Notes under the pieces: generated by a model
The model's database searches: none
What the model was told of the DNA's origin: nothing
The model's input: the letters and a program-made list of their open reading frames with translations, nothing else
Program-made: the position numbers and the translations under genes
Shown: positions 1 to 64,000 of the stretch, piece by piece
Position numbering within the stretch: the first letter of the stretch is position 1
How the letters are laid out: every line of letters begins with the position of its first letter
NCBI GenBank assembly: GCA_965219455.1
Contig: OZ244744.1
Location: 3,616,001-3,680,000, forward strand
Direction: 5' to 3'
Length of the DNA: 64,000 nt
Source: Candidatus Latescibacterota bacterium
GTDB lineage: Bacteria > Latescibacterota > UBA2968 > GCA-2709665

Positions 1-3000
1 CCGGAGAAAGAGCCGGGCGAACCGCCCTGGGTCGGCCCTGGTAACGACTCCCAATTCTCGAGCGAGTTCAAAAGTCCCGCCGACGATTGTTTCGTTTTCC
101 GGCTCTATATGAGCGTTATGTCGGTGATATTTTTTGATTGCAGCAAGCCATTGGTCGTCTGACATCTTTGTCACCGCTGACTGTGGGACCGGCGACTCGA
201 TAGCGTCACTGCTTTTCTTATCTGATTTCGGAACCCTTACTGAAGAAAACTTCCGCTGCAATTCTGCCAATCGCTTCGCGCCGAGAGAGGAAAGCAGGTC
301 ACTCCCAATAGTCTCCAATATGTGCCATTGTTCTTGTCCGGAACGTCCGAGCGATTTCAATGCGTTGCATTTTGTTACGAAACAGGATTTGTCCTCGCCG
401 TTCGACCGGATCATACCCATAATCTGGGTCGCTTCCTCCAACTCGGGGTGATGATTCAGAATGCGTTCCTCCACGATTTGAATGGAATCGCGGTTCACCC
501 TGACCACGGATCGGGCTGCGGTGGCGAATGAATTCCATTCGGCATGCTCATAGCCTGCCTTGAAGAGATGTGGCACGTCGAGTAAACCCTCAAAGCGATG
601 TCCCAAGCCGTCTGGATTAGCTCTTATGGTCTCGAGGTGTAAATGCGTCATTACCTTGTGGAGTTTCGGGTCAATTTTACCGAGACGAACTTCCGCCTCG
701 TTGGGAGACGTAGCAGCGAGATTGCAGAAAGCTTTCCGATAAAGCGACAACAAAGCGTCGGGTCCACCCTCGGCGTCAGGATCGTGGCGAATTCGGATAC
801 GGCTGCTGTATGAATCATCGTTCGAATCAATCTCAGCGGACTCTACGAGCATTGGAATCATCGCATCCAGAAAGACCGCTGGCGTAATATTGACCACTTT
901 CGACATTCCGCTAACGTTGCCTACCGGTCTTGACACGTATTTGAACGGATGGCTGCCAGGGTTCTCCTTGAACCATTGGGCGAAGAGTTGCTTGACGACT
1001 CCCATTGCCATCTCAGGTTCGGTTTCCCAAAGGGGACGCAGAAGGCTCATGCGGCCCATTAGATCGTCTTGCTGGGAACCTCTATCGGATCGGGAACAGA
1101 TCACGTCGCACAGCAGAGCAGTGAGCGTCGGATCCTTTGGAATCCGGCGCCATCGTTGGAACCATACCGTAAGCTCACCAGTTCGCGCTGGGTCATCGCG
1201 CCACCATCGCCTTAAGACCAATGCGACCGCACCTGGACGGTCGCGGGAGATATCAGACAGCCACCCGAGCATACAATGGCGCCTTGGACTCGACGCTCCC
1301 TCCAGTATGCGAGACAGTTGGCCGCCTTCGTCTAGAAGATCAAACCACGCGTCTGAAACGAACAGAGCCCTGCGTATCAGGATGGGGAACTCTTCAGCGT
1401 CGTCGTCAAGCGACTGGATGATATTCAACTCGTCAAGTGTCGCATCATTGACGGTAGTAAGCCAGTACGATACGGCAAGTTTGACGTGAAGTCGGACTTT
1501 GCAATTGGTCAAGACTTCGGCAAGAGTTCTTAGGTAGCGAGGCCTATCAGTGTCACGCATAGAGTTCAGGATCTGACGCACCTGGGTGCGCCGGAAGAGA
1601 TGCTGCTCCGTGGAAGTTAGGAATTCAATGATATCCTGATTGGAGCGTACGAAGGAGCGTGCAAAAATGAAATCAAAAAAGCTCTCATGAAAAAACGCCA
1701 GCCGATGTTGCTCGGTGACGATTAACCCTTCCGAGGACAGCAAGTCTTTTGCGCCGTCGAATTCATTGAGGACAGCGTCGGGGCAACTCAACTCCTGCTT
1801 TTCGCTCATCCATTCAGCCATCGCACATAACGGAGCCTGGACGTTCCAGGCGATATTTCGGTCTCTTCTGAGATCGCGAGTTTTCTTTTCGAGCAGCCCT
1901 CGCATCAGTGCGGTACCGGTCGTGAAACCCAATGTCGGATCGCCAATTTCAAGAAATACGGCCAAATGTAGAGGCAGACATAACAATCGTCTCTCGCTTC
2001 TTGTGAAGCGTTCGGCTGAAACTCCGTTATGTGTAAGAATTGGCGCAACATCATCGTCCCACGAGAGGGGCTTAACTTCCACCCGTTTAGACTGGCCTTC
2101 CTGTTCTAACTCGCGATATTGCGGGTCGTTTTCGAGATCGAAGCTGCGACACACCAGAAGGCACCGGACGTCTCCGTATTGCCGGGTCTCCCGAAACAGT
2201 TCGAAAAGGATGTCCTTTATAGCGCTCGTTCTTCCGGAAACTTCGCTGACAGCATCAATCTGGTCAATAATCAGGACGGAAGTCTTCCCCTCAGAGAGGT
2301 TTTCCAACGCACTTACAGGGCTCTCGTCACGGTTCAGAACGGCAGTACTAAGTTCCTTGATTGACTGACAGGAAAGGTGACGATCAATCCTGAACGCAAG
2401 GTGAGGGACCGCGCTGTCCGTCAAGCCGGCCACGACTTCCCGCACGACACCGGACTTGCCGCAGCCAGCCTCCCCCGTCACGAGGATCAGTGACGGACCG
2501 TCTGGTGACTGCAATTCGACAAGAACGTCTTTGGCTTCGGCTCTCGGAATTTGTCCGCCCGCTACGCCGAATGGCGTGTAGCTATTTAGATATCGGTGGT
2601 TTGCTGCGTCAACGTCTTCGCGAAGTGTAGGATCGAGGGAGCCGGGACGAAACGTGAACGGGCTACTTGTGCTGATCCATTTGCGAGCGACTTCGGTTCT
2701 GATCGGAACATTCAGGTTGTTGACCAGATAATTCGAAAGAGAGGCAAAGATATCTGCATTGCCCTTGAGCAAGTGCCGACCGTACCATTCGATTGCTTCC
2801 GCTATCGATTGTTCGGACTCCGTTCGGAACTCGCATCGGCGCAGCCATCCGAAGCCAACCTTATCGTCGACATCCCACATCTGCAACAGATCATCGAAAG
2901 CCTTACCTTCCTCTTTCGCGATTGCTCCCCGAAACTCGTGTAGATCATTCGCCATCCTCGCCTTGTTGCAGAGTTCCCGCAATTGTCGGGCAGGGTCTTG

Positions 3001-3306
3001 AGAGACGAATATACATTTGGCAGTGGCATCGGATGAAAGGCGACTCTTGAATGCCTCGATCAAACCCTCTCTGTAGAGGGCGGTCGGCGTCCAGTTACCT
3101 CTCGGGGCGTTAATTTTGGTCTGATGCCACTCCACGAGGTCCGGTCGATGGAGGGCGAACTCGAACCCGCGAAATTCTCCTGGTACACCCTCGTATCGGA
3201 TCGCGTTCGCCTTGCCATCAATCACATTGAGAAACTTGCGAACCGTCCACTTGCGTTCGTATTCGTTTCCCAGTTTATTTGCAAAACCGCCGCGAAACGC
3301 CATCAT
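1..3306 (-). CDS. Avs-like antiviral STAND NTPase with N-terminal PD-(D/E)xK-type nuclease (partial, continues beyond the left window edge)
   Basis: Manual minus-strand translation from ATG 3306 (RBS GAGGAAG) stays open to position 1 (>1100 aa). N-terminus MMAFRGGFANKLGNEYERKW...GFEF...EWHQTK; Walker A GEAGCGKS at about 2452-2475; Walker B VLIIDQID; FFHESFFD and QHLFRRTQVRQIL; helical C-terminal part. Absent from the ORF track because there is no stop in the window. Confidence 0.8.
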   Translation of the reverse strand, partial: MMAFRGGFANKLGNEYERKWTVRKFLNVIDGKANAIRYEGVPGEFRGFEFALHRPDLVEWHQTKINAPRGNWTPTALYREGLIEAFKSRLSSDATAKCIFVSQDPARQLRELCNKARMANDLHEFRGAIAKEEGKAFDDLLQMWDVDDKVGFGWLRRCEFRTESEQSIAEAIEWYGRHLLKGNADIFASLSNYLVNNLNVPIRTEVARKWISTSSPFTFRPGSLDPTLREDVDAANHRYLNSYTPFGVAGGQIPRAEAKDVLVELQSPDGPSLILVTGEAGCGKSGVVREVVAGLTDSAVPHLAFRIDRHLSCQSIKELSTAVLNRDESPVSALENLSEGKTSVLIIDQIDAVSEVSGRTSAIKDILFELFRETRQYGDVRCLLVCRSFDLENDPQYRELEQEGQSKRVEVKPLSWDDDVAPILTHNGVSAERFTRSERRLLCLPLHLAVFLEIGDPTLGFTTGTALMRGLLEKKTRDLRRDRNIAWNVQAPLCAMAEWMSEKQELSCPDAVLNEFDGAKDLLSSEGLIVTEQHRLAFFHESFFDFIFARSFVRSNQDIIEFLTSTEQHLFRRTQVRQILNSMRDTDRPRYLRTLAEVLTNCKVRLHVKLAVSYWLTTVNDATLDELNIIQSLDDDAEEFPILIRRALFVSDAWFDLLDEGGQLSRILEGASSPRRHCMLGWLSDISRDRPGAVALVLRRWWRDDPARTGELTVWFQRWRRIPKDPTLTALLCDVICSRSDRGSQQDDLMGRMSLLRPLWETEPEMAMGVVKQLFAQWFKENPGSHPFKYVSRPVGNVSGMSKVVNITPAVFLDAMIPMLVESAEIDSNDDSYSSRIRIRHDPDAEGGPDALLSLYRKAFCNLAATSPNEAEVRLGKIDPKLHKVMTHLHLETIRANPDGLGHRFEGLLDVPHLFKAGYEHAEWNSFATAARSVVRVNRDSIQIVEERILNHHPELEEATQIMGMIRSNGEDKSCFVTKCNALKSLGRSGQEQWHILETIGSDLLSSLGAKRLAELQRKFSSVRVPKSDKKSSDAIESPVPQSAVTKMSDDQWLAAIKKYHRHNAHIEPENETIVGGTFELARELGVVTRADPGRFARLFLR

Positions 3307-3472
3307 GCTTCCTCATCGAAATCAATGACTCCGCCGGCACGGAAAACGCATCAGTCAGTTGACGTGTGTCAGAAAACTGTTTGGGCGTCGACGCCACCAA
3401 AGTTCTATATTCCAAGACAGCAATAATGGTCCAGATCGAACAGACCCTGTAAACTGGTTAAATTTAGTATTG

Positions 3473-4768
3473 TCAATCGCTTATAAAGAATTCTTCCCCC
3501 TCAAAGTCCTTCCCCAACCAGTTCCAGAAATCTTGATTGAATATCGACAAAAGTCTTGAGGGTATCTCTTCGACATCCAAAGCATATCTCGGGAATTTTA
3601 TATTCGATATCTTCGGGGCGAGCTTATCTACCTCCCTATAATCTCGGTGAGCTTCTGCCATTGTAATCATCGCCTCTAAATTTCGATTATTGGGGTACCC
3701 AACCCGACCTGGTTTCCCTACTGCGCAAATCTCCACGTCTAGACCGAATTCCGCCATAGGTGCCGTTGACTGGCTTCGGATATGGTTCGCCCAAGCTAAG
3801 GTATTGGCGAACAGAACGAGGGGTAGATCTGGACCGAGAAGCGATACCTGACTGCATGCCGCAAAACCTAATTCAAGCAGACCGTCACAATGAAGTTCCT
3901 GATATCCTATGTGCGCATGCTCATTTCCAGACAGTTGAATATCGGCTCTGGCACCACGAAGAATCGGCCTCCAATTCGTAGGCGGAAATCCGTCTAGGCT
4001 CTTAAGGCGGCGACTGGATCCAACTTCGGATACTGTGCGCCACTGTGACCACAGATCATCGATTATCTTACCTTGTCGATAGACGCGATCGAACCGGAGT
4101 TCCTCTCCGACTGGAAGGGCAGTAAACCGCAATCCGAACGCATCGCCGGGGGTTGCCAACAAATCAAATTCACGCCTAAAGCGCTCAGATCGTTCCTTAA
4201 GTCGTTTATCAAAGCGTTCCATTCCCCTTGATACATTCAGTGTCATATCCTGGATCTCCCGCATCGTCATACTTTCACATCGATCTCCTTGGCGAACTGT
4301 ACATTTGAGAGTTCCCTTAACACGATGTGGCGCGAGCCTTGATCGCCCAACGCGAATTATAACGACACCGCTTTCGCTGTCAGTTGGAATTGCGAACACT
4401 TCCAGATTCGGAATTTGCGGTTCCACACAATCTCGAAACTTCAGTTTGAAGCGTTCGACCAACTCGAAGCATCGCGGGACCGGCGTTATTTCAGCCGCGA
4501 CTGGAGGTTTGGATTCGGACTCTCTGATACCGATCAATAGAGCGCCACCATGAGCATTTGCAAACGCGACGGCCTCCTCAAGTACCTCGTCTCTGGCTCC
4601 TTCACCGACCTCATTCTTCCCGAGGATCCACGGATCCGGTGAATTTTTCCTCCTTCGCAAGCTTTCTTTGAATTCAATCTGCTCGCCCTCCGGAACTTGC
4701 GTTTCGATGAGCGCCTTGATGTCATTCATGCCAATTTGATCGGCAGGTTTGGAAATTACGTTAAACAT
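3473..4768 (-). CDS. Schlafen/AlbA_2 domain protein with uncharacterised C-terminal domain
   Basis: PEGEQIEFKE and AVAFANAHGGALLIGI are the AlbA_2/Schlafen signature; 431 aa. Confidence 0.85.
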   Translation of the reverse strand: MFNVISKPADQIGMNDIKALIETQVPEGEQIEFKESLRRRKNSPDPWILGKNEVGEGARDEVLEEAVAFANAHGGALLIGIRESESKPPVAAEITPVPRCFELVERFKLKFRDCVEPQIPNLEVFAIPTDSESGVVIIRVGRSRLAPHRVKGTLKCTVRQGDRCESMTMREIQDMTLNVSRGMERFDKRLKERSERFRREFDLLATPGDAFGLRFTALPVGEELRFDRVYRQGKIIDDLWSQWRTVSEVGSSRRLKSLDGFPPTNWRPILRGARADIQLSGNEHAHIGYQELHCDGLLELGFAACSQVSLLGPDLPLVLFANTLAWANHIRSQSTAPMAEFGLDVEICAVGKPGRVGYPNNRNLEAMITMAEAHRDYREVDKLAPKISNIKFPRYALDVEEIPSRLLSIFNQDFWNWLGKDFEGEEFFISD

Positions 4769-4833
4769 TGATCTTCTACCTTATGTCGTATCGATGCCAG
4801 TTTCGTAATATCATTGCCCAGTTATAATTCAGT

Positions 4834-6261
4834 CTACCTGAAGTTGTACCAGTCAGGGTCAAGAGGCTGACCACGCCAGGAGAGAGGCTTGCCGCTAACG
4901 GAGTCGCGGGTCCCCTCAAGGTGCGGCGGGCGTACGGGGTCGGCTTGCGCCTGGTCAAGTTGGTCCTGAGTCAAGGCTGTTTCGGATCTGATAGAGGATC
5001 CCTTGGAAAAATCTGCACCACTAAGGTTTGCCCGTTCCAAATTTGCGCCCGATAGATTTGCACCACTCAGCTCTGCAGCACTCAAATTCGCGGCCCTCAG
5101 ATCTGCCCTGCTTAGATTCGCATTTGTGAGTTTCACCTGAATTAGCTTAGCCGCAGCCAGTTGCGCCCCTGTAAGGTCCGCCCCAACCATGTTTGCTCCT
5201 CTCAGGTCCGCTCCCTCCAAAAGAACCCCTACCAATTTCGAGGTGAACAGCTTCGTACCCCACAGGTTTTGGCTAGCCAAATCGACCGGCCCCAGTTCGG
5301 CGTTGCGCAAATCTGCACCCGTCAGGTTTGCACCGCTTAAGTTCACGCGTCTCATATCCGCTTTGCGGAGATCCACACCGGGCAAATATGCAGCGCTCAA
5401 ATCAACCCCCGGCATTGATACATTTGAGAACTGGGCGCTCCAAAGCCTTATCCGACACAGATTGGCTTTGGTGAAGTCTATATTTGAGAAGTTCACATGT
5501 TGAAGAGTAAGTCCACCCAGTGAGACATCAGCCAGATTCAGCCTAAAATCGTATTCTATCTCCAGAGCTATTTGTTCTTCGCTCCGTTCGGCGATTAACC
5601 TCATAACCTCTTCCACGTCCTTTGCCAGCCTGGGCGGACGCGGAATCGTCCCATTGACCGCCAGGTAAAAATCGTACGAAGATTGCTGCGCGGGATTCTC
5701 GGCAATATCGCGACTCTCTTCCTTTGTCTTTAATGATGCCGATTGGTCCGTATTCTCGTTTCTTCCTGCTCCCGAATCCACTAAAGCGTCGCATTTTTCC
5801 GGCGCCTCACCGGTAGTCGTCTGGTCCACCACGAACGCCGAGAAAAGTTGGATGACTTGCAGATGAAAGACCTCCCGATATTCCCTGGCAAGACGTCCCA
5901 GCGCGTAAATTCCGCCGAGGCGAACCGACCGGATTTCGGGATGGCCAAGCATTTCAGCGCCCTTGTGGAAGCGCTCGTTCAACATATTTTGAAGCGCTAA
6001 TTCGGACTGGCGCTGCGCAGCGTCGGCTTGGCGCTCAGCAATGATACTGCGCCAGATTCCAAGCGGAAGAGCAACCGCTGCGGCAATGACTAGACCCAGA
6101 TTACGGAGGGTCGCGCTAGCTGATTCGCTACCGGACAGCCAACACGGAAACAAAACCCAGATGGTGATTCCTGCAGCGAGCAGCAATAACGTCCACGCTA
6201 CGATCCACCACTTTGCCGAAGCTGGTTTAATGAAATGTTGCAGCCATCCGAATCGAATCAT
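4834..6261 (-). CDS. Pentapeptide-repeat protein with two N-terminal transmembrane helices
   Basis: Two hydrophobic segments, VRLGGIYAL motif and a long A(D/N)Lxx repeat tract; start overlaps the stop of the Type ISP gene (ATGA). Confidence 0.9.
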   Translation of the reverse strand: MIRFGWLQHFIKPASAKWWIVAWTLLLLAAGITIWVLFPCWLSGSESASATLRNLGLVIAAAVALPLGIWRSIIAERQADAAQRQSELALQNMLNERFHKGAEMLGHPEIRSVRLGGIYALGRLAREYREVFHLQVIQLFSAFVVDQTTTGEAPEKCDALVDSGAGRNENTDQSASLKTKEESRDIAENPAQQSSYDFYLAVNGTIPRPPRLAKDVEEVMRLIAERSEEQIALEIEYDFRLNLADVSLGGLTLQHVNFSNIDFTKANLCRIRLWSAQFSNVSMPGVDLSAAYLPGVDLRKADMRRVNLSGANLTGADLRNAELGPVDLASQNLWGTKLFTSKLVGVLLEGADLRGANMVGADLTGAQLAAAKLIQVKLTNANLSRADLRAANLSAAELSGANLSGANLERANLSGADFSKGSSIRSETALTQDQLDQAQADPVRPPHLEGTRDSVSGKPLSWRGQPLDPDWYNFR

Positions 6262-9200
6262 GCGGTGGCCTCATTTGAACTCGCTTGAAACGCCTCCGGC
6301 AACCCCTCAACTATGTGCACGGTCTCGACGCTAACGTGCACGATCCTGCGAACGGCTGCAACCAGGTCTCGCGGATCGTCGAACCAGCCATTGGGGTCGT
6401 TGACGATGCCGCTTGTCGCGTCGCGCTTTATCCGGTAGCGGTCGATTAACCACTCGAGAGGTGTCCGCCCGTTGACCTGGTATCGATGCGGCTCCGCTGG
6501 AATGCCGCGCAGGCTCACATGCTCGTTGATACGCAGAACCGTCTTTTCATCATCTTCGAATTTCATCGCTCGCTCGCCCAAACGGAGATGCTGTGTTCGC
6601 GGCTCGCCGGGTTGAGAAAACACGATGTCGAGCGGATATTCTTCGCATGTTTCATAATTGAGATGTAATTCCGTTAGCCTGCGCCCTGCCTCCGAAAATG
6701 CATGAAAGTCGGGAGCGAAGGGAATACGCGGCAGTTCCTTTGCCAGATCGTTCTCGAATTGCTCGCGGTAGCCCGAATGATGGAGTATGCCGTATACGTA
6801 GTCGAAAATTGCATCCTTGCTGATGAATCCGTCTTTATAATGCACACGAAATGCGTCGAGCGCTGTATCAGCAATATTGTCAATGTGCTCAACACCCTGG
6901 CGATTGTATTGAAGGCCGCCATCTGTGCTCGCATACCGGAAACGAGGGAAGCACTGCCCCTTCGATATCAGTTCAAGGTCCGGCATCATATCGACGACCA
7001 GGGTTGAGAACGGCTTGGTCGAGCCCACGCCAGGAACGCAGATTGCACGGTTCCGATCGTCAGCTGTCGGGAATATTTCCCCCGTCAGCGCTGGACGTTG
7101 AGCGAACGCCGTGTCGGCGTAGAGATGCTGTTTAACGAACGGTCGAAAAGCGACTCCACGAACGTAGCTTTTTGAGAATTTTGCTGGTGAATTCCGATAT
7201 AGTCGTCCCTTTAGCCTCTCGTCCCAATGCAGATTTGAGGAACAGAGCCTCACGATTTCATCAATCGTATAATTGGGGCGCTCTTCACAGACCAGAATCG
7301 CATCCTGATAGTTGCGGACCATTGAACGGGCATTCTCAATGCACCCATCGAATGCAAAGTTGTAGACATAGGCGTCACGCCCAGTCTTGTAGCCGTTGCT
7401 GAATAGCTTGAAGATCGCTTCGGCTCCAACCTTTCCCGCCTTTGCATCCTTTGTACCCATTGGATAGAGCTTCTGAAACGCCTCGTCGCGCTGGCCGATC
7501 CAGTCGTGATGTCGGTCTGGTGTGATCTCTTGCCAATCTTGGATTCCCGCGATCGAACCCGCATCCCGCAGGTTAGCCAACTTCTCTTCACGGCTGAGAT
7601 AGTTACCAATGTCGCGGTAGAGGATACGACACCCTTCAGGTCCGGCACCTGGGTTCCGAATCAGTATCGTTATGGCCACAGGCGCTCGGGATCCCTGCCC
7701 GAATACCTTTCCGCCCTCCTGGCGCGATCGCTCGCCTTGTGTCCGCTGGTTCCCACGCAGGTTCACCACGTAAACCGAACTGAACTCCTCTGTCAGGCAA
7801 GCGCGGACGCCCGAATCCACGTTTCCGTCGATATACGAACCGTTGGTCACAAAGGCGACGACGCCCTGATCGCCGATTCGGTCCGATGCCCACCGGATCG
7901 CCATTTTGTAGGTGTCGTATAGGCTGTTTTTTAACGTCGCCCTGGAACGTACAGCATAGGTATCTGATACCCGTTGTTCTATCTCTGGATAGTCCACGTT
8001 GGGGTTGTCGTCCGCCGAGCTTCTTTGTCCCGCCGACCATGGCGGATTGCCGACGATGACCTGGATCGGAGTGTTCTGCTGGCGTTCCACGCGCTCGCTG
8101 TTGTCGGGCAGCCAAACCCTTGGAAAGCCTGTCCTGTCCGTATGCAGATTGAATGTATCGGTCAGCACGATGCCGTCGAAGGGCTCATAGGAACTTTCGG
8201 GTCCGCGCCGGCCGTGAAACGCCTCTTCGATATGAATCGCGGCGATGTAATAGGCGAGAACGACGATTTCGTTGGCGTGGAGTTCACTGTGGTACTTCCT
8301 TGAGAGGTCGGAATCACGGATCAGTGCTGACTGTAATAACCGAACCAAAAAGATTCCTGTGCCCGTGAATGGATCCAGGACGTGTACACCCTCATCGCTT
8401 AGCGAACGACCGAATTGCTTGCGTAATACATAATCTGCGCTGTTCAGGATGAAATCCACGATCTCGACCGGCGTGTAGACAATGCCGAGGCGGTCCGCGT
8501 CTTTCTTGAGCGCCGTGGCGAAGAACCTTTCGTAGAGTTCCATCAGCACGCGTTGGCGAGCTTCGCTGTTGTCTAAGCCACGGGCGCGCATACGGACGCT
8601 ATCGTAAAAGCGTACCAGATCCCGGGTTTCATTTTCGAGGCCGAACTCACCGAAGTCCGCCCTTAAGGAATCCAGCGCCTGCGCCACCGGGTTGCCCGAC
8701 GCAAAATCGTAGTGCTCAAACAAAGCCTCAAAGACAGGCCGTGTCAGGATGTGTTGAGCCATCATGTCGATGGCGCTGTCGGTGGTAATCGACTCGTTGA
8801 TCGAGACCTTGAGTTCCTCGTGAAATGCCTCGAACCATTCGCGCAGGGTCTCGTTGCCTGGCTGAGCGAGCAATCGTTCGATTCGCGTTACAATCCTTGA
8901 GAAGATGTCAGCGACGTCCTTCGCCCACGTTTCCCAGTATTTCCGGTCACCGCACTTCTCGACAATCTTGGCGTAGATGGCGCCCGGCGGCAGGTCGAGA
9001 GGTGGAAATGCCAACTCCGGCGCGTCTTCCAGCGCCTCTCCATCGATCCCGTCGCTGAAGATGATCCGGTCGGTCGGAATGTCATTGAGGTCTATCTTGT
9101 TGATCTCGGCGTCGAACCTGTCGTCGTGGGATCGCAACGCGCGCAGTACGCTCCAGACGGCGGCAAACCGCTCGTTATCGTCCAGCGCCGCCGACGGATC

Positions 9201-10997
9201 GACACCCGCAGGAACGGCGATCGGAAGGATGATGTAACCGTACTCTTTACCGGCCGCCTTTCGCATTGCGCGGCCAACCGCTTGCACGATATCGACATGA
9301 GAATTACGTGGGCTCATGAACAGCACGGCGTCGAGCGCCGGCACGTCGATGCCTTCCGAAAGGCACCTGGCGTTCGAGAGAATGCGACATGCGCCGTTGG
9401 AATCCCCCTTCAACCACTCAATCCGGACCTTGCGGTCCAGCGCGTGATGTTTCCCATCGACGTGGCGCGTCTCGCATCGGAAGGCGCCCGGTTGGTCCGT
9501 CTCGGGCAATGTCTCAATCGCGTGCCCAACGATGTCGTCCCAGTGGGTTTCAAGCCGCCTGGAGGACAAAATGGTGTTGGTGAACGCGATCGCGCGACCC
9601 AGTGGTCGGATCGGCCCGTCGCCGGTTCGCTTGTTCTCGGGATTCTGCAGTGCGCGCCAGCATCCAACGATTTTCGCCGCGTCGGTGAGGTTGATTTCGC
9701 TTCCACTCGATGCCAGGTGAGCCTGTAAGGTGGCATCGACGTGTTGCTCGGACATGGCGAGCACCACGACCTTGTAGTCCGAGAGTAAATCCTGCTCCAC
9801 GGCTCGGGAGAAGGGAAGGCGGTGGAATTCCGGACCGTACGTTGCGGGATCGTCCATCGAGAACACTTCAACGTCGTGATTCGCCGCTTTGGCCTTCGCG
9901 CCTTCTGTATAGAGGCGTGGTGTAGCCGTCATATACAGGCGCTTTTTTGCACGTATTTTCTCCGCAACGTGCACCAGAACGAACGGCGAGGTCTTATCGC
10001 CTGGCCGCTCGACACCCGTTGTTCGGTGCGCTTCGTCGCAGATAATGAGATCGAATGGAGGAGCACCGCCGTCCTGTGCCTGTTGTACAAGACCGAGCGA
10101 GTGGTAAGTGCAGAAAACGATCGTTATCGCATTCGCGGTTTCCTTCCAAAGTGCAATTGAAATTGCCTCGGGGTCGGTGGTAACGGGGATTTCCAGTTCC
10201 TGAAGCGATGCATCTTCGTCCGTGCGTCCAGCGCGAGTATCGGAGCAGATGCCGATATATCGGTGGGGCACCGCGCGCTGCTCCGCCCATTCGCGCATCG
10301 TCTGCTGGAATAACGAGATGGAAGGCACTAAATACAGTACACGACCACCAACACCTGCGATGGTCTCGGCAATGCGTAGCGCCGCAAAGGTTTTGCCCGT
10401 ACCGCACGCCATGATCAACTTGCCGCGATCATGTTCCTCGAATCCTTTCATAACGTCGCCCAGCGCCGCTTGCTGGTGCGGCCGGAGACGGAATGGCTCT
10501 CGCCGCAGGGAGAGCTTTTCAGGCGCATCACGAAGGAGGTCCGGCCAATCGATGGGCCGGTTCGCCAGGTCGCCGAAACGCAGCACGGTGCAGGGAAGAC
10601 TCAACTTCTCAACGAGTTTTCGGGCGTTGGGTCCCCATTCCGCTCCTGTATCGACGACGAGGAGTGTGGTGAAGGGCTCGCGCGCCGAAGCAGAAACGAA
10701 CGAATCGAGATGCCGTTTCGAAATGGTAGTGCTCGGTTTATAGCACTTGCACTGGATAGCGCAATATCCGCCATCCCGCTCTTCCGCGACCAGATCGATA
10801 CCCGTGTCCGTGCCATCGAAGCCGGGTCGCATAAATGCCCAATCGGACCACAGCCAGACATCGGAAAACCGGTCTCGGTACAGCGGATCCTGAAGAAAGT
10901 ACGCCTTCATCAGCCGCTCGAAGAGCCGTCCCTTCGCTGCTTCCGAGTCCGCTATCGATCGGATATGGTCCAGCGCGCGCTGAAAGCCGTCGGTCAT
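6258..10997 (-). CDS. Type ISP (LlaGI/LlaBIII-like) single-polypeptide restriction-modification enzyme
   Basis: Mrr-like nuclease (GIDLVA...AIQCK), SF2 helicase (MACGTGKT, DEAH), N6-adenine methyltransferase (DPFTGTG, GNPPW), C-terminal target-recognition region; 1579 aa. Confidence 0.95.
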   Translation of the reverse strand: MTDGFQRALDHIRSIADSEAAKGRLFERLMKAYFLQDPLYRDRFSDVWLWSDWAFMRPGFDGTDTGIDLVAEERDGGYCAIQCKCYKPSTTISKRHLDSFVSASAREPFTTLLVVDTGAEWGPNARKLVEKLSLPCTVLRFGDLANRPIDWPDLLRDAPEKLSLRREPFRLRPHQQAALGDVMKGFEEHDRGKLIMACGTGKTFAALRIAETIAGVGGRVLYLVPSISLFQQTMREWAEQRAVPHRYIGICSDTRAGRTDEDASLQELEIPVTTDPEAISIALWKETANAITIVFCTYHSLGLVQQAQDGGAPPFDLIICDEAHRTTGVERPGDKTSPFVLVHVAEKIRAKKRLYMTATPRLYTEGAKAKAANHDVEVFSMDDPATYGPEFHRLPFSRAVEQDLLSDYKVVVLAMSEQHVDATLQAHLASSGSEINLTDAAKIVGCWRALQNPENKRTGDGPIRPLGRAIAFTNTILSSRRLETHWDDIVGHAIETLPETDQPGAFRCETRHVDGKHHALDRKVRIEWLKGDSNGACRILSNARCLSEGIDVPALDAVLFMSPRNSHVDIVQAVGRAMRKAAGKEYGYIILPIAVPAGVDPSAALDDNERFAAVWSVLRALRSHDDRFDAEINKIDLNDIPTDRIIFSDGIDGEALEDAPELAFPPLDLPPGAIYAKIVEKCGDRKYWETWAKDVADIFSRIVTRIERLLAQPGNETLREWFEAFHEELKVSINESITTDSAIDMMAQHILTRPVFEALFEHYDFASGNPVAQALDSLRADFGEFGLENETRDLVRFYDSVRMRARGLDNSEARQRVLMELYERFFATALKKDADRLGIVYTPVEIVDFILNSADYVLRKQFGRSLSDEGVHVLDPFTGTGIFLVRLLQSALIRDSDLSRKYHSELHANEIVVLAYYIAAIHIEEAFHGRRGPESSYEPFDGIVLTDTFNLHTDRTGFPRVWLPDNSERVERQQNTPIQVIVGNPPWSAGQRSSADDNPNVDYPEIEQRVSDTYAVRSRATLKNSLYDTYKMAIRWASDRIGDQGVVAFVTNGSYIDGNVDSGVRACLTEEFSSVYVVNLRGNQRTQGERSRQEGGKVFGQGSRAPVAITILIRNPGAGPEGCRILYRDIGNYLSREEKLANLRDAGSIAGIQDWQEITPDRHHDWIGQRDEAFQKLYPMGTKDAKAGKVGAEAIFKLFSNGYKTGRDAYVYNFAFDGCIENARSMVRNYQDAILVCEERPNYTIDEIVRLCSSNLHWDERLKGRLYRNSPAKFSKSYVRGVAFRPFVKQHLYADTAFAQRPALTGEIFPTADDRNRAICVPGVGSTKPFSTLVVDMMPDLELISKGQCFPRFRYASTDGGLQYNRQGVEHIDNIADTALDAFRVHYKDGFISKDAIFDYVYGILHHSGYREQFENDLAKELPRIPFAPDFHAFSEAGRRLTELHLNYETCEEYPLDIVFSQPGEPRTQHLRLGERAMKFEDDEKTVLRINEHVSLRGIPAEPHRYQVNGRTPLEWLIDRYRIKRDATSGIVNDPNGWFDDPRDLVAAVRRIVHVSVETVHIVEGLPEAFQASSNEATA

Positions 10998-11000
10998 TCT

Positions 11001-11090
11001 TTACTCCCCCTGAAACACTGGCCCGGGCGATAGCCAGAGCCGGATGAGATAGACGATGCGGTCCGTACCTATGTTGGAAATAATCCTCAT
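11001..11090 (-). pseudogene. 29-codon 5' remnant resembling the N-terminus of RM-associated SNF2-type helicases
   Basis: MRIISNIGTDRIVYLIRLWLSPG... followed by a stop; resemblance recalled from memory only. Confidence 0.35.
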
Positions 11091-11170
11091 GGCGCAAATA
11101 ATGGTAAATTTCAGCCAAACTATCTTGGACGGAGTCTATTAGCCGGAGAACCAATATATGAAAATCGACG

Positions 11171-11392
11171 TTGGTGGTCAATCCAACCCTGAGCCCAATG
11201 TGTCGCATTTTTCGACAGTTACGGCACGTTGTAAGGCACAAAAAAAGACCCGACGAGACGTTCATCGGGGTCTTGTGTCTGGCAGCACGAGCAACACTCG
11301 GCAGTCAGCTAAACCGGATTGCACTACGTCCAGGCAAAGTCAATCTTCGACATGTGCGCAAGGACGAGGGCAACCACAAGGGTTGCCCCTAC
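11171..11392. repeat. 222-bp dispersed repeat, copy 1 (structured; ends in a GTAG-type REP-like palindrome)
   Basis: Matches 16519-16740; core CCCGACGAGACGTTCATCGGGGTCTTGTGTCTGGCAGCACGAGCAACACTCGGCAGTCAGCT and GAGGGCAACCACAAGGGTTGCCCCTAC are identical in both copies. Confidence 0.9.
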
Positions 11393-11421
11393 AAAGGCCA
11401 ACGACGGCGTGGGGGCGTTGT

Positions 11422-12010
11422 TCATGCGGGGCCAATCTTTCTTTTAATCTGCTCTGCGGGCGCCTCGCCTTGAGCCGTTCGGCGATAGCGTTGGTGGCGA
11501 CTGGTGGGCTTGTCCGGGAGGGTCATTTCAATCAGCCCCGCCTTGAGGGCGGGCTTTAGGTACGACGCGAGGAAGTGGTGCCGGTCTTTGAATTCCAATG
11601 CTGCCTGGATACGGGCGCGGCTCATCGCTCTGGTGAGTACAACCACGAGTTGCTCGACATGATCGGAGACCTGTCCGACATCTTGTGGGGTATCTTGTGG
11701 GGTGTCCTGACCATTCTTCTTATTTATCAATGGCTTATCTTGTCCGGTATCTTGTTCGGTCTCCGCAAGAGAAGCCCGTTCATGCACTGGCAATCGCACC
11801 AGAAACCAGGTCCGATCCTCGTCGCTTTCGAACATGGGTTCCGGTGAGCCGTTCTGCCGCATGGACCGGAAAATCTTCGGCACCCCGGTTAAGCGGGCCT
11901 CGGCGAGTTCGATCTCTTTCAGAAACTCACGAATACGCCGGTTACGGTAGCGCCTGCTCACGGCCTGCCCCTTCTTGAAGTCATCCATACGGATGGAGCG
12001 GTCCGCACCG
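11422..12010 (-). pseudogene. C-terminal fragment of an AlbA/RecG-C (HATPase_c_4)-type ATP-binding regulator with C-terminal wHTH
   Basis: RRYRNRRIREFLKEIELAE...TGVPKI...NGSPEP and C-terminal IEMTLPDKPTSRHQRYR; the upstream part of the called ORF is low-complexity repeat, so the true 5' half is missing. Confidence 0.7.
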
Positions 12011-12268
12011 AAAAAGCAAAAGGAAAAAGGAGGAAGGCAGAAGGAAGAAATATAAGCAGGATAAACACGTGGTCTGCCGGCGGTCAAGCTGTTTGCGAAT
12101 GCCTGCCTATTACTTGAGCCTCGGTCCGCCTGGGAGGACCTGAATAGAGGCGAATGATCCGCAGTGCAAACTCCTTCGTCCGCGTCCGAAGATCCGCCAC
12201 TTTTTCCTTCTTCCTTCTTCGTTTTTCCTTCCTCCTTCCTCCTTCCTCCTTCTTCCTTTCTCCTTCTA
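12011..12268 (-). pseudogene. Decayed four-helix-bundle (23S-IVP-like) mini-gene flanked by purine-rich heptamer repeats
   Basis: Minus frame gives VADLRTRTKEFALRIIRLYS before frameshifting; flanked by AGGAAGG/CCTTCCT heptamer arrays in inverted orientation. Confidence 0.6.
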
Positions 12269-12667
12269 CGGCTCCGCGGTGTCAGGCAACTGCAAGGCGG
12301 CGTCATCGAAGGTGTAAAAAGCGCTCAACTCGTCTCCGTCGGCTGCCGTCTTTCTGGCCTTGCATACGATCAGGGCGTCGGCGAAGTCCGCCTCCGTCCT
12401 GCGAAATGCCTGCAAGGCGCTCCAGACCACCTCATCGTCCTCGAAGCGCACGTTGGAATCTTGCAGCAGGTTATTGACCAAGTCGATCAGGTCGGCCCGG
12501 GTCGCGCGATACCGGCGGCCAGCTAACGTCCACGTCGTTTCCGCCAGTACCACATCCGTAATGAGAACGCGCTCACCGCATTCAATTATGCGCCGCGCCC
12601 GTTCAGCCTGCGCTTCGTCGTCTCTCAAGAGATAGCGCAGCAGGACATTGGCGTCGATTGCGATCAA
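12266..12667 (-). CDS. vapC: VapC-family PIN-domain toxin
   Basis: IAIDANVLLRYL, VLAE, ADFADALI, FYTFD acidic PIN motifs. Confidence 0.9.
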   Translation of the reverse strand: MIAIDANVLLRYLLRDDEAQAERARRIIECGERVLITDVVLAETTWTLAGRRYRATRADLIDLVNNLLQDSNVRFEDDEVVWSALQAFRRTEADFADALIVCKARKTAADGDELSAFYTFDDAALQLPDTAEP

Positions 12668-12900
12668 GGCGTTTGGTCCCGCTTTCTTTCCATGGCGTCC
12701 TGGCGCGACTCCTCGTCCGAAACCGTCGGATCTCCTTCAAGATACGCCAGGCATCCCCAGGCGCTGCCGGGCTTCTGGCGGACGATGGTAATGCGGCCAT
12801 CGGCCACGAAACTCCGGCACTCGTCGCCTGGCTCGATGCCGGCTAAACGGCACTGATCAGCCGGAAGCGTTATCTGTCGCTTGGCGCTGACTTTGGGCAC
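12664..12900 (-). CDS. AbrB/MazE/SpoVT-family antitoxin
   Basis: MPKVSAKRQITLP...GIEPGD; 4-bp overlap with the toxin gene. Confidence 0.9.
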   Translation of the reverse strand: MPKVSAKRQITLPADQCRLAGIEPGDECRSFVADGRITIVRQKPGSAWGCLAYLEGDPTVSDEESRQDAMERKRDQTP

Positions 12901-13090
12901 GATCTTCTCCCATGATGGTGATCACGTCAGAATTTCATACGAATTACTTTACTTACTGAAAAATACAAAGAAAATTATCAGAATGTAAAAAACCTGAGCA
13001 GAGAGGCAGACTTACGCCGCCAACGCCTCATTCAATTCGTCAAGGGAACAACGCGTTCTTGGCCAACGCAAATGACGTGTCAGATGAGAC

Positions 13091-13495
13091 CTAAAATCCG
13101 ACACGCTTCTCATTGTGATCTTGAAGGGTTCCTTCGAAAATGCTTCGAAGATATTCGGCTATCAGACGATTGCGAGCAATTAAGTCTTGATCTTCTTGAT
13201 TGGATTCGGAAGCTTCGAAAGAAGCGATTAGATTCTGAACCTTTTCCTTCAATCCCTGTTCATCTTTTATATCCATGTGTTGGAAGAATAGATTTAACAC
13301 CAGCTGATTCGCAAGAACGTGAGCAGAGATTTCTTGACTTATAGAGTCTTCTGTGTCTGCGGGCTTAAAGTGCAATTCATATAACAACAAAGCAGCTTTG
13401 AAACGTATCTCGCGATCTTTCATATCTTGCCGATTTATTATTCTCCATAGAGAATTGTTTAATTCATCCCATGCAAGTTGCTTATTTATGTCCAT
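13091..13495 (-). CDS. Hypothetical 134-aa passenger protein (AT-rich)
   Basis: ORF with RBS GGGAGA inside the IS1595-derived cassette; no recognisable motif. Confidence 0.6.
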   Translation of the reverse strand: MDINKQLAWDELNNSLWRIINRQDMKDREIRFKAALLLYELHFKPADTEDSISQEISAHVLANQLVLNLFFQHMDIKDEQGLKEKVQNLIASFEASESNQEDQDLIARNRLIAEYLRSIFEGTLQDHNEKRVGF

Positions 13496-13568
13496 TCTCT
13501 TTCTCCCGATATAAAGTTACTTTCGTAGAAGTGCATCGGTTGATCTGCTCTCAACGAAATTTATTAGA

Positions 13569-15272
13569 GTCTTACAGTGTGACTTCTACGCAAAATGCGT
13601 AGATAATTATTCATGCTGCTTGTTTAGTGGTAGGGTGTTGATGGTAAAGGGTCAAAGACAAGGCGAGTGTTTTGTGCCCCGCGGGTGTGACGCGCCATCG
13701 TCTGGACCGTGGGATTTTTGCAATCAGGCCGCGGACGTGTAGACGTTTGAGGAGGCGGCTGGTGGCATTGGCGTGCCGAGTGCGTTGCAGAAGGGATGCG
13801 GGTTGTTGGAAGAGGTGTGTTCGGATGTCCTGGTTGCGGAAGCCCATAAGGGCGTGTTCGCCTTTCAACACAGCGGTAAACAGGTCGAGGTCGTAAAGGT
13901 CGGCGGGGTTAAAGCCCCGATAGGTACGTCCCTTGTGCCTGCGTGGCCGCGCCAGTGTGGTGAGGCTTTGATGTCCGGTAGCGGCGTCAGGGGCTGCGGA
14001 CAGCGCCTGAAAGTAGCGTTGGTTGGCCGTCAACGAGATTTCCCGATAGCGGTAGAGGTTGGCCACGCCTTTGGCCATGGGATACCAGCCCATCACGCGT
14101 TGTCCTCGCCGTATGCCCCAGCGGCGAACCTTGAACTGCCTTGGATGGTTGATCACTGTTTCGACGCGTAGTACGCACCCGTGTTTGTCGTACATTTTAA
14201 TCCAGTTCTCACACATCCGGTGTTTGACTCTTGCGCCTTTGTGGCGTTTGTTTTTGAAGTCCGTGAGGACTTCACCCTGAAAGTTGCCGTGGAGTTTGCG
14301 GCCCAGGAAGGTCAAGATGTCCTGGGGAGAGAAGCACAGCACCGTGTGTCTGAGCAGGTTTTCATACAGCGCCTTCAGGGCGTGGGGGTTTTGGAACATC
14401 ACGTCGGTGGCGAACTCGGCCTGGTCAACGACCCAGTAGTAGTCCATGCCCAAAAGCAGGTCGTTGAGCAGGGGGTTGACCTTGCGGGCGAACGCAGAGA
14501 GAATGCGCGGCCAATTCTTGCCCACAAAACGATCGGCAAAGCGTTGCGCCCGGTCCACATCGGCAATCCAGACAAACGCGTTGTCCAATTTTTCATAGGC
14601 GATGCCGTGTTTGTCGAGCTTGCGCGCCAAGAACTCGTGGCCATTGAGACAGATCTGTACCACCAGCGGGAACCAGGACTGGATGCGGATATGCATCAGT
14701 CCAAACTCCCGGTCAATCCAGTAGAAGTAGTAGCACAGGCATTTCCGTTGTGCGTTGATCAGGCGAGGCCTTCCTTCCCCTGGCACCAGCTTGAAACTCT
14801 GGCAGCCTTCCAGGGCCCGAAACACACAGACCAGGCCTTGCGTGATCCCATCGCGTTTTGCCAACCGTCGCGCTTCGTCCTCTTTCCTGATGGTGTTGCG
14901 TTGCAGATAGATGAACGGGCGCTCGTGCTTGTTTGCCATCGCCTCCGCGTGGGCTTTGATCGTATCGGAATGCGTCATCACAAAACGCTTGAAGTCCTTC
15001 AACAACAAACCCTGATTGCTGATGAACCGCTCCATCGCAGTTCCAAATCCCAGCGGCAGGTACCCTTTGAACAGAACCCGATCAAAACAGGATACCACTC
15101 CGGTGATTTTTTCACTACATTGGTCCACGAAGTCTTTCACGGCGTTCCTCCTTCCATTGATGGCGGTGGGTACCACCATCATAGGGGATGAACGCCGTTT
15201 TGCATACCCAAAAACAATCTGCTCTTGACTACCACCTATTTGGTTGCGGCTGAGCAAAGCGAAGCCGCGCTA
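13569..15272 (-). mobile_element. 1.7-kb TIR-less element with terminal hairpins and a single large ORF
   Basis: Hairpins TCTACGCA-AAA-TGCGTAGA (13585-13603) and GCGGCT-n11-AGCCGC (15246-15268); GC shift relative to the flanks; removal rejoins a 42-codon ORF in frame. Confidence 0.7.
13611..15140 (-). CDS. Putative transposase/relaxase with Rep_trans-like motifs and C-terminal winged helix
   Basis: Likely GTG start at 15140 after RBS GGAAGGAGG (509 aa); motifs QAEFATD and WIKMYDKHGCVLRVETVIN; C-terminal LLKRLHVRGLIAKIPRSRRWRVT. Confidence 0.7.
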   Translation of the reverse strand: MKDFVDQCSEKITGVVSCFDRVLFKGYLPLGFGTAMERFISNQGLLLKDFKRFVMTHSDTIKAHAEAMANKHERPFIYLQRNTIRKEDEARRLAKRDGITQGLVCVFRALEGCQSFKLVPGEGRPRLINAQRKCLCYYFYWIDREFGLMHIRIQSWFPLVVQICLNGHEFLARKLDKHGIAYEKLDNAFVWIADVDRAQRFADRFVGKNWPRILSAFARKVNPLLNDLLLGMDYYWVVDQAEFATDVMFQNPHALKALYENLLRHTVLCFSPQDILTFLGRKLHGNFQGEVLTDFKNKRHKGARVKHRMCENWIKMYDKHGCVLRVETVINHPRQFKVRRWGIRRGQRVMGWYPMAKGVANLYRYREISLTANQRYFQALSAAPDAATGHQSLTTLARPRRHKGRTYRGFNPADLYDLDLFTAVLKGEHALMGFRNQDIRTHLFQQPASLLQRTRHANATSRLLKRLHVRGLIAKIPRSRRWRVTPAGHKTLALSLTLYHQHPTTKQAA

Positions 15273-15348
15273 GGGAGTAGGTAAATGATCAAGAAGAAAG
15301 TTGCAAATTCCGGCAGAAAAACGGCTAAAAAGGTCGTTAACAACCTCA

Positions 15349-15494
15349 TTAATAGACCCTCTTGCGTCCAACGTCGTTGCAACCACAGAGAGGGCAGAAC
15401 GGTCCTCCGCCGAAGCGGAGTTCTTCCAAATATTCAAGACACGACTTTTGATCCGGAAAACGTTCGAAAATCTGATACTCTGATACAAAGACAT
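15349..15494 (-). pseudogene. IS1595-family transposase N-terminal zinc-ribbon remnant
   Basis: Removing the 8-bp tandem duplication TCTGATAC x2 (15471-15486) gives MSLYQIFERFPDQKSCLEYLEELRFGGGPFCPLCGCNDVGRK, then truncation. Confidence 0.8.
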
Positions 15495-15694
15495 GGCAGA
15501 TTTCGGGCTTTCTGGAAGTGATTCCTGGCAGAATCCTTTGTGGTTTGTGCCTGGCAGGGCACGTGTGGGATTGCGGGTTTGACTGTTGTTATCCCCTTAA
15601 AGCCCGATCTCTGCCAAACTTCCGGGAACTTTTTTCGAAAATTTCCCCTTTTTAGCCAAATTTCCTGCCGATTTAACGCAATTGAAACAAAATA

Positions 15695-15722
15695 AAGCCC
15701 TGGTATCCGAACCCAGGGCTTT
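15695..15722. terminator. Rho-independent terminator-like hairpin
   Basis: AAAGCCCTGG-TATCCGAAC-CCAGGGCTTT with an A/T-rich tail, downstream of the small ORF. Confidence 0.55.
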
Positions 15723-15731
15723 GAATCTTGT

Positions 15732-15848
15732 CTATCTAACGAATGCGTCCAAGATAGATTCCACTATCTTTTCGCACTCGCGACTTGCCACAAGGATGAT
15801 GATCACGAGTCTGTCGCGATCCCATCCCTTGGATTTTCGCCTTTCCAT
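15732..15848 (-). CDS. 38-aa small peptide (below the ORF-track cutoff)
   Basis: Strong RBS AGGAGG, MERRKSKGWDRDRLVIIILVASRECEKIVESILDAFVR*, followed by a terminator-like hairpin. Confidence 0.5.
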   Translation of the reverse strand: MERRKSKGWDRDRLVIIILVASRECEKIVESILDAFVR

Positions 15849-16011
15849 GGCGATCCTCCTTGTCAAACTGGGTTCGGTGCCAGGGTGGCACCCAGGACTC
15901 GATCGACAGACTCAGATCATCAACATCATCTGCTTTAACTATATATCAAAATGATTGAAAGTCAAGTATGGGTGGCATACTTTTCGCGTTGGCCAAGAAC
16001 AGGTTGTTCCC

Positions 16012-16140
16012 TTCGTCAATTACGTCTTCCATCCGGTCGCCGAATAACTTGTACATCTGCCCCATTCCGCCCCTGCTATCGAACGGTGCTATGTCCAGAT
16101 CCTCGCAATCCAGATCGAACGAGGTGATGGTGCGGCACTG
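16012..16140 (-). pseudogene. hsdR: Type I restriction subunit (HsdR, EcoEI-like) C-terminal remnant; last codons displaced to 13012-13043
   Basis: EDLDIAPFDSRGGMGQMYKLFGDRMEDVIDE resumes as LNEALAA* on the far side of the IS1595 cassette. Confidence 0.75.
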
Positions 16141-16147
16141 TCGCGAC

Positions 16148-16256
16148 AAGGAAAAAGGAGGAAGGTAGAAGGCAAAAGGCAGAAGGAGGAAATTTGAAAA
16201 AAATCAACGCGTGGTCAGTCGCCGGCATTATCCTTTTTCTTTCTACCTTCTGCCTT
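16148..16256. repeat. Heptamer-repeat MITE-like unit related to 12011-12268
   Basis: AAGGAAAAAGGAGGAAGGTAGAAGGCAAAAGGCAGAAGG ... TTCTACCTTCTGCCTTC. Confidence 0.55.
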
Positions 16257-16434
16257 CACGCGGCCAAAGCCTCATTCAACTCATCGATAACATCTTCCAT
16301 CCGGTCACCAAATAGCTTGTACATCTGCCCCAACCCGCCCGTGCTATCGACGAGCTTGTTTCTTGACTGTACCTTCCAGCCGCGTTGATTTTGTCGCGCG
16401 CCTTTTGTTCCGGAGTGCGGTAAATGTCAGTCAC
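16256..16434 (-). pseudogene. hsdR: hsdR with almost the entire body deleted (N- and C-termini joined)
   Basis: TPEQKARDKI and, after a frameshift, GWKVQSRNKL fused to DSTGGLGQMYKLFGDRMEDVIDELNEALAA*. Confidence 0.75.
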
Positions 16435-16518
16435 TGCGAACGTCCCATTTCGTAAACTCGCGCCATTCAACCGATCTATATAGGTTATCATAGAGCACGC
16501 AATATACAAGAATCGCAA

Positions 16519-16740
16519 TTGGTGGTCAATCCAACCCAGATCACAATGTGACGCATTTTGCGACAGCTAAGGTGCATCGTTTAGAAAAAAAGAGCCCCGA
16601 CGAGACGTTCATCGGGGTCTTGTGTCTGGCAGCACGAGCAACACTCGGCAGTCAGCTGAAATCGGATAACGATACGTCCTGGCGAAGCCAATCGTCGATA
16701 TGCGCGCCACGACGAGGGCAACCACAAGGGTTGCCCCTAC
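16519..16740. repeat. 222-bp dispersed repeat, copy 2
   Basis: Same orientation and length as 11171-11392, with an identical core of about 60 bp. Confidence 0.9.
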
Positions 16741-16814
16741 GAATTCGATGACGGCGCGGGCTAAATCAAACAGCGGTTGGCGTAACGACCGTAAATCCGA
16801 ACGGTGTAATGTCT

Positions 16815-16925
16815 TCATGTCAAGCAGCAGCAACGGTCTCATGATGGGGGGAGAGGGACCTCCTGCTCCTCCTGCCCCCACGGGGCATAGGCCATGGATT
16901 GGTCGATGTTCTCGGGGCAGGAACG
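16815..16925 (-). pseudogene. Degenerate duplicate of the DUF433/DUF5615 gene junction
   Basis: Similar to 19244-19345 (TTCATGTCAAGCAGCAGCAACGG...ATGATGGGGGGAGAGGGAC); translates ENIDQSMAYAPW...EVPLPPS* and MRPLLLLDM. Confidence 0.7.
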
Positions 16926-16939
16926 AAGCGAAGGGGGCT

Positions 16940-17170
16940 GGCTGAACGCGCAAGGGCGAGCTGCCTCGCCCGGCCCTTGCCATGTCAGTTGAGCCCGTAC
17001 TTTTCCTCACGCTCTTCTGTCTCGCCGCTGAGAAGTTGCTTGAATACGTCGAAATCAATCCTACCCTCGGTGAAAACCTCCCGAAACACGGCCTTCAGAT
17101 GCTCGACATTTTCGGCCACAACGTCCGCCGATCGGGTCACCGAGACGTTGGTCGTGATTTTTTTAAGTGT
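16940..17170 (-). pseudogene. Type III RM methyltransferase (Mod) N-terminal remnant
   Basis: LKKITT...RSADVVAENVEHLKAVFREVFTEGRIDFDVFKQLL...EREEKYGLN*HGKGRARQLAL; a stop replaces the expected W, and the gene is truncated. Confidence 0.7.
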
Positions 17171-17242
17171 CTTCCGTCTTTAACGTCTGGAATCAGCGAG
17201 TATTTTCTCGATCCTGGCGGCGTACGTGCTTTGGTCCCAAAA

Positions 17243-17710
17243 TCAAGGGCCGCACAAGTTTCGGTTTCTTAACAGCCTGTCGTGCCTGCGCTGGAAGTTC
17301 CCGGCCCCACTCGTAGAATAAACTCTTCCTCGCGGATCGTCTATCAATCTCTTGTTTTTGAAGTCCTCCTGCAGCCTGCGATCGTTCGTGTATAGCAGTC
17401 GTGCGCCGCTGACCTGAGCCAGTGCAATGACATGTGGATCATCGGACGTGATTGCGCCCTCGCTCTGGAGTTGCTCTGTTCTTGCGTCAACTCCACTTTT
17501 GTTTACGATTCTCATTTTTCCAGCAAGCTGGGCCTCTTGTCCCCATCGTCTGAAGTCCGTCGAACTCTTCTCAAGCTCGTCAAGCAGCTTGCCTCCAACC
17601 ACCAGTCGGCCACTTCCTTTGTTGAGCCAATCAAAGAATCTCTCTCCTGCTGGCGGGAGGTTGGAACCGAATACCTCAGATACGGCGTTGGTGTCAATAA
17701 TTGCACACAT
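17243..17710 (-). CDS. PIN-like domain protein
   Basis: IIDTN, DDPHVIALA and LYTND acidic PIN-type motifs; 155 aa. Confidence 0.75.
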   Translation of the reverse strand: MCAIIDTNAVSEVFGSNLPPAGERFFDWLNKGSGRLVVGGKLLDELEKSSTDFRRWGQEAQLAGKMRIVNKSGVDARTEQLQSEGAITSDDPHVIALAQVSGARLLYTNDRRLQEDFKNKRLIDDPRGRVYSTSGAGNFQRRHDRLLRNRNLCGP

Positions 17711-17713
17711 TTT

Positions 17714-19099
17714 TCAGGTCCCTGTATCCTGTCTTTTCCATAGAGATCTGGCCGTTTCTTCCAGGAAAAAGTCTCGGTAGCCGTCAGGCGCCCCCAGGAT
17801 ATTTCCCTCTTCGTCTATTTCGAGTGAGTGAATATGTACGTCCAGGTCGCCGCGTTCAAAGTACAGGATGGAAACATCCTCAGGATTCAATGGTGTCTTG
17901 CCGTCTCGGACGTCCATCCGCACCCGGTCGAGCAGGTGGTCGCTATGCATCTCGACTATCAATTGCCGATCCGGCGCGGCGACCTGACAGAATAAGCTTC
18001 CAACAGCCGCCTGGGCACTGGGATGGAGATGCACCTCCGGTTGCTGTAACAGGAACATGGACGGTCCATTGGGGCGTAACAACTCGGTTATTATGGGCAG
18101 CACCTGGCTGACGCCATAGCCTGCGTCAATCAGGTTACGCTTCGGACCCTTCAGTCGGCCACTGTATTTCCTGACCTGCACCTGAAAAGGCTCACTGTCC
18201 CTTCTTCCAAGCGGTTTAATGGAAATTTCATCGAAGAGACCGGAGGCTTGCCCGACGCTTTCCAATTTTTCTTTCAGTCTCGTCCAGTTGCGCTTGTCCC
18301 GGAAGTACAGACCGGCGAGATACATGGGAACGTATTCGCCCTCGGAATCCGGTGACCAGCGAGCAGGATCATAGGTTCTGCGCGGCCTGGAGCGGACCGG
18401 CGCACCGGCGTATGGCCGCCGTCCGAGATAATTCAGGCTTCCCCGTCTGTGTGTCTCGACAAGTCGATCAATTCGCTCCCAATCCCTGTCGTCAGGCGGC
18501 TCAGAGCGTTGAAATATAGTAGTCTCTGGCCCGCTTTCTCGAACTTCAGTCATCTTCCGGCGCTGTGAATGGTAATCAAACAGAAAATTCGGGTTGAGTT
18601 CGCCGTTATAGAGGTTTGTGAAGGCATCGAAAGAACTCCGCGCCCCGGTCGAGGTTCCGTAGAGGGCGTGCCAGGACTGGTCTTCGAGACGCAACTCGCA
18701 CCAAACGTCCTCATTGGAAAGCCGTATTTTAACCGGATTGGGCACAGTCCCCATTTTACCGAAAACCACGTCGAATTCGTAAGGTTGGCCGTTGGCGCCT
18801 GCGGGTCGTCGTTTCCCGATGGCATTCGGGACGACTTTGAACCCCGCTTCGAAGGTGTCCGCCTGGGCGCCCCTGCCTCCCCGGTAGTGGGCGATCTCGT
18901 CGAAACTGCCCAGATCGTATGGTTCTTCTTTGAAATCCGGCGCCCGTTGCCCGTAGGCGACGTCCCACAGTGCCCGAATCATCGCCATGAAAGAAGTCTT
19001 GCCCGTGCTATTGTCGCCAACAAGCAGCGTCAGCGGCGCAAGGCGGGCGGTCTGCTTTTCACGGAAGCAGCGGAAGTTCCCGAGCGTAATCTGTTCCAT
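17714..19099 (-). CDS. ABC/AAA_21-type ATPase (DUF3696-like C-terminus)
   Basis: Walker A GDNSTGKT, signature GYGVSQVLP, QQPEVHLHP, EMHSDH, C-terminal IDEEGNI...DFF. Confidence 0.85.
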   Translation of the reverse strand: MEQITLGNFRCFREKQTARLAPLTLLVGDNSTGKTSFMAMIRALWDVAYGQRAPDFKEEPYDLGSFDEIAHYRGGRGAQADTFEAGFKVVPNAIGKRRPAGANGQPYEFDVVFGKMGTVPNPVKIRLSNEDVWCELRLEDQSWHALYGTSTGARSSFDAFTNLYNGELNPNFLFDYHSQRRKMTEVRESGPETTIFQRSEPPDDRDWERIDRLVETHRRGSLNYLGRRPYAGAPVRSRPRRTYDPARWSPDSEGEYVPMYLAGLYFRDKRNWTRLKEKLESVGQASGLFDEISIKPLGRRDSEPFQVQVRKYSGRLKGPKRNLIDAGYGVSQVLPIITELLRPNGPSMFLLQQPEVHLHPSAQAAVGSLFCQVAAPDRQLIVEMHSDHLLDRVRMDVRDGKTPLNPEDVSILYFERGDLDVHIHSLEIDEEGNILGAPDGYRDFFLEETARSLWKRQDTGT

Positions 19100-19124
19100 A
19101 GATTGGGCACCTCGTTCGGCTATG

Positions 19125-19272
19125 TAGAATGAAGACCGACATGGACTGCTTGAACACTCTCAGGATGTCGCGCTCGATCATCAGGTATTACGTCGAGTCG
19201 CGGTGGACGCTTTCTCAGCACCTCCACCCACGCTGGTGAAAGGTTCATGTCAAGCAGCAGCAACGGGTTTAT
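19125..19272 (-). pseudogene. DUF5615 (PIN-like) toxin remnant
   Basis: LLLDMNLSPAWVEVL; the start is ATA where the duplicate copy has ATG; short and truncated. Confidence 0.6.
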
Positions 19273-19499
19273 GATGGGGGGAGAGGGACTTCCCGTTCCG
19301 TCAGCCTCCACGCGGCGTAGGCCAGGGATTGGTCGATGTCCTCTTGTTCAAGGTAGGGATATGCTCTGAGGATTTGGTCACGCGAGCGTCCGGCCGCCAG
19401 CAGTCCAACGACGGTACCAACCGTGACGCGCAGACCACGAATGCAGGCCTTGCCACCCATGACGAAGGGATCGATGGTGATCCTTTCGAACGACTTCAT
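19269..19499 (-). CDS. DUF433-family antitoxin
   Basis: RITIDPFVMGGKACIRGLRVTV...YPYLEQEDI. Confidence 0.9.
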   Translation of the reverse strand: MKSFERITIDPFVMGGKACIRGLRVTVGTVVGLLAAGRSRDQILRAYPYLEQEDIDQSLAYAAWRLTEREVPLPPS

Positions 19500-19517
19500 G
19501 ATCTACCCCGATTGACG

Positions 19518-19808
19518 TCAGACATTGATCATCTCCCGCTCTATATAGGGACGCATCTCCTTCCGCAACGCTTTGTCCGTTACCAGATCAACCGGACGCC
19601 CGAGCAGGTCTTCGATGTAAAACTGAACGCCGAAATACCGCTTTGAAGTCGCGGGCGAGTCGAAACTTACCAGGACGTCCACGTCGCTGCTGCCGGTGGC
19701 TTGGTTGCGGACGATTGACCCGAACAGGGCGAGGTCCACAACGCCAAAGCGTTCCGCAAGGATCGCCTTGTGCGCTCGAAGCAGCTTGAGGGTTTCATCT
19801 CTGTTCAT
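19518..19808 (-). CDS. Minimal nucleotidyltransferase (MNT) antitoxin
   Basis: LALFGSIVR...SDVDVLV...LLGRPVDLV. Confidence 0.9.
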   Translation of the reverse strand: MNRDETLKLLRAHKAILAERFGVVDLALFGSIVRNQATGSSDVDVLVSFDSPATSKRYFGVQFYIEDLLGRPVDLVTDKALRKEMRPYIEREMINV

Positions 19809-20122
19809 GAATCGGGTCCTTCCTGATCATATCCGAGCAAACACACCGGGAAAACGTGGCATCAAGGTTAAAGTTAAATATCTGTCTAACAACCGTCAAT
19901 GCTTTATGTGTCGATGAGCGCCAGAGAGCGGGTAGCGTCAATGCACATTCCGACTTCCGCAAACGCTGCCCACGCCGCCATTTCCCCTTGCTTAAGTTAG
20001 GAATTAGGGATATTTTAACTTTTCCCCAACGTGGGTCAACGAAAGTACCGGAATTCGGGGCGAATTGACCACCGGATCCTGTGGAATGGGTGTTCAGAAT
20101 TAGACAGGGTAGGAGTAACAGG

Positions 20123-20542
20123 ATGGCTCAGCGATGGAGGGATTGGCTAGCCTAGGCGAAGCACGATTTGCAGCAGGCCGCCGCATCACGGAATGACGGG
20201 CGTCACGACTGGGCTTGCTTCGCGGCGCACCAAGCCTCCGAGAAGGCAGTGAAAGCGCTCCACGTTCTTACAGGAAAGAGGGCAAGGGGCCACGTTGTCG
20301 CCCGCCTCCTGTCGGAACTCCCGGAAGCGCCGCCGGAACATTTAGTCGAAAAAAGGCGGGTGCTCGACAACTATTACGTACCTACACGCTGCCCAAACTG
20401 GCATCCGGAAGGGCCGGCCTACGAACACTACGGACCGCTGCAAAGCGATCAGGGACTGCAATATGCCGGTGACATCCTCCAGTTCGTCGGAGCAAGTAAA
20501 GATCCCGATCCCCATGTCTCCTACAAGCACGATCACTTTTGA
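20123..20542 (+). pseudogene. HEPN-domain gene with in-frame stop
   Basis: RBS AGGAG, MAQRWRDWLA*AKHDLQQA...WACFAAHQASEKAVKA...YVPTRCP; TAG at 20153-20155. Confidence 0.8.
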
Positions 20543-21341
20543 TCCTTGGATCGTAACACACAGAAGTGGCAGCCTGAAATCCGGCTGCCGTTTCTCTTTC
20601 GGTTTCTCCTGGCGTGGATCTGGAGAGCTATTCCGCGGGCGGCAAACCGTCGAAATTCTACCCGCGCCGCTCACCATCAACATCGGACGTCAAAGACCAC
20701 GCGTCCCCAGTTGTCACGAGAAGCAGCAAAGGAAGCTGTCAGCTCTCAGCATTCAGCTTGAACCAAAAACACAAACCGTTGACGTCAGCGCCGCGAAGCA
20801 GGACCGGAAGGGGCGCAACGATGGCAAGATGCCCTCGATCCCAGGGGTCGTCAGAGTCAGTGATCAGCGGCAGAACCGTAAATCCGTGCGGCTGTCCTTA
20901 CCGGTGTATCTCCTTGCCGCCCGGTTGAGGTGTGGGGGGTTTTTCCGTGTTAATCCGTATATCACCGCGGGCCGGGTACTGCAGAAGGGATCGTAGGGCG
21001 CCCAAGTCCCATTTGTGCCATTGAGGTGGTTCACGGAAAAACCGGCCCCGTGCCGAACGGCGCCGTTCTTTTTGGTCCTTTTTCTTGGGCGTACAAGAAA
21101 AAGGACGAAGAGAAAATGAAAGTTGGTGGGAGAGGTTAAGCTCTTGTCCTACCGGAGGTTAGTTCCAAAGGATGTTTGTCCGCCGGCAGGCGACCTGTCA
21201 GGACGCTATGGGCAAAACGCAGGAGGACCAGCCTGTCCTTCCGTTCCGCTTGCGGCGTCTGAGCGGCGCCGTTCTTCAAAAGGCAGGAAGACGTGAGACG
21301 GCAGGACGGGCGAGGTAAGCAAAAAGGGCAATGAAACGGAA

Positions 21342-22559
21342 ATGAGGCAATTTATGCCCAAACAAAAACAGGTAAGGATCGGAATTGTGGGACTGGGGCC
21401 GCGCGGGAGGCTATCGTGGATGAAGAACCTGCTGCGGATAAAGACGTGCCGCGTGACGGCGCTCTGCGACAGAGTCGAGGCCCTGGTGGGGCAGGCGTAT
21501 CGAGAGGCCGGCGATCCGGACATCGCGTGCTACACGGACTATGAAGAGATGCTGGCGAAGGCGGACGTCGACGCCGTGGCCATCGTGACCGCGCCGCACG
21601 ATCAGCCGGATCTGATCTGCCGGGCGATGGAGGCGGGCAAACATGCGACGTGCGAGGTGTCGCTGACGTACAATATGGAGGATTTGTGGCGGGTCGTGGT
21701 GGCGGTGGAGCGCAGCGGGCTGAAGTTCCAGATGGCCGAGCAGGTGATGTACCACGCATTTGTAAATGCATGGCGGAAACTGGTTGTGAAGGGTAAACTC
21801 GGTCATGTCATCTTTGCCGAGGGACAGTATCTTCATGGCATGACGCCGGACCGGTTCTGGGTGGATTCCGAGACGGGCGAGCGGATCCATCTGGACGAAG
21901 CCCCCACTCATCCGAGAGCCATGAAGAGCAGGATGTGGAACTGGTATCCCCACCCGATCCTCTACATGGCAACCGACCTGGGCCCCATCCTGACGGTTCT
22001 GGAGGACCGGGTGACGCGGGTGACATGCATGGGGACGCGGCCCCACAGCTACTATTACGAAGGGATTCCCGCGTCGGATATCCAGGTGGCGTTGATGCAC
22101 ACGGAAAAGGATACGATTATCCGGATGGCGGCCGGTTTTACGTATGCGACAACCCCCCGTGATCACCACTGGTGGCACCTGGAGGGGACCACAGGGAAGG
22201 TGGAGACCGCCCGGTCCGCGGAGATCTACGGCGGATCTCGGGGCGTGGATACGCCGAAGATGTGGCTGGAGAGTTCCGGAGAAGAGGATATGCGGGCGAT
22301 GGAATGGACCTATTCCCCGGACGAACTTCCCGAGGAGGCCCGGGGAAGCGGGCATGGAAATATGGACTATTTTGCGTTGTCGTCTTTTCTGGACGCGATC
22401 CTGAATGATTCGGATCCACCCTTGAACGTATACCGGTCGGCGGAACTGACGGCGCCGGCCATCGTTGCCGTTCAGTCTGTGGAGCAGGGAAGCGCGTGTC
22501 TGAACGTTCCGGATTTCAGACCCTCGGAGAAGCGAAAGGCCGGTGCATTACCAGAATGA
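21342..22559 (+). CDS. Gfo/Idh/MocA-family NAD-binding protein (GH109-like)
   Basis: IGIVGLGPRG Rossmann motif, GKHATCEV, GSGHGNMD. Confidence 0.9.
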   Translation: MRQFMPKQKQVRIGIVGLGPRGRLSWMKNLLRIKTCRVTALCDRVEALVGQAYREAGDPDIACYTDYEEMLAKADVDAVAIVTAPHDQPDLICRAMEAGKHATCEVSLTYNMEDLWRVVVAVERSGLKFQMAEQVMYHAFVNAWRKLVVKGKLGHVIFAEGQYLHGMTPDRFWVDSETGERIHLDEAPTHPRAMKSRMWNWYPHPILYMATDLGPILTVLEDRVTRVTCMGTRPHSYYYEGIPASDIQVALMHTEKDTIIRMAAGFTYATTPRDHHWWHLEGTTGKVETARSAEIYGGSRGVDTPKMWLESSGEEDMRAMEWTYSPDELPEEARGSGHGNMDYFALSSFLDAILNDSDPPLNVYRSAELTAPAIVAVQSVEQGSACLNVPDFRPSEKRKAGALPE

Positions 22560-22664
22560 ACCCGCACCGGGTCTGCCCGCGTGGGAGCGGAGGCGGAGTT
22601 CGGACCGATAGCGCCCGTAACTTTCAGGATACGGAAATAAAAACCCCCAACAGGAGGCGTTACG

Positions 22665-23600
22665 ATGGCATCAGGTTTTCTGGATCGCCTGAAGGACGGG
22701 CCGGTGCTTGGCGACGGCGGCTACTACCTTGAGCTTGAACGGCGATGTCTGGGCAGTTTCGCCAAAGGCGTCCCCTGGGCCGTACTGGATCACCCCGAGG
22801 GTCTGCTCGAATTGCACCGGGAATTCGCGCTTGCCGGCGCCGAAGTGCTGCAGGCCATGGCCTGGGGCGTGGGCAAGTTGGATCGGGATGAGGAACTCCA
22901 CCGTACGGCCGTCGAGCTTGCGAGGCAGGCTGCCGGCCCACACCGGTTTGTGGCGGGTACGCTCAGCCCCTTCGGCATCGGAAAGTACCAGAGGCGATCG
23001 CCAATTACCGTTAAGGAAAGGCGCGAGGCGCAGGCGTTTTTCGAGCGGCGGGTGGGACAGCAGATCGCGGCGGGTGTGGACCTGTTCATCGTAGAGACGT
23101 TTTATTCCGTAGAGGAGGCTTCGCTGGGGCTGCCCTACATAAAGAGCGCCGGTGTGCCCGCCGTGGTGACGCTTGAGTACAAATCGGGCGAGTATACCGC
23201 CGACCGGTATCTGCCGGACGAGGCCGTGAAACGGCTCGTGGACCACGGCGCCGACGTGGTGGGCGTGAATTGTGGCCGGCCGTGGTATATGTACCGGGAT
23301 ATTCTTCGCAAGATGATGGGTGCGGTGTCCGCGCCCATATGCGCTCAACCCCTGGCGTACGTGCTGGAAAACGGCGCGGAGTATACGCGGGAGATCGCCT
23401 CGGGCTCGAGCGTTCATTTCGAACTCCGGCACCAACCCCGGCGTGAGATGGCCGACTACGCGCGGGACGCCTGGGATATGGGCGTCGATTTCATCGGGGC
23501 CTGCTGCGGGGCCCTGCCGTACCACATTCGAGCGATGGCCGAGGCGATCGGGAAACCGACGTCAATGCCGGATCAGCCCGGTCCGTATCAGCTTCTGTAA
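22665..23600 (+). CDS. Homocysteine S-methyltransferase family protein (BHMT-like)
   Basis: VLGDGG, HREF..AGAEV, ETF, GVNC and GACCG zinc ligands. Confidence 0.9.
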   Translation: MASGFLDRLKDGPVLGDGGYYLELERRCLGSFAKGVPWAVLDHPEGLLELHREFALAGAEVLQAMAWGVGKLDRDEELHRTAVELARQAAGPHRFVAGTLSPFGIGKYQRRSPITVKERREAQAFFERRVGQQIAAGVDLFIVETFYSVEEASLGLPYIKSAGVPAVVTLEYKSGEYTADRYLPDEAVKRLVDHGADVVGVNCGRPWYMYRDILRKMMGAVSAPICAQPLAYVLENGAEYTREIASGSSVHFELRHQPRREMADYARDAWDMGVDFIGACCGALPYHIRAMAEAIGKPTSMPDQPGPYQLL

Positions 23601-23606
23601 CGGCGG

Positions 23607-23820
23607 GGAGACGTAAGACGTGAGAGGTGAGATGAAGTGAGTGCCTAAAGAACGGGTAGACGTAAGACGTGAGAGATTGCCTGCCGTGTGCGTCTTCATT
23701 TCTTTCCGGAGGCATAAAGGAAGAACCAACCAGGCAAGGACGTCTTCTACCGTCTCCCCTCTACCCTCTTACCGCTTTCAGGTGTTTCATCTACCGTCTA
23801 CCGTCTCACCTCTCCCCACA
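23607..23820. repeat. Intergenic heptamer arrays in inverted orientation (MITE-like)
   Basis: AGACGTA/AGACGTG/AGAGGTG units facing TACCGTC/TCACCTC units. Confidence 0.55.
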
Positions 23821-23894
23821 TCAAGGGAATAAGGGAGGTTTGGTGGTCGGTTAATTCAACATTGAGTATCGTAACTATGGAGGAGAAACGAGAT

Positions 23895-24809
23895 ATGGCG
23901 CGGAATCTGATGGAGATGTTGAACGAGGGGATCGTCCTGGGTGACGGGGGGATGTTCCTGGAGGCGAACTGGAGAGGTTACGATGTGCCCGGCATCATCG
24001 GCTCCCACCCGGATGTGCTTCAGCAGATCCACCGGGACTTCTACAATTCGGGTGCCGAGGTGCTCCAGGCGCTGACGTGGTTTACCTCGGGTGCTCAGCT
24101 GGAGGAGAAATACGGATGGGGAGACCGCGTGGACGAGATCAACAGGACCGGGATTCGGGCGGCCAAGGAGGGATCGGACTGGGAGACGCCGGTAGGCGGC
24201 TGTCTCGTATCCACGATGACCGGTTCCCGTCTGGGAGACCAGGTTTACAATCCGGAGGATCCTTCGTCGGGCGCACGCGCGCAGGCCGAATGGGAAGAAC
24301 AGATCGCAATTCTCGTCGACGCCGGCGCCGACTTCCTGATCCCGGAGACGTTCTCCCGTCTGGACGAGATGCGGCTGTGCGTGGAAAGCTGTAAGAAAAC
24401 CGGCCTGCCGACGATGGCGCTCGTGGGCATCGGCAGCAATAAGGCGACACGGGACGGCGCCACCGCGGCGGAGTGCGCCCGCGCCCTCGTGGACGACGGC
24501 GCGGACATCGTGGGGACCGTCTGTATCGGGGACCCGGAACAGATGCTGCCGACGGCGCTCGAGATGCGGGAAGCGGTGGATGTACCGATCGCCTGCCAGC
24601 CGAAGGGATTCAGGCAGATGGAGGATACCGAAAACGTCGGCTATGCCGTCCGCCGGCATCGCAATGGCGTCACCCCCGACGATATGGCGGCGTTCGCGCT
24701 GAAGGCCAGGGCGGAAGGGATCAACTTCGTGGGTTGCTGTTGCGGCGCCGGTCCGTCCCACGTCCGTGCGATGGCCGAGGCGCTCGGGAAGCCGGTGCGA
24801 ACCACATAA
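23895..24809 (+). CDS. Homocysteine S-methyltransferase family protein
   Basis: VLGDGG, HRDF, PETF, GTVC, GCCCG; RBS GGAGGAG. Confidence 0.9.
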   Translation: MARNLMEMLNEGIVLGDGGMFLEANWRGYDVPGIIGSHPDVLQQIHRDFYNSGAEVLQALTWFTSGAQLEEKYGWGDRVDEINRTGIRAAKEGSDWETPVGGCLVSTMTGSRLGDQVYNPEDPSSGARAQAEWEEQIAILVDAGADFLIPETFSRLDEMRLCVESCKKTGLPTMALVGIGSNKATRDGATAAECARALVDDGADIVGTVCIGDPEQMLPTALEMREAVDVPIACQPKGFRQMEDTENVGYAVRRHRNGVTPDDMAAFALKARAEGINFVGCCCGAGPSHVRAMAEALGKPVRTT

Positions 24810-24844
24810 AGCGCAGGATCGGGAACATGACTTCAGAGGATCCC

Positions 24845-25972
24845 ATGAGCCAGAGCAGTCCAGGAGAGTTCCGCGTTGTCGCATTCGAGGTCCAGGATTT
24901 CGCCGGTGACTACACGTGCCACGATTACGGTGATCCGCATGCTCCCAGAATTGCGCGCCTCAGGGAAGCGTACGGGCTGGAAGGCGTCGTATCGGGCTGC
25001 GAGACGGAATTCGAGGGGTTTCTGGCCCTGAAGCGATGGGTCCGCAGCCAATGGGACCACGGGCTCTGGTACAACCGCCCCGAGGTTGACGACGGCCTGG
25101 GGATTCTGGAGGCCGTGAGCAGGGGAGAGCGGTTCTTCTGCGGTTCCTACGCCCGGCTCTTCGTGGATTCGGCAACCGCGTTGGGCTGGCCTGCGCGGAG
25201 GGTGGCGGTCTCCATCGAGGATTGCGAGGCGCCGCGTGACTACAGTATGTGGAACGTGGGACACGCGGTTGCGGAGGTCTGGTCCAACGAACACCGGAAG
25301 TGGGTGATGATGGACCCGGACATCAACGTCCACTACGAGCGGGACGGGTTGCCGTTGAACGCGCTGGAAATCCGGGAGGCGTGGCTGGACGGGACCGCGG
25401 ATGAGGTCGCAATGGTGCAGGATCAGCCGGAATTCGTCATTCCCGACGCCACGCACGTCCGGCTCGCGCTCCGGGACCCCACCTGCCGGAAGGATTATGA
25501 CGCGGAGGTAAACGCCCAGTTGTTCGCGAGGTTCCTGCGAAACAGGGTGATGGATTATTATGCCCGGGTTCGGGTACTGACGGATCGCCAGACCCGGGAA
25601 TGGGTGGACCGCAGATGCCTGCCGACGTTCGTGAGCAATTTCAGACCGCTTGGCCCCATTCAATGGACCTCCAGTCTCCCGGATGTGTACTGGACCGTGA
25701 ATCTGGTGCGCATGTCCACCCGGCCTTCATGGGACGAGAAGGGAGCCAGCCTGGCGGTAACGCTTTCACACTGCATGCCGTTTTTCGATCACTACGAAAT
25801 CCGCGTTGACGACGGGGCCTGGCAGCGGTGCGGGGAGCGTTTCGACTGGCCGATGCGGGAGGGGGTCCAGTCGTTGGCATGCAGGGGCGTGAATTCGATG
25901 AAACGCACAGGGGTTCCCAGCCGGATCGAGGTGGCGTACGCCCGGCCGCCTGGGGGAACCGGGTATTACTGA
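24845..25972 (+). CDS. Transglutaminase-like domain protein
   Basis: Cys-His-Asp triad FFCGSYA / GHAVAEVW / WVMMDPD; start placed at the ATG after GAGGA. Confidence 0.8.
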   Translation: MSQSSPGEFRVVAFEVQDFAGDYTCHDYGDPHAPRIARLREAYGLEGVVSGCETEFEGFLALKRWVRSQWDHGLWYNRPEVDDGLGILEAVSRGERFFCGSYARLFVDSATALGWPARRVAVSIEDCEAPRDYSMWNVGHAVAEVWSNEHRKWVMMDPDINVHYERDGLPLNALEIREAWLDGTADEVAMVQDQPEFVIPDATHVRLALRDPTCRKDYDAEVNAQLFARFLRNRVMDYYARVRVLTDRQTREWVDRRCLPTFVSNFRPLGPIQWTSSLPDVYWTVNLVRMSTRPSWDEKGASLAVTLSHCMPFFDHYEIRVDDGAWQRCGERFDWPMREGVQSLACRGVNSMKRTGVPSRIEVAYARPPGGTGYY

Positions 25973-26026
25973 TTACATTAATGACGCGCGTGCATGTCGT
26001 CAATGCGCCTACCGGGGAGAATCGGG

Positions 26027-27151
26027 ATGATTTCAATCGCGGCTGATTTCGAATGCGGAAACGCGAAACATATCCGGCAGATCGCAATCGACCGGTTTAG
26101 GCTGGAGGTGGTCGGGGACAAGGCCACGTACTGTTACTACTTCTGCTTTGACGTCCGGAACGACGGACCCGCATCGGTAGTGACCGTTGAAGTGTGGCCG
26201 GACTCGCGATTTGGTCCGGAGGGATTCGTGGCCAGCCTGCCCACCACGGTGTGGGTCGCGTGCGAGGGTCGATTCAAGCCGCTCGACCGTGAACGGGTGC
26301 GGAACTCGGAGGAACCGCTGCTGATCCGCCTGAATCTGAAGGCGAACGAGACGATTCGGGTCACGAACGCGTGGCCCGCGCCCTACAGCGATACGCAGGA
26401 CACGATCCGAAGGCTGGCGGATGAACGCGGGGACCGGTGCGAGACTTTCACCGTCGGCGCCTCGGTGCACGGCCGGGACATCACCGGCATCCGGGCCGGC
26501 GCGCCCGGTAAGCCCAGGATTCTGTGCGCGGCCGGCCAGCACGCGGTCGAATTCTCGGGCACGTGGGGCATGCTGGGCGTCGCGGATTTCATCACCTCCC
26601 TCGTGCCGGATGCCGTCGCTCTTAGAGAACAGATTCAGGTGGAGGTGCTGCCGGCGGTGAATCCCGATGGAAACGTGATGGGCAAAAACGCGTTCAACGC
26701 CGAGGGATTGGACATGTACCGGGCATTCGGCGAAGACCCGGAAGCGGCGGCGCCCGAAGCCCGCGAGAGTCGCCTGCTGTGGGACAGGCTCGTTAAGGAC
26801 CGGCCGGCGCTATGGATGAATATCCATGCCTTCGTGGGCTGGAGAGAAAACGGAGAATACCCTTTCGACGGATGGTACGAGGTGGTCGATCCCGTCTTCC
26901 GGGATCCCGATCGCGCTCGGCTGTACCAGGCGCTCTGCGATACGATGCGCCTGGAGACCGACGGCTTGTCCACCCACGGCAAGGCCAACGTACATCGTGA
27001 CAATACAATGTGCTATCAGATGGCCCGCAGGCTTGGCATTCCCAGCGTATTCTACGAGACAAACGTCGCCACGGCGGGTCCGCACGGTTCCGCCAGGCGT
27101 GCGATCCACGTGTTCAAACGGGCGGTCCATACCCTGCTGAGTTACCGGTGA
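26027..27151 (+). CDS. M14 zinc carboxypeptidase (cytosolic carboxypeptidase-like)
   Basis: DFECGN, GQHAVE (HxxE), NPDG, NIH. Confidence 0.85.
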   Translation: MISIAADFECGNAKHIRQIAIDRFRLEVVGDKATYCYYFCFDVRNDGPASVVTVEVWPDSRFGPEGFVASLPTTVWVACEGRFKPLDRERVRNSEEPLLIRLNLKANETIRVTNAWPAPYSDTQDTIRRLADERGDRCETFTVGASVHGRDITGIRAGAPGKPRILCAAGQHAVEFSGTWGMLGVADFITSLVPDAVALREQIQVEVLPAVNPDGNVMGKNAFNAEGLDMYRAFGEDPEAAAPEARESRLLWDRLVKDRPALWMNIHAFVGWRENGEYPFDGWYEVVDPVFRDPDRARLYQALCDTMRLETDGLSTHGKANVHRDNTMCYQMARRLGIPSVFYETNVATAGPHGSARRAIHVFKRAVHTLLSYR

Positions 27152-27166
27152 GGCGGGCAATGCGGA

Positions 27167-28465
27167 GTGGAAAACACGTACGCTAAGGAGTCCGGCATGG
27201 ACCCGAACAGACGCGACGTTCTTGAGAGGTACCTGTCTCGAGACTGGTATTCGGAAAAGGCGAGACAGGTTAAGTTGGAGCGATACCTGGATTGGATGGG
27301 CCGCCAGGAGAGACCGCCCATGCGGGTTGCCGGGCCCGACAGGGGCGCCGGTGTCTTGAACGTGGGGGTGGTCGGCCTGGGACGAGGCCGGTTCATGGCA
27401 AGCTTATGCAACCTGATGGACCAGAGTCGAACGGTGGCCGTATGCGACGAAGTCGCGGACCTGGCGGAATACGTCGCTGAAGAACAGGACGTTCCGAAGT
27501 CGTACGTGGATTTCGAAGAAATGCTAAGGGACGACGAGGTCCGGGTGGTTGTCGTGGAAACGGGCACGGACAGGCATGGTGAGCACGCGATCCAGGCGCT
27601 GCAGGCAGGCAAGCACGTCTTTGTGGAAATGCCCGTTGCCGTTACACTGGAGGAATGCAGGGCGATCGTCGATTTGAGCGAGGTCACCGGCCTGAAGGTG
27701 CAGATGGGCAATCAGTTGCGGTGGTACAACCGGTACGAGTCCCTCAAGAAACTGTGCATGGAAGAGGAGTTCGGCAAGATCCAGTACGTGGAGGCGGAGT
27801 ACAACTGCGACTACCGGTGGCGGAAGCGGTTCTGGGTGAACCGTGAGCGCGAGGTGGGCATGCCGGCCGACCGGGGATGCGCAGGGGGAATCGAGCCGCC
27901 GCTTAACGCGGCGGTGCATACCACGTTCGACACGTCGCGCTGGCTGCTGGGTGACGAGCAGATTGTCGAAGTGGAAGCCTTCGGGATGCGCGGCACGAGC
28001 TTCGCCGAAGGCACCCCGGAGCTGGGCTTTGGCGCGAAAACCGGCGATGGCTTCGACAGCGCGGTGGCGCTGATGAAGAGCGAGAGCGGGGTGATCATCA
28101 AAGCGCTGCAGAGCTACGGATTCCGCCGCCCCCACCTGAATTATCTCGCCCTTTACGGCACGTTGGGATGTTACGAAGGCGAGCGGCGCAACGAGGCCGG
28201 ATCCGGATACGTTCACCTTCCCCACCGGTTCCTGAATACCGTGGAATCGGGCGATGGCTGGATGGAACTGCCTCTTGTAACGGGATCCGGACCCGGTCAT
28301 CAGGGGGCGGAATTCGATATGATGCTGGATTTCTTCGACGCGATCGTCCGCGACCGCCGCCCACTCATCGACGCGGTCCAGGCCGCGCGGTCGTGCGCGC
28401 CGGCGATCTGCGGCGAGCAGGCGGCTGCCCAGGGCGCGCGGGTTCAGGTTCCGCAGTTTCCTTAG
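27167..28465 (+). CDS. Gfo/Idh/MocA-family oxidoreductase
   Basis: VGVVGLGRG, AGKHVFVEMP, GHQGAE. Confidence 0.88.
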   Translation: MENTYAKESGMDPNRRDVLERYLSRDWYSEKARQVKLERYLDWMGRQERPPMRVAGPDRGAGVLNVGVVGLGRGRFMASLCNLMDQSRTVAVCDEVADLAEYVAEEQDVPKSYVDFEEMLRDDEVRVVVVETGTDRHGEHAIQALQAGKHVFVEMPVAVTLEECRAIVDLSEVTGLKVQMGNQLRWYNRYESLKKLCMEEEFGKIQYVEAEYNCDYRWRKRFWVNREREVGMPADRGCAGGIEPPLNAAVHTTFDTSRWLLGDEQIVEVEAFGMRGTSFAEGTPELGFGAKTGDGFDSAVALMKSESGVIIKALQSYGFRRPHLNYLALYGTLGCYEGERRNEAGSGYVHLPHRFLNTVESGDGWMELPLVTGSGPGHQGAEFDMMLDFFDAIVRDRRPLIDAVQAARSCAPAICGEQAAAQGARVQVPQFP

Positions 28466-29003
28466 GAAAACGTGTCGTTCTGTACCGGAACCGGATTGCC
28501 GAGATTCGTCCGACCGGAAGCAGCAGAAACAGCTATCAGCTCACAGCCGTCAGCTTGAATCAATAACCCAATCAGTTGGCGTCAGTGCCATGACCTCTCC
28601 CCCGGCTACTCGCCTCCGGCGGGGGATGAAAAAAAAGGGAAAAACCAAATTCAACATCCACATCTCCCCAATTTCCCTGCCTACGGCGTGTTCCTTTTGA
28701 AGCGACCAAAAGGAACCAAAAGTCGCCGCTGGGCGCGGGGCCTGCCATATGCACAGCGCGAATAACCTCACGGGACGCACATGATGTGCTGCCCTGCAAG
28801 CGAAGGTGGATACCGCAATTCGTTGCGCAACGGAACAGCGCGCTCTGCTCTGGGAGTGCTCGCCAGGAACCTCGCGTTCGACAACCGAATGCCTATCTGA
28901 GGGCAAGGGAATAGGGGACGTTAGGGGGTGGTGGAGATTCCAACTCTCGCATCGCGCTGGAGTCATGTCGCCCCTCACATATTTCAACGAACAATCCTTC
29001 CGC

Positions 29004-30725
29004 ATGGTCCATTCGACCCACGCAGTTTACGGCATCTTGCTTCTCCTGATCCTTCGGGGCCCAGCGTTGTACGCGGATTCGCCGCGATTCGTTGACGTTA
29101 CGGCGTCATCGGGCATCGACTTCCGGCACGTCCACGGGGGGACGGGCAAGAAGTATTTCGTGGAGACGATGGGGTCAGGGGTCGCGTTTCTGGACTACAA
29201 CAACGACGGCCGGCTGGACGTATTCGCCGTCAACGGAGGGGCGTTGCCCGGCTATGCCGGACCGCCCCCGAGGAACCGGCTGTACCGGAACGCCGGCGCG
29301 GGCGCCTTCTCCGACGTGACGGGGTTCGCGGGAGTGGGAGAAACGGCCTACGGCATGGGCGTCTGCGTGGGCGACTTCGACAACGACGCGCACGACGACC
29401 TCTACGTGACGTGCTACGGGCCGAACAGCCTGTTCCAAAACAACGGAGACGGGACGTTTACGGGCGTGGCGGACCGGGCCGGTGTCTCCGGGGATTCCGC
29501 CTGGAGCGTGGGATGCGCCTTCCTGGATTACGACGCGGATGGATTTCTGGATCTGTACGTGGCCAACTACGTCGCCTACTCGATCTCCTCCCCGGAAACC
29601 GGGTTAAGGCCCTACGCTGCCCGTTCCGCGAGTCCATCGGTGGATGCCAGGTTTTATCCCCACCCCGACAACTTCGAGGGGGCGGCCGATCGTCTGTATC
29701 GCAACAACGGGGACGGGACGTTTACGGACGTGACGGACCGGGCGGGCGTCTTTAATCCCGCGGGCAAGGGGATGGGGATGTCGTGCGGCGACGTCGACGG
29801 CGACGGAACCGTGGATATCTTCGTAGCCAACGATATGACGCCCAATTTTCTCTACCTGAATCGAGGCGACGGAAGTTTTGTGGAGAGGGGTCTTCTGTCT
29901 GGGGTGGCCTACAGCGGATCGGGCGACCTGCAGTCCAGTATGGGCGCGGACTTCGGCGATTTCAACCGGGACGGCCGCATGGATCTGGCCGTAACCAATT
30001 TCCGGCTTGAGGGCGCCGGGCTCTTCCGAAACGAGGGGGTCGGACTCTTTACGGACATTTCTTCGATATCCGGGATCAGGACCCCCACGATTCCCCACGT
30101 GGGCTGGGGTCTCGGGTTTCTGGACTACGACAACGACGGTTGGTCCGACCTTCTGATGGTACACGGCCACGTGCTCGACAACGCAGACCGCGTGGGAAGC
30201 GTCTACCGACAGCCCGCCATCCTGTTCCGCAACACGGGAGACGGGCGGTTCGTCGACGTGACCCGCGAAGTGAAGGACGATCTGTCCAGGCCTGGCGCCA
30301 GCCGGGGCGCCGCCTTGGGGGATTACGACAACGACGGGGACGTGGACGTTTTCATTCTTACGGTGAACGGCGCCGCCCGGCTCCTGAGAAACGAGGTCCG
30401 CAACCGGAACCGCTGGCTGAGGGTGAAGCTGATCGGAGCCGCTCGGGAGCATCCGAAGCATTCAAAAGGCGTCACGCGTCTGTCCAACCGCAACGGTATC
30501 GGTGCGCGCGTGACGGTATGGGCCGGTGGCCGCCAGCAGATCCGAGAGGTTCAAAGCGGATCAAGCTATCTGTCCCAGAACGACTTCCGTCTCCACTTCG
30601 GGCTCGGTCAGTACGCAACGGTCGATTCTGTCAAGGTTCGATGGCCCGGTGGCACGGTGGATCGGCTCGGGAGCTCTGCGGTCGATCGGGAGATCATCGT
30701 AAGGGAAGGAGAGTCGGATCGATGA
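29004..30725 (+). CDS. CRTAC1/ASPIC-UnbV family FG-GAP repeat protein
   Basis: Multiple DYDNDGxxD repeats; C-terminal NRNGIGARV...SGSSYLSQN...HFGLG. Confidence 0.92.
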   Translation: MVHSTHAVYGILLLLILRGPALYADSPRFVDVTASSGIDFRHVHGGTGKKYFVETMGSGVAFLDYNNDGRLDVFAVNGGALPGYAGPPPRNRLYRNAGAGAFSDVTGFAGVGETAYGMGVCVGDFDNDAHDDLYVTCYGPNSLFQNNGDGTFTGVADRAGVSGDSAWSVGCAFLDYDADGFLDLYVANYVAYSISSPETGLRPYAARSASPSVDARFYPHPDNFEGAADRLYRNNGDGTFTDVTDRAGVFNPAGKGMGMSCGDVDGDGTVDIFVANDMTPNFLYLNRGDGSFVERGLLSGVAYSGSGDLQSSMGADFGDFNRDGRMDLAVTNFRLEGAGLFRNEGVGLFTDISSISGIRTPTIPHVGWGLGFLDYDNDGWSDLLMVHGHVLDNADRVGSVYRQPAILFRNTGDGRFVDVTREVKDDLSRPGASRGAALGDYDNDGDVDVFILTVNGAARLLRNEVRNRNRWLRVKLIGAAREHPKHSKGVTRLSNRNGIGARVTVWAGGRQQIREVQSGSSYLSQNDFRLHFGLGQYATVDSVKVRWPGGTVDRLGSSAVDREIIVREGESDR

Positions 30726-32707
30726 ATCCTGGGAGCATGGTCTGGCGCGCCGCTGTCCTGTGCGGGATGCTTTTCGGGGCGCTTTCCGATCCGCCGGCGC
30801 TGGCCAACCGCGCGAGGGAAATCCGGTACATCGGGCCGCCGTTGAGCACGTTGAACAGCTATCTGTATACGGGGGGGATGTACGCGCAGATCACGCTGGG
30901 CACGAAAGAGGGCCTGGTTCAACTGGGCCCGGAGGGAGGGCTGATTCCGGCCCAGGCCGAGCGCTGGGAGGTATCCGAAGACAGGCTGTCCTATACGTTC
31001 GTTCTGCGGCGGGACAACCGCTGGTACGACGGCACGACAGTGACCGCACGGGACTACAGGGCCGCGTTCATCTATCAGATGGAACCGGGTCGCGAGAGCA
31101 AGTGGATCTGGGACACGCCGTTGCAGTACGTGATCAAGGCCCTGGACTTCAGGAACGGCGCCGCTCGAGAGGAGGAGGTGGGTGTGGACGTGCTGGACGA
31201 CTACACCCTGCGGTTCCGCCTGGCGAGGCCGTACCCCGCGTTCCTGAACGCAATGGTCACCGGAAGCATGTTTCCGATCCACCGTGGCTCCCTGGAAAAA
31301 AACGGAGACGCGTGGCACAAGCTGCCCAACTACCAGGGCAACGGACCGTACAGGATCGTGGAGTGGGAACTCAATTCCCATGTCATCCTCGAACCGAATC
31401 CGCAATACAACTTGCGGCGAGGCAATCTCGAGCGGATCTACAGCCGATTCGCGGGCAGACCCCTCGAGGGGTATCAGAGCGGCGAGATCGACTTCGCACT
31501 CCTGCAATCGATCGCCGATATCTACTACGCCAAACACCATCCGGCGCTGAGCGGTGAACTGGTCTGGACGCCCACGAGCGGGCTTTCCTACGTTAGATTC
31601 CTGTTTTCCGAAAATCCGGTTTACTGGGACGCCCGGGTGCGGCGGGCGATCGCCCTCGGATTCGACAAGCGCCGGATTGTGGAGGCGATTTTTCTCGGGC
31701 GGGAGACGCCGATGAATATGCTGTCCACGCCTGCTATGCCGGATTGGGATCCTGAACTGGGGATGGGATTCGACCTGGACGAAGCCCGGCGGCTGCTGTC
31801 TGAGGCGGGGTATCCGGGTGGCAGGGGCATTCCCGAATCGGTGATTCTGATCCCATCGTACCTGGCGCCCGAGATGGTTTCGCAGTTCGTGGCGATTGCC
31901 GCCATGCTGGAAGAGAACCTGGGCATTCGGTTCAAGATCGACAATCAGGAACTGGGGGTGTACGCCGACAAACGGGTTTCCCTGAACCCGTCCGGGTATG
32001 CGGGGATGTGCTTTGCGGCGTCCGGGGCGCCGTGGCCCAACCCCATCTACGGCACGCAATGGATCGAAAACGTCCAGTGGACGGACAATCCCGAAGTCTA
32101 CGGCGCCTGGTGGGCGGGGCAACGCCGAATCGTGCAGATCCGATCGGGTATGACTCAGCTCAATCGGGCAAAGAATGTCGAGGGCTTCCAGCCGATGCAC
32201 GGGCGGGTCGGGGCGTACGCGGACTCGGTGATGGCGCTTTTCGCAAACGGAAGACACGGCCCGCACCTGCGGCGGCAGGCAGCGGAGGCGATGAGCGGTT
32301 GGCAGCAGTCGGCGGACGAGATCCTGCGGACGGCCCACGAACCGGATGCGGATGCGGATTGGTGTTGGAAGGCTCTCAATGTCACGCTCCTCCAGGCCAG
32401 GCAATATCATTTTCAGTGGTCGCACGCCAGCGATCTTCGCTGGCGTCTGGAGGAGATGCGCCAGGAAGCGCACCACGCGCGGGACCCGTCCCGGCAGGCT
32501 GAGATCAACCGCGAAGTGCACCGCCTGGTGCAGGCATTCAGCTGGGATTTCCCGCTCCACGTCGCCAATGCCACGGCTCTGGTCAGGCCCTACGTGAAGG
32601 GGCTGAAATTCTGCGCCTACTGGTGGGCCAATCCCATGTACCTGAAGTGGATCAACATCGACGACGACAACGGACCGAAAACGGCGAGGCGTTCCGTCGG
32701 CGACTGA
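30722..32707 (+). CDS. Oligopeptide-type ABC transporter substrate-binding protein (family 5)
   Basis: Signal peptide; AERWEVSEDRLSYTFVLR..WYDG..VTARD; GNGPYRI; VRRAI. Confidence 0.88.
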   Translation: MNPGSMVWRAAVLCGMLFGALSDPPALANRAREIRYIGPPLSTLNSYLYTGGMYAQITLGTKEGLVQLGPEGGLIPAQAERWEVSEDRLSYTFVLRRDNRWYDGTTVTARDYRAAFIYQMEPGRESKWIWDTPLQYVIKALDFRNGAAREEEVGVDVLDDYTLRFRLARPYPAFLNAMVTGSMFPIHRGSLEKNGDAWHKLPNYQGNGPYRIVEWELNSHVILEPNPQYNLRRGNLERIYSRFAGRPLEGYQSGEIDFALLQSIADIYYAKHHPALSGELVWTPTSGLSYVRFLFSENPVYWDARVRRAIALGFDKRRIVEAIFLGRETPMNMLSTPAMPDWDPELGMGFDLDEARRLLSEAGYPGGRGIPESVILIPSYLAPEMVSQFVAIAAMLEENLGIRFKIDNQELGVYADKRVSLNPSGYAGMCFAASGAPWPNPIYGTQWIENVQWTDNPEVYGAWWAGQRRIVQIRSGMTQLNRAKNVEGFQPMHGRVGAYADSVMALFANGRHGPHLRRQAAEAMSGWQQSADEILRTAHEPDADADWCWKALNVTLLQARQYHFQWSHASDLRWRLEEMRQEAHHARDPSRQAEINREVHRLVQAFSWDFPLHVANATALVRPYVKGLKFCAYWWANPMYLKWINIDDDNGPKTARRSVGD

Positions 32708-32823
32708 GTACACTTCGTGGTCCGCCCGACGACGCGGACATTCAGCGGGATGCCCGCGCGTGGTTCGATCGGCATCTGACGGTACCGTCGTAATCGGACG
32801 CAGTCCCGGGTCGGAGAGTCGCT

Positions 32824-33798
32824 ATGGTGATGTTCGTTTTTCGCCGCATCGGTCAAATCGTCGCGAGTCTGATTGCGATTCTCGTCATCACGTTCTATCT
32901 GATGCACGCCGCGCCAGGCGATTTTTTCAATATCGAACGGCTGATGAACCAGCAGGTAACGGGCAGCCGGCTGAGTCAGTTCGAGGAGAAAAGCCAGACG
33001 CTCATGTTGTGGGAGGAGCGCTACGGGGAGAATACGCCCGTGTGGAAGCAAATTCTCATCTATCTGCGACACGCGGCCGCCCTGGACTTCGGACCGTCGT
33101 TCCGCTACCCGGATACCACCATCGAGGAGATGATGACACGGGCCTTCCCGCGGACGTTCGTCCTGGCCTTCTCCCCAATGCTCCTGGCCCTCCTGATCGG
33201 CATTCCCATGGGCATCGGGGCGGCGCTGTACCGAAATACGTGGATCGACCGCGCCACCATGTTCGTTTCCATGCTGGGCATCTGCATACCGTCCTACGTC
33301 ATCGCCCTGCTGGTGATCGTTTTCTTCGCCGTGACGCTTCAGTTGTTTCCAACGTCGGGATGGGGGACATGGGAGTACGCGGTGCTTCCTGTGTTGGCGA
33401 TGGTTTTTCAGCCCGTTGCGGGCATCGCCCGGTACGTCAGGGTGAGTCTGATCAAGGAAATGGGCGAAGACTACGTCCGTACTGTCTTCTCCAAAGGGGG
33501 CGACCGGAACAAGGCGGTGTTTCTCCATGCATTGCGGAACTCACTCATCCCCCTGCTGACCATTACCGGTCCGCAGTTCGCCAACCTGATGGTGAGCACC
33601 GCGTTTATCGAGGAGATTTTCAATATTCCAGGCCTGGGCAAGCTGTTCGTGGCCGCCGCGGGGACCCGGGACTACCCGATGATCATCACATCCACACTCT
33701 TTTTCGGATTTCTGATTATGCTGATGAATCTGCTGGTGGATATCGGGTATACGCTGATCGATCCCAGAATCCGGGCGGGTGTTCTGACCCGAAAATAG
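32824..33798 (+). CDS. Peptide ABC transporter permease (OppB-like)
   Basis: Transmembrane helices, EDYVRT..SKG, HALRNSLIP, IEEIFNIPGLG, RDYP. Confidence 0.92.
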   Translation: MVMFVFRRIGQIVASLIAILVITFYLMHAAPGDFFNIERLMNQQVTGSRLSQFEEKSQTLMLWEERYGENTPVWKQILIYLRHAAALDFGPSFRYPDTTIEEMMTRAFPRTFVLAFSPMLLALLIGIPMGIGAALYRNTWIDRATMFVSMLGICIPSYVIALLVIVFFAVTLQLFPTSGWGTWEYAVLPVLAMVFQPVAGIARYVRVSLIKEMGEDYVRTVFSKGGDRNKAVFLHALRNSLIPLLTITGPQFANLMVSTAFIEEIFNIPGLGKLFVAAAGTRDYPMIITSTLFFGFLIMLMNLLVDIGYTLIDPRIRAGVLTRK

Positions 33799-33970
33799 GT
33801 TGCCTTAATTCGGACGACGAGTCGCCCGGTTCGCAAGGCGCCTGAGCGCAGACGACCTGCGCAAGGTCGGCGAGTGAAGGCAACGTAGCGAGACGGGATG
33901 AATCGGCGGATGAATGGTGAGATATTTTCGGGACAGGACACGAATTACCGTCAAAAAAGGGGATGACGTT

Positions 33971-34891
33971 GTGGAAAGGAGACAGGGCGTGGCTGCGCCG
34001 GATCCTGACCGGCCTGCGCAAATCGGAGCGGAAGCGCCGTCGCGCCAACCGGCGAGCATCTCGTATTGGGGCGCCGTCTGGCAACGATTCGCAGCGAATC
34101 GGCTTGCCCTGCTGAGCCTGGGATTCGTTATTCTGATGTTTCTGGTCGCGGTCCTGGCCGGGTACATCGCACCGTACGGGTATAACCAGATCGACCTGGA
34201 CAAAACGTACCAGCCCCCATCCTGGCGGCACATCGCGGGGACCGACGAGGTGGGGCGGGATATCTTCAGCCGCCTGATTTTCAGCCTTCAGACGGCGCTG
34301 GCTGTTGCATTCGGCGCTACGGTGATTTCATTGGCTATCGGAGGCCTGATCGGCGCCGTCGCGGGGTACGCGGGCGGCGCCGTCGACAATGCCCTGATGC
34401 GGTTTACGGACGTGATGTACGCGTTCCCCGGGTTTCTGTTCAGCATCATCCTGGTGTCGGTCCTCGGCAGGGGCATCTTTACGATTTTCATCGCCATCGC
34501 GGCCACCGGCTGGGTGGGGTTCGCCCGGCTGATGCGCGCGCAGGTGTTATCCATTAAAAACCTTGAATACGTGGAGTCGGCGCGGGCTCTCGGAGCAACC
34601 CATCCATACGTGATCCGGCGTTACGTTCTGCCGAATTCCTTCGGCCCGCTCATTGTCGCCATCGCGTTCATGGTTCCCGGGTTGATGATGACCGAGTCGG
34701 CGTTGAGCCTGCTGGGACTGGGCGTGATGCCCCCCAGGCCGAGCTGGGGCGTCCTGATCCAGGTGGGGAGCCTGAATTTCAGGGCGTTTCCCTACCAGCT
34801 GACATGGCCGGCCGCCACGTTTGCGGTTGCGCTGCTTTCCTTCACGTATCTGGGCGACGGTTTGAACGACGCGTTCAATCCAAAGGAATAA
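33971..34891 (+). CDS. Peptide ABC transporter permease (OppC-like)
   Basis: GTDEVGRDIFSRL, EYVESARALGA, LGDGL. Confidence 0.92.
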   Translation: MERRQGVAAPDPDRPAQIGAEAPSRQPASISYWGAVWQRFAANRLALLSLGFVILMFLVAVLAGYIAPYGYNQIDLDKTYQPPSWRHIAGTDEVGRDIFSRLIFSLQTALAVAFGATVISLAIGGLIGAVAGYAGGAVDNALMRFTDVMYAFPGFLFSIILVSVLGRGIFTIFIAIAATGWVGFARLMRAQVLSIKNLEYVESARALGATHPYVIRRYVLPNSFGPLIVAIAFMVPGLMMTESALSLLGLGVMPPRPSWGVLIQVGSLNFRAFPYQLTWPAATFAVALLSFTYLGDGLNDAFNPKE

Positions 34892-34903
34892 GCTTCTCAG
34901 ACT

Positions 34904-35875
34904 TTGCGAGGATCACCCTTGTCCATTCTCCTCGATATCCGGAATCTCACGACATATTTCTACCGCCGGGATGGTGTGGTGCGAGCGGTGGACGGGATCT
35001 CGTACGTGGTCCGGAAGCGGGAGAGCGTGGGAATTGTGGGGGAAAGCGGCTGCGGCAAGAGCGTGAGCATGCTGTCCGTTGTAAAACTCGTCGGGGGGCG
35101 TGGAAAGATCGAAGCCGGGCGGGTGTTCTTCGAGGGTCGGAACCTTTTGGAACTGGACGAAAAGGCACTTCAGGAAGTGCGGGGTAACGACATCGGGTTT
35201 ATTTTTCAGAACCCCCAGACTTCCCTCAACCCCACGATGCGCAGCGGCCCACAGATTGCGGAACCTATTCTGTGGCACGGCCGCGCCGACCGAAAGCGGG
35301 CCTTCGAGCGCGCGGTCTCGCTGCTGGAAGAGGTGGGTATTCCCGCGCCGTTGTCTCGTTACCGGAACTACCCTTTCGAACTGTCGGGGGGGATGAAGCA
35401 GCGGGTGATGATTGCGATGGCGTTGAGCTGCGAGCCGAAGCTGATGATCGCCGACGAGCCCACGACGGCGCTGGACGTTACGACTCAGGCGCAGATCATG
35501 GATCTGATGAACCGGATGAAGGCCGCGTACGGCATGTCCACCGTGCTGATCACCCACGATTTCGGTCTGGCCATGGAGTTCAGCGACCGCATCGTCGTGA
35601 TGTACGCGGGAAGAGTGGCCGAAATTGCGCCCACGCGCGTCTTCCTGAATGCCCCGCGGCACCCGTACTCCATCGGGTTACTGGAAAACGCAAAGATGGT
35701 CCGCGGGCGGCTGGATACCATCCCTGGGCAGCCCCCCGACATGACCCGTCCGCCGTCGGGATGCCGCTTCCACCCGCGCTGTCCCCGCGCGACGGACCTG
35801 TGCCGGGAAGAGGACCCCGAAATGACCCGGTTGTCGGACGATCACACCGTCTTCTGCTGGCACCTCGAAGCTTAA
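34904..35875 (+). CDS. Peptide ABC transporter ATPase (OppD-like)
   Basis: GESGCGKS, LSGGMKQR, DEPTTALD, C-terminal CRFHPRC. Confidence 0.92.
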   Translation: MRGSPLSILLDIRNLTTYFYRRDGVVRAVDGISYVVRKRESVGIVGESGCGKSVSMLSVVKLVGGRGKIEAGRVFFEGRNLLELDEKALQEVRGNDIGFIFQNPQTSLNPTMRSGPQIAEPILWHGRADRKRAFERAVSLLEEVGIPAPLSRYRNYPFELSGGMKQRVMIAMALSCEPKLMIADEPTTALDVTTQAQIMDLMNRMKAAYGMSTVLITHDFGLAMEFSDRIVVMYAGRVAEIAPTRVFLNAPRHPYSIGLLENAKMVRGRLDTIPGQPPDMTRPPSGCRFHPRCPRATDLCREEDPEMTRLSDDHTVFCWHLEA

Positions 35876-36046
35876 GAAGCGACTTGGAAAATAACATTAG
35901 AAACTACGAAACACGCGAAAAAAAAGAAAAATCCGTGGCTGAGATCAATTGCCACAAGAGGCGCAAAACCACAATGTTGCACGTCAGCCTGGCAATGCAA
36001 CGATTTTCATCTTTGTGGGTGCCCCGAAGGGGCATGACAACTGTTT

Positions 36047-38374
36047 TTAAAAGTCCTTCAGCAGCCCCGCCCGGTCCGCGTAGTCGAAAAATCGAAGCAG
36101 ATCGCGCCAGATGACGCTGATGGAATCGCCAGTGGCGCGGATGACCTCGTAACCGAATCTCGTCTTGTCGAAATGCCCGACGGCCGGGAAGTTGGATATC
36201 ATGTTCATTTCGATGTCCCGCAGGCCGGCGTGAACGTACTTCTCGTCGCCGGTGAGTTCCCATGCGTAGCCGATGCTTTCCCGGAGGGCGGAGAAACCAA
36301 TGTAACTCATCGGCGTCTCATTGCCGGGCATGGACAGATAGAGCCCTTCCGGCGTGCGAACGTCTTCGCTTGCCAGAAAGTCGCACAATTTCAGGAACGA
36401 GTCCCTGCTGAGGGAGTTCCCGAAGGTCTGAAAATGGTATGCCAGCCCGGTCGCGGCAATGCTGCCCATCACCGCCTGCTGGTACGGGATCGGGCCCCAT
36501 CCGCCGCTGCAGCCGCCGTTGGGTTCCAGCGGATCCGGTCCCTCTGAAAAAGAAGCCGCAATCCTCTCCGCGGCCTCTGCGTACCGCGTTTCCCCGGTGG
36601 CCCGATAAACGCTGCACAGCGCGATCAACGGCCAACCCCGGTCCCGCGCGCCCCGCCGTCCGTCGCCTCCCGCCACCTTCCGGCAGATCAGGTCCGCCAC
36701 GCCGCGCGCGGATTCCAGTGCCGGCGCGTATCCCGAATAATAGTAGTAAGAGAGAAAGCCCTCCGCCCACATATGGGAAAGGTGGCAGTTGGGCTTCCCG
36801 TCCGCACCAACGTGGTAGGCGCCGTGGGCGGTCCAACCTCCCCGTTCGTCGAAGTGATCGTCGAAGTGGATGACGTCCAGATCCATGACGTGGCGGATCG
36901 CAGCCTCAAAGGCGTCGAGATAGAGGTAACTGCCGGTGCGAACGAACTGGAGGTACACGGTCTGGCCGAAATCGTGCTCGCAGTTGGCCATAAAATCCAC
37001 GCGACCCCAGGATGCGCTCATCAGTTGCTCGTAGTCCCCGTAGTCCATCATCCCCAGTCGCCTGTCGTATCCCAGAAACTGCTCGAACTCCAGGCGGAAC
37101 TTCTGCTCGATACCCATGTATTTTCCGGGCTGATAGCGGAACACGGGCCCTAACCCGCCGGAGTTGATAAACCAGTCCGGAGAAGAGAAAACGATGGGAA
37201 ACTGATACCCAAAGTGCCAGTCCGGAAGCCGCGCCTCGGCCGCGCTGCCGGCGTACGCCCGCAGCTTGACCTGATGCGACTTGGCCTGTCCCTGGAAAAT
37301 CGCCAGCGGCCCCGCCGCCTCGGGCCAGAGGTCCAGGACGATACTGCCGGCGTCCGCGGAAAAGCCCTTGGGCCACTGCTGGACGAACTTGCGGACCGAC
37401 GCGGCGACCCCGCCTTCGCCGTTCCCCGCGGAGACCCATCCGTGCGACCGGCCGACCGGGGTCTCGCCGTCGTCTACCTCGGCGTCGATCATGGCGTCGT
37501 ACAGGGCCGTCCGGGGGGCTTCGGTCAGCAGGCCCCGAATCGGTTGCACCGAAGTGATCAGACCCCGGTTCCCCACCGTGGCGAAGGGACAGGTCGCATA
37601 CTCGTCAGCCCCGTTTATGGCGTGTGCGACAATCAAACGAACGGCCCGCAGTTGTTGCAGCCTGGGACTTTCCAGGTCCACGCTGGGCGTGCCAATGCCG
37701 TGGGCTCGTTTCAGCCGTTCCGGGACCTCCCGATAGGGCTCATCGTGGATAAATTGGTACTCCACCTCCAGGTCATCGGCGCCGGCAAATACCGTGACCC
37801 GAAAGACAAGCGAAAACAGCTTGCGCCCGGCTTCGTCCCGATGGACGCCGCGCCGGCTCACCACCAGCATTTTCCCGGTGAATCGCTCGATGCGGGCCTC
37901 TCCCTCGAGGCGGCTTGCATATGCTACGCCCGTCTCGTCCTCGATCTCGGCGCTGACCGACCGGATGCACTCCCGGTTTCCCCTGCCGCACCCGGCCAGG
38001 AACGCCTGCCCCGAACCGGGCAGGAGGAAGCGCAGGACGCCGTTGTCCACCTCCAATCCGGCAGCGGTCTTCGACGTCGTAATCCGGGGACCGGCGTCGG
38101 GTTCCGGCTTCTCCTCCGTCCAGTTCAGCGAATAGGTCTTCCTTCCGTTGTGGTCAAAGTCCGCCGGAAACTGAAGCAGCGCCCACTTTACCGACCCATC
38201 GGCCCAGCGGCCCAGTACTTCCGAAGCGAGAGGCAGGACCTGGCCGGTCTCGTCTTTCAGGGTCAGCCTCTCGGAATCCGTCAGAGATCCCTCCGGGAAC
38301 GGGAGTCCCCTGCACAGCCACTCTCCACGGCGCGGTACCCGGATTTCATTCGCCAGCGTGATATCTACGGCCAT
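36047..38374 (-). CDS. Exo-rhamnogalacturonan lyase/YetA-like (RIFT barrel + alpha/alpha toroid) protein
   Basis: GLPFPEG...RWADGSVKWALL N-terminus; GMMDYGD, RHVMDLD, SHMWAEG, RDRGW motifs. Confidence 0.65.
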   Translation of the reverse strand: MAVDITLANEIRVPRRGEWLCRGLPFPEGSLTDSERLTLKDETGQVLPLASEVLGRWADGSVKWALLQFPADFDHNGRKTYSLNWTEEKPEPDAGPRITTSKTAAGLEVDNGVLRFLLPGSGQAFLAGCGRGNRECIRSVSAEIEDETGVAYASRLEGEARIERFTGKMLVVSRRGVHRDEAGRKLFSLVFRVTVFAGADDLEVEYQFIHDEPYREVPERLKRAHGIGTPSVDLESPRLQQLRAVRLIVAHAINGADEYATCPFATVGNRGLITSVQPIRGLLTEAPRTALYDAMIDAEVDDGETPVGRSHGWVSAGNGEGGVAASVRKFVQQWPKGFSADAGSIVLDLWPEAAGPLAIFQGQAKSHQVKLRAYAGSAAEARLPDWHFGYQFPIVFSSPDWFINSGGLGPVFRYQPGKYMGIEQKFRLEFEQFLGYDRRLGMMDYGDYEQLMSASWGRVDFMANCEHDFGQTVYLQFVRTGSYLYLDAFEAAIRHVMDLDVIHFDDHFDERGGWTAHGAYHVGADGKPNCHLSHMWAEGFLSYYYYSGYAPALESARGVADLICRKVAGGDGRRGARDRGWPLIALCSVYRATGETRYAEAAERIAASFSEGPDPLEPNGGCSGGWGPIPYQQAVMGSIAATGLAYHFQTFGNSLSRDSFLKLCDFLASEDVRTPEGLYLSMPGNETPMSYIGFSALRESIGYAWELTGDEKYVHAGLRDIEMNMISNFPAVGHFDKTRFGYEVIRATGDSISVIWRDLLRFFDYADRAGLLKDF

Positions 38375-38650
38375 AAGACGATCCTTTCATAGCAGGGAGG
38401 GAGCTCGTTCTGGTTTTTATCATACGCGCGGGAAGCGGGGCCGGCACAATGTCAACCATCTACTACTCCCGTCGATATCTGCCTTAAACAACGGCGGTTA
38501 ATACCACAACACACACTTCTTATTCCACCAGGGTACTCTATATTCTTCTACGTCAAAGGTGATTCGCTCGATGATTCAGAATAGAGCCATAACCTGCCGT
38601 GCTTTCCGATCCCTGGGCGATTTAATCCAGGGGTTTCATCATTTATCAGA

Positions 38651-40480
38651 TTAGTCTCCCGAACGCCATCGTCGCATTATTTCTTTAGTACTACGTGCTT
38701 CGTTACGTATTTCTTCACTCGTATCCACTTGAATTATAGAATCCAACAAAGCTGCCGCACCATCATGTTCTATGTATCCGAATGTCTCAATGGCTATTCT
38801 TCGAATGATACTGTCTCCTGTGCGAATCAAACCCATCAATCCTTGTGCAGCCCGTTCTCGAGTCTCCTGATTATCATATAAGGAAGAATAACGCATAAAC
38901 ATCAATTTGATCGTCTCTACTGCATGATAATGCCGTGAGGATGTATCTTGTTCTATAATCTGCATAACTTCTGGAAATACCTCAGGACCAAGACCAGTCA
39001 GTCCTTTTGTCGCCCATTCACTTAGGTCCAGATGCTGGATTAATATGGGCTTAAAATTCGGATTTAGTTGATGGGAGGCCATTCGCAGCATAAATGCCAG
39101 ACATTCTCCCTTTACTATTTCATCCCCTATCGTATCACTTGCCGCCGTTCTTTTCAATAATGTAAACAAGAAATCTTGCATTTCACTCGGCCAAGGTATT
39201 TCAGGTAAATTAAAGCTGGTGAGCTGATCAAGTATATCACAATATTCTGATCGAGGATCAATTTCATTTGACGCTCTTAAAAGTCTTTCTGTCCAATGTT
39301 GAAGCTGTTGTTCTGAAGGAAATGAAGTAATCTCGATCTGTGGGCGAGGAGTTTTTATATAGTGAAACTCATTGGAAGTTTCCATTTTAAAAATACGCAA
39401 AGTTTCTGGCCAATTGTCCCCATCAATATCTATTCTATTAAAATCAGGACGGTAAAACGTGATATGGTAGTTCGATCCATAGAACTCTTTATCAAGATTG
39501 AGTACATTATATTCTCGTGTTAATTTCTGATCTTTAAACCGAAAAGAAATACTCGTAGGCTCATAGCCATATTGCGACGGTACGCGCACTGCAATCCGTT
39601 GTTTATTGTCCAACAAAGGTATTCCCCAAATGCCTGGTATATTATCGGTATATGGAATACGAAATGTCATTTCATCTAAGAGCGTTAAAGTGTCTGGACC
39701 GGTGAAAGCATAAACCCCTAATATTGGTGTTCCTGGAAATGGTGAACCTTCCCAATATCCCGATCTTAATACAGCAAGTTCATCTCGTCCACTATCATCC
39801 AGATCTCCCACATATATGCGAAAATAGGCTGTAGGAAGAGTCAATTGGGCAATAGACTCAAGAGTCGTTCCATTCCAAGACAATACGCGAATACGAATGG
39901 GACCGATTCCGCCCAGATTATACCCTTGGTATAAATCACATAATATGATTTCATCGCTACCATCACCTTCGAAGTCTCCAATTCGTGAACACATTCCGCG
40001 AAAATCAGTATATTCGGTTCGTATCATTTTACCCTGTTGCCACCGAAATATCTCTACACCTGGTCCACTTCCCCATGCAGAAGACTTTTTAATACGAGAA
40101 TACACTATTTCTTCAATACCGTCACCTTCTAGATCCGCCGGAAAAAAGTAATTATCATTGCCACGGACAGGCGCTTCAGTTAATAATTGACGGGTTCTAA
40201 GATCATAAAAACGGAGTTCAGATCTTCCCCAATGCGATACTCGTATACATAAATCGTGATGCCCATCTCCATTTACATCTGCAAAAACCCAACCCGTTAT
40301 AGTATCACTTTCAGCAAGGTGTATTCCCGTAGGTACTGTAATATGGTCATTGTACAGTACTCCTTCTGAATTTGATATAGCCTTATCTGTCCACAAAAAC
40401 AATAAGCCGATTAACCAGTGAATATAATACAATTGGTCCCTCCGAAATTGAAGTATCCGGCCTGTGATCTCTGAGCGCAT
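38651..40480 (-). CDS. Low-GC secreted FG-GAP/VCBS repeat protein with C-terminal HEAT-like helices
   Basis: DVNGDG, DLEGDG, DFEGDG, DLDDSG and DIDGD repeats; markedly AT-rich compared with the flanks. Confidence 0.75.
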   Translation of the reverse strand: MRSEITGRILQFRRDQLYYIHWLIGLLFLWTDKAISNSEGVLYNDHITVPTGIHLAESDTITGWVFADVNGDGHHDLCIRVSHWGRSELRFYDLRTRQLLTEAPVRGNDNYFFPADLEGDGIEEIVYSRIKKSSAWGSGPGVEIFRWQQGKMIRTEYTDFRGMCSRIGDFEGDGSDEIILCDLYQGYNLGGIGPIRIRVLSWNGTTLESIAQLTLPTAYFRIYVGDLDDSGRDELAVLRSGYWEGSPFPGTPILGVYAFTGPDTLTLLDEMTFRIPYTDNIPGIWGIPLLDNKQRIAVRVPSQYGYEPTSISFRFKDQKLTREYNVLNLDKEFYGSNYHITFYRPDFNRIDIDGDNWPETLRIFKMETSNEFHYIKTPRPQIEITSFPSEQQLQHWTERLLRASNEIDPRSEYCDILDQLTSFNLPEIPWPSEMQDFLFTLLKRTAASDTIGDEIVKGECLAFMLRMASHQLNPNFKPILIQHLDLSEWATKGLTGLGPEVFPEVMQIIEQDTSSRHYHAVETIKLMFMRYSSLYDNQETRERAAQGLMGLIRTGDSIIRRIAIETFGYIEHDGAAALLDSIIQVDTSEEIRNEARSTKEIMRRWRSGD

Positions 40481-40529
40481 GCCAGATGCATTACTCGCTA
40501 CTCCCTACCTTTCCCGAACTTTCCGCAAT

Positions 40530-41197
40530 AAAAGGAAAGTCATTGAATCCCCGTAGATTCCGTAATACGGACCTCGTCTGAACCGTCCTGGTCAATTAGA
40601 TATCTGTCCGAGTCGCCGTCCCGACCTGCCGTGAAAGCTATCGCTCACGATTGGGTGAACATGCCGAATGTATCTCCCAACCGTTATTTTCGGCAAGTCG
40701 CGTCAAATCAGTACCATCAATATCTATTCGATATAGATTCCCGTTTCGCCCCAATCTTGCGCAAACAATCACCCAACGGAGTCCACGATATACTTGAATC
40801 CAAATCAATACTCAATTGGCGCATTCGACGCAATAGACTTGGATTAACCACTGCCTATATCTGTTCTCGTCGATTCGGCGCCAGGTACTTCATCCTCACC
40901 TGTAATGTAAGAGATTTTACCAATCGCTAGAGGCGACCGGCCGAGAAAGAACTCTGGAACCTAACTGTGTGTTCAACCACACAAGGCGCACCGAACGCGG
41001 CGGCAAATAGCCAGAAATCGAAAAAGCCAACATCCCCGTCACCGTCCAGATCCATTGCGGCATTTATACTCCCGAATGAGTCTACAAAGATCACAAAGTC
41101 TGAGAAATCGACATGACGGCTATTGTCGAAGTCGACCGATGCGATTGCCGGCTGAAAGGGGGACAATGCTCAAGAGTAGGGCAAGTAGGAAGCGCAT
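40530..41197 (-). pseudogene. Decayed EF-hand/dockerin + TolB-like (PD40) gene
   Basis: RBS AAGGAGG, ATG 41197 and signal peptide, then a frameshift in a C run; DFDNSRHVDFSDF / DLDGDGDVGFFDF; downstream fragments IAFTAGRDGDSDRYLIDQDGS. Confidence 0.6.
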
Positions 41198-41678
41198 GGA
41201 TCCCTCCTTGGTTGAATATAGCATCAAAGAGGAAAACCCCAAGCTGAACTGCCCAGGGAGTCCATTCGCGTTAAGTTGTAGCGAGGCGTTGCCTCAGACC
41301 GCCAAAACGTGTTGTTGCATAACTGTCGTGGCGTGCATAAAATAGGCCCCCGTTGAGCGCTCTTAGCATGAAACTTGACTCAAATACTACAAAATTCGCC
41401 GCCCAAGCAGGCTAGGGAAGGGTTTAGCACGAGAGTGAACGCACCGATATAATAGGTCGAATAAAACGTAATCCCCCGGGCCGTTCGTGCCGTTCGCAAG
41501 CCCTGATTGTGCTTGCGCGCGGGGGTACCCGGGCCTACTTTTCGACGTCGTGCCGAGGATGCCGGGAACAAATCAGAACGCACGACGTTGCAGATCCAAT
41601 ATACGTTGCGCCCATTTGGGTTTCAACACCTTTTCAGGATCGTTGTCGTTGAACGAAGATGCATTCAAGGGTGCAGGT

Positions 41679-42632
41679 ATGTCAGAACCGTTGTTGCGGG
41701 TTGTGGACCTGAAAATGCATTTCTATCCGGGCCGGGACGTGGTGAAGGCCGTAGACGGAGTGACGTTTCAGATCCACCGGAACCAGACCTTCGGCCTGGT
41801 CGGAGAGAGTGGCAGCGGCAAGTCGACCCTCGCCCGCGCAATCCTCCGGCTGCACGAGCCCACGGCCGGACGGGTGCATTTCGAAGGACGTGACGTGTGT
41901 GCGCTCTCCGGCCGGGAAATGCGCGCTCTCCGGCGGAAAATGCAGATTGTCTTTCAGGACCCGCTGTCGTCGCTGAACCCGATGATGAGCGTGGGCGCCA
42001 TTGTGGGGGACGCCCTGACGATACACAGGGTCGGGACTAGGCGGGAGCGAGAGGAGGAGGTGGGTCGGCTGCTGGACCTGGTGGGCGTGGGACGACGGTT
42101 CGCGGACGCGTTTCCCCACGAGTTCTCCGGCGGGCAGCAGCAGCGCGTGGCAATCGCCCGGGCCCTGGCGTTGAAACCGCAATTCGTGGTCTGCGACGAG
42201 CCCGTCTCCTCGCTGGATCTGTCCATCCAGGCACAGATCCTGAATCTGCTGGAATCCCTGCAGGATCGCTTCGGCCTGGCCTACCTCTTCATTTCGCACG
42301 ATTTGAAAGTCGTGGAGCACCTGTCGGACGTGGTGGGTGTGATGTACCTGGGAAAGCTGGTCGAGGTGGGTCCCACCGGGTTGCTGTATGGGCGGCCGCG
42401 CCACCCCTATACCCAGATTCTGCTGGCTTCGGCTCCACGGCTCGACCCTGATGCGCGTACGGAGCGGATCATCCTCGAGGGGGAGGTACCCAGTCCCATC
42501 GATCCCCCTTCGGGATGCGCGTTCCATCCGCGGTGCCCGTACCGGATGGACCGGTGCAGCGAGGAGTCACCGGAGTTGAAGCAGATCGAGCCGGGACATC
42601 AAGCCGCTTGTTTTCTCACCGAGGGGGCGTAG
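41679..42632 (+). CDS. Peptide ABC transporter ATPase (OppF-like)
   Basis: GESGSGKS, FSGGQQQR, DEPVSSLD, CAFHPRC. Confidence 0.92.
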   Translation: MSEPLLRVVDLKMHFYPGRDVVKAVDGVTFQIHRNQTFGLVGESGSGKSTLARAILRLHEPTAGRVHFEGRDVCALSGREMRALRRKMQIVFQDPLSSLNPMMSVGAIVGDALTIHRVGTRREREEEVGRLLDLVGVGRRFADAFPHEFSGGQQQRVAIARALALKPQFVVCDEPVSSLDLSIQAQILNLLESLQDRFGLAYLFISHDLKVVEHLSDVVGVMYLGKLVEVGPTGLLYGRPRHPYTQILLASAPRLDPDARTERIILEGEVPSPIDPPSGCAFHPRCPYRMDRCSEESPELKQIEPGHQAACFLTEGA

Positions 42633-42683
42633 CCTTCTGCCGCGGCCCGCCATCAGCATTGCAGTAACCGATCGGAGAGGAAA

Positions 42684-44630
42684 ATGGACCTGCTGGACAT
42701 CAATGTGATGCTCGGGCCCACGTCCGACGCCGCCGAACCCCAATTCCGGAATGCCGACGATCTGCTTCGGGAATTGGATCGGCTGCAGATCGCCGAGGCG
42801 CTCGTATACTCCAGCCACGCCCGGTACGGTCATCCACGGGAGGGAAACTGGCGGCTGTTCGAGCAACTCGGCGGCCACCGCGACCGGTTGCATCCCTGCT
42901 GGCTGCTGCTGCCGCCGGGTACCCCCGAGTTGCCCGCTCCGGATGAAATCGTCCGCCAGATGCGGGAGCACGGCGTCCACGCCGCCCGGCTGCTGCCAGG
43001 GCAGCATCTCTTTCCGGTGAGCCGCCGTATCCTGGGCCCCTTACTGGCGGCGCTGGCGGAGGCCGCGATTCCTCTGATTCTGGATCTGGAAAGGCGCCAC
43101 TGGTCCGACATGTCTCCCTGGGACGAAATATTCGATCTGTGCGAGGCGTACCCCCGCCTGCCCGTGATCCTGCTTCGGGAGGGTGGAGACGCCCCCAGGG
43201 TGATGTATCATCTCTGGGATGAGTTTCCGAATCTCTACCTCGAGACCTCCTATATCCAGAGTGCAAACTGCCTCGAGGAAATCTGCGAACGATTTGGAAG
43301 CGGGCGGATCTTGTTCGGAAGCGGCATGCCGGCGTACGACGCGGGCGGGCCGATTGCGACGGTCGCGGGAAGCAGGCTGACGGTCGCGGGAAGCAGGCTG
43401 ACGGGCGGGCAGCGCGCGGCGATCGCGGGGAACAACGCGCGGCGGCTGCTGCGCCTCGAGGCCCCCCGGGAAGCGACGGACCGCGAATGGCCGGTCGCGG
43501 CGGACGGGATGCGGGTGTGGGACATCCACGGACACCTGGGACCGTGGTACAAGATTCCCTACCCGGTTTACAATGCGGGGGACACGGTCCGGCGTATGGA
43601 TGAGGTGGGCGTGGAACGCTTTGTCATCAGCGATATCCGCGCAATCGAAAACGACCCGGACTCGGGGAATGCCCGGGCGATCGAGGCGACCGCGGAATAC
43701 CCCGGCCGTCTCTTCGCGTACGCCGGCTACGCACCCGGCAAATACGCGAACAACATCGGGTCCTTCGACCGTCTTTTCGACGAGCCCGGCGTCGTGGGCA
43801 TCAAGTTCCACTGCCAGCTTCACAATACGCCTCCCGATTCGCCGAAATACCGCCCCGCGTTCGAGGTTGCAAACGAGCGGCGCCTGCCGATCCTGACCCA
43901 CGGCGTGCTGCCCCCCGACATGCTCCGGGGGTTGCTGGCGGAAATGCCGCACCTGACTTATATAGCAGCCCATTTTGCCGCGAGCCCGCCGGAAGCCCAC
44001 GAACCCTATCTGGAAATCGCCGGGGAGTTTTCCAATCTTTACTACGACACCACCGGCTCAACCGTTCTTCGGGGCGGTTTCGCGCGGCTGGTTGCGCGGA
44101 TGCCCCCAGAGCAGATTTTGTATGGCTCGGACTTTCCCATTATGGATTTTCCCTATCAGCTCGGCCGGGTGCTCTATGCGGATATCAGCGACGAACTCAA
44201 GCGCAAGATTCTCTGGGAGAATCCGTCGCGGATCTACCGCAGGGCGGGAATTCGACGAAAGGAGGGATCGGATGAAACCGGAACGGGTCCATGTGACCTA
44301 CGGGCCGCGGCAGACGCCGCGTTTCGAGGTGGAGATGATTACGGACGCAGCAGGGTACCTCCAAACCGGCGGCAGCGGCGCGAGTTGCTGGGGGTACAAT
44401 CAGTCCAACGTCGTCCGGGCGGGCGAGGACGTCTATGCGCTCAGCTGGCGGGACGATATGACGCTGGTGGTGTTCCGGCGCGCGGGCCACGGGAGGTGGG
44501 AGTCCAGCCCTCCGCTGCCTCCCGTGCCGCAGAACGGCAACCTGCTCGTGGACGGCGCCGGGCGGCTGCACGTGATTGCGGGCGCAAACGCGAGCTACCA
44601 CGCCGTCTTCGATCCGCCCGGGCAGGTTGA
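42684..44630 (+). CDS. Tandem amidohydrolase-2 family protein (true end probably near 44255)
   Basis: Two TIM-barrel modules (ILFGSGMP; DIHGH, GIKFH, ILYGSDFP); the ORF runs 359 bp into the next gene. Confidence 0.8.
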   Translation: MDLLDINVMLGPTSDAAEPQFRNADDLLRELDRLQIAEALVYSSHARYGHPREGNWRLFEQLGGHRDRLHPCWLLLPPGTPELPAPDEIVRQMREHGVHAARLLPGQHLFPVSRRILGPLLAALAEAAIPLILDLERRHWSDMSPWDEIFDLCEAYPRLPVILLREGGDAPRVMYHLWDEFPNLYLETSYIQSANCLEEICERFGSGRILFGSGMPAYDAGGPIATVAGSRLTVAGSRLTGGQRAAIAGNNARRLLRLEAPREATDREWPVAADGMRVWDIHGHLGPWYKIPYPVYNAGDTVRRMDEVGVERFVISDIRAIENDPDSGNARAIEATAEYPGRLFAYAGYAPGKYANNIGSFDRLFDEPGVVGIKFHCQLHNTPPDSPKYRPAFEVANERRLPILTHGVLPPDMLRGLLAEMPHLTYIAAHFAASPPEAHEPYLEIAGEFSNLYYDTTGSTVLRGGFARLVARMPPEQILYGSDFPIMDFPYQLGRVLYADISDELKRKILWENPSRIYRRAGIRRKEGSDETGTGPCDLRAAADAAFRGGDDYGRSRVPPNRRQRRELLGVQSVQRRPGGRGRLCAQLAGRYDAGGVPARGPREVGVQPSAASRAAERQPARGRRRAAARDCGRKRELPRRLRSARAG

Positions 44631-45555
44631 AAGGTTCACAATTCAGGAATACGCCTCGGCCGACAGCCGCTTCGGCGCGTCGATCGACGCCGCCGGTCGG
44701 ATCTTCGTCGCCGGCGGGCTGGCAACCATGGCCTGGTACGTGCTGGACCCGGAAACCGGCTATCGTCCAATGGCCTCAGGGAGCGTGCGACACGAACGCA
44801 ACCGGGGATACAACTTCGTGATCCTCAACGGATCCGAGGCGCATGCGATTTCGAGCGACGACTATTTCCTGGAGGGCGAACAGTATCCCAACCAGACGGT
44901 GAAGCTGAGGGACCAGGAGACCGGCGAGATCAGGTCCGTAGAGACCCCCCGCGGCATCTACCCTGTTCTGAAGGCTTACTATTACTACTGTCCGGATGTG
45001 TTCGGAACCCCGGAAGACTGGCGACTGACGGTAATCAGCGACGTGTCCGATACGTTCGACGGCCGGGCCAGGGGGACGACCGATCATCAGGATTTGATGA
45101 TGGATATGAGGGGGCGGGTTCACCTGACGTACTACGAAAACCGGCAGCCGGCCGCCACCGTATGGGCGGGGCGGGGTCAGGATCCGGAAAACAGCCTGCT
45201 CTACCACGCGGTGGGTGGTCCCGGCGGACCGTTCAAACACTTCTGTTTGGGCAACTTCAACGGTGGCAGGGTCTACCAGGGTCCGGACGGCCGGTTTCAC
45301 TATTTCCTCACCCGCGGGGGGCGGGGCAACGCGGAAGGTGTCTGGTACGCAGCTGGAGAAGACGGAGGTTGGGACCGGATCAGTGAACCCGTGCAACTGG
45401 ACCTGCCGTCTCGGCTGTGGCACTTCTTTACGAACACGACGCGCGCGGGCGGCGCCCGGTCGCCCTTTGTGGACTGCTATTGGACCGGGGCGTCCCAGGA
45501 GAACAGCAACGAGGTGTATTATGGGCGGCTGACGCCGGGGCCGCGGGACGAATGA
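44272..45555 (+). CDS. Hypothetical beta-propeller-like protein
   Basis: RBS AGGAGG and ATG 44272; repeated DxxGRxHV blade-like motifs. Confidence 0.65.
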   Translation: MKPERVHVTYGPRQTPRFEVEMITDAAGYLQTGGSGASCWGYNQSNVVRAGEDVYALSWRDDMTLVVFRRAGHGRWESSPPLPPVPQNGNLLVDGAGRLHVIAGANASYHAVFDPPGQVERFTIQEYASADSRFGASIDAAGRIFVAGGLATMAWYVLDPETGYRPMASGSVRHERNRGYNFVILNGSEAHAISSDDYFLEGEQYPNQTVKLRDQETGEIRSVETPRGIYPVLKAYYYYCPDVFGTPEDWRLTVISDVSDTFDGRARGTTDHQDLMMDMRGRVHLTYYENRQPAATVWAGRGQDPENSLLYHAVGGPGGPFKHFCLGNFNGGRVYQGPDGRFHYFLTRGGRGNAEGVWYAAGEDGGWDRISEPVQLDLPSRLWHFFTNTTRAGGARSPFVDCYWTGASQENSNEVYYGRLTPGPRDE

Positions 45556-45603
45556 CGCCATCGTTCGGTGAGGGCGGGCGCCGGTAAAGGTCCGCCCCGT
45601 CGA

Positions 45604-47331
45604 TCATTTCTCGCCGAGGCGGTTGAGGGCCGCACGGGCTTCCTCGTCGGCAGGGTCGAGCGCCAGAACGCGCTTTAACGCCTGCCGGGCCGCATCGATC
45701 CGTCCGGCCCGTTCGTACAGCGCGGCCAGCGACCGGTGCGCCGCGACAATGCGGGTGTCCCGTCGAATCGCCTGCTCGAACGCGGCCGCAGCCTCCCGCC
45801 ACCGCCGCTGGCGCTCGTGGACCGCGCCCAGGGCCAGAAAGTGGCCCGGCGACGGCGAGAGCCGTATCGCCCGTTTCAGCGCCCGCTCGGCGGTTCCCAT
45901 GTCGCCGATTTCCGCTGCCGCCATGGCCAGCCGGACGTACGCGCCGGTGAACGTGCTGTCCCGCCCGACGGCTCTGGCAAACGCGTCTGCGGCTTCTCTG
46001 GCGCGCCCCCGCGCGGCGTAGATCCGCCCGAGGCGATCGTGTAATTCGGGGTCTTCAGGGCGACGGAGAACGGCCCGCTCCAGAACGTCCAGCTTGTGCC
46101 CTTCTCCGGACAGCCGCTCGAATTCATCCAGTTCCCGCCTTCCTTCTTCGGTACGTCCCTGAAGGATGCAGGCGCGTCCCAGGCCGTAGCGGGCCCTGGC
46201 GTGATCCGCATCCAGCGCAATTGCACGCCGGAATGCCGCTTCGGCTTCGGACAGGCGGCCCAGCCTCAGCAGAACGTCGCCAATGCCGAAATGGGCGTCC
46301 GTATGCGCCGGCGCGTACCGGACGGCCTCACGGTACGAATCTACGGCTTTCAGATCCTGCCCAAGAACGGCGTATGCCTCCGCAAGCGCCGACCGCGCGT
46401 CGGCGAAGTCCGGCGCCAGCCGGATTGCCCGGCCGAACGCGGGAACGGCCTCCTTCGTCCGTCCGAGAAGGAGCAGCGCCCGGCCCAGCAGAAACGGCGC
46501 GTCCACGTTCGAAGCGTCAGCCCGCTCGGACCTCCGGAACGCGTCTGCGGCCCGCGATGAGTTTCCCCGAGCGGCTTCCACGTCTCCCAGTCCCTGCCAG
46601 GCGGTCGAGGAACCGGGGTCCACGGCAGCGGCGCGGGCGTATGCCTCCAGCGCCAGTTCCAGGTAGCGTTGGCGTTTGTAGCAGGCGGCCAGTTCCAGCC
46701 AGGCCGGCAGAAGGCCGGGGTCCAACGATACCGCCCGTTTCAAGGCGGCTACGCCAGCCTTCACGTCGTCCCTCTTCAGTTCAACGGCGCCGAGGCGGTA
46801 ACGGAGCTCGGCGCTGCCGGGCGCCAGGTCGACCGCCCGATTGAACGCCGCCGCCGCCGCTGCGAGGTCGTTTCGGGCCACCGCGAGAAGGCCAAGCGCC
46901 CGGTGTGCGTCGGGCAGGCCGGGGGCCAGATCCACGGCACGCCGATACGCCCGTTCCGCATCGGCCAGTTTTCCGTTCCGCTGGTAGACGGCCCCCAGCA
47001 CGACGTGGGTGTGCCGGTAATCCGGTTCCAGGCGTGCGGCACGTTCCAGCATCCGGGCCGCTTCGTCCAGCCGGCCCATCTGCGCGGTAAGGATGCCGAA
47101 GTTGTGCCACACCTGCGAAGATTCCGGCGCCAGTTCCGCGGCCCGAGCCATTTTCCTTGAAGCTTCATCCAGCCGGCCCGCACCGGCATGCCTGAGACCG
47201 GCTTCGAGCGCCTCCCGCGCGGCGGGCGGCATTGCCGTTGCCGCACCCGTAAGGTCGAAGCACAGTGTGGCGGCGCAGAAAACCGCCAGGATGAGAGCCG
47301 CCCTCCGGGCGCGGCCGCCCGTCCTGTCCAT
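45604..47331 (-). CDS. Tetratricopeptide-repeat protein with signal peptide
   Basis: More than 12 TPR-like units (A..LAP...AH..LG). Confidence 0.9.
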   Translation of the reverse strand: MDRTGGRARRAALILAVFCAATLCFDLTGAATAMPPAAREALEAGLRHAGAGRLDEASRKMARAAELAPESSQVWHNFGILTAQMGRLDEAARMLERAARLEPDYRHTHVVLGAVYQRNGKLADAERAYRRAVDLAPGLPDAHRALGLLAVARNDLAAAAAAFNRAVDLAPGSAELRYRLGAVELKRDDVKAGVAALKRAVSLDPGLLPAWLELAACYKRQRYLELALEAYARAAAVDPGSSTAWQGLGDVEAARGNSSRAADAFRRSERADASNVDAPFLLGRALLLLGRTKEAVPAFGRAIRLAPDFADARSALAEAYAVLGQDLKAVDSYREAVRYAPAHTDAHFGIGDVLLRLGRLSEAEAAFRRAIALDADHARARYGLGRACILQGRTEEGRRELDEFERLSGEGHKLDVLERAVLRRPEDPELHDRLGRIYAARGRAREAADAFARAVGRDSTFTGAYVRLAMAAAEIGDMGTAERALKRAIRLSPSPGHFLALGAVHERQRRWREAAAAFEQAIRRDTRIVAAHRSLAALYERAGRIDAARQALKRVLALDPADEEARAALNRLGEK

Positions 47332-47651
47332 GGGGACCATCCTTTCCTGCGATTCATGCACATCGGGCCTGCCTGGATCCGTCCGCGTGAAAGATACTTC
47401 CGGACTCCGAAACGGCGCAACTGAAAAACAGCCAACCATCGAGGTCTTTCTGCCAACGACGATGGACTCTATGAACCCTCGTTTTTTTGCTTGTTTTTTG
47501 TTTAACCGATCTTATATTTGTTTTATAACTAGGATGCATTCAGGATGTCCGACAAGGAATCCTGAAGGGGTTTATCGGTTACAGGATCTGTCGTGACGAC
47601 GCATCAGACGGGTCATCACATGGCCGCAGTCGGAAAAGGAGGTCCGCTGTT

Positions 47652-48389
47652 ATGAGAGCAACCGGCATTCTCAGATTGGCGCTTGGATCGGTCCTGGGCG
47701 TGTATTATCTGTTCGGACTCGGCCTGGCGCCCGCCTCGCAGGCGCAGGAGTTGCGCTACGCGCTTGGCGTCCACGGGTCGGTGCTGCGCCCGGCGGGGCC
47801 GCTCAAGGGCTGGTACAATACCTCGCCGGCGTTTGTCGGGCATTTGACGTATCAGGTTTCCGACAGAACGATGACGGAAGTCGAAGTGACGTACTCGCCA
47901 CTCTCAGACGCCGGATTGTCCGGCCGGTCGTTCACCTGGCACAACGGCCTGGGCGCGGCAAACGGTTCCTCGGTAAAAAGCCCGGGCGCCGAGGCCAGTA
48001 TGTGGATGGGAGGCATCGTGGTCAACGGTCTCCGGACGTTCCAGCCGGACGAGCCGGGCCGCAGTGTTCCCTACATCGCGGCCGGTATCGGCTTTCTCAA
48101 GTATACCCACGAGGTGTCGGGCCTGATCTGGCCGGGACAGGTGGGTGAGCAGATCCGGACGGATTCACAGAGCACGGTGGAAACCACGGTTGACGAAGAC
48201 GTGGCGCTGTCGATCAACACCGGGTTGGGTTTCTACCGCCGCACGTCCGATAAATTCCTGGTGGATTTTCGGATCCGGTGGAACGTATCGATGGGCGAAC
48301 TCAGGCCCTACGAGGACTGGGACCTGAAGAAGACGTTTCCGATTTTCAGTTTCAACCTCATGGTCGGAATCAAGTATTTCATGCGATAA
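47652..48389 (+). CDS. Outer-membrane beta-barrel protein (8-stranded type)
   Basis: Signal peptide, PYIAAGIG, C-terminal FNLMVGIKYF. Confidence 0.75.
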   Translation: MRATGILRLALGSVLGVYYLFGLGLAPASQAQELRYALGVHGSVLRPAGPLKGWYNTSPAFVGHLTYQVSDRTMTEVEVTYSPLSDAGLSGRSFTWHNGLGAANGSSVKSPGAEASMWMGGIVVNGLRTFQPDEPGRSVPYIAAGIGFLKYTHEVSGLIWPGQVGEQIRTDSQSTVETTVDEDVALSINTGLGFYRRTSDKFLVDFRIRWNVSMGELRPYEDWDLKKTFPIFSFNLMVGIKYFMR

Positions 48390-49061
48390 ATGAACACACG
48401 GGCCGGATCGTTTATTTTTCTCATCGTTTTCGCGGCTGGTTGGGGCAGGGAGGGCGAGGCGCGGCCGAAACGGGTCTTTCAGGTTCCCAACGCCAGCGCC
48501 GCGCAATGCCGCACCTGCCACGTCGACCGGGGCATAACAACGACCCGGCTCGATATTCCGCTTTCCGAGACGACGCATGAAGCCACTAACGAAGGGGACG
48601 CCATCTGTGCCAGTTGTCACACCTACACGGGCGGGGGCGGTCCGCTTAATGCCTTCGGCGTTACGATAAAGAAGAGGTTTCTGTCCGAGGCCGGATATTC
48701 CGGAAACGTAATGTGGGGGCCAAGCCTGGCGAAGCTAGACTCGGACCGGGACGGATTCACGAACGGAAACGAACTTGGCGATCCGGCGGGCAACTGGCTT
48801 CCTGGCGACCCGGCGCCGGGCCGGTGGTTGTCGCTCAGCAATCCAGGGCTTTTCAACAGCGTTCCGGTGCATTCGCGTCACCGGTCCGACTTCAACGCAG
48901 ACGGGAAGGTCGATTTTGCGGACTTCTCAAACTTCGCGGCGGCATTCGGCAGGAGCCAGGGCGATGCCGATTTCAATCCGATTTTCGACCTGAACGGTGA
49001 TGGAGCGGTCAATTTCGAGGACTTTATTCAATTCGCCGGGGATTTTGGAGCGGGAGCATGA
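48390..49061 (+). CDS. Secreted diheme c-type protein with temptin-like domain and EF-hand/dockerin repeats
   Basis: CRTCH, CASCH; GGGPLNAFG...W...DSDRDGFTNGNELGDP; DFNADGKVDFADF, DLNGDGAVNFEDF. Confidence 0.75.
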   Translation: MNTRAGSFIFLIVFAAGWGREGEARPKRVFQVPNASAAQCRTCHVDRGITTTRLDIPLSETTHEATNEGDAICASCHTYTGGGGPLNAFGVTIKKRFLSEAGYSGNVMWGPSLAKLDSDRDGFTNGNELGDPAGNWLPGDPAPGRWLSLSNPGLFNSVPVHSRHRSDFNADGKVDFADFSNFAAAFGRSQGDADFNPIFDLNGDGAVNFEDFIQFAGDFGAGA

Positions 49062-49247
49062 ATTAACTCAGACCCGTTTGCCGACGTGGAGGACTGCCTA
49101 TGGATAGGACCACAGATCGAGGGATTGGGGCGGTTAGAACTTAAACTAAACTGAGCGTTCCATTCGCATATCCGACGCTGGCAATGCCCGGCTTCGGGCG
49201 TTGATCGGCCGGATGGACGATAGGTTCTTCAGCAAAGGAGTTGGCGT

Positions 49248-52200
49248 ATGAGGCGTGAATTAGTGGTTTTGGGCACAATCGCGGTGCTAAGCCTGCTGGT
49301 CGGGCAGGCGCGGTCCCAGACCTTCTACGGAAAGATTACCGGACAGGTGACCGACGCGGACGGCGGTGCCTTGCCGGGAGCCAACGTGGTGGTCGAAGGG
49401 ACGCGCTTCGGAGCGACGTCCGACAACGAGGGGTATTACATCATTATCGGCGTCGAGCCCGGGTTATACACCCTGAAGGCATCGATGGTTGGATACGAGA
49501 CGGTCGTCCGGGAGCGGGCACGGGTGGCGGCGGGCCTGACCACCGTGTCCGATTTCACGCTCCGGGAATCGGCGCTCGAGGCCGCCGAGATTGTGGTGAG
49601 GGCCGAGCGACCCCTGGTGGAGGTGGACCGGACCTCCAGCGAGGCGAAGATCTCCTCGCAGGAAATTGCGCAGGTCCCGATTATCAGGGGAGTAAAGGAG
49701 CACCTGCAGTACGCCGTGGGAACGAATGTGAACGACAGCCCGGGCAACGGCGTGCGCATCCGTCATATGAGCTATTATTCGATGCGTGCGGCGCAGACCT
49801 GGACTTTCGACGGCATTGAATTGATGAACCTGGATACGTCCCAGCAGACGGCCCCCCGGCAATACACGAACCTGCCGGTGACCGCCGTCGGGGAGATGGG
49901 GCTGGTCAGGGGCGGGGCCGACGCCTCGCAGGCCTCGTCGCCCGCGGGTGTGGTGAACATCATCAGCAGGGAGGGCACGCGGATTTACCGCGGCGGCGTC
50001 GACCTCAGGGTGGAAATGCCCGGGAAGCGGCACCGCGGATCCAACGTGTACGACGCCACCCCCGGGCAGCGAGGCGGGGCGAACGGGTACTGGCGCGACA
50101 GGCTGCAGTGGAATAATTCTGAATGGGTGAACGAGAAAGATCCTGACACCGGACAGTTGATCCATGTCAAGCAGGACTACGAGAGTTCAGTCGGACACCT
50201 CGTGGAGGGATGGGTCACCGGGCCTCTGGGCGAAAACGCCACCTTTGTGGTGAGCGGGAAAACCAGCCGCGCCAAACAGAATCTGCCCGCGCCTACGCTG
50301 ACGGGGCTGCGCCAACACAGCATCTTCGGAAAAATCAGCTTCACCCCGTCGCCCAACCTCAAAGTCAAAGTAGGGTTCAACCAATCCAACGAGCCGACGT
50401 TCTTCGGCGACGCCAACCGGTCGGTCGGGGGCAACCTCTTCCTGATCAACGGCACGACGGGTTACCAGCAGAACCGGGTCAACCGGATTTTCTACGTGAC
50501 GGGCACGCAGAGTATCAATCCCAGAATGTTCCACGAATTCCAGGTGGGTTTCTATGGTACCAAGACCGATCCGGGCGAAGTCGTACCTTCCACCACAACG
50601 TCCTGGCGACGGGACAAACTGGGTCAGTTCAATTTAGACCGGGACCGCCGGCGCATCGTGGTGGAAGACAACCGCCGGTACAACTTCCGCTACGACTTCA
50701 CCGGGCAACTCACCCGGCGGAATCTGTTCAAGGCCGGTTTTGTCTTTCAGAACATGAACAACCTCAACTGGGACTACAACCGGTCCAGCGCGACCAACGC
50801 CACGATCAAGATCATGGCAGGGAACAGCGAGCCCGGCAAGCGATACATGGTGAACCGACTGGCGGCGTACATCGACGAAAAACTGGAATTCCAGGGCCTG
50901 GTGGTGCACGCAGGCCTGCGTTTCGACAGTTTCTGGGGCGGTCCCGAGCGGACGTTGTCCGGCTTTATGAAGGCATTGCCGGGGTGGAGAACCTATAAGG
51001 CCTGGCGCACCGGGCGGGTGCCGCTGGCGCAAACCCGGCCGATGACCAGCCTGTCGCCGCGGATCGGTCTGTCCCACCCGATCACGGACCGGTCCACCGT
51101 GCGGTATTCGTACGGGGTGTACTACAAGCCGCCGCACTTTTCCCTCCTGTGGTTGGAGCCCTGGGCGACTTCCGACGCCGAGAACCACCCCGAACTGGAC
51201 GACGTCTGGTTCGATCTGAACTGGATCGGGGGCGGGCAGTGGCGACTGGACGGCGGTTACCAGGATCCGGGAGGTCTGCCGAATACGGCCGAGTTCGAGG
51301 TCACCGGCGAGTGGAATTTCATCAGCGATTTCGTCGTGGAGTTGTCCACCTACTATCGCCGGACGGAGAGGGTAGGTTCGGGCGGGGTGCACCGCTTCCA
51401 GGACCCCGTGCAGACACTTACCTACGTGGGCCACCGGGGTCCGAACGCCCGCCTCGAAACCAAGGGAATCGAGATGGGGTTTACCAAGGCCTTTTCTCAT
51501 AATTTCTCCTTCCGGGTGGGTCTCGACGTGAGTTGGGCGCTCTTCAACTGGTCGGGTGGATCCCAGCTTCAGGTCTGGACGTACCCCGACTCCAACTACA
51601 TCGCCAGTTCGAATTACTTCACGGTCGATGCGAATGACGAAATTGTTCGTCTGACGGACGACGAAATCCGGACGATCGGCCACAGGGCGAACGAAGTGCT
51701 CCGGAAAAAGCGACAAGAGGGGACGACGTTCGTCGGGGCGTGGGGAACAAACCGGATCGATGCGATACGTCCCTGGTATGAATATCCCGGCCTCAGCGAA
51801 TCCGAGAAGCAGGACATGCAGAACCTCTGGTTCGCGGACGTCTGGCGCCAGGTGGACGCGTTCCGCGGGCAGCCGCCGACCACGAATGCCTCCTTCCAGT
51901 TCCTCTGGTCCACGCCGATGGACTGGGGGCCGGGCGGAGACGTTGGCGGCGCCAGGATCCTGGGCGGCATCCAGGCCAACGTGGTCTGGCGGCTGGACAA
52001 CGGCCGGCAGTTCCAGATCACCCTGCCGGGAACGAGCGTGCAGACGGCGCGGAACCGGCCGGTTTTCGTTCGGACGGACCTGAACTTCCAGAAGTCGTTC
52101 CGGATTGGTACAACCACCCCCACGATGTACGTGGAGGTATTCAACCTCTTCAACACCTTCTATGACCCCTCCTCCGGCTCCAGTTACGTCCGATGGGGTT

Positions 52201-52310
52201 TGAAGAATCCCACGCCGAACGACACCAACTATCTGAAGTACGGCGACTCGAACTTCAGACGAGGCGGCACGCCGCGGTACGTGAACATGGGGTTGCGGAT
52301 CGGCTTCTAG
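49248..52310 (+). CDS. TonB-dependent receptor with N-terminal carboxypeptidase-regulatory-like domain
   Basis: GKITGQVTD...LPGANVVVEGT, plug region, EVFNLFN, C-terminal PRYVNMGLRIGF; RBS AAGGAG. Confidence 0.9.
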   Translation: MRRELVVLGTIAVLSLLVGQARSQTFYGKITGQVTDADGGALPGANVVVEGTRFGATSDNEGYYIIIGVEPGLYTLKASMVGYETVVRERARVAAGLTTVSDFTLRESALEAAEIVVRAERPLVEVDRTSSEAKISSQEIAQVPIIRGVKEHLQYAVGTNVNDSPGNGVRIRHMSYYSMRAAQTWTFDGIELMNLDTSQQTAPRQYTNLPVTAVGEMGLVRGGADASQASSPAGVVNIISREGTRIYRGGVDLRVEMPGKRHRGSNVYDATPGQRGGANGYWRDRLQWNNSEWVNEKDPDTGQLIHVKQDYESSVGHLVEGWVTGPLGENATFVVSGKTSRAKQNLPAPTLTGLRQHSIFGKISFTPSPNLKVKVGFNQSNEPTFFGDANRSVGGNLFLINGTTGYQQNRVNRIFYVTGTQSINPRMFHEFQVGFYGTKTDPGEVVPSTTTSWRRDKLGQFNLDRDRRRIVVEDNRRYNFRYDFTGQLTRRNLFKAGFVFQNMNNLNWDYNRSSATNATIKIMAGNSEPGKRYMVNRLAAYIDEKLEFQGLVVHAGLRFDSFWGGPERTLSGFMKALPGWRTYKAWRTGRVPLAQTRPMTSLSPRIGLSHPITDRSTVRYSYGVYYKPPHFSLLWLEPWATSDAENHPELDDVWFDLNWIGGGQWRLDGGYQDPGGLPNTAEFEVTGEWNFISDFVVELSTYYRRTERVGSGGVHRFQDPVQTLTYVGHRGPNARLETKGIEMGFTKAFSHNFSFRVGLDVSWALFNWSGGSQLQVWTYPDSNYIASSNYFTVDANDEIVRLTDDEIRTIGHRANEVLRKKRQEGTTFVGAWGTNRIDAIRPWYEYPGLSESEKQDMQNLWFADVWRQVDAFRGQPPTTNASFQFLWSTPMDWGPGGDVGGARILGGIQANVVWRLDNGRQFQITLPGTSVQTARNRPVFVRTDLNFQKSFRIGTTTPTMYVEVFNLFNTFYDPSSGSSYVRWGLKNPTPNDTNYLKYGDSNFRRGGTPRYVNMGLRIGF

Positions 52311-52371
52311 AGATGGCTACGATGCCGTGGCGGCGCGGCCGCCACGGCACAAACTGGCGGGGAGAAATTCA

Positions 52372-54900
52372 ATGAGACGCATATACTCGTTCACAGGCGC
52401 GCTCCTGATCGCAGGCGTGTTCTGGATTCCGGCCGAGGGTCAGCGCGCGACCTTCACCAACGCGGCCGGTGAATCGCTGACGCCCCGGCACCTCGCGCGC
52501 GGCACCCTCTGGCACAGCTTTCTAAGCACGGGCGCCGAAGGGGCTCGGCCGGTGGAAGGGAACTATGCCGGCCTCTACCTGGATCTGGCCTATCCCGGGT
52601 TCGCGCTGATCAGTTGGGGCGGCGGCGGAACGAACGACTTTTCCTCCTATTACGGGGATCAGCGTAGCGCCGGGAGCATGCACGTCGACCTCACGTCGCA
52701 CAACGGCCGCGGCCATGGGTGGTGGATCGCCACGAAGGTGAACGGCCAGGCCGAGGTGAGTTGGGCCGATCCCCTCATCGCGGCGATGGAGGAAAGCGAA
52801 GACGTGGTGGCGATGGCGGTGGATCCCGGCGTGGACTTCAAGGGCCGGTACGCGGGGCTGGGCAACGACGTGGTCAGCCCTAATTCGGGGCGTTCGATGG
52901 CCAACTGGTGGCCCGGTACCGGGGTCGAACTGGATGCGCTGGAACCCAGGGAAATTCTGAACTACCGCATCGGCCAGTACAACGACGTTTCTGTTGACAA
53001 CTTTCCGGAAGACATTGTTCTGAGCAAGTGGACCACCGGGCTGGGCATCACCGGAGAAAAAGCGGCCTTTGCGTGGAACCACCCGGACTACGACGATTTC
53101 GTGATCACCGAGTGGGTGTTCGAAAATACCGGCGATACCGACGGCGACCGGGCGGCTGACCTTGCGGGCGGCGGGCACAATCTCAGCAACGTCTATTTTT
53201 CGTTCCACCACCGCTTCATGACGTCTTCCGCGGGCGTCTCCCGGACGAGCTACAGGGCTTATTATTCCGACTACGGCACGGGAGACGGTTGCAGCAGCAA
53301 TTTCGGACCCCTGGACAATTCCCAGGACGACAAGATCAAGTATACCGAAGCACCGAATTACGACGGTCCGGCCTCTGCCCGCGGCCTGCGGCTGACCTAC
53401 CAGTACGACTGGGACAATTTCTGCCTTACCGGGCCGCTGTCCGACGATATCGGCGACCCGTATCGCTCCGAACACAGGTGCGCCCAGTGCACCTTCCCGA
53501 GCCTGACCGGCGTTGGGGACCTGACGTCCCCCGCCTGGATCGGCAAGGCCCCCATCGACGTGGATCCGACGGACGGGTTCGTGGGCGATCCTGAGGTCTA
53601 CGAGGCGCCGAAGGTGGCGGAACAGCCATTCTCGTACAATTTCTTCCATTTCCTGTACCGATATCCGTCCAGTGCGTCGGATGCCGTCGGGTTCCTTACG
53701 GACGAACCGAACCCGAACGAGATGAACCATGAAACGCTTTACCAGATGCTCGTCAGTACGCCGGAACCGTCGTATTTCGACCAGCCGCTTCTGGAGCGTC
53801 CGAGCCGGGGGTCCGGCAACCCCAACCTGGGCGTGCCGCTGCTGCCGGTTCCGGACGTCCCGGTAGGCCCCATGCCGTATATGCCGATCCCCGCGTGGGA
53901 GTGGGAGGGGCGGCACGGGATCGCCGCGGCCTACACCCCCGTGGAAACCTACGGCCCCTACGATCTGGCGCCTGGCCAGAAGGTGAAGTTCGTGTTCGCC
54001 TACGTCGCGGCGGCTCCCGTTACGGAGAATTTCCGGGCTTTCCAGAAGTCGGGAGACAGCAGCGAACTCAAGAAGGAAGAGAATGGGGTCGCGTTCACCA
54101 ACCTGCTCAACCACCTGAATAAGGCCAAGGAGGCCTACGCGCTGGGTTACGACCTGCCCAATCAGCCTCCCGACGTGGACGCTATGGTGACTTCCTCGGA
54201 GAACGCGCGAAACCTCATCACCTGGAGCGGCGATCCCGAGAAGTCGATCAATCCGGATACCGGCCAGTCCGACGTGGCGGGCTACCGGGTGTACCAGTCC
54301 GAGACGCAGCCCGGGATCTGGAAGCTCATCGAGGACGTATCGGCTACAGGCGCGCAGGACTACGCGTATGAGGATACGGAATCGCTCGCCGGATTTCAGT
54401 ACTACTACGCCGTGCGTTCCTACCAGGGCAGCGGTAACACCGGATTCGCCAGCCGCGTAACCGGCGCCACGGTGGAGGGAGGGGTCGGGGCCTACGAGTC
54501 GGGCATCGGAGACGTTTCCACCTACTATCTGCCCCCCTCGGGGTCGGCGCCAGACAGCCCGGTGCAGGTGCCCACGGCAAGCGCGGACCGGCTGGAAAAG
54601 GACATCCTCATTGTGCCGAATCCCTACATCCCCAAGGCGCCGCACAGCTACGAGGGCTCAACCAAGATCCGCATCCTGAACGTTCCGAGGAAGGCGAAGA
54701 TCAGAATCTTCTCCGTGGCCGGCGACCTGGTGGGCGAGGTGGACCACGATTCGCAGACAGAGGGTGAGGCCGCCTTCTTCCAGTTCAACAGAACGCATAT
54801 CACGCAGTTGACCTTCGGCGTCTACTTTGTCACCGTCGAGTCCCTGTTGCCGGGGACCGAGGGCCAGGTGAAGGGCGCCAAGCTGGTCATCATTCGTTAA
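52372..54900 (+). CDS. Large secreted protein with Fn3-like domain and T9SS-type C-terminal sorting domain
   Basis: Signal peptide; DVAGYRVY; C-terminal IVPNPY...KIRIFSVAGDLV...FGVYFV...KLVIIR. Confidence 0.8.
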   Translation: MRRIYSFTGALLIAGVFWIPAEGQRATFTNAAGESLTPRHLARGTLWHSFLSTGAEGARPVEGNYAGLYLDLAYPGFALISWGGGGTNDFSSYYGDQRSAGSMHVDLTSHNGRGHGWWIATKVNGQAEVSWADPLIAAMEESEDVVAMAVDPGVDFKGRYAGLGNDVVSPNSGRSMANWWPGTGVELDALEPREILNYRIGQYNDVSVDNFPEDIVLSKWTTGLGITGEKAAFAWNHPDYDDFVITEWVFENTGDTDGDRAADLAGGGHNLSNVYFSFHHRFMTSSAGVSRTSYRAYYSDYGTGDGCSSNFGPLDNSQDDKIKYTEAPNYDGPASARGLRLTYQYDWDNFCLTGPLSDDIGDPYRSEHRCAQCTFPSLTGVGDLTSPAWIGKAPIDVDPTDGFVGDPEVYEAPKVAEQPFSYNFFHFLYRYPSSASDAVGFLTDEPNPNEMNHETLYQMLVSTPEPSYFDQPLLERPSRGSGNPNLGVPLLPVPDVPVGPMPYMPIPAWEWEGRHGIAAAYTPVETYGPYDLAPGQKVKFVFAYVAAAPVTENFRAFQKSGDSSELKKEENGVAFTNLLNHLNKAKEAYALGYDLPNQPPDVDAMVTSSENARNLITWSGDPEKSINPDTGQSDVAGYRVYQSETQPGIWKLIEDVSATGAQDYAYEDTESLAGFQYYYAVRSYQGSGNTGFASRVTGATVEGGVGAYESGIGDVSTYYLPPSGSAPDSPVQVPTASADRLEKDILIVPNPYIPKAPHSYEGSTKIRILNVPRKAKIRIFSVAGDLVGEVDHDSQTEGEAAFFQFNRTHITQLTFGVYFVTVESLLPGTEGQVKGAKLVIIR

Positions 54901-54910
54901 GGAGGTCGCC

Positions 54911-55885
54911 ATGAGGCGCATTTATAAGATCGGATTTACGGCGCTCTTCGGCGTCCTCGTTCTCGGCGTCCCGGCGTTGGCCGAAATCTCGAACCAGACC
55001 CCGGTGGGCGAGACCTACGCAGCCTTCCTGGAGATCTCCCAAAGCGCACGCGCCGCCGGGATGGGAGACGCCTACGTGGCCGTGGCAGACGACATCAATG
55101 CAGCGTTCTGGAATCCGGCCGGGCTCACGGCCATGGCGCGCAACCGGTTTCAATTCGCCTTCACCAACACGAAGTGGCTCCTGGATTCCCAATTGAACTC
55201 CGTAGCGGTAGGGGTCAATACCGATTACGGCGCCCTGGCACTGAGTCTGGTTGCATTCAACACCGGCGATATCGAGGAGACGACCATATTCGATCCCGAG
55301 GGAACGGGCCGGATTCTGGACACCGGAAGCTGGGCCCTGGGCGGACTCTATGCCAAGCAGTTTACAGAGCGTTTCTCCGTGGGGTTTCAGGCGCGGGTGA
55401 TCGAGGAAAAGCTCGACAGGGGCTACGACTACCGCGTTTTCGACCTGGCGGTCGGGACCTTCTACCATACCGGCTACCGAAGCCTGCGTATCGGCATGTC
55501 GTTGCGCAACTTCGGAAAGGACCTTGTGCTCCTGACGGACGAGGCCATCAAGGGTAAGATGCCCGTCTTCTTCAGCCTGGCGACGGCTGCGGAGGTGTAC
55601 GGAGAACGCGGCGAGGACGTCTCGCTCACCGGAGCGCTCGAAGCACTCTACAGCGTGAGCGTCGAGCGGCGGGTGCACGCGGGTGCCGAACTCTGGCTGC
55701 GGAACATCGTTGCGCTTCGGGCCGGGTACAAGCTGGGGTACGACGCTCAGGACTTTACAGCCGGGGCGGGGGTACGGCTGCAGCGGGGCATACACCACGT
55801 GCAGGCGGACTTCGCCTTCGTTAAGTTCGACAAATTTCCCGACAACGGTACGACCCTGCGGTTCTCGGTGACAGGATCGTTCTGA
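54911..55885 (+). CDS. PorV/PorQ-family (FadL-like) outer-membrane barrel
   Basis: AFLEI..SARAAGMGDAYVAVADDINAAFWNPAGL; ALRAGY; terminal Phe. Confidence 0.88.
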   Translation: MRRIYKIGFTALFGVLVLGVPALAEISNQTPVGETYAAFLEISQSARAAGMGDAYVAVADDINAAFWNPAGLTAMARNRFQFAFTNTKWLLDSQLNSVAVGVNTDYGALALSLVAFNTGDIEETTIFDPEGTGRILDTGSWALGGLYAKQFTERFSVGFQARVIEEKLDRGYDYRVFDLAVGTFYHTGYRSLRIGMSLRNFGKDLVLLTDEAIKGKMPVFFSLATAAEVYGERGEDVSLTGALEALYSVSVERRVHAGAELWLRNIVALRAGYKLGYDAQDFTAGAGVRLQRGIHHVQADFAFVKFDKFPDNGTTLRFSVTGSF

Positions 55886-55974
55886 TTTCGGGGAAGCGCA
55901 ATTGGATGGAACCCGTTAGGCGGCTTCTGAGAGCGACAGGGCCGCCTAACTGTTTACGGAGGATATGAGGGCAA

Positions 55975-58746
55975 ATGAAGCACCCAGAGCGGCTGCTTGT
56001 GCGCCTTCTGTTGGGCGGCGCGCTGATCGTCGCCGGTCCCTGGCCGGATACAGCCGGGGCTGCCGGGAAGCCCCTGTCCGAATTGGATGCCGTGTACGCG
56101 CGAGGCCTGAAGGCCCGGGACGTGCCAACCGTGGTGGCGGCGGCGAAGGCGTTGGAGAGCGCACTGATCGACCATTCGGACCATGCCGGATTTCTGCTGA
56201 ACCGGGTCGGTATGCTCTATCTGCGGGTGGGGTGGGCGCGCGACGCGCGCTCGGCGTTTCAACGTGCGGTCGGATTCGACCCGAAACTGGCCACGGCGCA
56301 TTGCGGCCTGGGCAGGGTGGCCCTCGAACTGGAGGGAGACGCGGCCGGGGCGCTGCCGCATCTGGAAGCGGCGCTGCGAGCCGACTCCACGTATTCCTGG
56401 ACGTACACCTATATGCCCCGGGCACTCGAGCAAATCGGCCGGGCGCACCTGAAAGCAGGTGCCGCTGACAGCGCCCGGGCCGTGTTTGTACGCGCGGTTG
56501 AATTCGATCCCGGGCTGGCCGCGGCGCATTGTGGTCTGGGCAGGGTCGCCCTCGAACTGGAGGGAGACGCTGCGGGCGCCCTGCCCCATCTGGAGGCGGC
56601 GCTGCGGGCCGACTCCACCTATGCGCAGGCGCACTATTTCCTTGCCCGCGTCTGCCTGGAAACCGGGCGCCCCGGGGCGAGGCAGGCCGCGGACCGGGCG
56701 CTTCAATACGACTCCCGGATTGCACCGGCCCACCTGCTGCTGGCCGAGTCGCATCACGAGGAGGGCAACCTGCAGGCCGCGATGGTCTACTTTGAGAAAT
56801 ACCTGGAACTGAAGCCGGCGGAACAGACGGCGGCGTTGGCCTTTGCACGTGAATTGCTGAAAAAAGAGAAATTCAAAGAGGTCGAGACCCTCACCTCACT
56901 CATGACAAATGACCTCGCGCTGCCGCTGCTGGCGCAGGCGCTGATGGCGCGAGGCAACTACGAAGGCGCGCTCCGGGCGTTCAAGATCTACATCGAAAGC
57001 CTGGATCCGGAAGAACAGGCACTCTACCGGGATGTGTCATTGGTGGGTCTGCCGCACGAAATCGAAGCGTATCGCGCAACCCCCCCTGACAAGAGGGGCG
57101 TGTTTCTGCAGCGCTTCTGGCTCCGCCACGACCCGTTCAAGGCCTCACGCGGCGCGATGCGTCGCGCCGAGCACCACCGGCGGGTGTGGCACGCCCGAAC
57201 GAAGTATGGTGAGCTGAAGTGGCCCTGGGACCGCCGCGGGGAGGTGTACATCCGGTACGGCGAACCGGACTACCGGTCCTCTTCGCTGGAGCCGAATCCA
57301 AACGTGCCTCCCGCGGTCGAAAGCGTACAGGACAATATGGCCTACCAGCTTTATGGCGCCCAGGGGGTGGGCATCAGCTTTGTGGGGCCCGTTTTCCCAA
57401 TCCGCACGGATCTGGGTTTTTTTCTGGAGCCCAGCGAAGACCTCCGGCGCGACATGCAGATGGCGGCGATCGAAGAACTCAACCTGGCCGTATTGCCGCC
57501 GGAACAGGCCGCCGCGGGCGCCGCGGGAAATCCCGCTGCAGCGCCGCGGGAACTGGTGGATCTGGAAGAATCTCCCATCCAGGCGGGTATTGATCTGGAT
57601 CCGGAATTCGCCATTGGCCTGAGCGGATGGAAGCCGGTCACGACGGGGCACAATTGGGCGTCCGTGCCATGGGAGGTATGGGTGTATGCCGGCGTGGGAA
57701 AAGGTCTGGAGGTGGCGTTCACGGATGAACAGAATTCCGGCATGTACGATTTTGCGCCGGTGCCGGGCGTGAACAGCCAGGATCTCAAGAACCTGGATAG
57801 AGACCCCCACGTGGGACAGATGGCCTACCTGCGCCTGATGCAGCGGCTCACGGAACTCGCCCCTTCAACCCGGGTTGCGTCGGTGGCGAGGGAGGAACCA
57901 GAGCGCTTTAGCCTGACGGGTTTCGAGCCGCTCGACTTCAGCTACGACGTGGTCACGTTCCGCGGAAAGAAGGCCGGTACCGAGGTCCAGGTAAACGTGG
58001 GCATTCCCATCGAGCACGTCGCCATGCCCGGGGATACGGACGCCGACGTACTGGTCAATCGGAAGGTGGCGCTGATGGACGGCCGGTACACAAAGGTGTT
58101 GTCCTTACAGCAGGATCTGGAAGTGCCGGTCTCGGGGCGGCGGCGTGACCGTGCGCTCCTGGACCGGGTGGATCTCCTGGATGTTCTGCCGGGAGCATAC
58201 GAACTGGCCGTGCAGGTTCAGCGCCACAACACGAATCGTCTCCAGGCTTACTCGCAGAAGCTGTCCGTGGAAGACTACTCAGGGGAACGGCTGAAGCTGA
58301 GCGATCTGTTCGTCGCCCGGCAGGTGGAGGTGGCAATGCCCGGGTCCGACCCCAGGTTCGTCCGCGGGAAATGGAATATCACACCGTTGCCTTCGCATGT
58401 ATTTAACACGGGGCAGCACGTGTTTATCTTTTTCGAAATCTACAACCTCTCGCAGGACGAGTTCGGGGCCACGCGCTACGAGGTGGCCTACGAGGTTTAC
58501 AGCACCGACGAATCCGGGACCAGCCTTTCCCGCGTGAAGACGAGGGTTCTGGGTCGGTCGGAATCGGCGGTAACGGTACGGTACGAACAGACCGGCACCG
58601 AGGCGTCGGTTTCTGACTACGTGGCGCTGGACATCGGGGAGGCCGCCCCGGGGCGCCGCAGGGTCCGGATGACCGTGAAGGACCTGGACAGCGGGCAGCA
58701 GGCGACCAGGGAAGGCCTGTTCTGGGTGAGGGAGGCAAGCCAATAA
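55975..58746 (+). CDS. TPR + GWxTD-domain protein
   Basis: TPRs; FLQRFW..HDP...EHHRRV..AR...WDRRGEVYIRYGEPD; C-terminal LKLSDL and FFEIYNL Ig-like domains. Confidence 0.85.
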   Translation: MKHPERLLVRLLLGGALIVAGPWPDTAGAAGKPLSELDAVYARGLKARDVPTVVAAAKALESALIDHSDHAGFLLNRVGMLYLRVGWARDARSAFQRAVGFDPKLATAHCGLGRVALELEGDAAGALPHLEAALRADSTYSWTYTYMPRALEQIGRAHLKAGAADSARAVFVRAVEFDPGLAAAHCGLGRVALELEGDAAGALPHLEAALRADSTYAQAHYFLARVCLETGRPGARQAADRALQYDSRIAPAHLLLAESHHEEGNLQAAMVYFEKYLELKPAEQTAALAFARELLKKEKFKEVETLTSLMTNDLALPLLAQALMARGNYEGALRAFKIYIESLDPEEQALYRDVSLVGLPHEIEAYRATPPDKRGVFLQRFWLRHDPFKASRGAMRRAEHHRRVWHARTKYGELKWPWDRRGEVYIRYGEPDYRSSSLEPNPNVPPAVESVQDNMAYQLYGAQGVGISFVGPVFPIRTDLGFFLEPSEDLRRDMQMAAIEELNLAVLPPEQAAAGAAGNPAAAPRELVDLEESPIQAGIDLDPEFAIGLSGWKPVTTGHNWASVPWEVWVYAGVGKGLEVAFTDEQNSGMYDFAPVPGVNSQDLKNLDRDPHVGQMAYLRLMQRLTELAPSTRVASVAREEPERFSLTGFEPLDFSYDVVTFRGKKAGTEVQVNVGIPIEHVAMPGDTDADVLVNRKVALMDGRYTKVLSLQQDLEVPVSGRRRDRALLDRVDLLDVLPGAYELAVQVQRHNTNRLQAYSQKLSVEDYSGERLKLSDLFVARQVEVAMPGSDPRFVRGKWNITPLPSHVFNTGQHVFIFFEIYNLSQDEFGATRYEVAYEVYSTDESGTSLSRVKTRVLGRSESAVTVRYEQTGTEASVSDYVALDIGEAAPGRRRVRMTVKDLDSGQQATREGLFWVREASQ

Positions 58747-58825
58747 TTGGCAATGATATCCAGGGGCGCGTGAGGGTCCGGATCTGACGGATATCGTCTC
58801 CAGCCTGAAGGAGGAAGGTAGCGAG

Positions 58826-59701
58826 ATGCCTGAGGATGTGATGAAAATGTTGCGCGAGGACGTTGTCCTTTGCGACGGAGGTATGATTCTGGAAGCAAGG
58901 TGGCGCGGGTACGACACCCCCAGTGCGATTGTGGAGCATCCGGACGCCATCCGGCAGATCCACAGGGATTTCTTCAATGCCGGCTCTCAGGTGCTTGAAG
59001 CAGTGACGTGGTTTACCTCCCGTTCCCAGTTGGATCGGAGTTTTGGTTGGAGCCAGAGGCTGGGCGAAGTAAACCGGACGGGTGTGCGACTGGCAAAGGA
59101 GGCGTCCGGTGGCGAGGCGCCGGTGGGGGGATGCCTGGTATCCACCAGGACCGGGTCGTGGGAGGGCGATCCGATTTTCGATCCGGAAGTCCCGTCCTCC
59201 AGAGACCGGGCGAAGGCGGAGTGGGACGAACAGATCGCCATTCTGGTGGAGGCGGGTGCGGATTTCCTGGTTCCGGAGACGTTTCACCGCCTTGACGAGG
59301 TGCTGGTGTGCCTGGAATGTTGCAAGAAGACGAGTGTTCCGACCATGGTATTCATGGGCATGGGCCGCGCGACGCAGGACGGCGCCACGGCGGCGGCGTG
59401 CGCTCGCGTTCTGGCCGGGCAGGGTGCCGACGTGGTGGGTCTGGTATGCAACGGAACGCCCGAAGGGATGTTGAATCTCGCAGTGGAGATGCGTGAGGCG
59501 GTGGACGTGCCCGTTGGCTGGCAGCCCAATGGTTTTGGATCTGGCGGAAAGGATACACGCGTTCCGCTGGACGTGATGGCCGATTGTGCGGTAAAGGCGA
59601 AGGCCGAAGGGATCAATCTCATCGGCGCCTGCTGCGGGTCGGGCCCGAACACCATCAGGGCGATGGCGCGGGCATTGGGACGCACGCCCGACGCGGCCTG
59701 A
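58826..59701 (+). CDS. Homocysteine S-methyltransferase family protein (paralogue of 23895-24809)
   Basis: VLCDGGMILEARWRGYD, PETF, GLVC, GACCG. Confidence 0.9.
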   Translation: MPEDVMKMLREDVVLCDGGMILEARWRGYDTPSAIVEHPDAIRQIHRDFFNAGSQVLEAVTWFTSRSQLDRSFGWSQRLGEVNRTGVRLAKEASGGEAPVGGCLVSTRTGSWEGDPIFDPEVPSSRDRAKAEWDEQIAILVEAGADFLVPETFHRLDEVLVCLECCKKTSVPTMVFMGMGRATQDGATAAACARVLAGQGADVVGLVCNGTPEGMLNLAVEMREAVDVPVGWQPNGFGSGGKDTRVPLDVMADCAVKAKAEGINLIGACCGSGPNTIRAMARALGRTPDAA

Positions 59702-59810
59702 GCCGGGTTTCTCCGAGTCGTCGCATGTGGCTGGTCGGACGGATCGTAGTACCCTGCAAACGCGCGTTGAACGCATGTACGCCGGCCGTGCAGGCAGCGC
59801 GGAGGGTACA

Positions 59811-60521
59811 ATGCCACAACAGCTGCCTCCCAGACCCTGGATAACCGGAAACATCATCCGCACCAGTCGTCCCGAAGCGGACTTGAAGGCGCAGTATCGG
59901 AAGGTCCTCCCCCTGTGCGTCGGGATTTCGCTCGCCCTCCACGCGGCCGTTGCCTTTACTTTCCCAGCCTTCAGGCTCCGCACGCCAGCCTCAGCGAAAC
60001 ATCCGATTCTCATCCAGGTTACCGGGGTACCGGAGACCCGACAGGGCGTGAGGCTACCGACCCTGGCACGGCCGACGGTGCCCCTTGAAACGGACAGCCG
60101 CGACCTGCTGCCCGAAGAGATGACCGTTGCCGCCACCGCGGATCTCGATTTCGACGCGGTGTCCATACGCCTTTCTACGCCTTCGGACACGCTTGTCTCG
60201 GCTCCCTTTAAGGACGAGGAAGTGGATGGGGAGGAGGTCTACCCGGCTCGGTTCGTGGAACGGAAGCCCAAGCTCCTCGAAAAGGTGGATCCGGCGTATC
60301 CGGAAGAGGCGCGGCGGGTCGGCCTGGAGGGTGTCGTCCTGATGGAATTTACCGTGGGAAAGGACGGCCGGGTCAAAGATGGCGTGGTGCTCAAGGGGCA
60401 TGAGCAGTTTCATAAAGCATCGCTGGACGCCCTGGCGGGTTTCCGGTATCTCCCGGGGTACCAGAATCGCGAGGCGGTTGAGGTGCGGATGTTTATCTAT
60501 ATCCGTTTTCAACTCGACTAG
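59811..60521 (+). CDS. tonB: Energy transducer TonB
   Basis: Transmembrane helix with SxxxH (SLALH); C-terminal PAYPEEARRVGLEGVV..EFTVGKDGRV. Confidence 0.88.
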   Translation: MPQQLPPRPWITGNIIRTSRPEADLKAQYRKVLPLCVGISLALHAAVAFTFPAFRLRTPASAKHPILIQVTGVPETRQGVRLPTLARPTVPLETDSRDLLPEEMTVAATADLDFDAVSIRLSTPSDTLVSAPFKDEEVDGEEVYPARFVERKPKLLEKVDPAYPEEARRVGLEGVVLMEFTVGKDGRVKDGVVLKGHEQFHKASLDALAGFRYLPGYQNREAVEVRMFIYIRFQLD

Positions 60522-60709
60522 GAAGCTGCTTTAAAACCCCCAGCGGTCTTCGCGCGGCTGCAAAGGCGTCGGCCGGCGTTGGTCAAATCCACCCAAGAGA
60601 GGCGAGGGGCGCGCAGCCTCGATACATTAGATACGGTCGGATCCGCCCGCCTGGACCGACACCTTTTCGCTCGCGCTCGGGAATTCACTTGGGATTTTAA
60701 AACAGCTTC
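60522..60709. mobile_element. MITE-like element (about 190 bp) with terminal inverted repeats
   Basis: GAAGCTGCTTTAAAACCCCCAG ... CTTGGGATTTTAAAACAGCTTC; no ORF; fills the tonB-oxidoreductase intergenic space. Confidence 0.65.
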
Positions 60710-60742
60710 TAAAGTTTGCAAGCCGCCAACGGAGGGACGCAA

Positions 60743-61933
60743 ATGGACGAAATTCGCATCGGGATCGCAGGCCTGGGTGGCCGGGGGCTGCACTGGATAA
60801 GGCTGCTGCAGAAAATTCCCGGCTACCGGATCACGGCGGTCTACGATTGGATCGAACCGCTACAGGAGCGGGCACTTGCTGAAATCTCCTATCGGGACGA
60901 CGTGGCGGCGTTCGGCAACTACGAGGATTTCCTGGCATACGATCAGATGGACGCGGTGGGTCTTGTGGTGAGGCAGCGCGAGGTGGGGCGCATGGCAGCG
61001 GAGGCGCTGGAGGCGGGCAAGCACGTGAACAGCGAGGTGCCGGGCGCGTACACGATGGCGGAGTGCTGGCGCATCGTAACCAACGTGGAGCGTACGGGGT
61101 TGGTCTACGGCCTCGCCGAGCAGACGCGTTTCTGGGGGTTCGTGGACGGATGGAAGCGTCTTGTAGACGACGGCAGGTTGGGCAAAATCACCTACGCCGA
61201 GGGTCAATACGTCGGGTATTACGGCACCCATCAATTTTTTCAGGACTACGGCACGGGGAAGCAGTATTCCATCGAGGAGTTGTCCGACCATCCCGAAGCC
61301 AGGCCCACGTTTCCCCACGACACCCCGCCCATCATTGCCGCTTCGTACGATCTGAGCATCCTTTTGAAGATCCTGGACGACCGCGTGACGGAAGTAACGG
61401 CGATGAGCACAAAAAGGCCAAGCTACGCGCATCCGCAGATCGGAAAGCCCGACGTGCAGGTTGCGCTGATGAAGACCGAAAAGGATACGTTGATTCGCAT
61501 GTTGGATGGCCATACCCAGCCGCGTCCGCATGGAGATCACCACTGGTGGCAGATGATTGGCACAAAGGGGAGCCTGGAGTGGCGGCGTTCGCACCGCGAA
61601 ATGCCGAAAGTCTGGTTCGCGGACGCGCAGATGAACGACTGGACGGAGGTGGACTGGCGTTTTGAACGCACGGATGCGCCGCAGGAGGCGCGGGGAAGCG
61701 GCCACGGCGACGCGGACTCCTACGTGCATATGCACTTTCGCGACGCGGTCCTCAAGGGGAAGCCGCTGGCTTTTGACGTGTACAGGGCCATGGATACGGT
61801 TGCCGCGGCGGTACGGGCGATTGACTCGATACAGGAGGGGAGCCGGTTGATGCGGGTTCCCGATTTTCGCCCGAACCGGGATCGGGCTGCGGGGCAGGTT
61901 CCGACGGACCTGGGCGGCGTGGGCTTGCGCTGA
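60743..61933 (+). CDS. Gfo/Idh/MocA-family protein (GH109-like; paralogue of 21342-22559)
   Basis: IGIAGLGGRG, GKHVNSEVP, TEKDTLIRM, DHHWW, ARGSGHG. Confidence 0.9.
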   Translation: MDEIRIGIAGLGGRGLHWIRLLQKIPGYRITAVYDWIEPLQERALAEISYRDDVAAFGNYEDFLAYDQMDAVGLVVRQREVGRMAAEALEAGKHVNSEVPGAYTMAECWRIVTNVERTGLVYGLAEQTRFWGFVDGWKRLVDDGRLGKITYAEGQYVGYYGTHQFFQDYGTGKQYSIEELSDHPEARPTFPHDTPPIIAASYDLSILLKILDDRVTEVTAMSTKRPSYAHPQIGKPDVQVALMKTEKDTLIRMLDGHTQPRPHGDHHWWQMIGTKGSLEWRRSHREMPKVWFADAQMNDWTEVDWRFERTDAPQEARGSGHGDADSYVHMHFRDAVLKGKPLAFDVYRAMDTVAAAVRAIDSIQEGSRLMRVPDFRPNRDRAAGQVPTDLGGVGLR

Positions 61934-61954
61934 GTGTGACCGCATGGGGGACTC

Positions 61955-63958
61955 ATGGCCGACGGCGGCACGGCAGAACCGCGGAACCGGCGGCCCGCGA
62001 GCCCGGGCGTAACGACCCGCGCGGTCGTATTCGGGCTCGGGTTGTCGGTAGCCGTCAATCTGCTCGCCAATACGATGCGGTATGTCCAGCATGGGTCGTA
62101 CATGGCCATCAGCCTGATCCCGATGGGCGACCTTCTGCTCTTTCTGCTGTCGATTCTGATCTGCGCCGCGCTTGCCCGATGGTTCGGCCGGCGTTTCGTG
62201 TTTGCTCCGGCGGAATGGATCACGATTTTCGGCATGGGCCTGATAAGCGCCATGGGCCCCACCTACGGTATCAGTGGATACCTCGTCAGCCAGCTGGTGG
62301 CTCCCTACTACTTCGCCACGCCCGAGAACCGGTGGTCGGAATATCTGCACCCGCATCTTCCCGGCTGGCTGATCTCAACGGACGAACGGCAGTCCATCAC
62401 CATGTTTTTCGAAGGGCTCCCGAACGGGATGTCCATTCCCTGGCACGACTGGTGGGGGCCGCTGTTGTGGTGGTTTTGCTTCATCGCCGTTCTGGGGTTC
62501 GCCTGCGTCTGCGTGTCGGTCATTCTGCATCGCCAGTGGGCGGACCACGAAAAGCTGGTCTACCCCGCGTTGACACCGGTCTTGGAGATGGCGAACCGGG
62601 GTGGATCCGGGTCTCGGGTCCTTCCGGAATTCATGAAGGGAAAGGCGTTCTGGGCGGGGTTCGGGTTGACGTCCGGGGTTTTCTGGTTGAATATGGTGCA
62701 CTGGTTCTATCCTGCATTTCCGAAGGTGATGAACACCCGCATGAACTACGTGTGGGATCTCCTGCCCAAACAGTATCCCCCTTTCTGCATCTACCTGAGC
62801 GTATTCGTCATATGCTTTTCATATTTTGCCAACCTGGAAGTACTCTTCAGCATCTGGTTCTTCGACATCCTTTATATGATTGAAGCCGGCCTTCTGAATC
62901 GACTGGGCGTGGTGGCGACGTCCCCGCACTACGGCTCCGGCCCGTACAACCTGACGAGCTACAAGTTCCAGACGGCCGGCGCCTTCGCGGCGCTGGTCAT
63001 CTGGTGGCTCTGGATCTCCAGGGGGCACCTGCGCGAGGTTTTCCGGAAGGCCGTCCGTCCGGATCGTTCCACCCTGGATGACAGCAGGGAGTGGATATCC
63101 TATCGTGCCGCCGTCATCGGGCTGGTCGTCTGCTGCGTGTACATTGTAGCCTGGCTCGCGCAGATCGGAATCGAGCCGGGGATGATCCTGGTTTTGACGC
63201 CGGCCATGTTTATCGCGTACGTGGGCGTGGCGAAGGTGGTCGCCGACTCGGGGCTGGTCTACGTCGATCCGCCGGCGGTGGCCTGGGATTACGCGCTGTT
63301 CGCGCTGGGCGGGGCGCACAGGCTGGGTCCTTCCACAAACGCCGCTTCCAGCCTCCTGCCGTTCACGGTCAACCACCCCAGGAGTTTCGCGCTGCCGATG
63401 ATTGCGCAGGTGAACCGCCTGGGTGATTTTATCCCCGAAGGCAAGCGACGTTTTTTCTGGGGGGTGTTCGGGGCCTTCATACTCGGCACGGTGGTTTCGA
63501 CACTCCAAACAGTCTGGCTGGGCTACACCATGGGGGGGTACAATTTTCAACCGAACTGGTTGATTCTTCACGAGGGTGAATGGCACTACGGTCTGGCGGT
63601 GGACGCGCTGCGCAACCCCCGCCCGATCCTGGCGGTGGAATACTGGCTGTTTCTCGCGGGAACTGTTGTGATGACAGCCCTGAACCTGATGCGATACCGG
63701 CTTCCCAGATGGCGGCTTCACCCGGTGGGGTTCGCGCTTTCGGGTACGATATTCGCCAGATTGGAAAGCCTCACGCTTCTGGTCGCGTGGCTGATTAAAT
63801 TCCTTATGCTCAGGATTGGCGGCACGGCATTCTACCGGCGATCGTTGCCCTTTTTTATCGGGATCCTGACCGGATACATCCTGGCGGTGATCGCGGGTAC
63901 GGTCGTGGACGCCATCTGGTTCCCGCATTCCGGACACAGGGTACACAGCTGGCATTGA
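61955..63958 (+). CDS. Polytopic membrane protein (DUF6785/DUF6784-like putative transporter)
   Basis: More than 14 hydrophobic segments; RQWADHEKLVYP, WRLHPVGF, PFFIG. Confidence 0.75.
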   Translation: MADGGTAEPRNRRPASPGVTTRAVVFGLGLSVAVNLLANTMRYVQHGSYMAISLIPMGDLLLFLLSILICAALARWFGRRFVFAPAEWITIFGMGLISAMGPTYGISGYLVSQLVAPYYFATPENRWSEYLHPHLPGWLISTDERQSITMFFEGLPNGMSIPWHDWWGPLLWWFCFIAVLGFACVCVSVILHRQWADHEKLVYPALTPVLEMANRGGSGSRVLPEFMKGKAFWAGFGLTSGVFWLNMVHWFYPAFPKVMNTRMNYVWDLLPKQYPPFCIYLSVFVICFSYFANLEVLFSIWFFDILYMIEAGLLNRLGVVATSPHYGSGPYNLTSYKFQTAGAFAALVIWWLWISRGHLREVFRKAVRPDRSTLDDSREWISYRAAVIGLVVCCVYIVAWLAQIGIEPGMILVLTPAMFIAYVGVAKVVADSGLVYVDPPAVAWDYALFALGGAHRLGPSTNAASSLLPFTVNHPRSFALPMIAQVNRLGDFIPEGKRRFFWGVFGAFILGTVVSTLQTVWLGYTMGGYNFQPNWLILHEGEWHYGLAVDALRNPRPILAVEYWLFLAGTVVMTALNLMRYRLPRWRLHPVGFALSGTIFARLESLTLLVAWLIKFLMLRIGGTAFYRRSLPFFIGILTGYILAVIAGTVVDAIWFPHSGHRVHSWH

Positions 63959-64000
63959 TGTCCCGTCGAGCACCTCTCCCCCCGGCCGCAAAAAAGCAGC

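Follow-up and report, generated by a model that had tools for sequence, protein, structure and literature searches.

The window, a stretch of 64,000 nt from contig OZ244744.1 of a Candidatus Latescibacterota genome, contains a repeated unit that is read on the minus strand and whose features are listed in Table 1. Its gene is preceded by AGGAGG about 7 nt upstream of the GTG start codon (15140-15138) and terminates at 13611-13613; this start agrees with the homologues, which begin at residue 40-42 of a longer frame opening with TTG. The non-coding ends are short, at 134 and 43 nt. The two ends, LE and RE, are entirely different from each other, and no terminal inverted repeats were found in either the host copies or those of relatives. 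An Rfam search of the element gave no family match and one sub-threshold miRNA hit, and a scan for promoters and terminators gave nothing above shuffles.

Table 1 Features of the repeated unit, in window coordinates
Feature	Position	Strand	Description and basis
Whole repeated unit	13564..15274	-	1711 bp; 11 genome copies align over this exact span; outermost bases belong to the target
Outermost bases, A and C of the CCTAA target	13564 and 15274	-	Metagenome contigs diverge at both positions
Element proper	13568..15270	-	1703 bp between two CTA triplets; comparison of empty and filled sites
LE junction CTA	15271..15273	-	TAG on the plus strand; preceded by target C (15274); putative site of cleavage or strand exchange
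LE subterminal GC-rich hairpin, GCGGCT...AGCCGC	15246..15268	-	6-bp stem; begins 2 nt inside the CTA
AACCAAA box	15239..15245	-	Directly 3' of the LE hairpin; conserved
Gene for the 509-aa putative transposase	13611..15140	-	GTG start, TGA stop
Residues 1-384, TBP-like double-repeat saddle, putative nuclease domain	13989..15140	-	AlphaFold, fold searches, conservation
Tyr317 codon (K-M-Y-D-K), proposed nucleophile	14190..14192	-	Invariant in 87 sequences; predicted strand 312-319
Residues 385-509, MarR/HxlR-like winged-helix DNA-binding domain	13614..13988	-	
RE hairpin 1, TCTACGCA-TTT-TGCGTAGA	13585..13603	-	8-bp stem; 18 nt inside the RE CTA
RE terminal box, ...AAGACT	13568..13584	-	Reads AAGACTCTA together with the CTA triplet 13565-13567
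RE junction CTA	13565..13567	-	Followed by target A (13564)

The 5.84-Mb host genome holds 11 near-full copies, four at 100% identity, six at 97% and one at 95%; the first four do not differ from each other at all, and another set, of six, shows approximately 100% identity among its members. A tblastn search returned one uninterrupted protein match in 10 of the 11. We also see eight paired LE and RE units of 140-312 bp without the gene in the same genome, which resemble MITEs and are short and decayed. Among 15 congeneric genomes the distribution is patchy, with full-length copies in only three and a partial copy in a fourth.

Comparison with congeners reveals how the element sits in its target. 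In two of them (G011 and G013) the orthologous empty site reads ...CC CCTAA AAG..., with CCTAA present once, while the filled site in the host reads C-CTA-[element]-CTA-A. A second host copy (L004) has a collinear site in G013 with the single pentamer CCTAC, and a third (L006) is matched by a collinear paralogous repeat of equal length, again with a single pentamer. The window copy's own empty site was not found, its immediate flanks (approximately 13044-16257) forming a block that the nearest relative lacks. All nine host copies displayed have CCTA...CTAA at their junctions, and so do 10 of the 11 copies that were usable in relatives, a count that leaves out one truncated copy (L029) and one whose LE was not located (L031); the exception, L023, starts with TCTA. 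The target is CCTAA, with CTA at both junctions. The segment is mobile, given its identical copies, the empty sites in relatives, the MITE-like derivatives and the patchy distribution.

The locus had first been described in a sequence-only reading as a mobile segment with a single 509-aa ORF, bounded by stem-loops at 13585-13603 and 15246-15268 and lacking inverted repeats. That part of the observation is real and well beyond chance, as the 11 copies, the contig breaks in three metagenome runs, the minus-strand ORF, the family-wide conservation of end hairpins and the absence of inverted repeats all attest, whereas the edges and an argument from reading frames are not. The proposed edges (13569-15272, 1704 bp) give way to a repeat unit of 13564-15274 and to 1706 bp of inserted DNA, i.e. 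the element plus one copy of CTA (13568-15273 or 13565-15270). A 3-bp CTA duplication had been mentioned there as an alternative, and the single CCTAA of the empty sites in two congeners, set against C-CTA and CTA-A at the filled site, shows that this alternative was right. Excision had also seemed to rejoin the flanks into one reading frame, but with the correct cut the flanking ORF stops four codons past the junction (...IIYLLPNKFR*), and the continuation LINFVESRSTDALLRK* lies in another frame; the apparent rejoining was an artefact of the 2-bp boundary error. A CTA on both sides is also formally expected from a 3-bp staggered double-strand cut at a target that contains CTA.

The ends were surveyed in 83 loci with 52-64% protein identity, taken from metagenomes and three genomes. 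An LE motif was located in 58 and an RE motif in 67 (both in 46), and element lengths range from 1673 to 1895 bp. The base flanking the 5' end is C in 54/58 loci and that flanking the 3' end is A in 50/67. The plan of LE is conserved as CTA, two bases, a GC hairpin and AACCAAA, and that of RE as a hairpin, about 15 nt and AAGACTCTA; in the LE box, AACC is invariant in the family alignment and AAA nearly so. The LE hairpin, compared in 39 family members, pairs in 94.4% of cells, against 85.8% in shuffles and 21-63% in slid controls, with compensatory changes at four of the six pairs, and its folding energy in the window copy is unremarkable against shuffles (z -0.1 to -0.5). The RE hairpin of the window copy is more stable than shuffles (z -2.9). 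Its pairing in a fixed register is weak (65.8%, compared with 50.8% at a -2 slide) because loop lengths differ, so sequences were instead folded one by one, whereupon the RE region beats shuffles in 46 of 55 family members (mean z -2.1). Close relatives carry a second, 7-bp RE hairpin (AGTCTTA-CTG-TAAGACT) that is imperfect in the window copy; it was rejected as a family-wide feature, as only 49.6% of cells pair. A copy on the Paraburkholderia plasmid pOLGA1, with 34% identity, shows the same end architecture, including the AACCAAA box. Judged from these alignments, hairpin ends and end boxes are conserved across phyla. The earlier proposal to align homologous loci thus yielded both conserved ends and empty sites.

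These junctions bear on whether the element could instead be a double-strand transposon, moving by cut-and-paste or copy-paste with a chemistry not yet known and a preference for CCTAA, such that CTA is a true target-site duplication left by staggered cuts and the protein's saddle mainly binds or bends DNA. In the copies compared, the duplicated triplet is nearly always the same one: at the LE, 38 of the 58 metagenome loci have CTA, the others including CCA in 11, TTA in four and ATA in three. (The RE triplet was predetermined as CTA by the way in which RE ends were searched.) A near-constant CTA is more in line with nicking at a specific sequence than with staggered cutting, and this type of transposon is also at odds with two entirely different ends that lack terminal inverted repeats. 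We consider it unlikely, and features of the protein described below count further against it.

Three metagenome runs (X1, X6 and X2) were compared, as assembled Logan contigs only. The contigs of these runs have their break points precisely at 13564 and 15274, and many alternative sequences follow beyond them; at 15274, differing continuations number 10, 10 and 5 in X1, X6 and X2, respectively. No circle junction (RE-LE), excision joint or empty-site joint was seen in the assembled contigs of the three runs. One listed joint, from 14254 to 14342 at depth 6.55 in one run, proved to be a replaced stretch in a divergent relative. Most homologues lie on contigs of 1.7-2.9 kb, many of which consist of the element alone, and contig depth is 145-290 on the element versus 2.7-16 on the flanks. 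In a sponge metatranscriptome, RNA contigs match portions of the element with a depth of 2-5, which is no demonstration of transcription.

Such depth, a 16- to 50-fold excess over the flanks to be set against 11 genomic copies, together with the contigs that hold nothing else, raises the question of a minimal integrative rolling-circle replicon, i.e. a mini-plasmid or satellite whose protein is an initiator like those of pT181 or inoviruses and whose chromosomal copies are integrated forms that excise again. The predicted architecture of the protein, a TBP-fold nuclease with a MarR-like winged helix, would also match the Rep-Arvir initiators as they are described in PMC13107129. Against this, the contigs end exactly at LE and RE in the manner of collapsed repeats, and no RE-to-LE joint was seen among them; the excess depth can stem from related genomes present in these samples; eleven dispersed chromosomal copies accompanied by MITE-like derivatives are the behaviour of an insertion sequence (IS); and no second function would fit into the element. 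A replicon therefore seems to us an improbable description.

The 509-residue protein has no match in Pfam, NCBIfam or PHROGs, in keeping with the initial impression that it belongs to no known transposase family. Its relatives nevertheless fill at least 7140 clusters at 50% identity (E<=1e-3) and occur in Latescibacterota, Planctomycetota, Acidobacteriota, Desulfobacterota, Bacteroidota, Pseudomonadota and Actinomycetota. Homologues on plasmids of Paraburkholderia, Burkholderia, Rhodococcus and Mycobacterium are annotated as ArsR family transcriptional regulator or as hypothetical.

AlphaFold models reached pLDDT values of 93.9 and 95.7. Winged-helix matches dominated the fold search with the whole model, so the catalytic domain was folded alone (residues 1-384; pLDDT 95.7, pTM 0.93). 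With this domain model, the top four Foldseek matches in the PDB are chains A-D of 4cij, which is RepSTK1 (E 1.8e-3 to 2.9e-3, prob 0.91-0.95), followed by 4cwe and 4cwc. In BFVD there are 10 matches at E<=1e-3, including viral TBPs and A0A345MNV4 (E 1.7e-4), an inovirus Rep_trans initiator according to PMC13107129. The fold scores are modest. Sequence searches of the PDB, both single and with a profile, matched only the winged helix, at E 0.03-0.06. No RNase H-like, RuvC-like or other transposase fold is among the fold matches listed, and both domains of the high-confidence model are accounted for by the TBP-like and winged-helix folds, although this exclusion of other folds is not absolute. 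A homodimer prediction for the catalytic domain scored 0.00, which has no bearing either way.

Sixteen columns are invariant in an alignment of 87 sequences, and most of them hold charged or aromatic residues on β-strands outside the winged helix. The invariant columns include D20, E242, Y317, R325 and E327; D246, K315 and K319 are at least 90% conserved. The resulting motifs, D20, QxExAxD (240-246), KxYxK (315-319) and RxE (325-327), all fall on predicted β-strands, with D20 on strand 12-27, E242 on 235-249, Y317 on 312-319 and E327 on 323-330. PMC4797284 gives the pattern of RepD as D46, R140xD142xA144xD146, R189xY191xK193 and R212xE214, and the metal ligands described for RepDE are D46, D142 and E214, each on a separate strand. 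Order and internal spacing are alike in the two proteins, and the Tyr motif has the same spacing as R189-x-Y191-x-K193. The suggestion that QAEFATD, IKMYDK and LRVE mirror the Rep_trans motifs is borne out to this extent. Motif order, rather than residue-level superposition, suggests Y317 as the counterpart of Y191, and matching order and motif contexts make D20, E242 and E327 putative counterparts of the metal ligands. The Rep_trans motif list in PMC5714925 also includes a motif II (T/SxY/ExG); TxYxG was not recognised in the family alignment, where G302-x-R-x-K-H occupies the strand preceding that of the Tyr. Further invariant residues, which the Rep_trans pattern does not explain, are E111, Y138, Y140 and R152.

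At the level of sequence, no similarity to Rep_trans was detected. The profile PF02486 matches none of the 87 family members and is absent from the host genome even at E<=10, while a control matched in B. subtilis. For a Rep_trans profile, six plasmid Rep genes at 31-76% identity were taken; hhalign against a 10-sequence Rep_trans alignment gave a probability of 0.4% (E 0.14), and RepC alone was likewise non-significant. The best, non-significant, profile-profile alignment pairs FDR...G (D20, G26) with FDA...G (D46, G52) of RepC. The structural comparison with Rep_trans that had been proposed for this protein is thus favourable in that RepSTK1 heads the Foldseek matches, and unfavourable in that sequence profiles detect no similarity. 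The models suggest that the N-terminal domain is either distantly related to RepC/RepD, RepSTK1 and inovirus gpII-like proteins or equivalent to them in structure and motifs.

The protein data also weigh against the double-strand transposon considered above, as an invariant D/E/E/Y/K/R set on β-strands mirrors Rep_trans and the fold matches listed contain no transposase fold, RNase H-like or other. A different possibility is that the protein is only a DNA-binding regulator and that an enzyme from another locus mobilises the element in trans. The winged-helix C-terminus and the records that name an ArsR family transcriptional regulator would suit such a role. However, the element has no ORF other than this gene, which is intact in 10/11 copies and travels with conserved ends across phyla, the 16 invariant columns hold for the most part charged or aromatic residues on β-strands outside the winged helix, and the derivatives that lack the gene are short and decayed. 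This makes a purely regulatory protein very hard to credit.

Of the systems compared, the Rep_trans initiators (pT181 RepC, pC221 RepD, RepSTK1 4CIJ, RepDE 4CWC, the inovirus initiators and the MOBT relaxases of ICEs) are alike in having a TBP-like catalytic domain with the active residues, putative ones in the IS protein, on β-strands, an N-terminal Asp (FD..G) followed by xxD/ExAxD, K/RxYxK and RxE in the same order and with the same internal spacing, a separate DNA-binding domain, and substrate sites beside hairpins. The protein studied here differs in that it has no detectable sequence homology to them, is approximately 200 residues longer with large helical insertions, has Q for R and E for D in motif I, lacks a recognised motif II, and has a MarR-like winged helix as its DNA-binding domain. 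It also has only 10 residues between the Tyr and RxE, with no intervening helix, compared with 23 in RepD and 17 in RepSTK1. The foremost difference is that this is a dispersed, multi-copy chromosomal IS with a 5-bp target and not a plasmid, phage or conjugative element, which, with archaeal viruses, are the settings given for Rep_trans in PMC13107129, PMC5714925 and one review. Rep-Arvir (DUF7845), of archaeal viruses and plasmids, shares the order of a TBP-fold nuclease followed by a MarR-like winged helix, as well as the same Foldseek pattern of viral TBPs and inovirus A0A345MNV4, and its nuclease is related to Rep_trans at the structural level only, in the account given in PMC13107129 (2026). 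That group differs in its hosts, which for the IS are bacterial, in its Tyr motif (KHYYM, compared with KxYxK) and in being a viral or plasmid replicon. The DUF7845 profile (PF25227) matched neither the protein nor any of the 87 family members.

Among transposable elements, IS200/IS605 (IS608, ISDra2) are similar in their lack of terminal inverted repeats, their differing subterminal hairpins at LE and RE, insertion beside a short specific sequence, the possibility in principle of precise donor resealing, and MITE-like derivatives. Their transposase is a HUH Y1 enzyme of about 150 residues with an RRM-like fold, whereas the protein here has 509, appears TBP-like and has no HUH Y1 match in Pfam or NCBIfam; the new IS also has the same CTA triplet at both junctions. 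IS200/IS605 elements show orientation bias relative to replication. Orientations of the 11 host copies are mixed on both GC-skew arms, being +,-,+,-,- along the first and -,-,+,+,-,- along the second, so that no bias was seen, a weak negative given the small sample and an odd, asymmetric skew curve. IS91, ISCR and Helitron elements likewise have no terminal inverted repeats, have functionally distinct ends that abut a short fixed target, and use a transposase related to rolling-circle initiators. Theirs is a HUH Y2 enzyme with an RRM-like fold, for which the IS protein has no Pfam or NCBIfam match; its own fold would be the second of the two rolling-circle nuclease folds, which is not homologous to theirs, and it has no helicase domain. 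IS110/IS1111 elements have no, or only subterminal, inverted repeats, a short core common to junctions and target, and sequence-specific insertion. They differ in their DEDD/RuvC-like and Transposase_20 domains, which Pfam and NCBIfam do not find in the IS protein, and in their per-element reprogramming, compared with one target pentamer across very diverged members of the new IS. The short non-coding ends of the new IS, which match no Rfam family, set it apart from them as well.

The explanation we favour, with a probability of roughly 60%, is that the element is an autonomous IS of approximately 1.7 kb with one gene, a member of a large unclassified family, and is driven by a non-HUH, Rep_trans-like tyrosine nuclease. 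On every point that computation could address, the initial interpretation holds up. The transposase would have two domains, as modelled, comprising the N-terminal TBP-fold nuclease and the C-terminal MarR-like winged helix. Transposase chemistry falls into the classes DDE, DEDD, HUH-Y1/Y2, serine recombinase, tyrosine recombinase and casposase. Under the favoured explanation the protein would be neither DDE, DEDD nor HUH, nor a serine or tyrosine recombinase.

From this we infer single-strand nicking, catalysis by Y317, the metal ligands, the strand that is cut and a choice between excision and copy-out. The winged helix and the saddle would attach to the subterminal hairpins at both LE and RE, and Tyr317 would nick one strand beside the CTA that is present at both junctions of element and flank, forming a 5'-phosphotyrosyl link. 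Assistance may come from a divalent metal coordinated by D20, E242 and E327, with K315, K319 and R325 alongside. Strand transfers could then close the donor site back to CCTAA and free a copy of the element as single-stranded DNA, probably a circle, or else rolling-circle synthesis might peel off a copy running from LE to RE. Joining of the copy into a new CCTAA site would leave CTA on both sides.

A wider claim, which we put at a little better than even, is that the family forms a catalytic class of its own among prokaryotic transposases, in which a tyrosine nuclease of TBP fold, related to Rep_trans, makes sequence-specific single-strand nicks at CTA beside hairpins and inserts into CCTAA. 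Such a class would be abundant across bacterial phyla, with thousands of clusters hidden as ‘hypothetical protein’ or ‘ArsR regulator’, and HUH and Rep_trans enzymes would each have been recruited independently by IS. A literature search found no transposase of this kind, though ISfinder or supplementary files could hold an earlier mention. An IS whose only gene product is shaped like the rolling-circle initiators of plasmids and phages, and not like any known transposase, probably represents a widespread and unrecognised way for bacterial DNA to jump. If true, a Rep_trans-like TBP-fold enzyme adds a class to transposase chemistry and implies two exchanges of machinery between rolling-circle replicons and transposons, each involving a different, unrelated nuclease. 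A compact, single-protein, sequence-directed integrase for single-stranded DNA could, on the same premise, interest tool builders. The family breaks metagenome assemblies, and as it is unannotated or misannotated, its recognition would improve IS annotation. The members found on plasmids of cultivable Paraburkholderia, Burkholderia, Rhodococcus and Mycobacterium make the hypothesis directly testable.

The only long minus-strand ORF in window 13300-15600 encodes a 509-aa protein, with a GTG start preceded at about 7 nt by AGGAGG. The start was placed at 15140 because residue 40-42 of the longest frame is where homologues from two large protein searches begin, and the resulting length is the one given by the sequence-only reading, which had proposed a Rep_trans-like mobile element here. 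The element is richer in GC (55-61%) than its flanks (39-44%). The host genome, one contig of 5.84 Mb, carries 11 copies near full length, of which four are 100% identical, six are 97% identical (and about 100% identical among themselves) and one is 95% identical. The whole frame is intact as one unbroken tblastn match in 10 copies, and the eleventh lacks the last five codons because another insertion sequence has landed in it. The span common to all host copies is exactly 13564-15274. Contigs assembled from three metagenome runs enter the element and then diverge exactly at these two positions, with 10, 10 and 5 distinct continuations at 15274 and a contig depth of 145-290 in the element versus 2.7-16 in the flanks.

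Features of the window discussed in the text
Feature	Window position	Strand	Remarks
Insertion sequence	13564-15274	-	span common to all host copies
Putative transposase gene	13611-15140	-	509 aa, GTG start
Conserved right terminus	13564-13570		contains ACTCTAA
PIN/VapC-like ORF	12266-12667	-	133 aa, translation only
AbrB/MazE-like ORF	12664-12900	-	78 aa, translation only
AT-rich block	about 13044-16257		GC 39-50%

In gene orientation, every copy has the left end (LE) C-CTA-(G/A)(C/G)-GCGGCT...AGCCGC-AACCAAA and the right end (RE) ...TCTACGCA-TTT-TGCGTAGA-AGTC..ACTGTAAGACT-CTA-A. The two are unrelated in sequence, and therefore no terminal inverted repeat was found at the element ends when host copies and copies in relatives were compared, as had been noted from the sequence alone. 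The site filled by the 1.57-Mb host copy (...GGTCC C-CTA-[element]-CTA-A AAGAAC...) is uninterrupted in two congeneric genomes, G011 and G013 (...GATCC CCTAA AAGAAC...). From this comparison, the target is CCTAA, CTA lies on both sides of the insertion, and the inserted DNA is 1706 bp. Agreement is less clean for three further copies: the collinear position of the 1.84-Mb copy in G013 reads CCTAC, the 4.40-Mb copy is embedded in an array of repeated genes, one paralogous unit of which equals the predicted empty site in length, and the orthologous intergenic stretch for the 4.11-Mb copy has diverged and has room for only about one pentamer. The 1704-bp excision proposed earlier was 2 bp short, and the reading frame that it appeared to rejoin vanishes once the cut is placed correctly; the duplication of CTA, offered then as a second option, is what the empty and filled sites bear out. 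That staggered cuts produced a true 3-bp duplication is formally possible, but the triplet is constant across copies and the two ends are asymmetric, both of which speak against it.

Aligning homologous loci, as the sequence-only reading had suggested, gave conserved LE and RE sequences and the CCTAA empty site. A scan of metagenomes confirmed 447 relatives, and the 80 loci that it returned, at 52-64% identity, form a set of 83 with three genome loci. Of these, 58 have the LE motif, 67 have the RE motif and 46 have both, with element lengths of 1673-1895 bp. The LE triplet is CTA in 38 loci, CCA in 11, TTA in four, ATA in three and something else in two, and C stands directly 5' of it in 54 of the 58; at the other end, the RE CTA is followed on its 3' side by A in 50 of 67 loci, T in 10, C in six and G in one, a count partly fixed by the search pattern. 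Covariation supports the LE hairpin: 94.4% of its cells are paired, shuffles average 85.8±0.9% and none of 500 attains the observed value, double changes occur in four of the six pairs, and pairing drops to 21-63% when the register is slid. For the RE hairpin, pairing in a fixed register is only 65.8% because loop length varies; folded singly, the RE region beats its own shuffles in 46 of 55 members (mean z -2.1, 28 below -2), and the terminal AAGACTCTA is kept as sequence across the family. The second RE hairpin of the host lineage is not general in the family (49.6% paired). A homologue on the Paraburkholderia phytofirmans plasmid pOLGA1, 34% identical and annotated 'ArsR family transcriptional regulator', is flanked by C-CTA-AG-hairpin-AACCAAA and hairpin-...GACTA-A.

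Searches of Pfam, NCBIfam and PHROGs with the 509-aa protein gave no match except a sub-threshold wHTH. Of 8000 candidates scored, more than 4125 proteins reached E<=1e-3; each is either without a name or called 'hypothetical', and most are encoded on contigs of 1.7-2.9 kb; an exhaustive search gave 7140 clusters at 50% identity, 754 of them at E<=1e-30, and in a language-model atlas the protein falls with unnamed clusters from Planctomycetota, Acidobacteriota and Pseudomonadota. Sixteen columns are invariant in an alignment of 87 sequences (D20, R21, G26, G102, E111, Y138, Y140, G147, P158, N166, N187, W236, E242, Y317, R325 and E327). The AlphaFold model (pLDDT 93.9 for the whole protein; 95.7 with pTM 0.93 for residues 1-385) shows residues 1-385 as a double-repeat beta-saddle. 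With this domain alone, the Foldseek comparison with Rep_trans proposed earlier returned the four chains of the Rep_trans initiator RepSTK1 (4cij) as the four best PDB matches (E 1.8e-3 to 2.9e-3, probability 0.91-0.95), followed by RepDN and RepDE. A search of viral models gave 10 matches at E<=1e-3, including giant-virus TBPs and A0A345MNV4 (E 1.7e-4), which is named as a Rep_trans initiator of an inovirus in the 2026 Rep-Arvir paper; the same pattern of fold matches is described there for archaeal TBP-fold Rep-Arvir initiators (PMC13107129). The first TBP-like repeat (residues 102-166) has its own invariant set on strands (E111, Y138, Y140, R152 and N166), and one hhalign run put the Tyr region of RepC, the pT181 initiator, on this repeat without significance; the repeat could hold a second tyrosine site or offer a surface for DNA binding.

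As described for RepD, the metal ligands D46, D142 and E214 lie one per strand, Y191 has R189 and K193 on either side, and R140xD142xA144xD146 and R212xE214 are conserved (PMC4797284). A review lists the Rep_trans motifs as N' (D), I (RxD), II (T/SxY/ExG), III (YxKxxE) and IV (W/LxRxE) (PMC5714925). The element protein has F-D20-R...G26, Q240xE242xA244xD246, K315xY317xK319 and R325xE327, in Rep_trans order and internal spacing and all on predicted strands, so that at motif level the parallel first drawn from QAEFATD, MYDK and RVE holds. It differs from Rep_trans in that motif I has Q for R and E for D, motif II is not recognisable, and Tyr is linked to RxE by a tight hairpin of 10 residues rather than a helix. 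Sequence profiles did not detect a kinship: the PF02486 profile has no match anywhere in the host genome at E<=10, and hhalign of the family against Rep_trans gave a probability of only 0.3-0.4%. Its best local alignment sets D20 and G26 on RepC D46 and G52, which is suggestive, not significant. Motif order, spacing and predicted strands point to a putative active site formed by D20, E242, Y317 and E327, with the layout of a metal-dependent tyrosine nicking-joining enzyme.

The host genome has eight gene-less units of 140-312 bp, each made of a diverged LE facing a diverged RE, as well as solo ends, and gene-less LE+RE pairs are common across the 14 congeneric genomes. Full-length copies occur in only three of 15 genomes (11 in the host, about nine plus three partial in G001, one in G009), and G008 has one 0.68-kb fragment; the congeners that carry names are Candidatus Latescibacterota MAGs. 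Two unlike hairpin ends, no inverted repeats, the same triplet at each junction and a single time in the target, a nicking-joining active-site layout and ends-only derivatives together fit the prediction of single-strand, Rep-type transposition. Nicks beside CTA at LE and RE would free one strand, 5'-phosphotyrosyl linked, the donor would be resealed as CCTAA, and the freed ends would be joined and the strand pasted into another CCTAA. The footprint would be identical if a rolling-circle copy were spun out across the element, starting at one end and finishing at the other, and the data appear compatible with either strand, either side of CTA, and excision or copying. There was no orientation bias relative to GC skew among the 11 host copies.

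The element is alike in function to IS200/IS605 and IS91, but those have an HUH enzyme, whereas it has neither HUH nor another known transposase domain. Its enzyme is alike to the Rep_trans and Rep-Arvir initiators, but the protein falls outside both by sequence and its lifestyle is that of an insertion sequence. In the parts of three papers at hand, Rep_trans/TBP-fold nucleases are confined to plasmids, filamentous phages, conjugative elements and archaeal viruses, and rolling-circle transposition to HUH enzymes (PMC5714925; PMC13107129; PMC13595969); a search of full-text literature, ISfinder and paper supplements aside, found no report of such a transposase. We rate the element, from its sequence and the modelled fold, as an insertion sequence probably driven by a rolling-circle replication nuclease of the other, non-HUH superfamily. 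If the biochemistry holds, this would be a new transposase class.

Upstream of the element are two small overlapping minus-strand ORFs (12266-12900) which, judged by their translations and motifs only, resemble a toxin-antitoxin pair. The AT-rich block around the element is wholly absent from the closest relative, G011, where its two flanks adjoin; it is a strain-specific islet and may itself be foreign DNA. In the host, the cumulative GC skew is lowest near 3.52 Mb, which is about 100 kb ahead of the window, and highest near 5.45 Mb; the very unequal arms (about 1.9 and 3.9 Mb) could reflect a large rearrangement, misassembly or weak skew in the phylum.

Two element copies are interrupted by other insertion sequences (G000:C1:2449997-2451592 and 4795363-4796915, in the host contig). 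One insert, single-copy and 1596 bp long, has flanks that overlap by 3 bp; the other is 1553 bp with terminal inverted repeats, a 4-bp overlap and nine genome match rows, and among the matches listed six are full-length at 100%, two of them perhaps one copy (coordinates 1 bp apart). The copy at 4402914-4404624 sits in an extended array (G000:C1:4.389-4.416 Mb) whose repeated coding units have diverged (72-88%); several congeners carry this array in expanded form, giving dozens of matches. At locus L029 (G001:C15:527097-530191), one copy breaks off at element position 1402 and directly adjoins another starting at position 40; the junction is not head-to-tail, and it may have arisen by nested insertion or by recombination. 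In the origin region of pT181 (L058, 4363-4374), a 12-nt string includes the heptamer ACTCTAA, which is also present in the element's conserved right terminus, and the RepC nick presumably falls inside the 12-nt string.

In metagenome runs X1, X2 and X6 (window 12900-15900), the depth excess of element over flanks is about 16- to 50-fold, which is higher than expected from 11 genomic copies; it may come from related genomes present in these samples, with extrachromosomal copies a possible alternative. Parts of the element are covered by metatranscriptome contigs at 90-99% likeness and depth 2-5 in RNA runs X13-X15 and X18 (sponge metagenome), and one of these contigs starts exactly at 13564; they hint at habitat and perhaps expression, DNA carry-over being the alternative.
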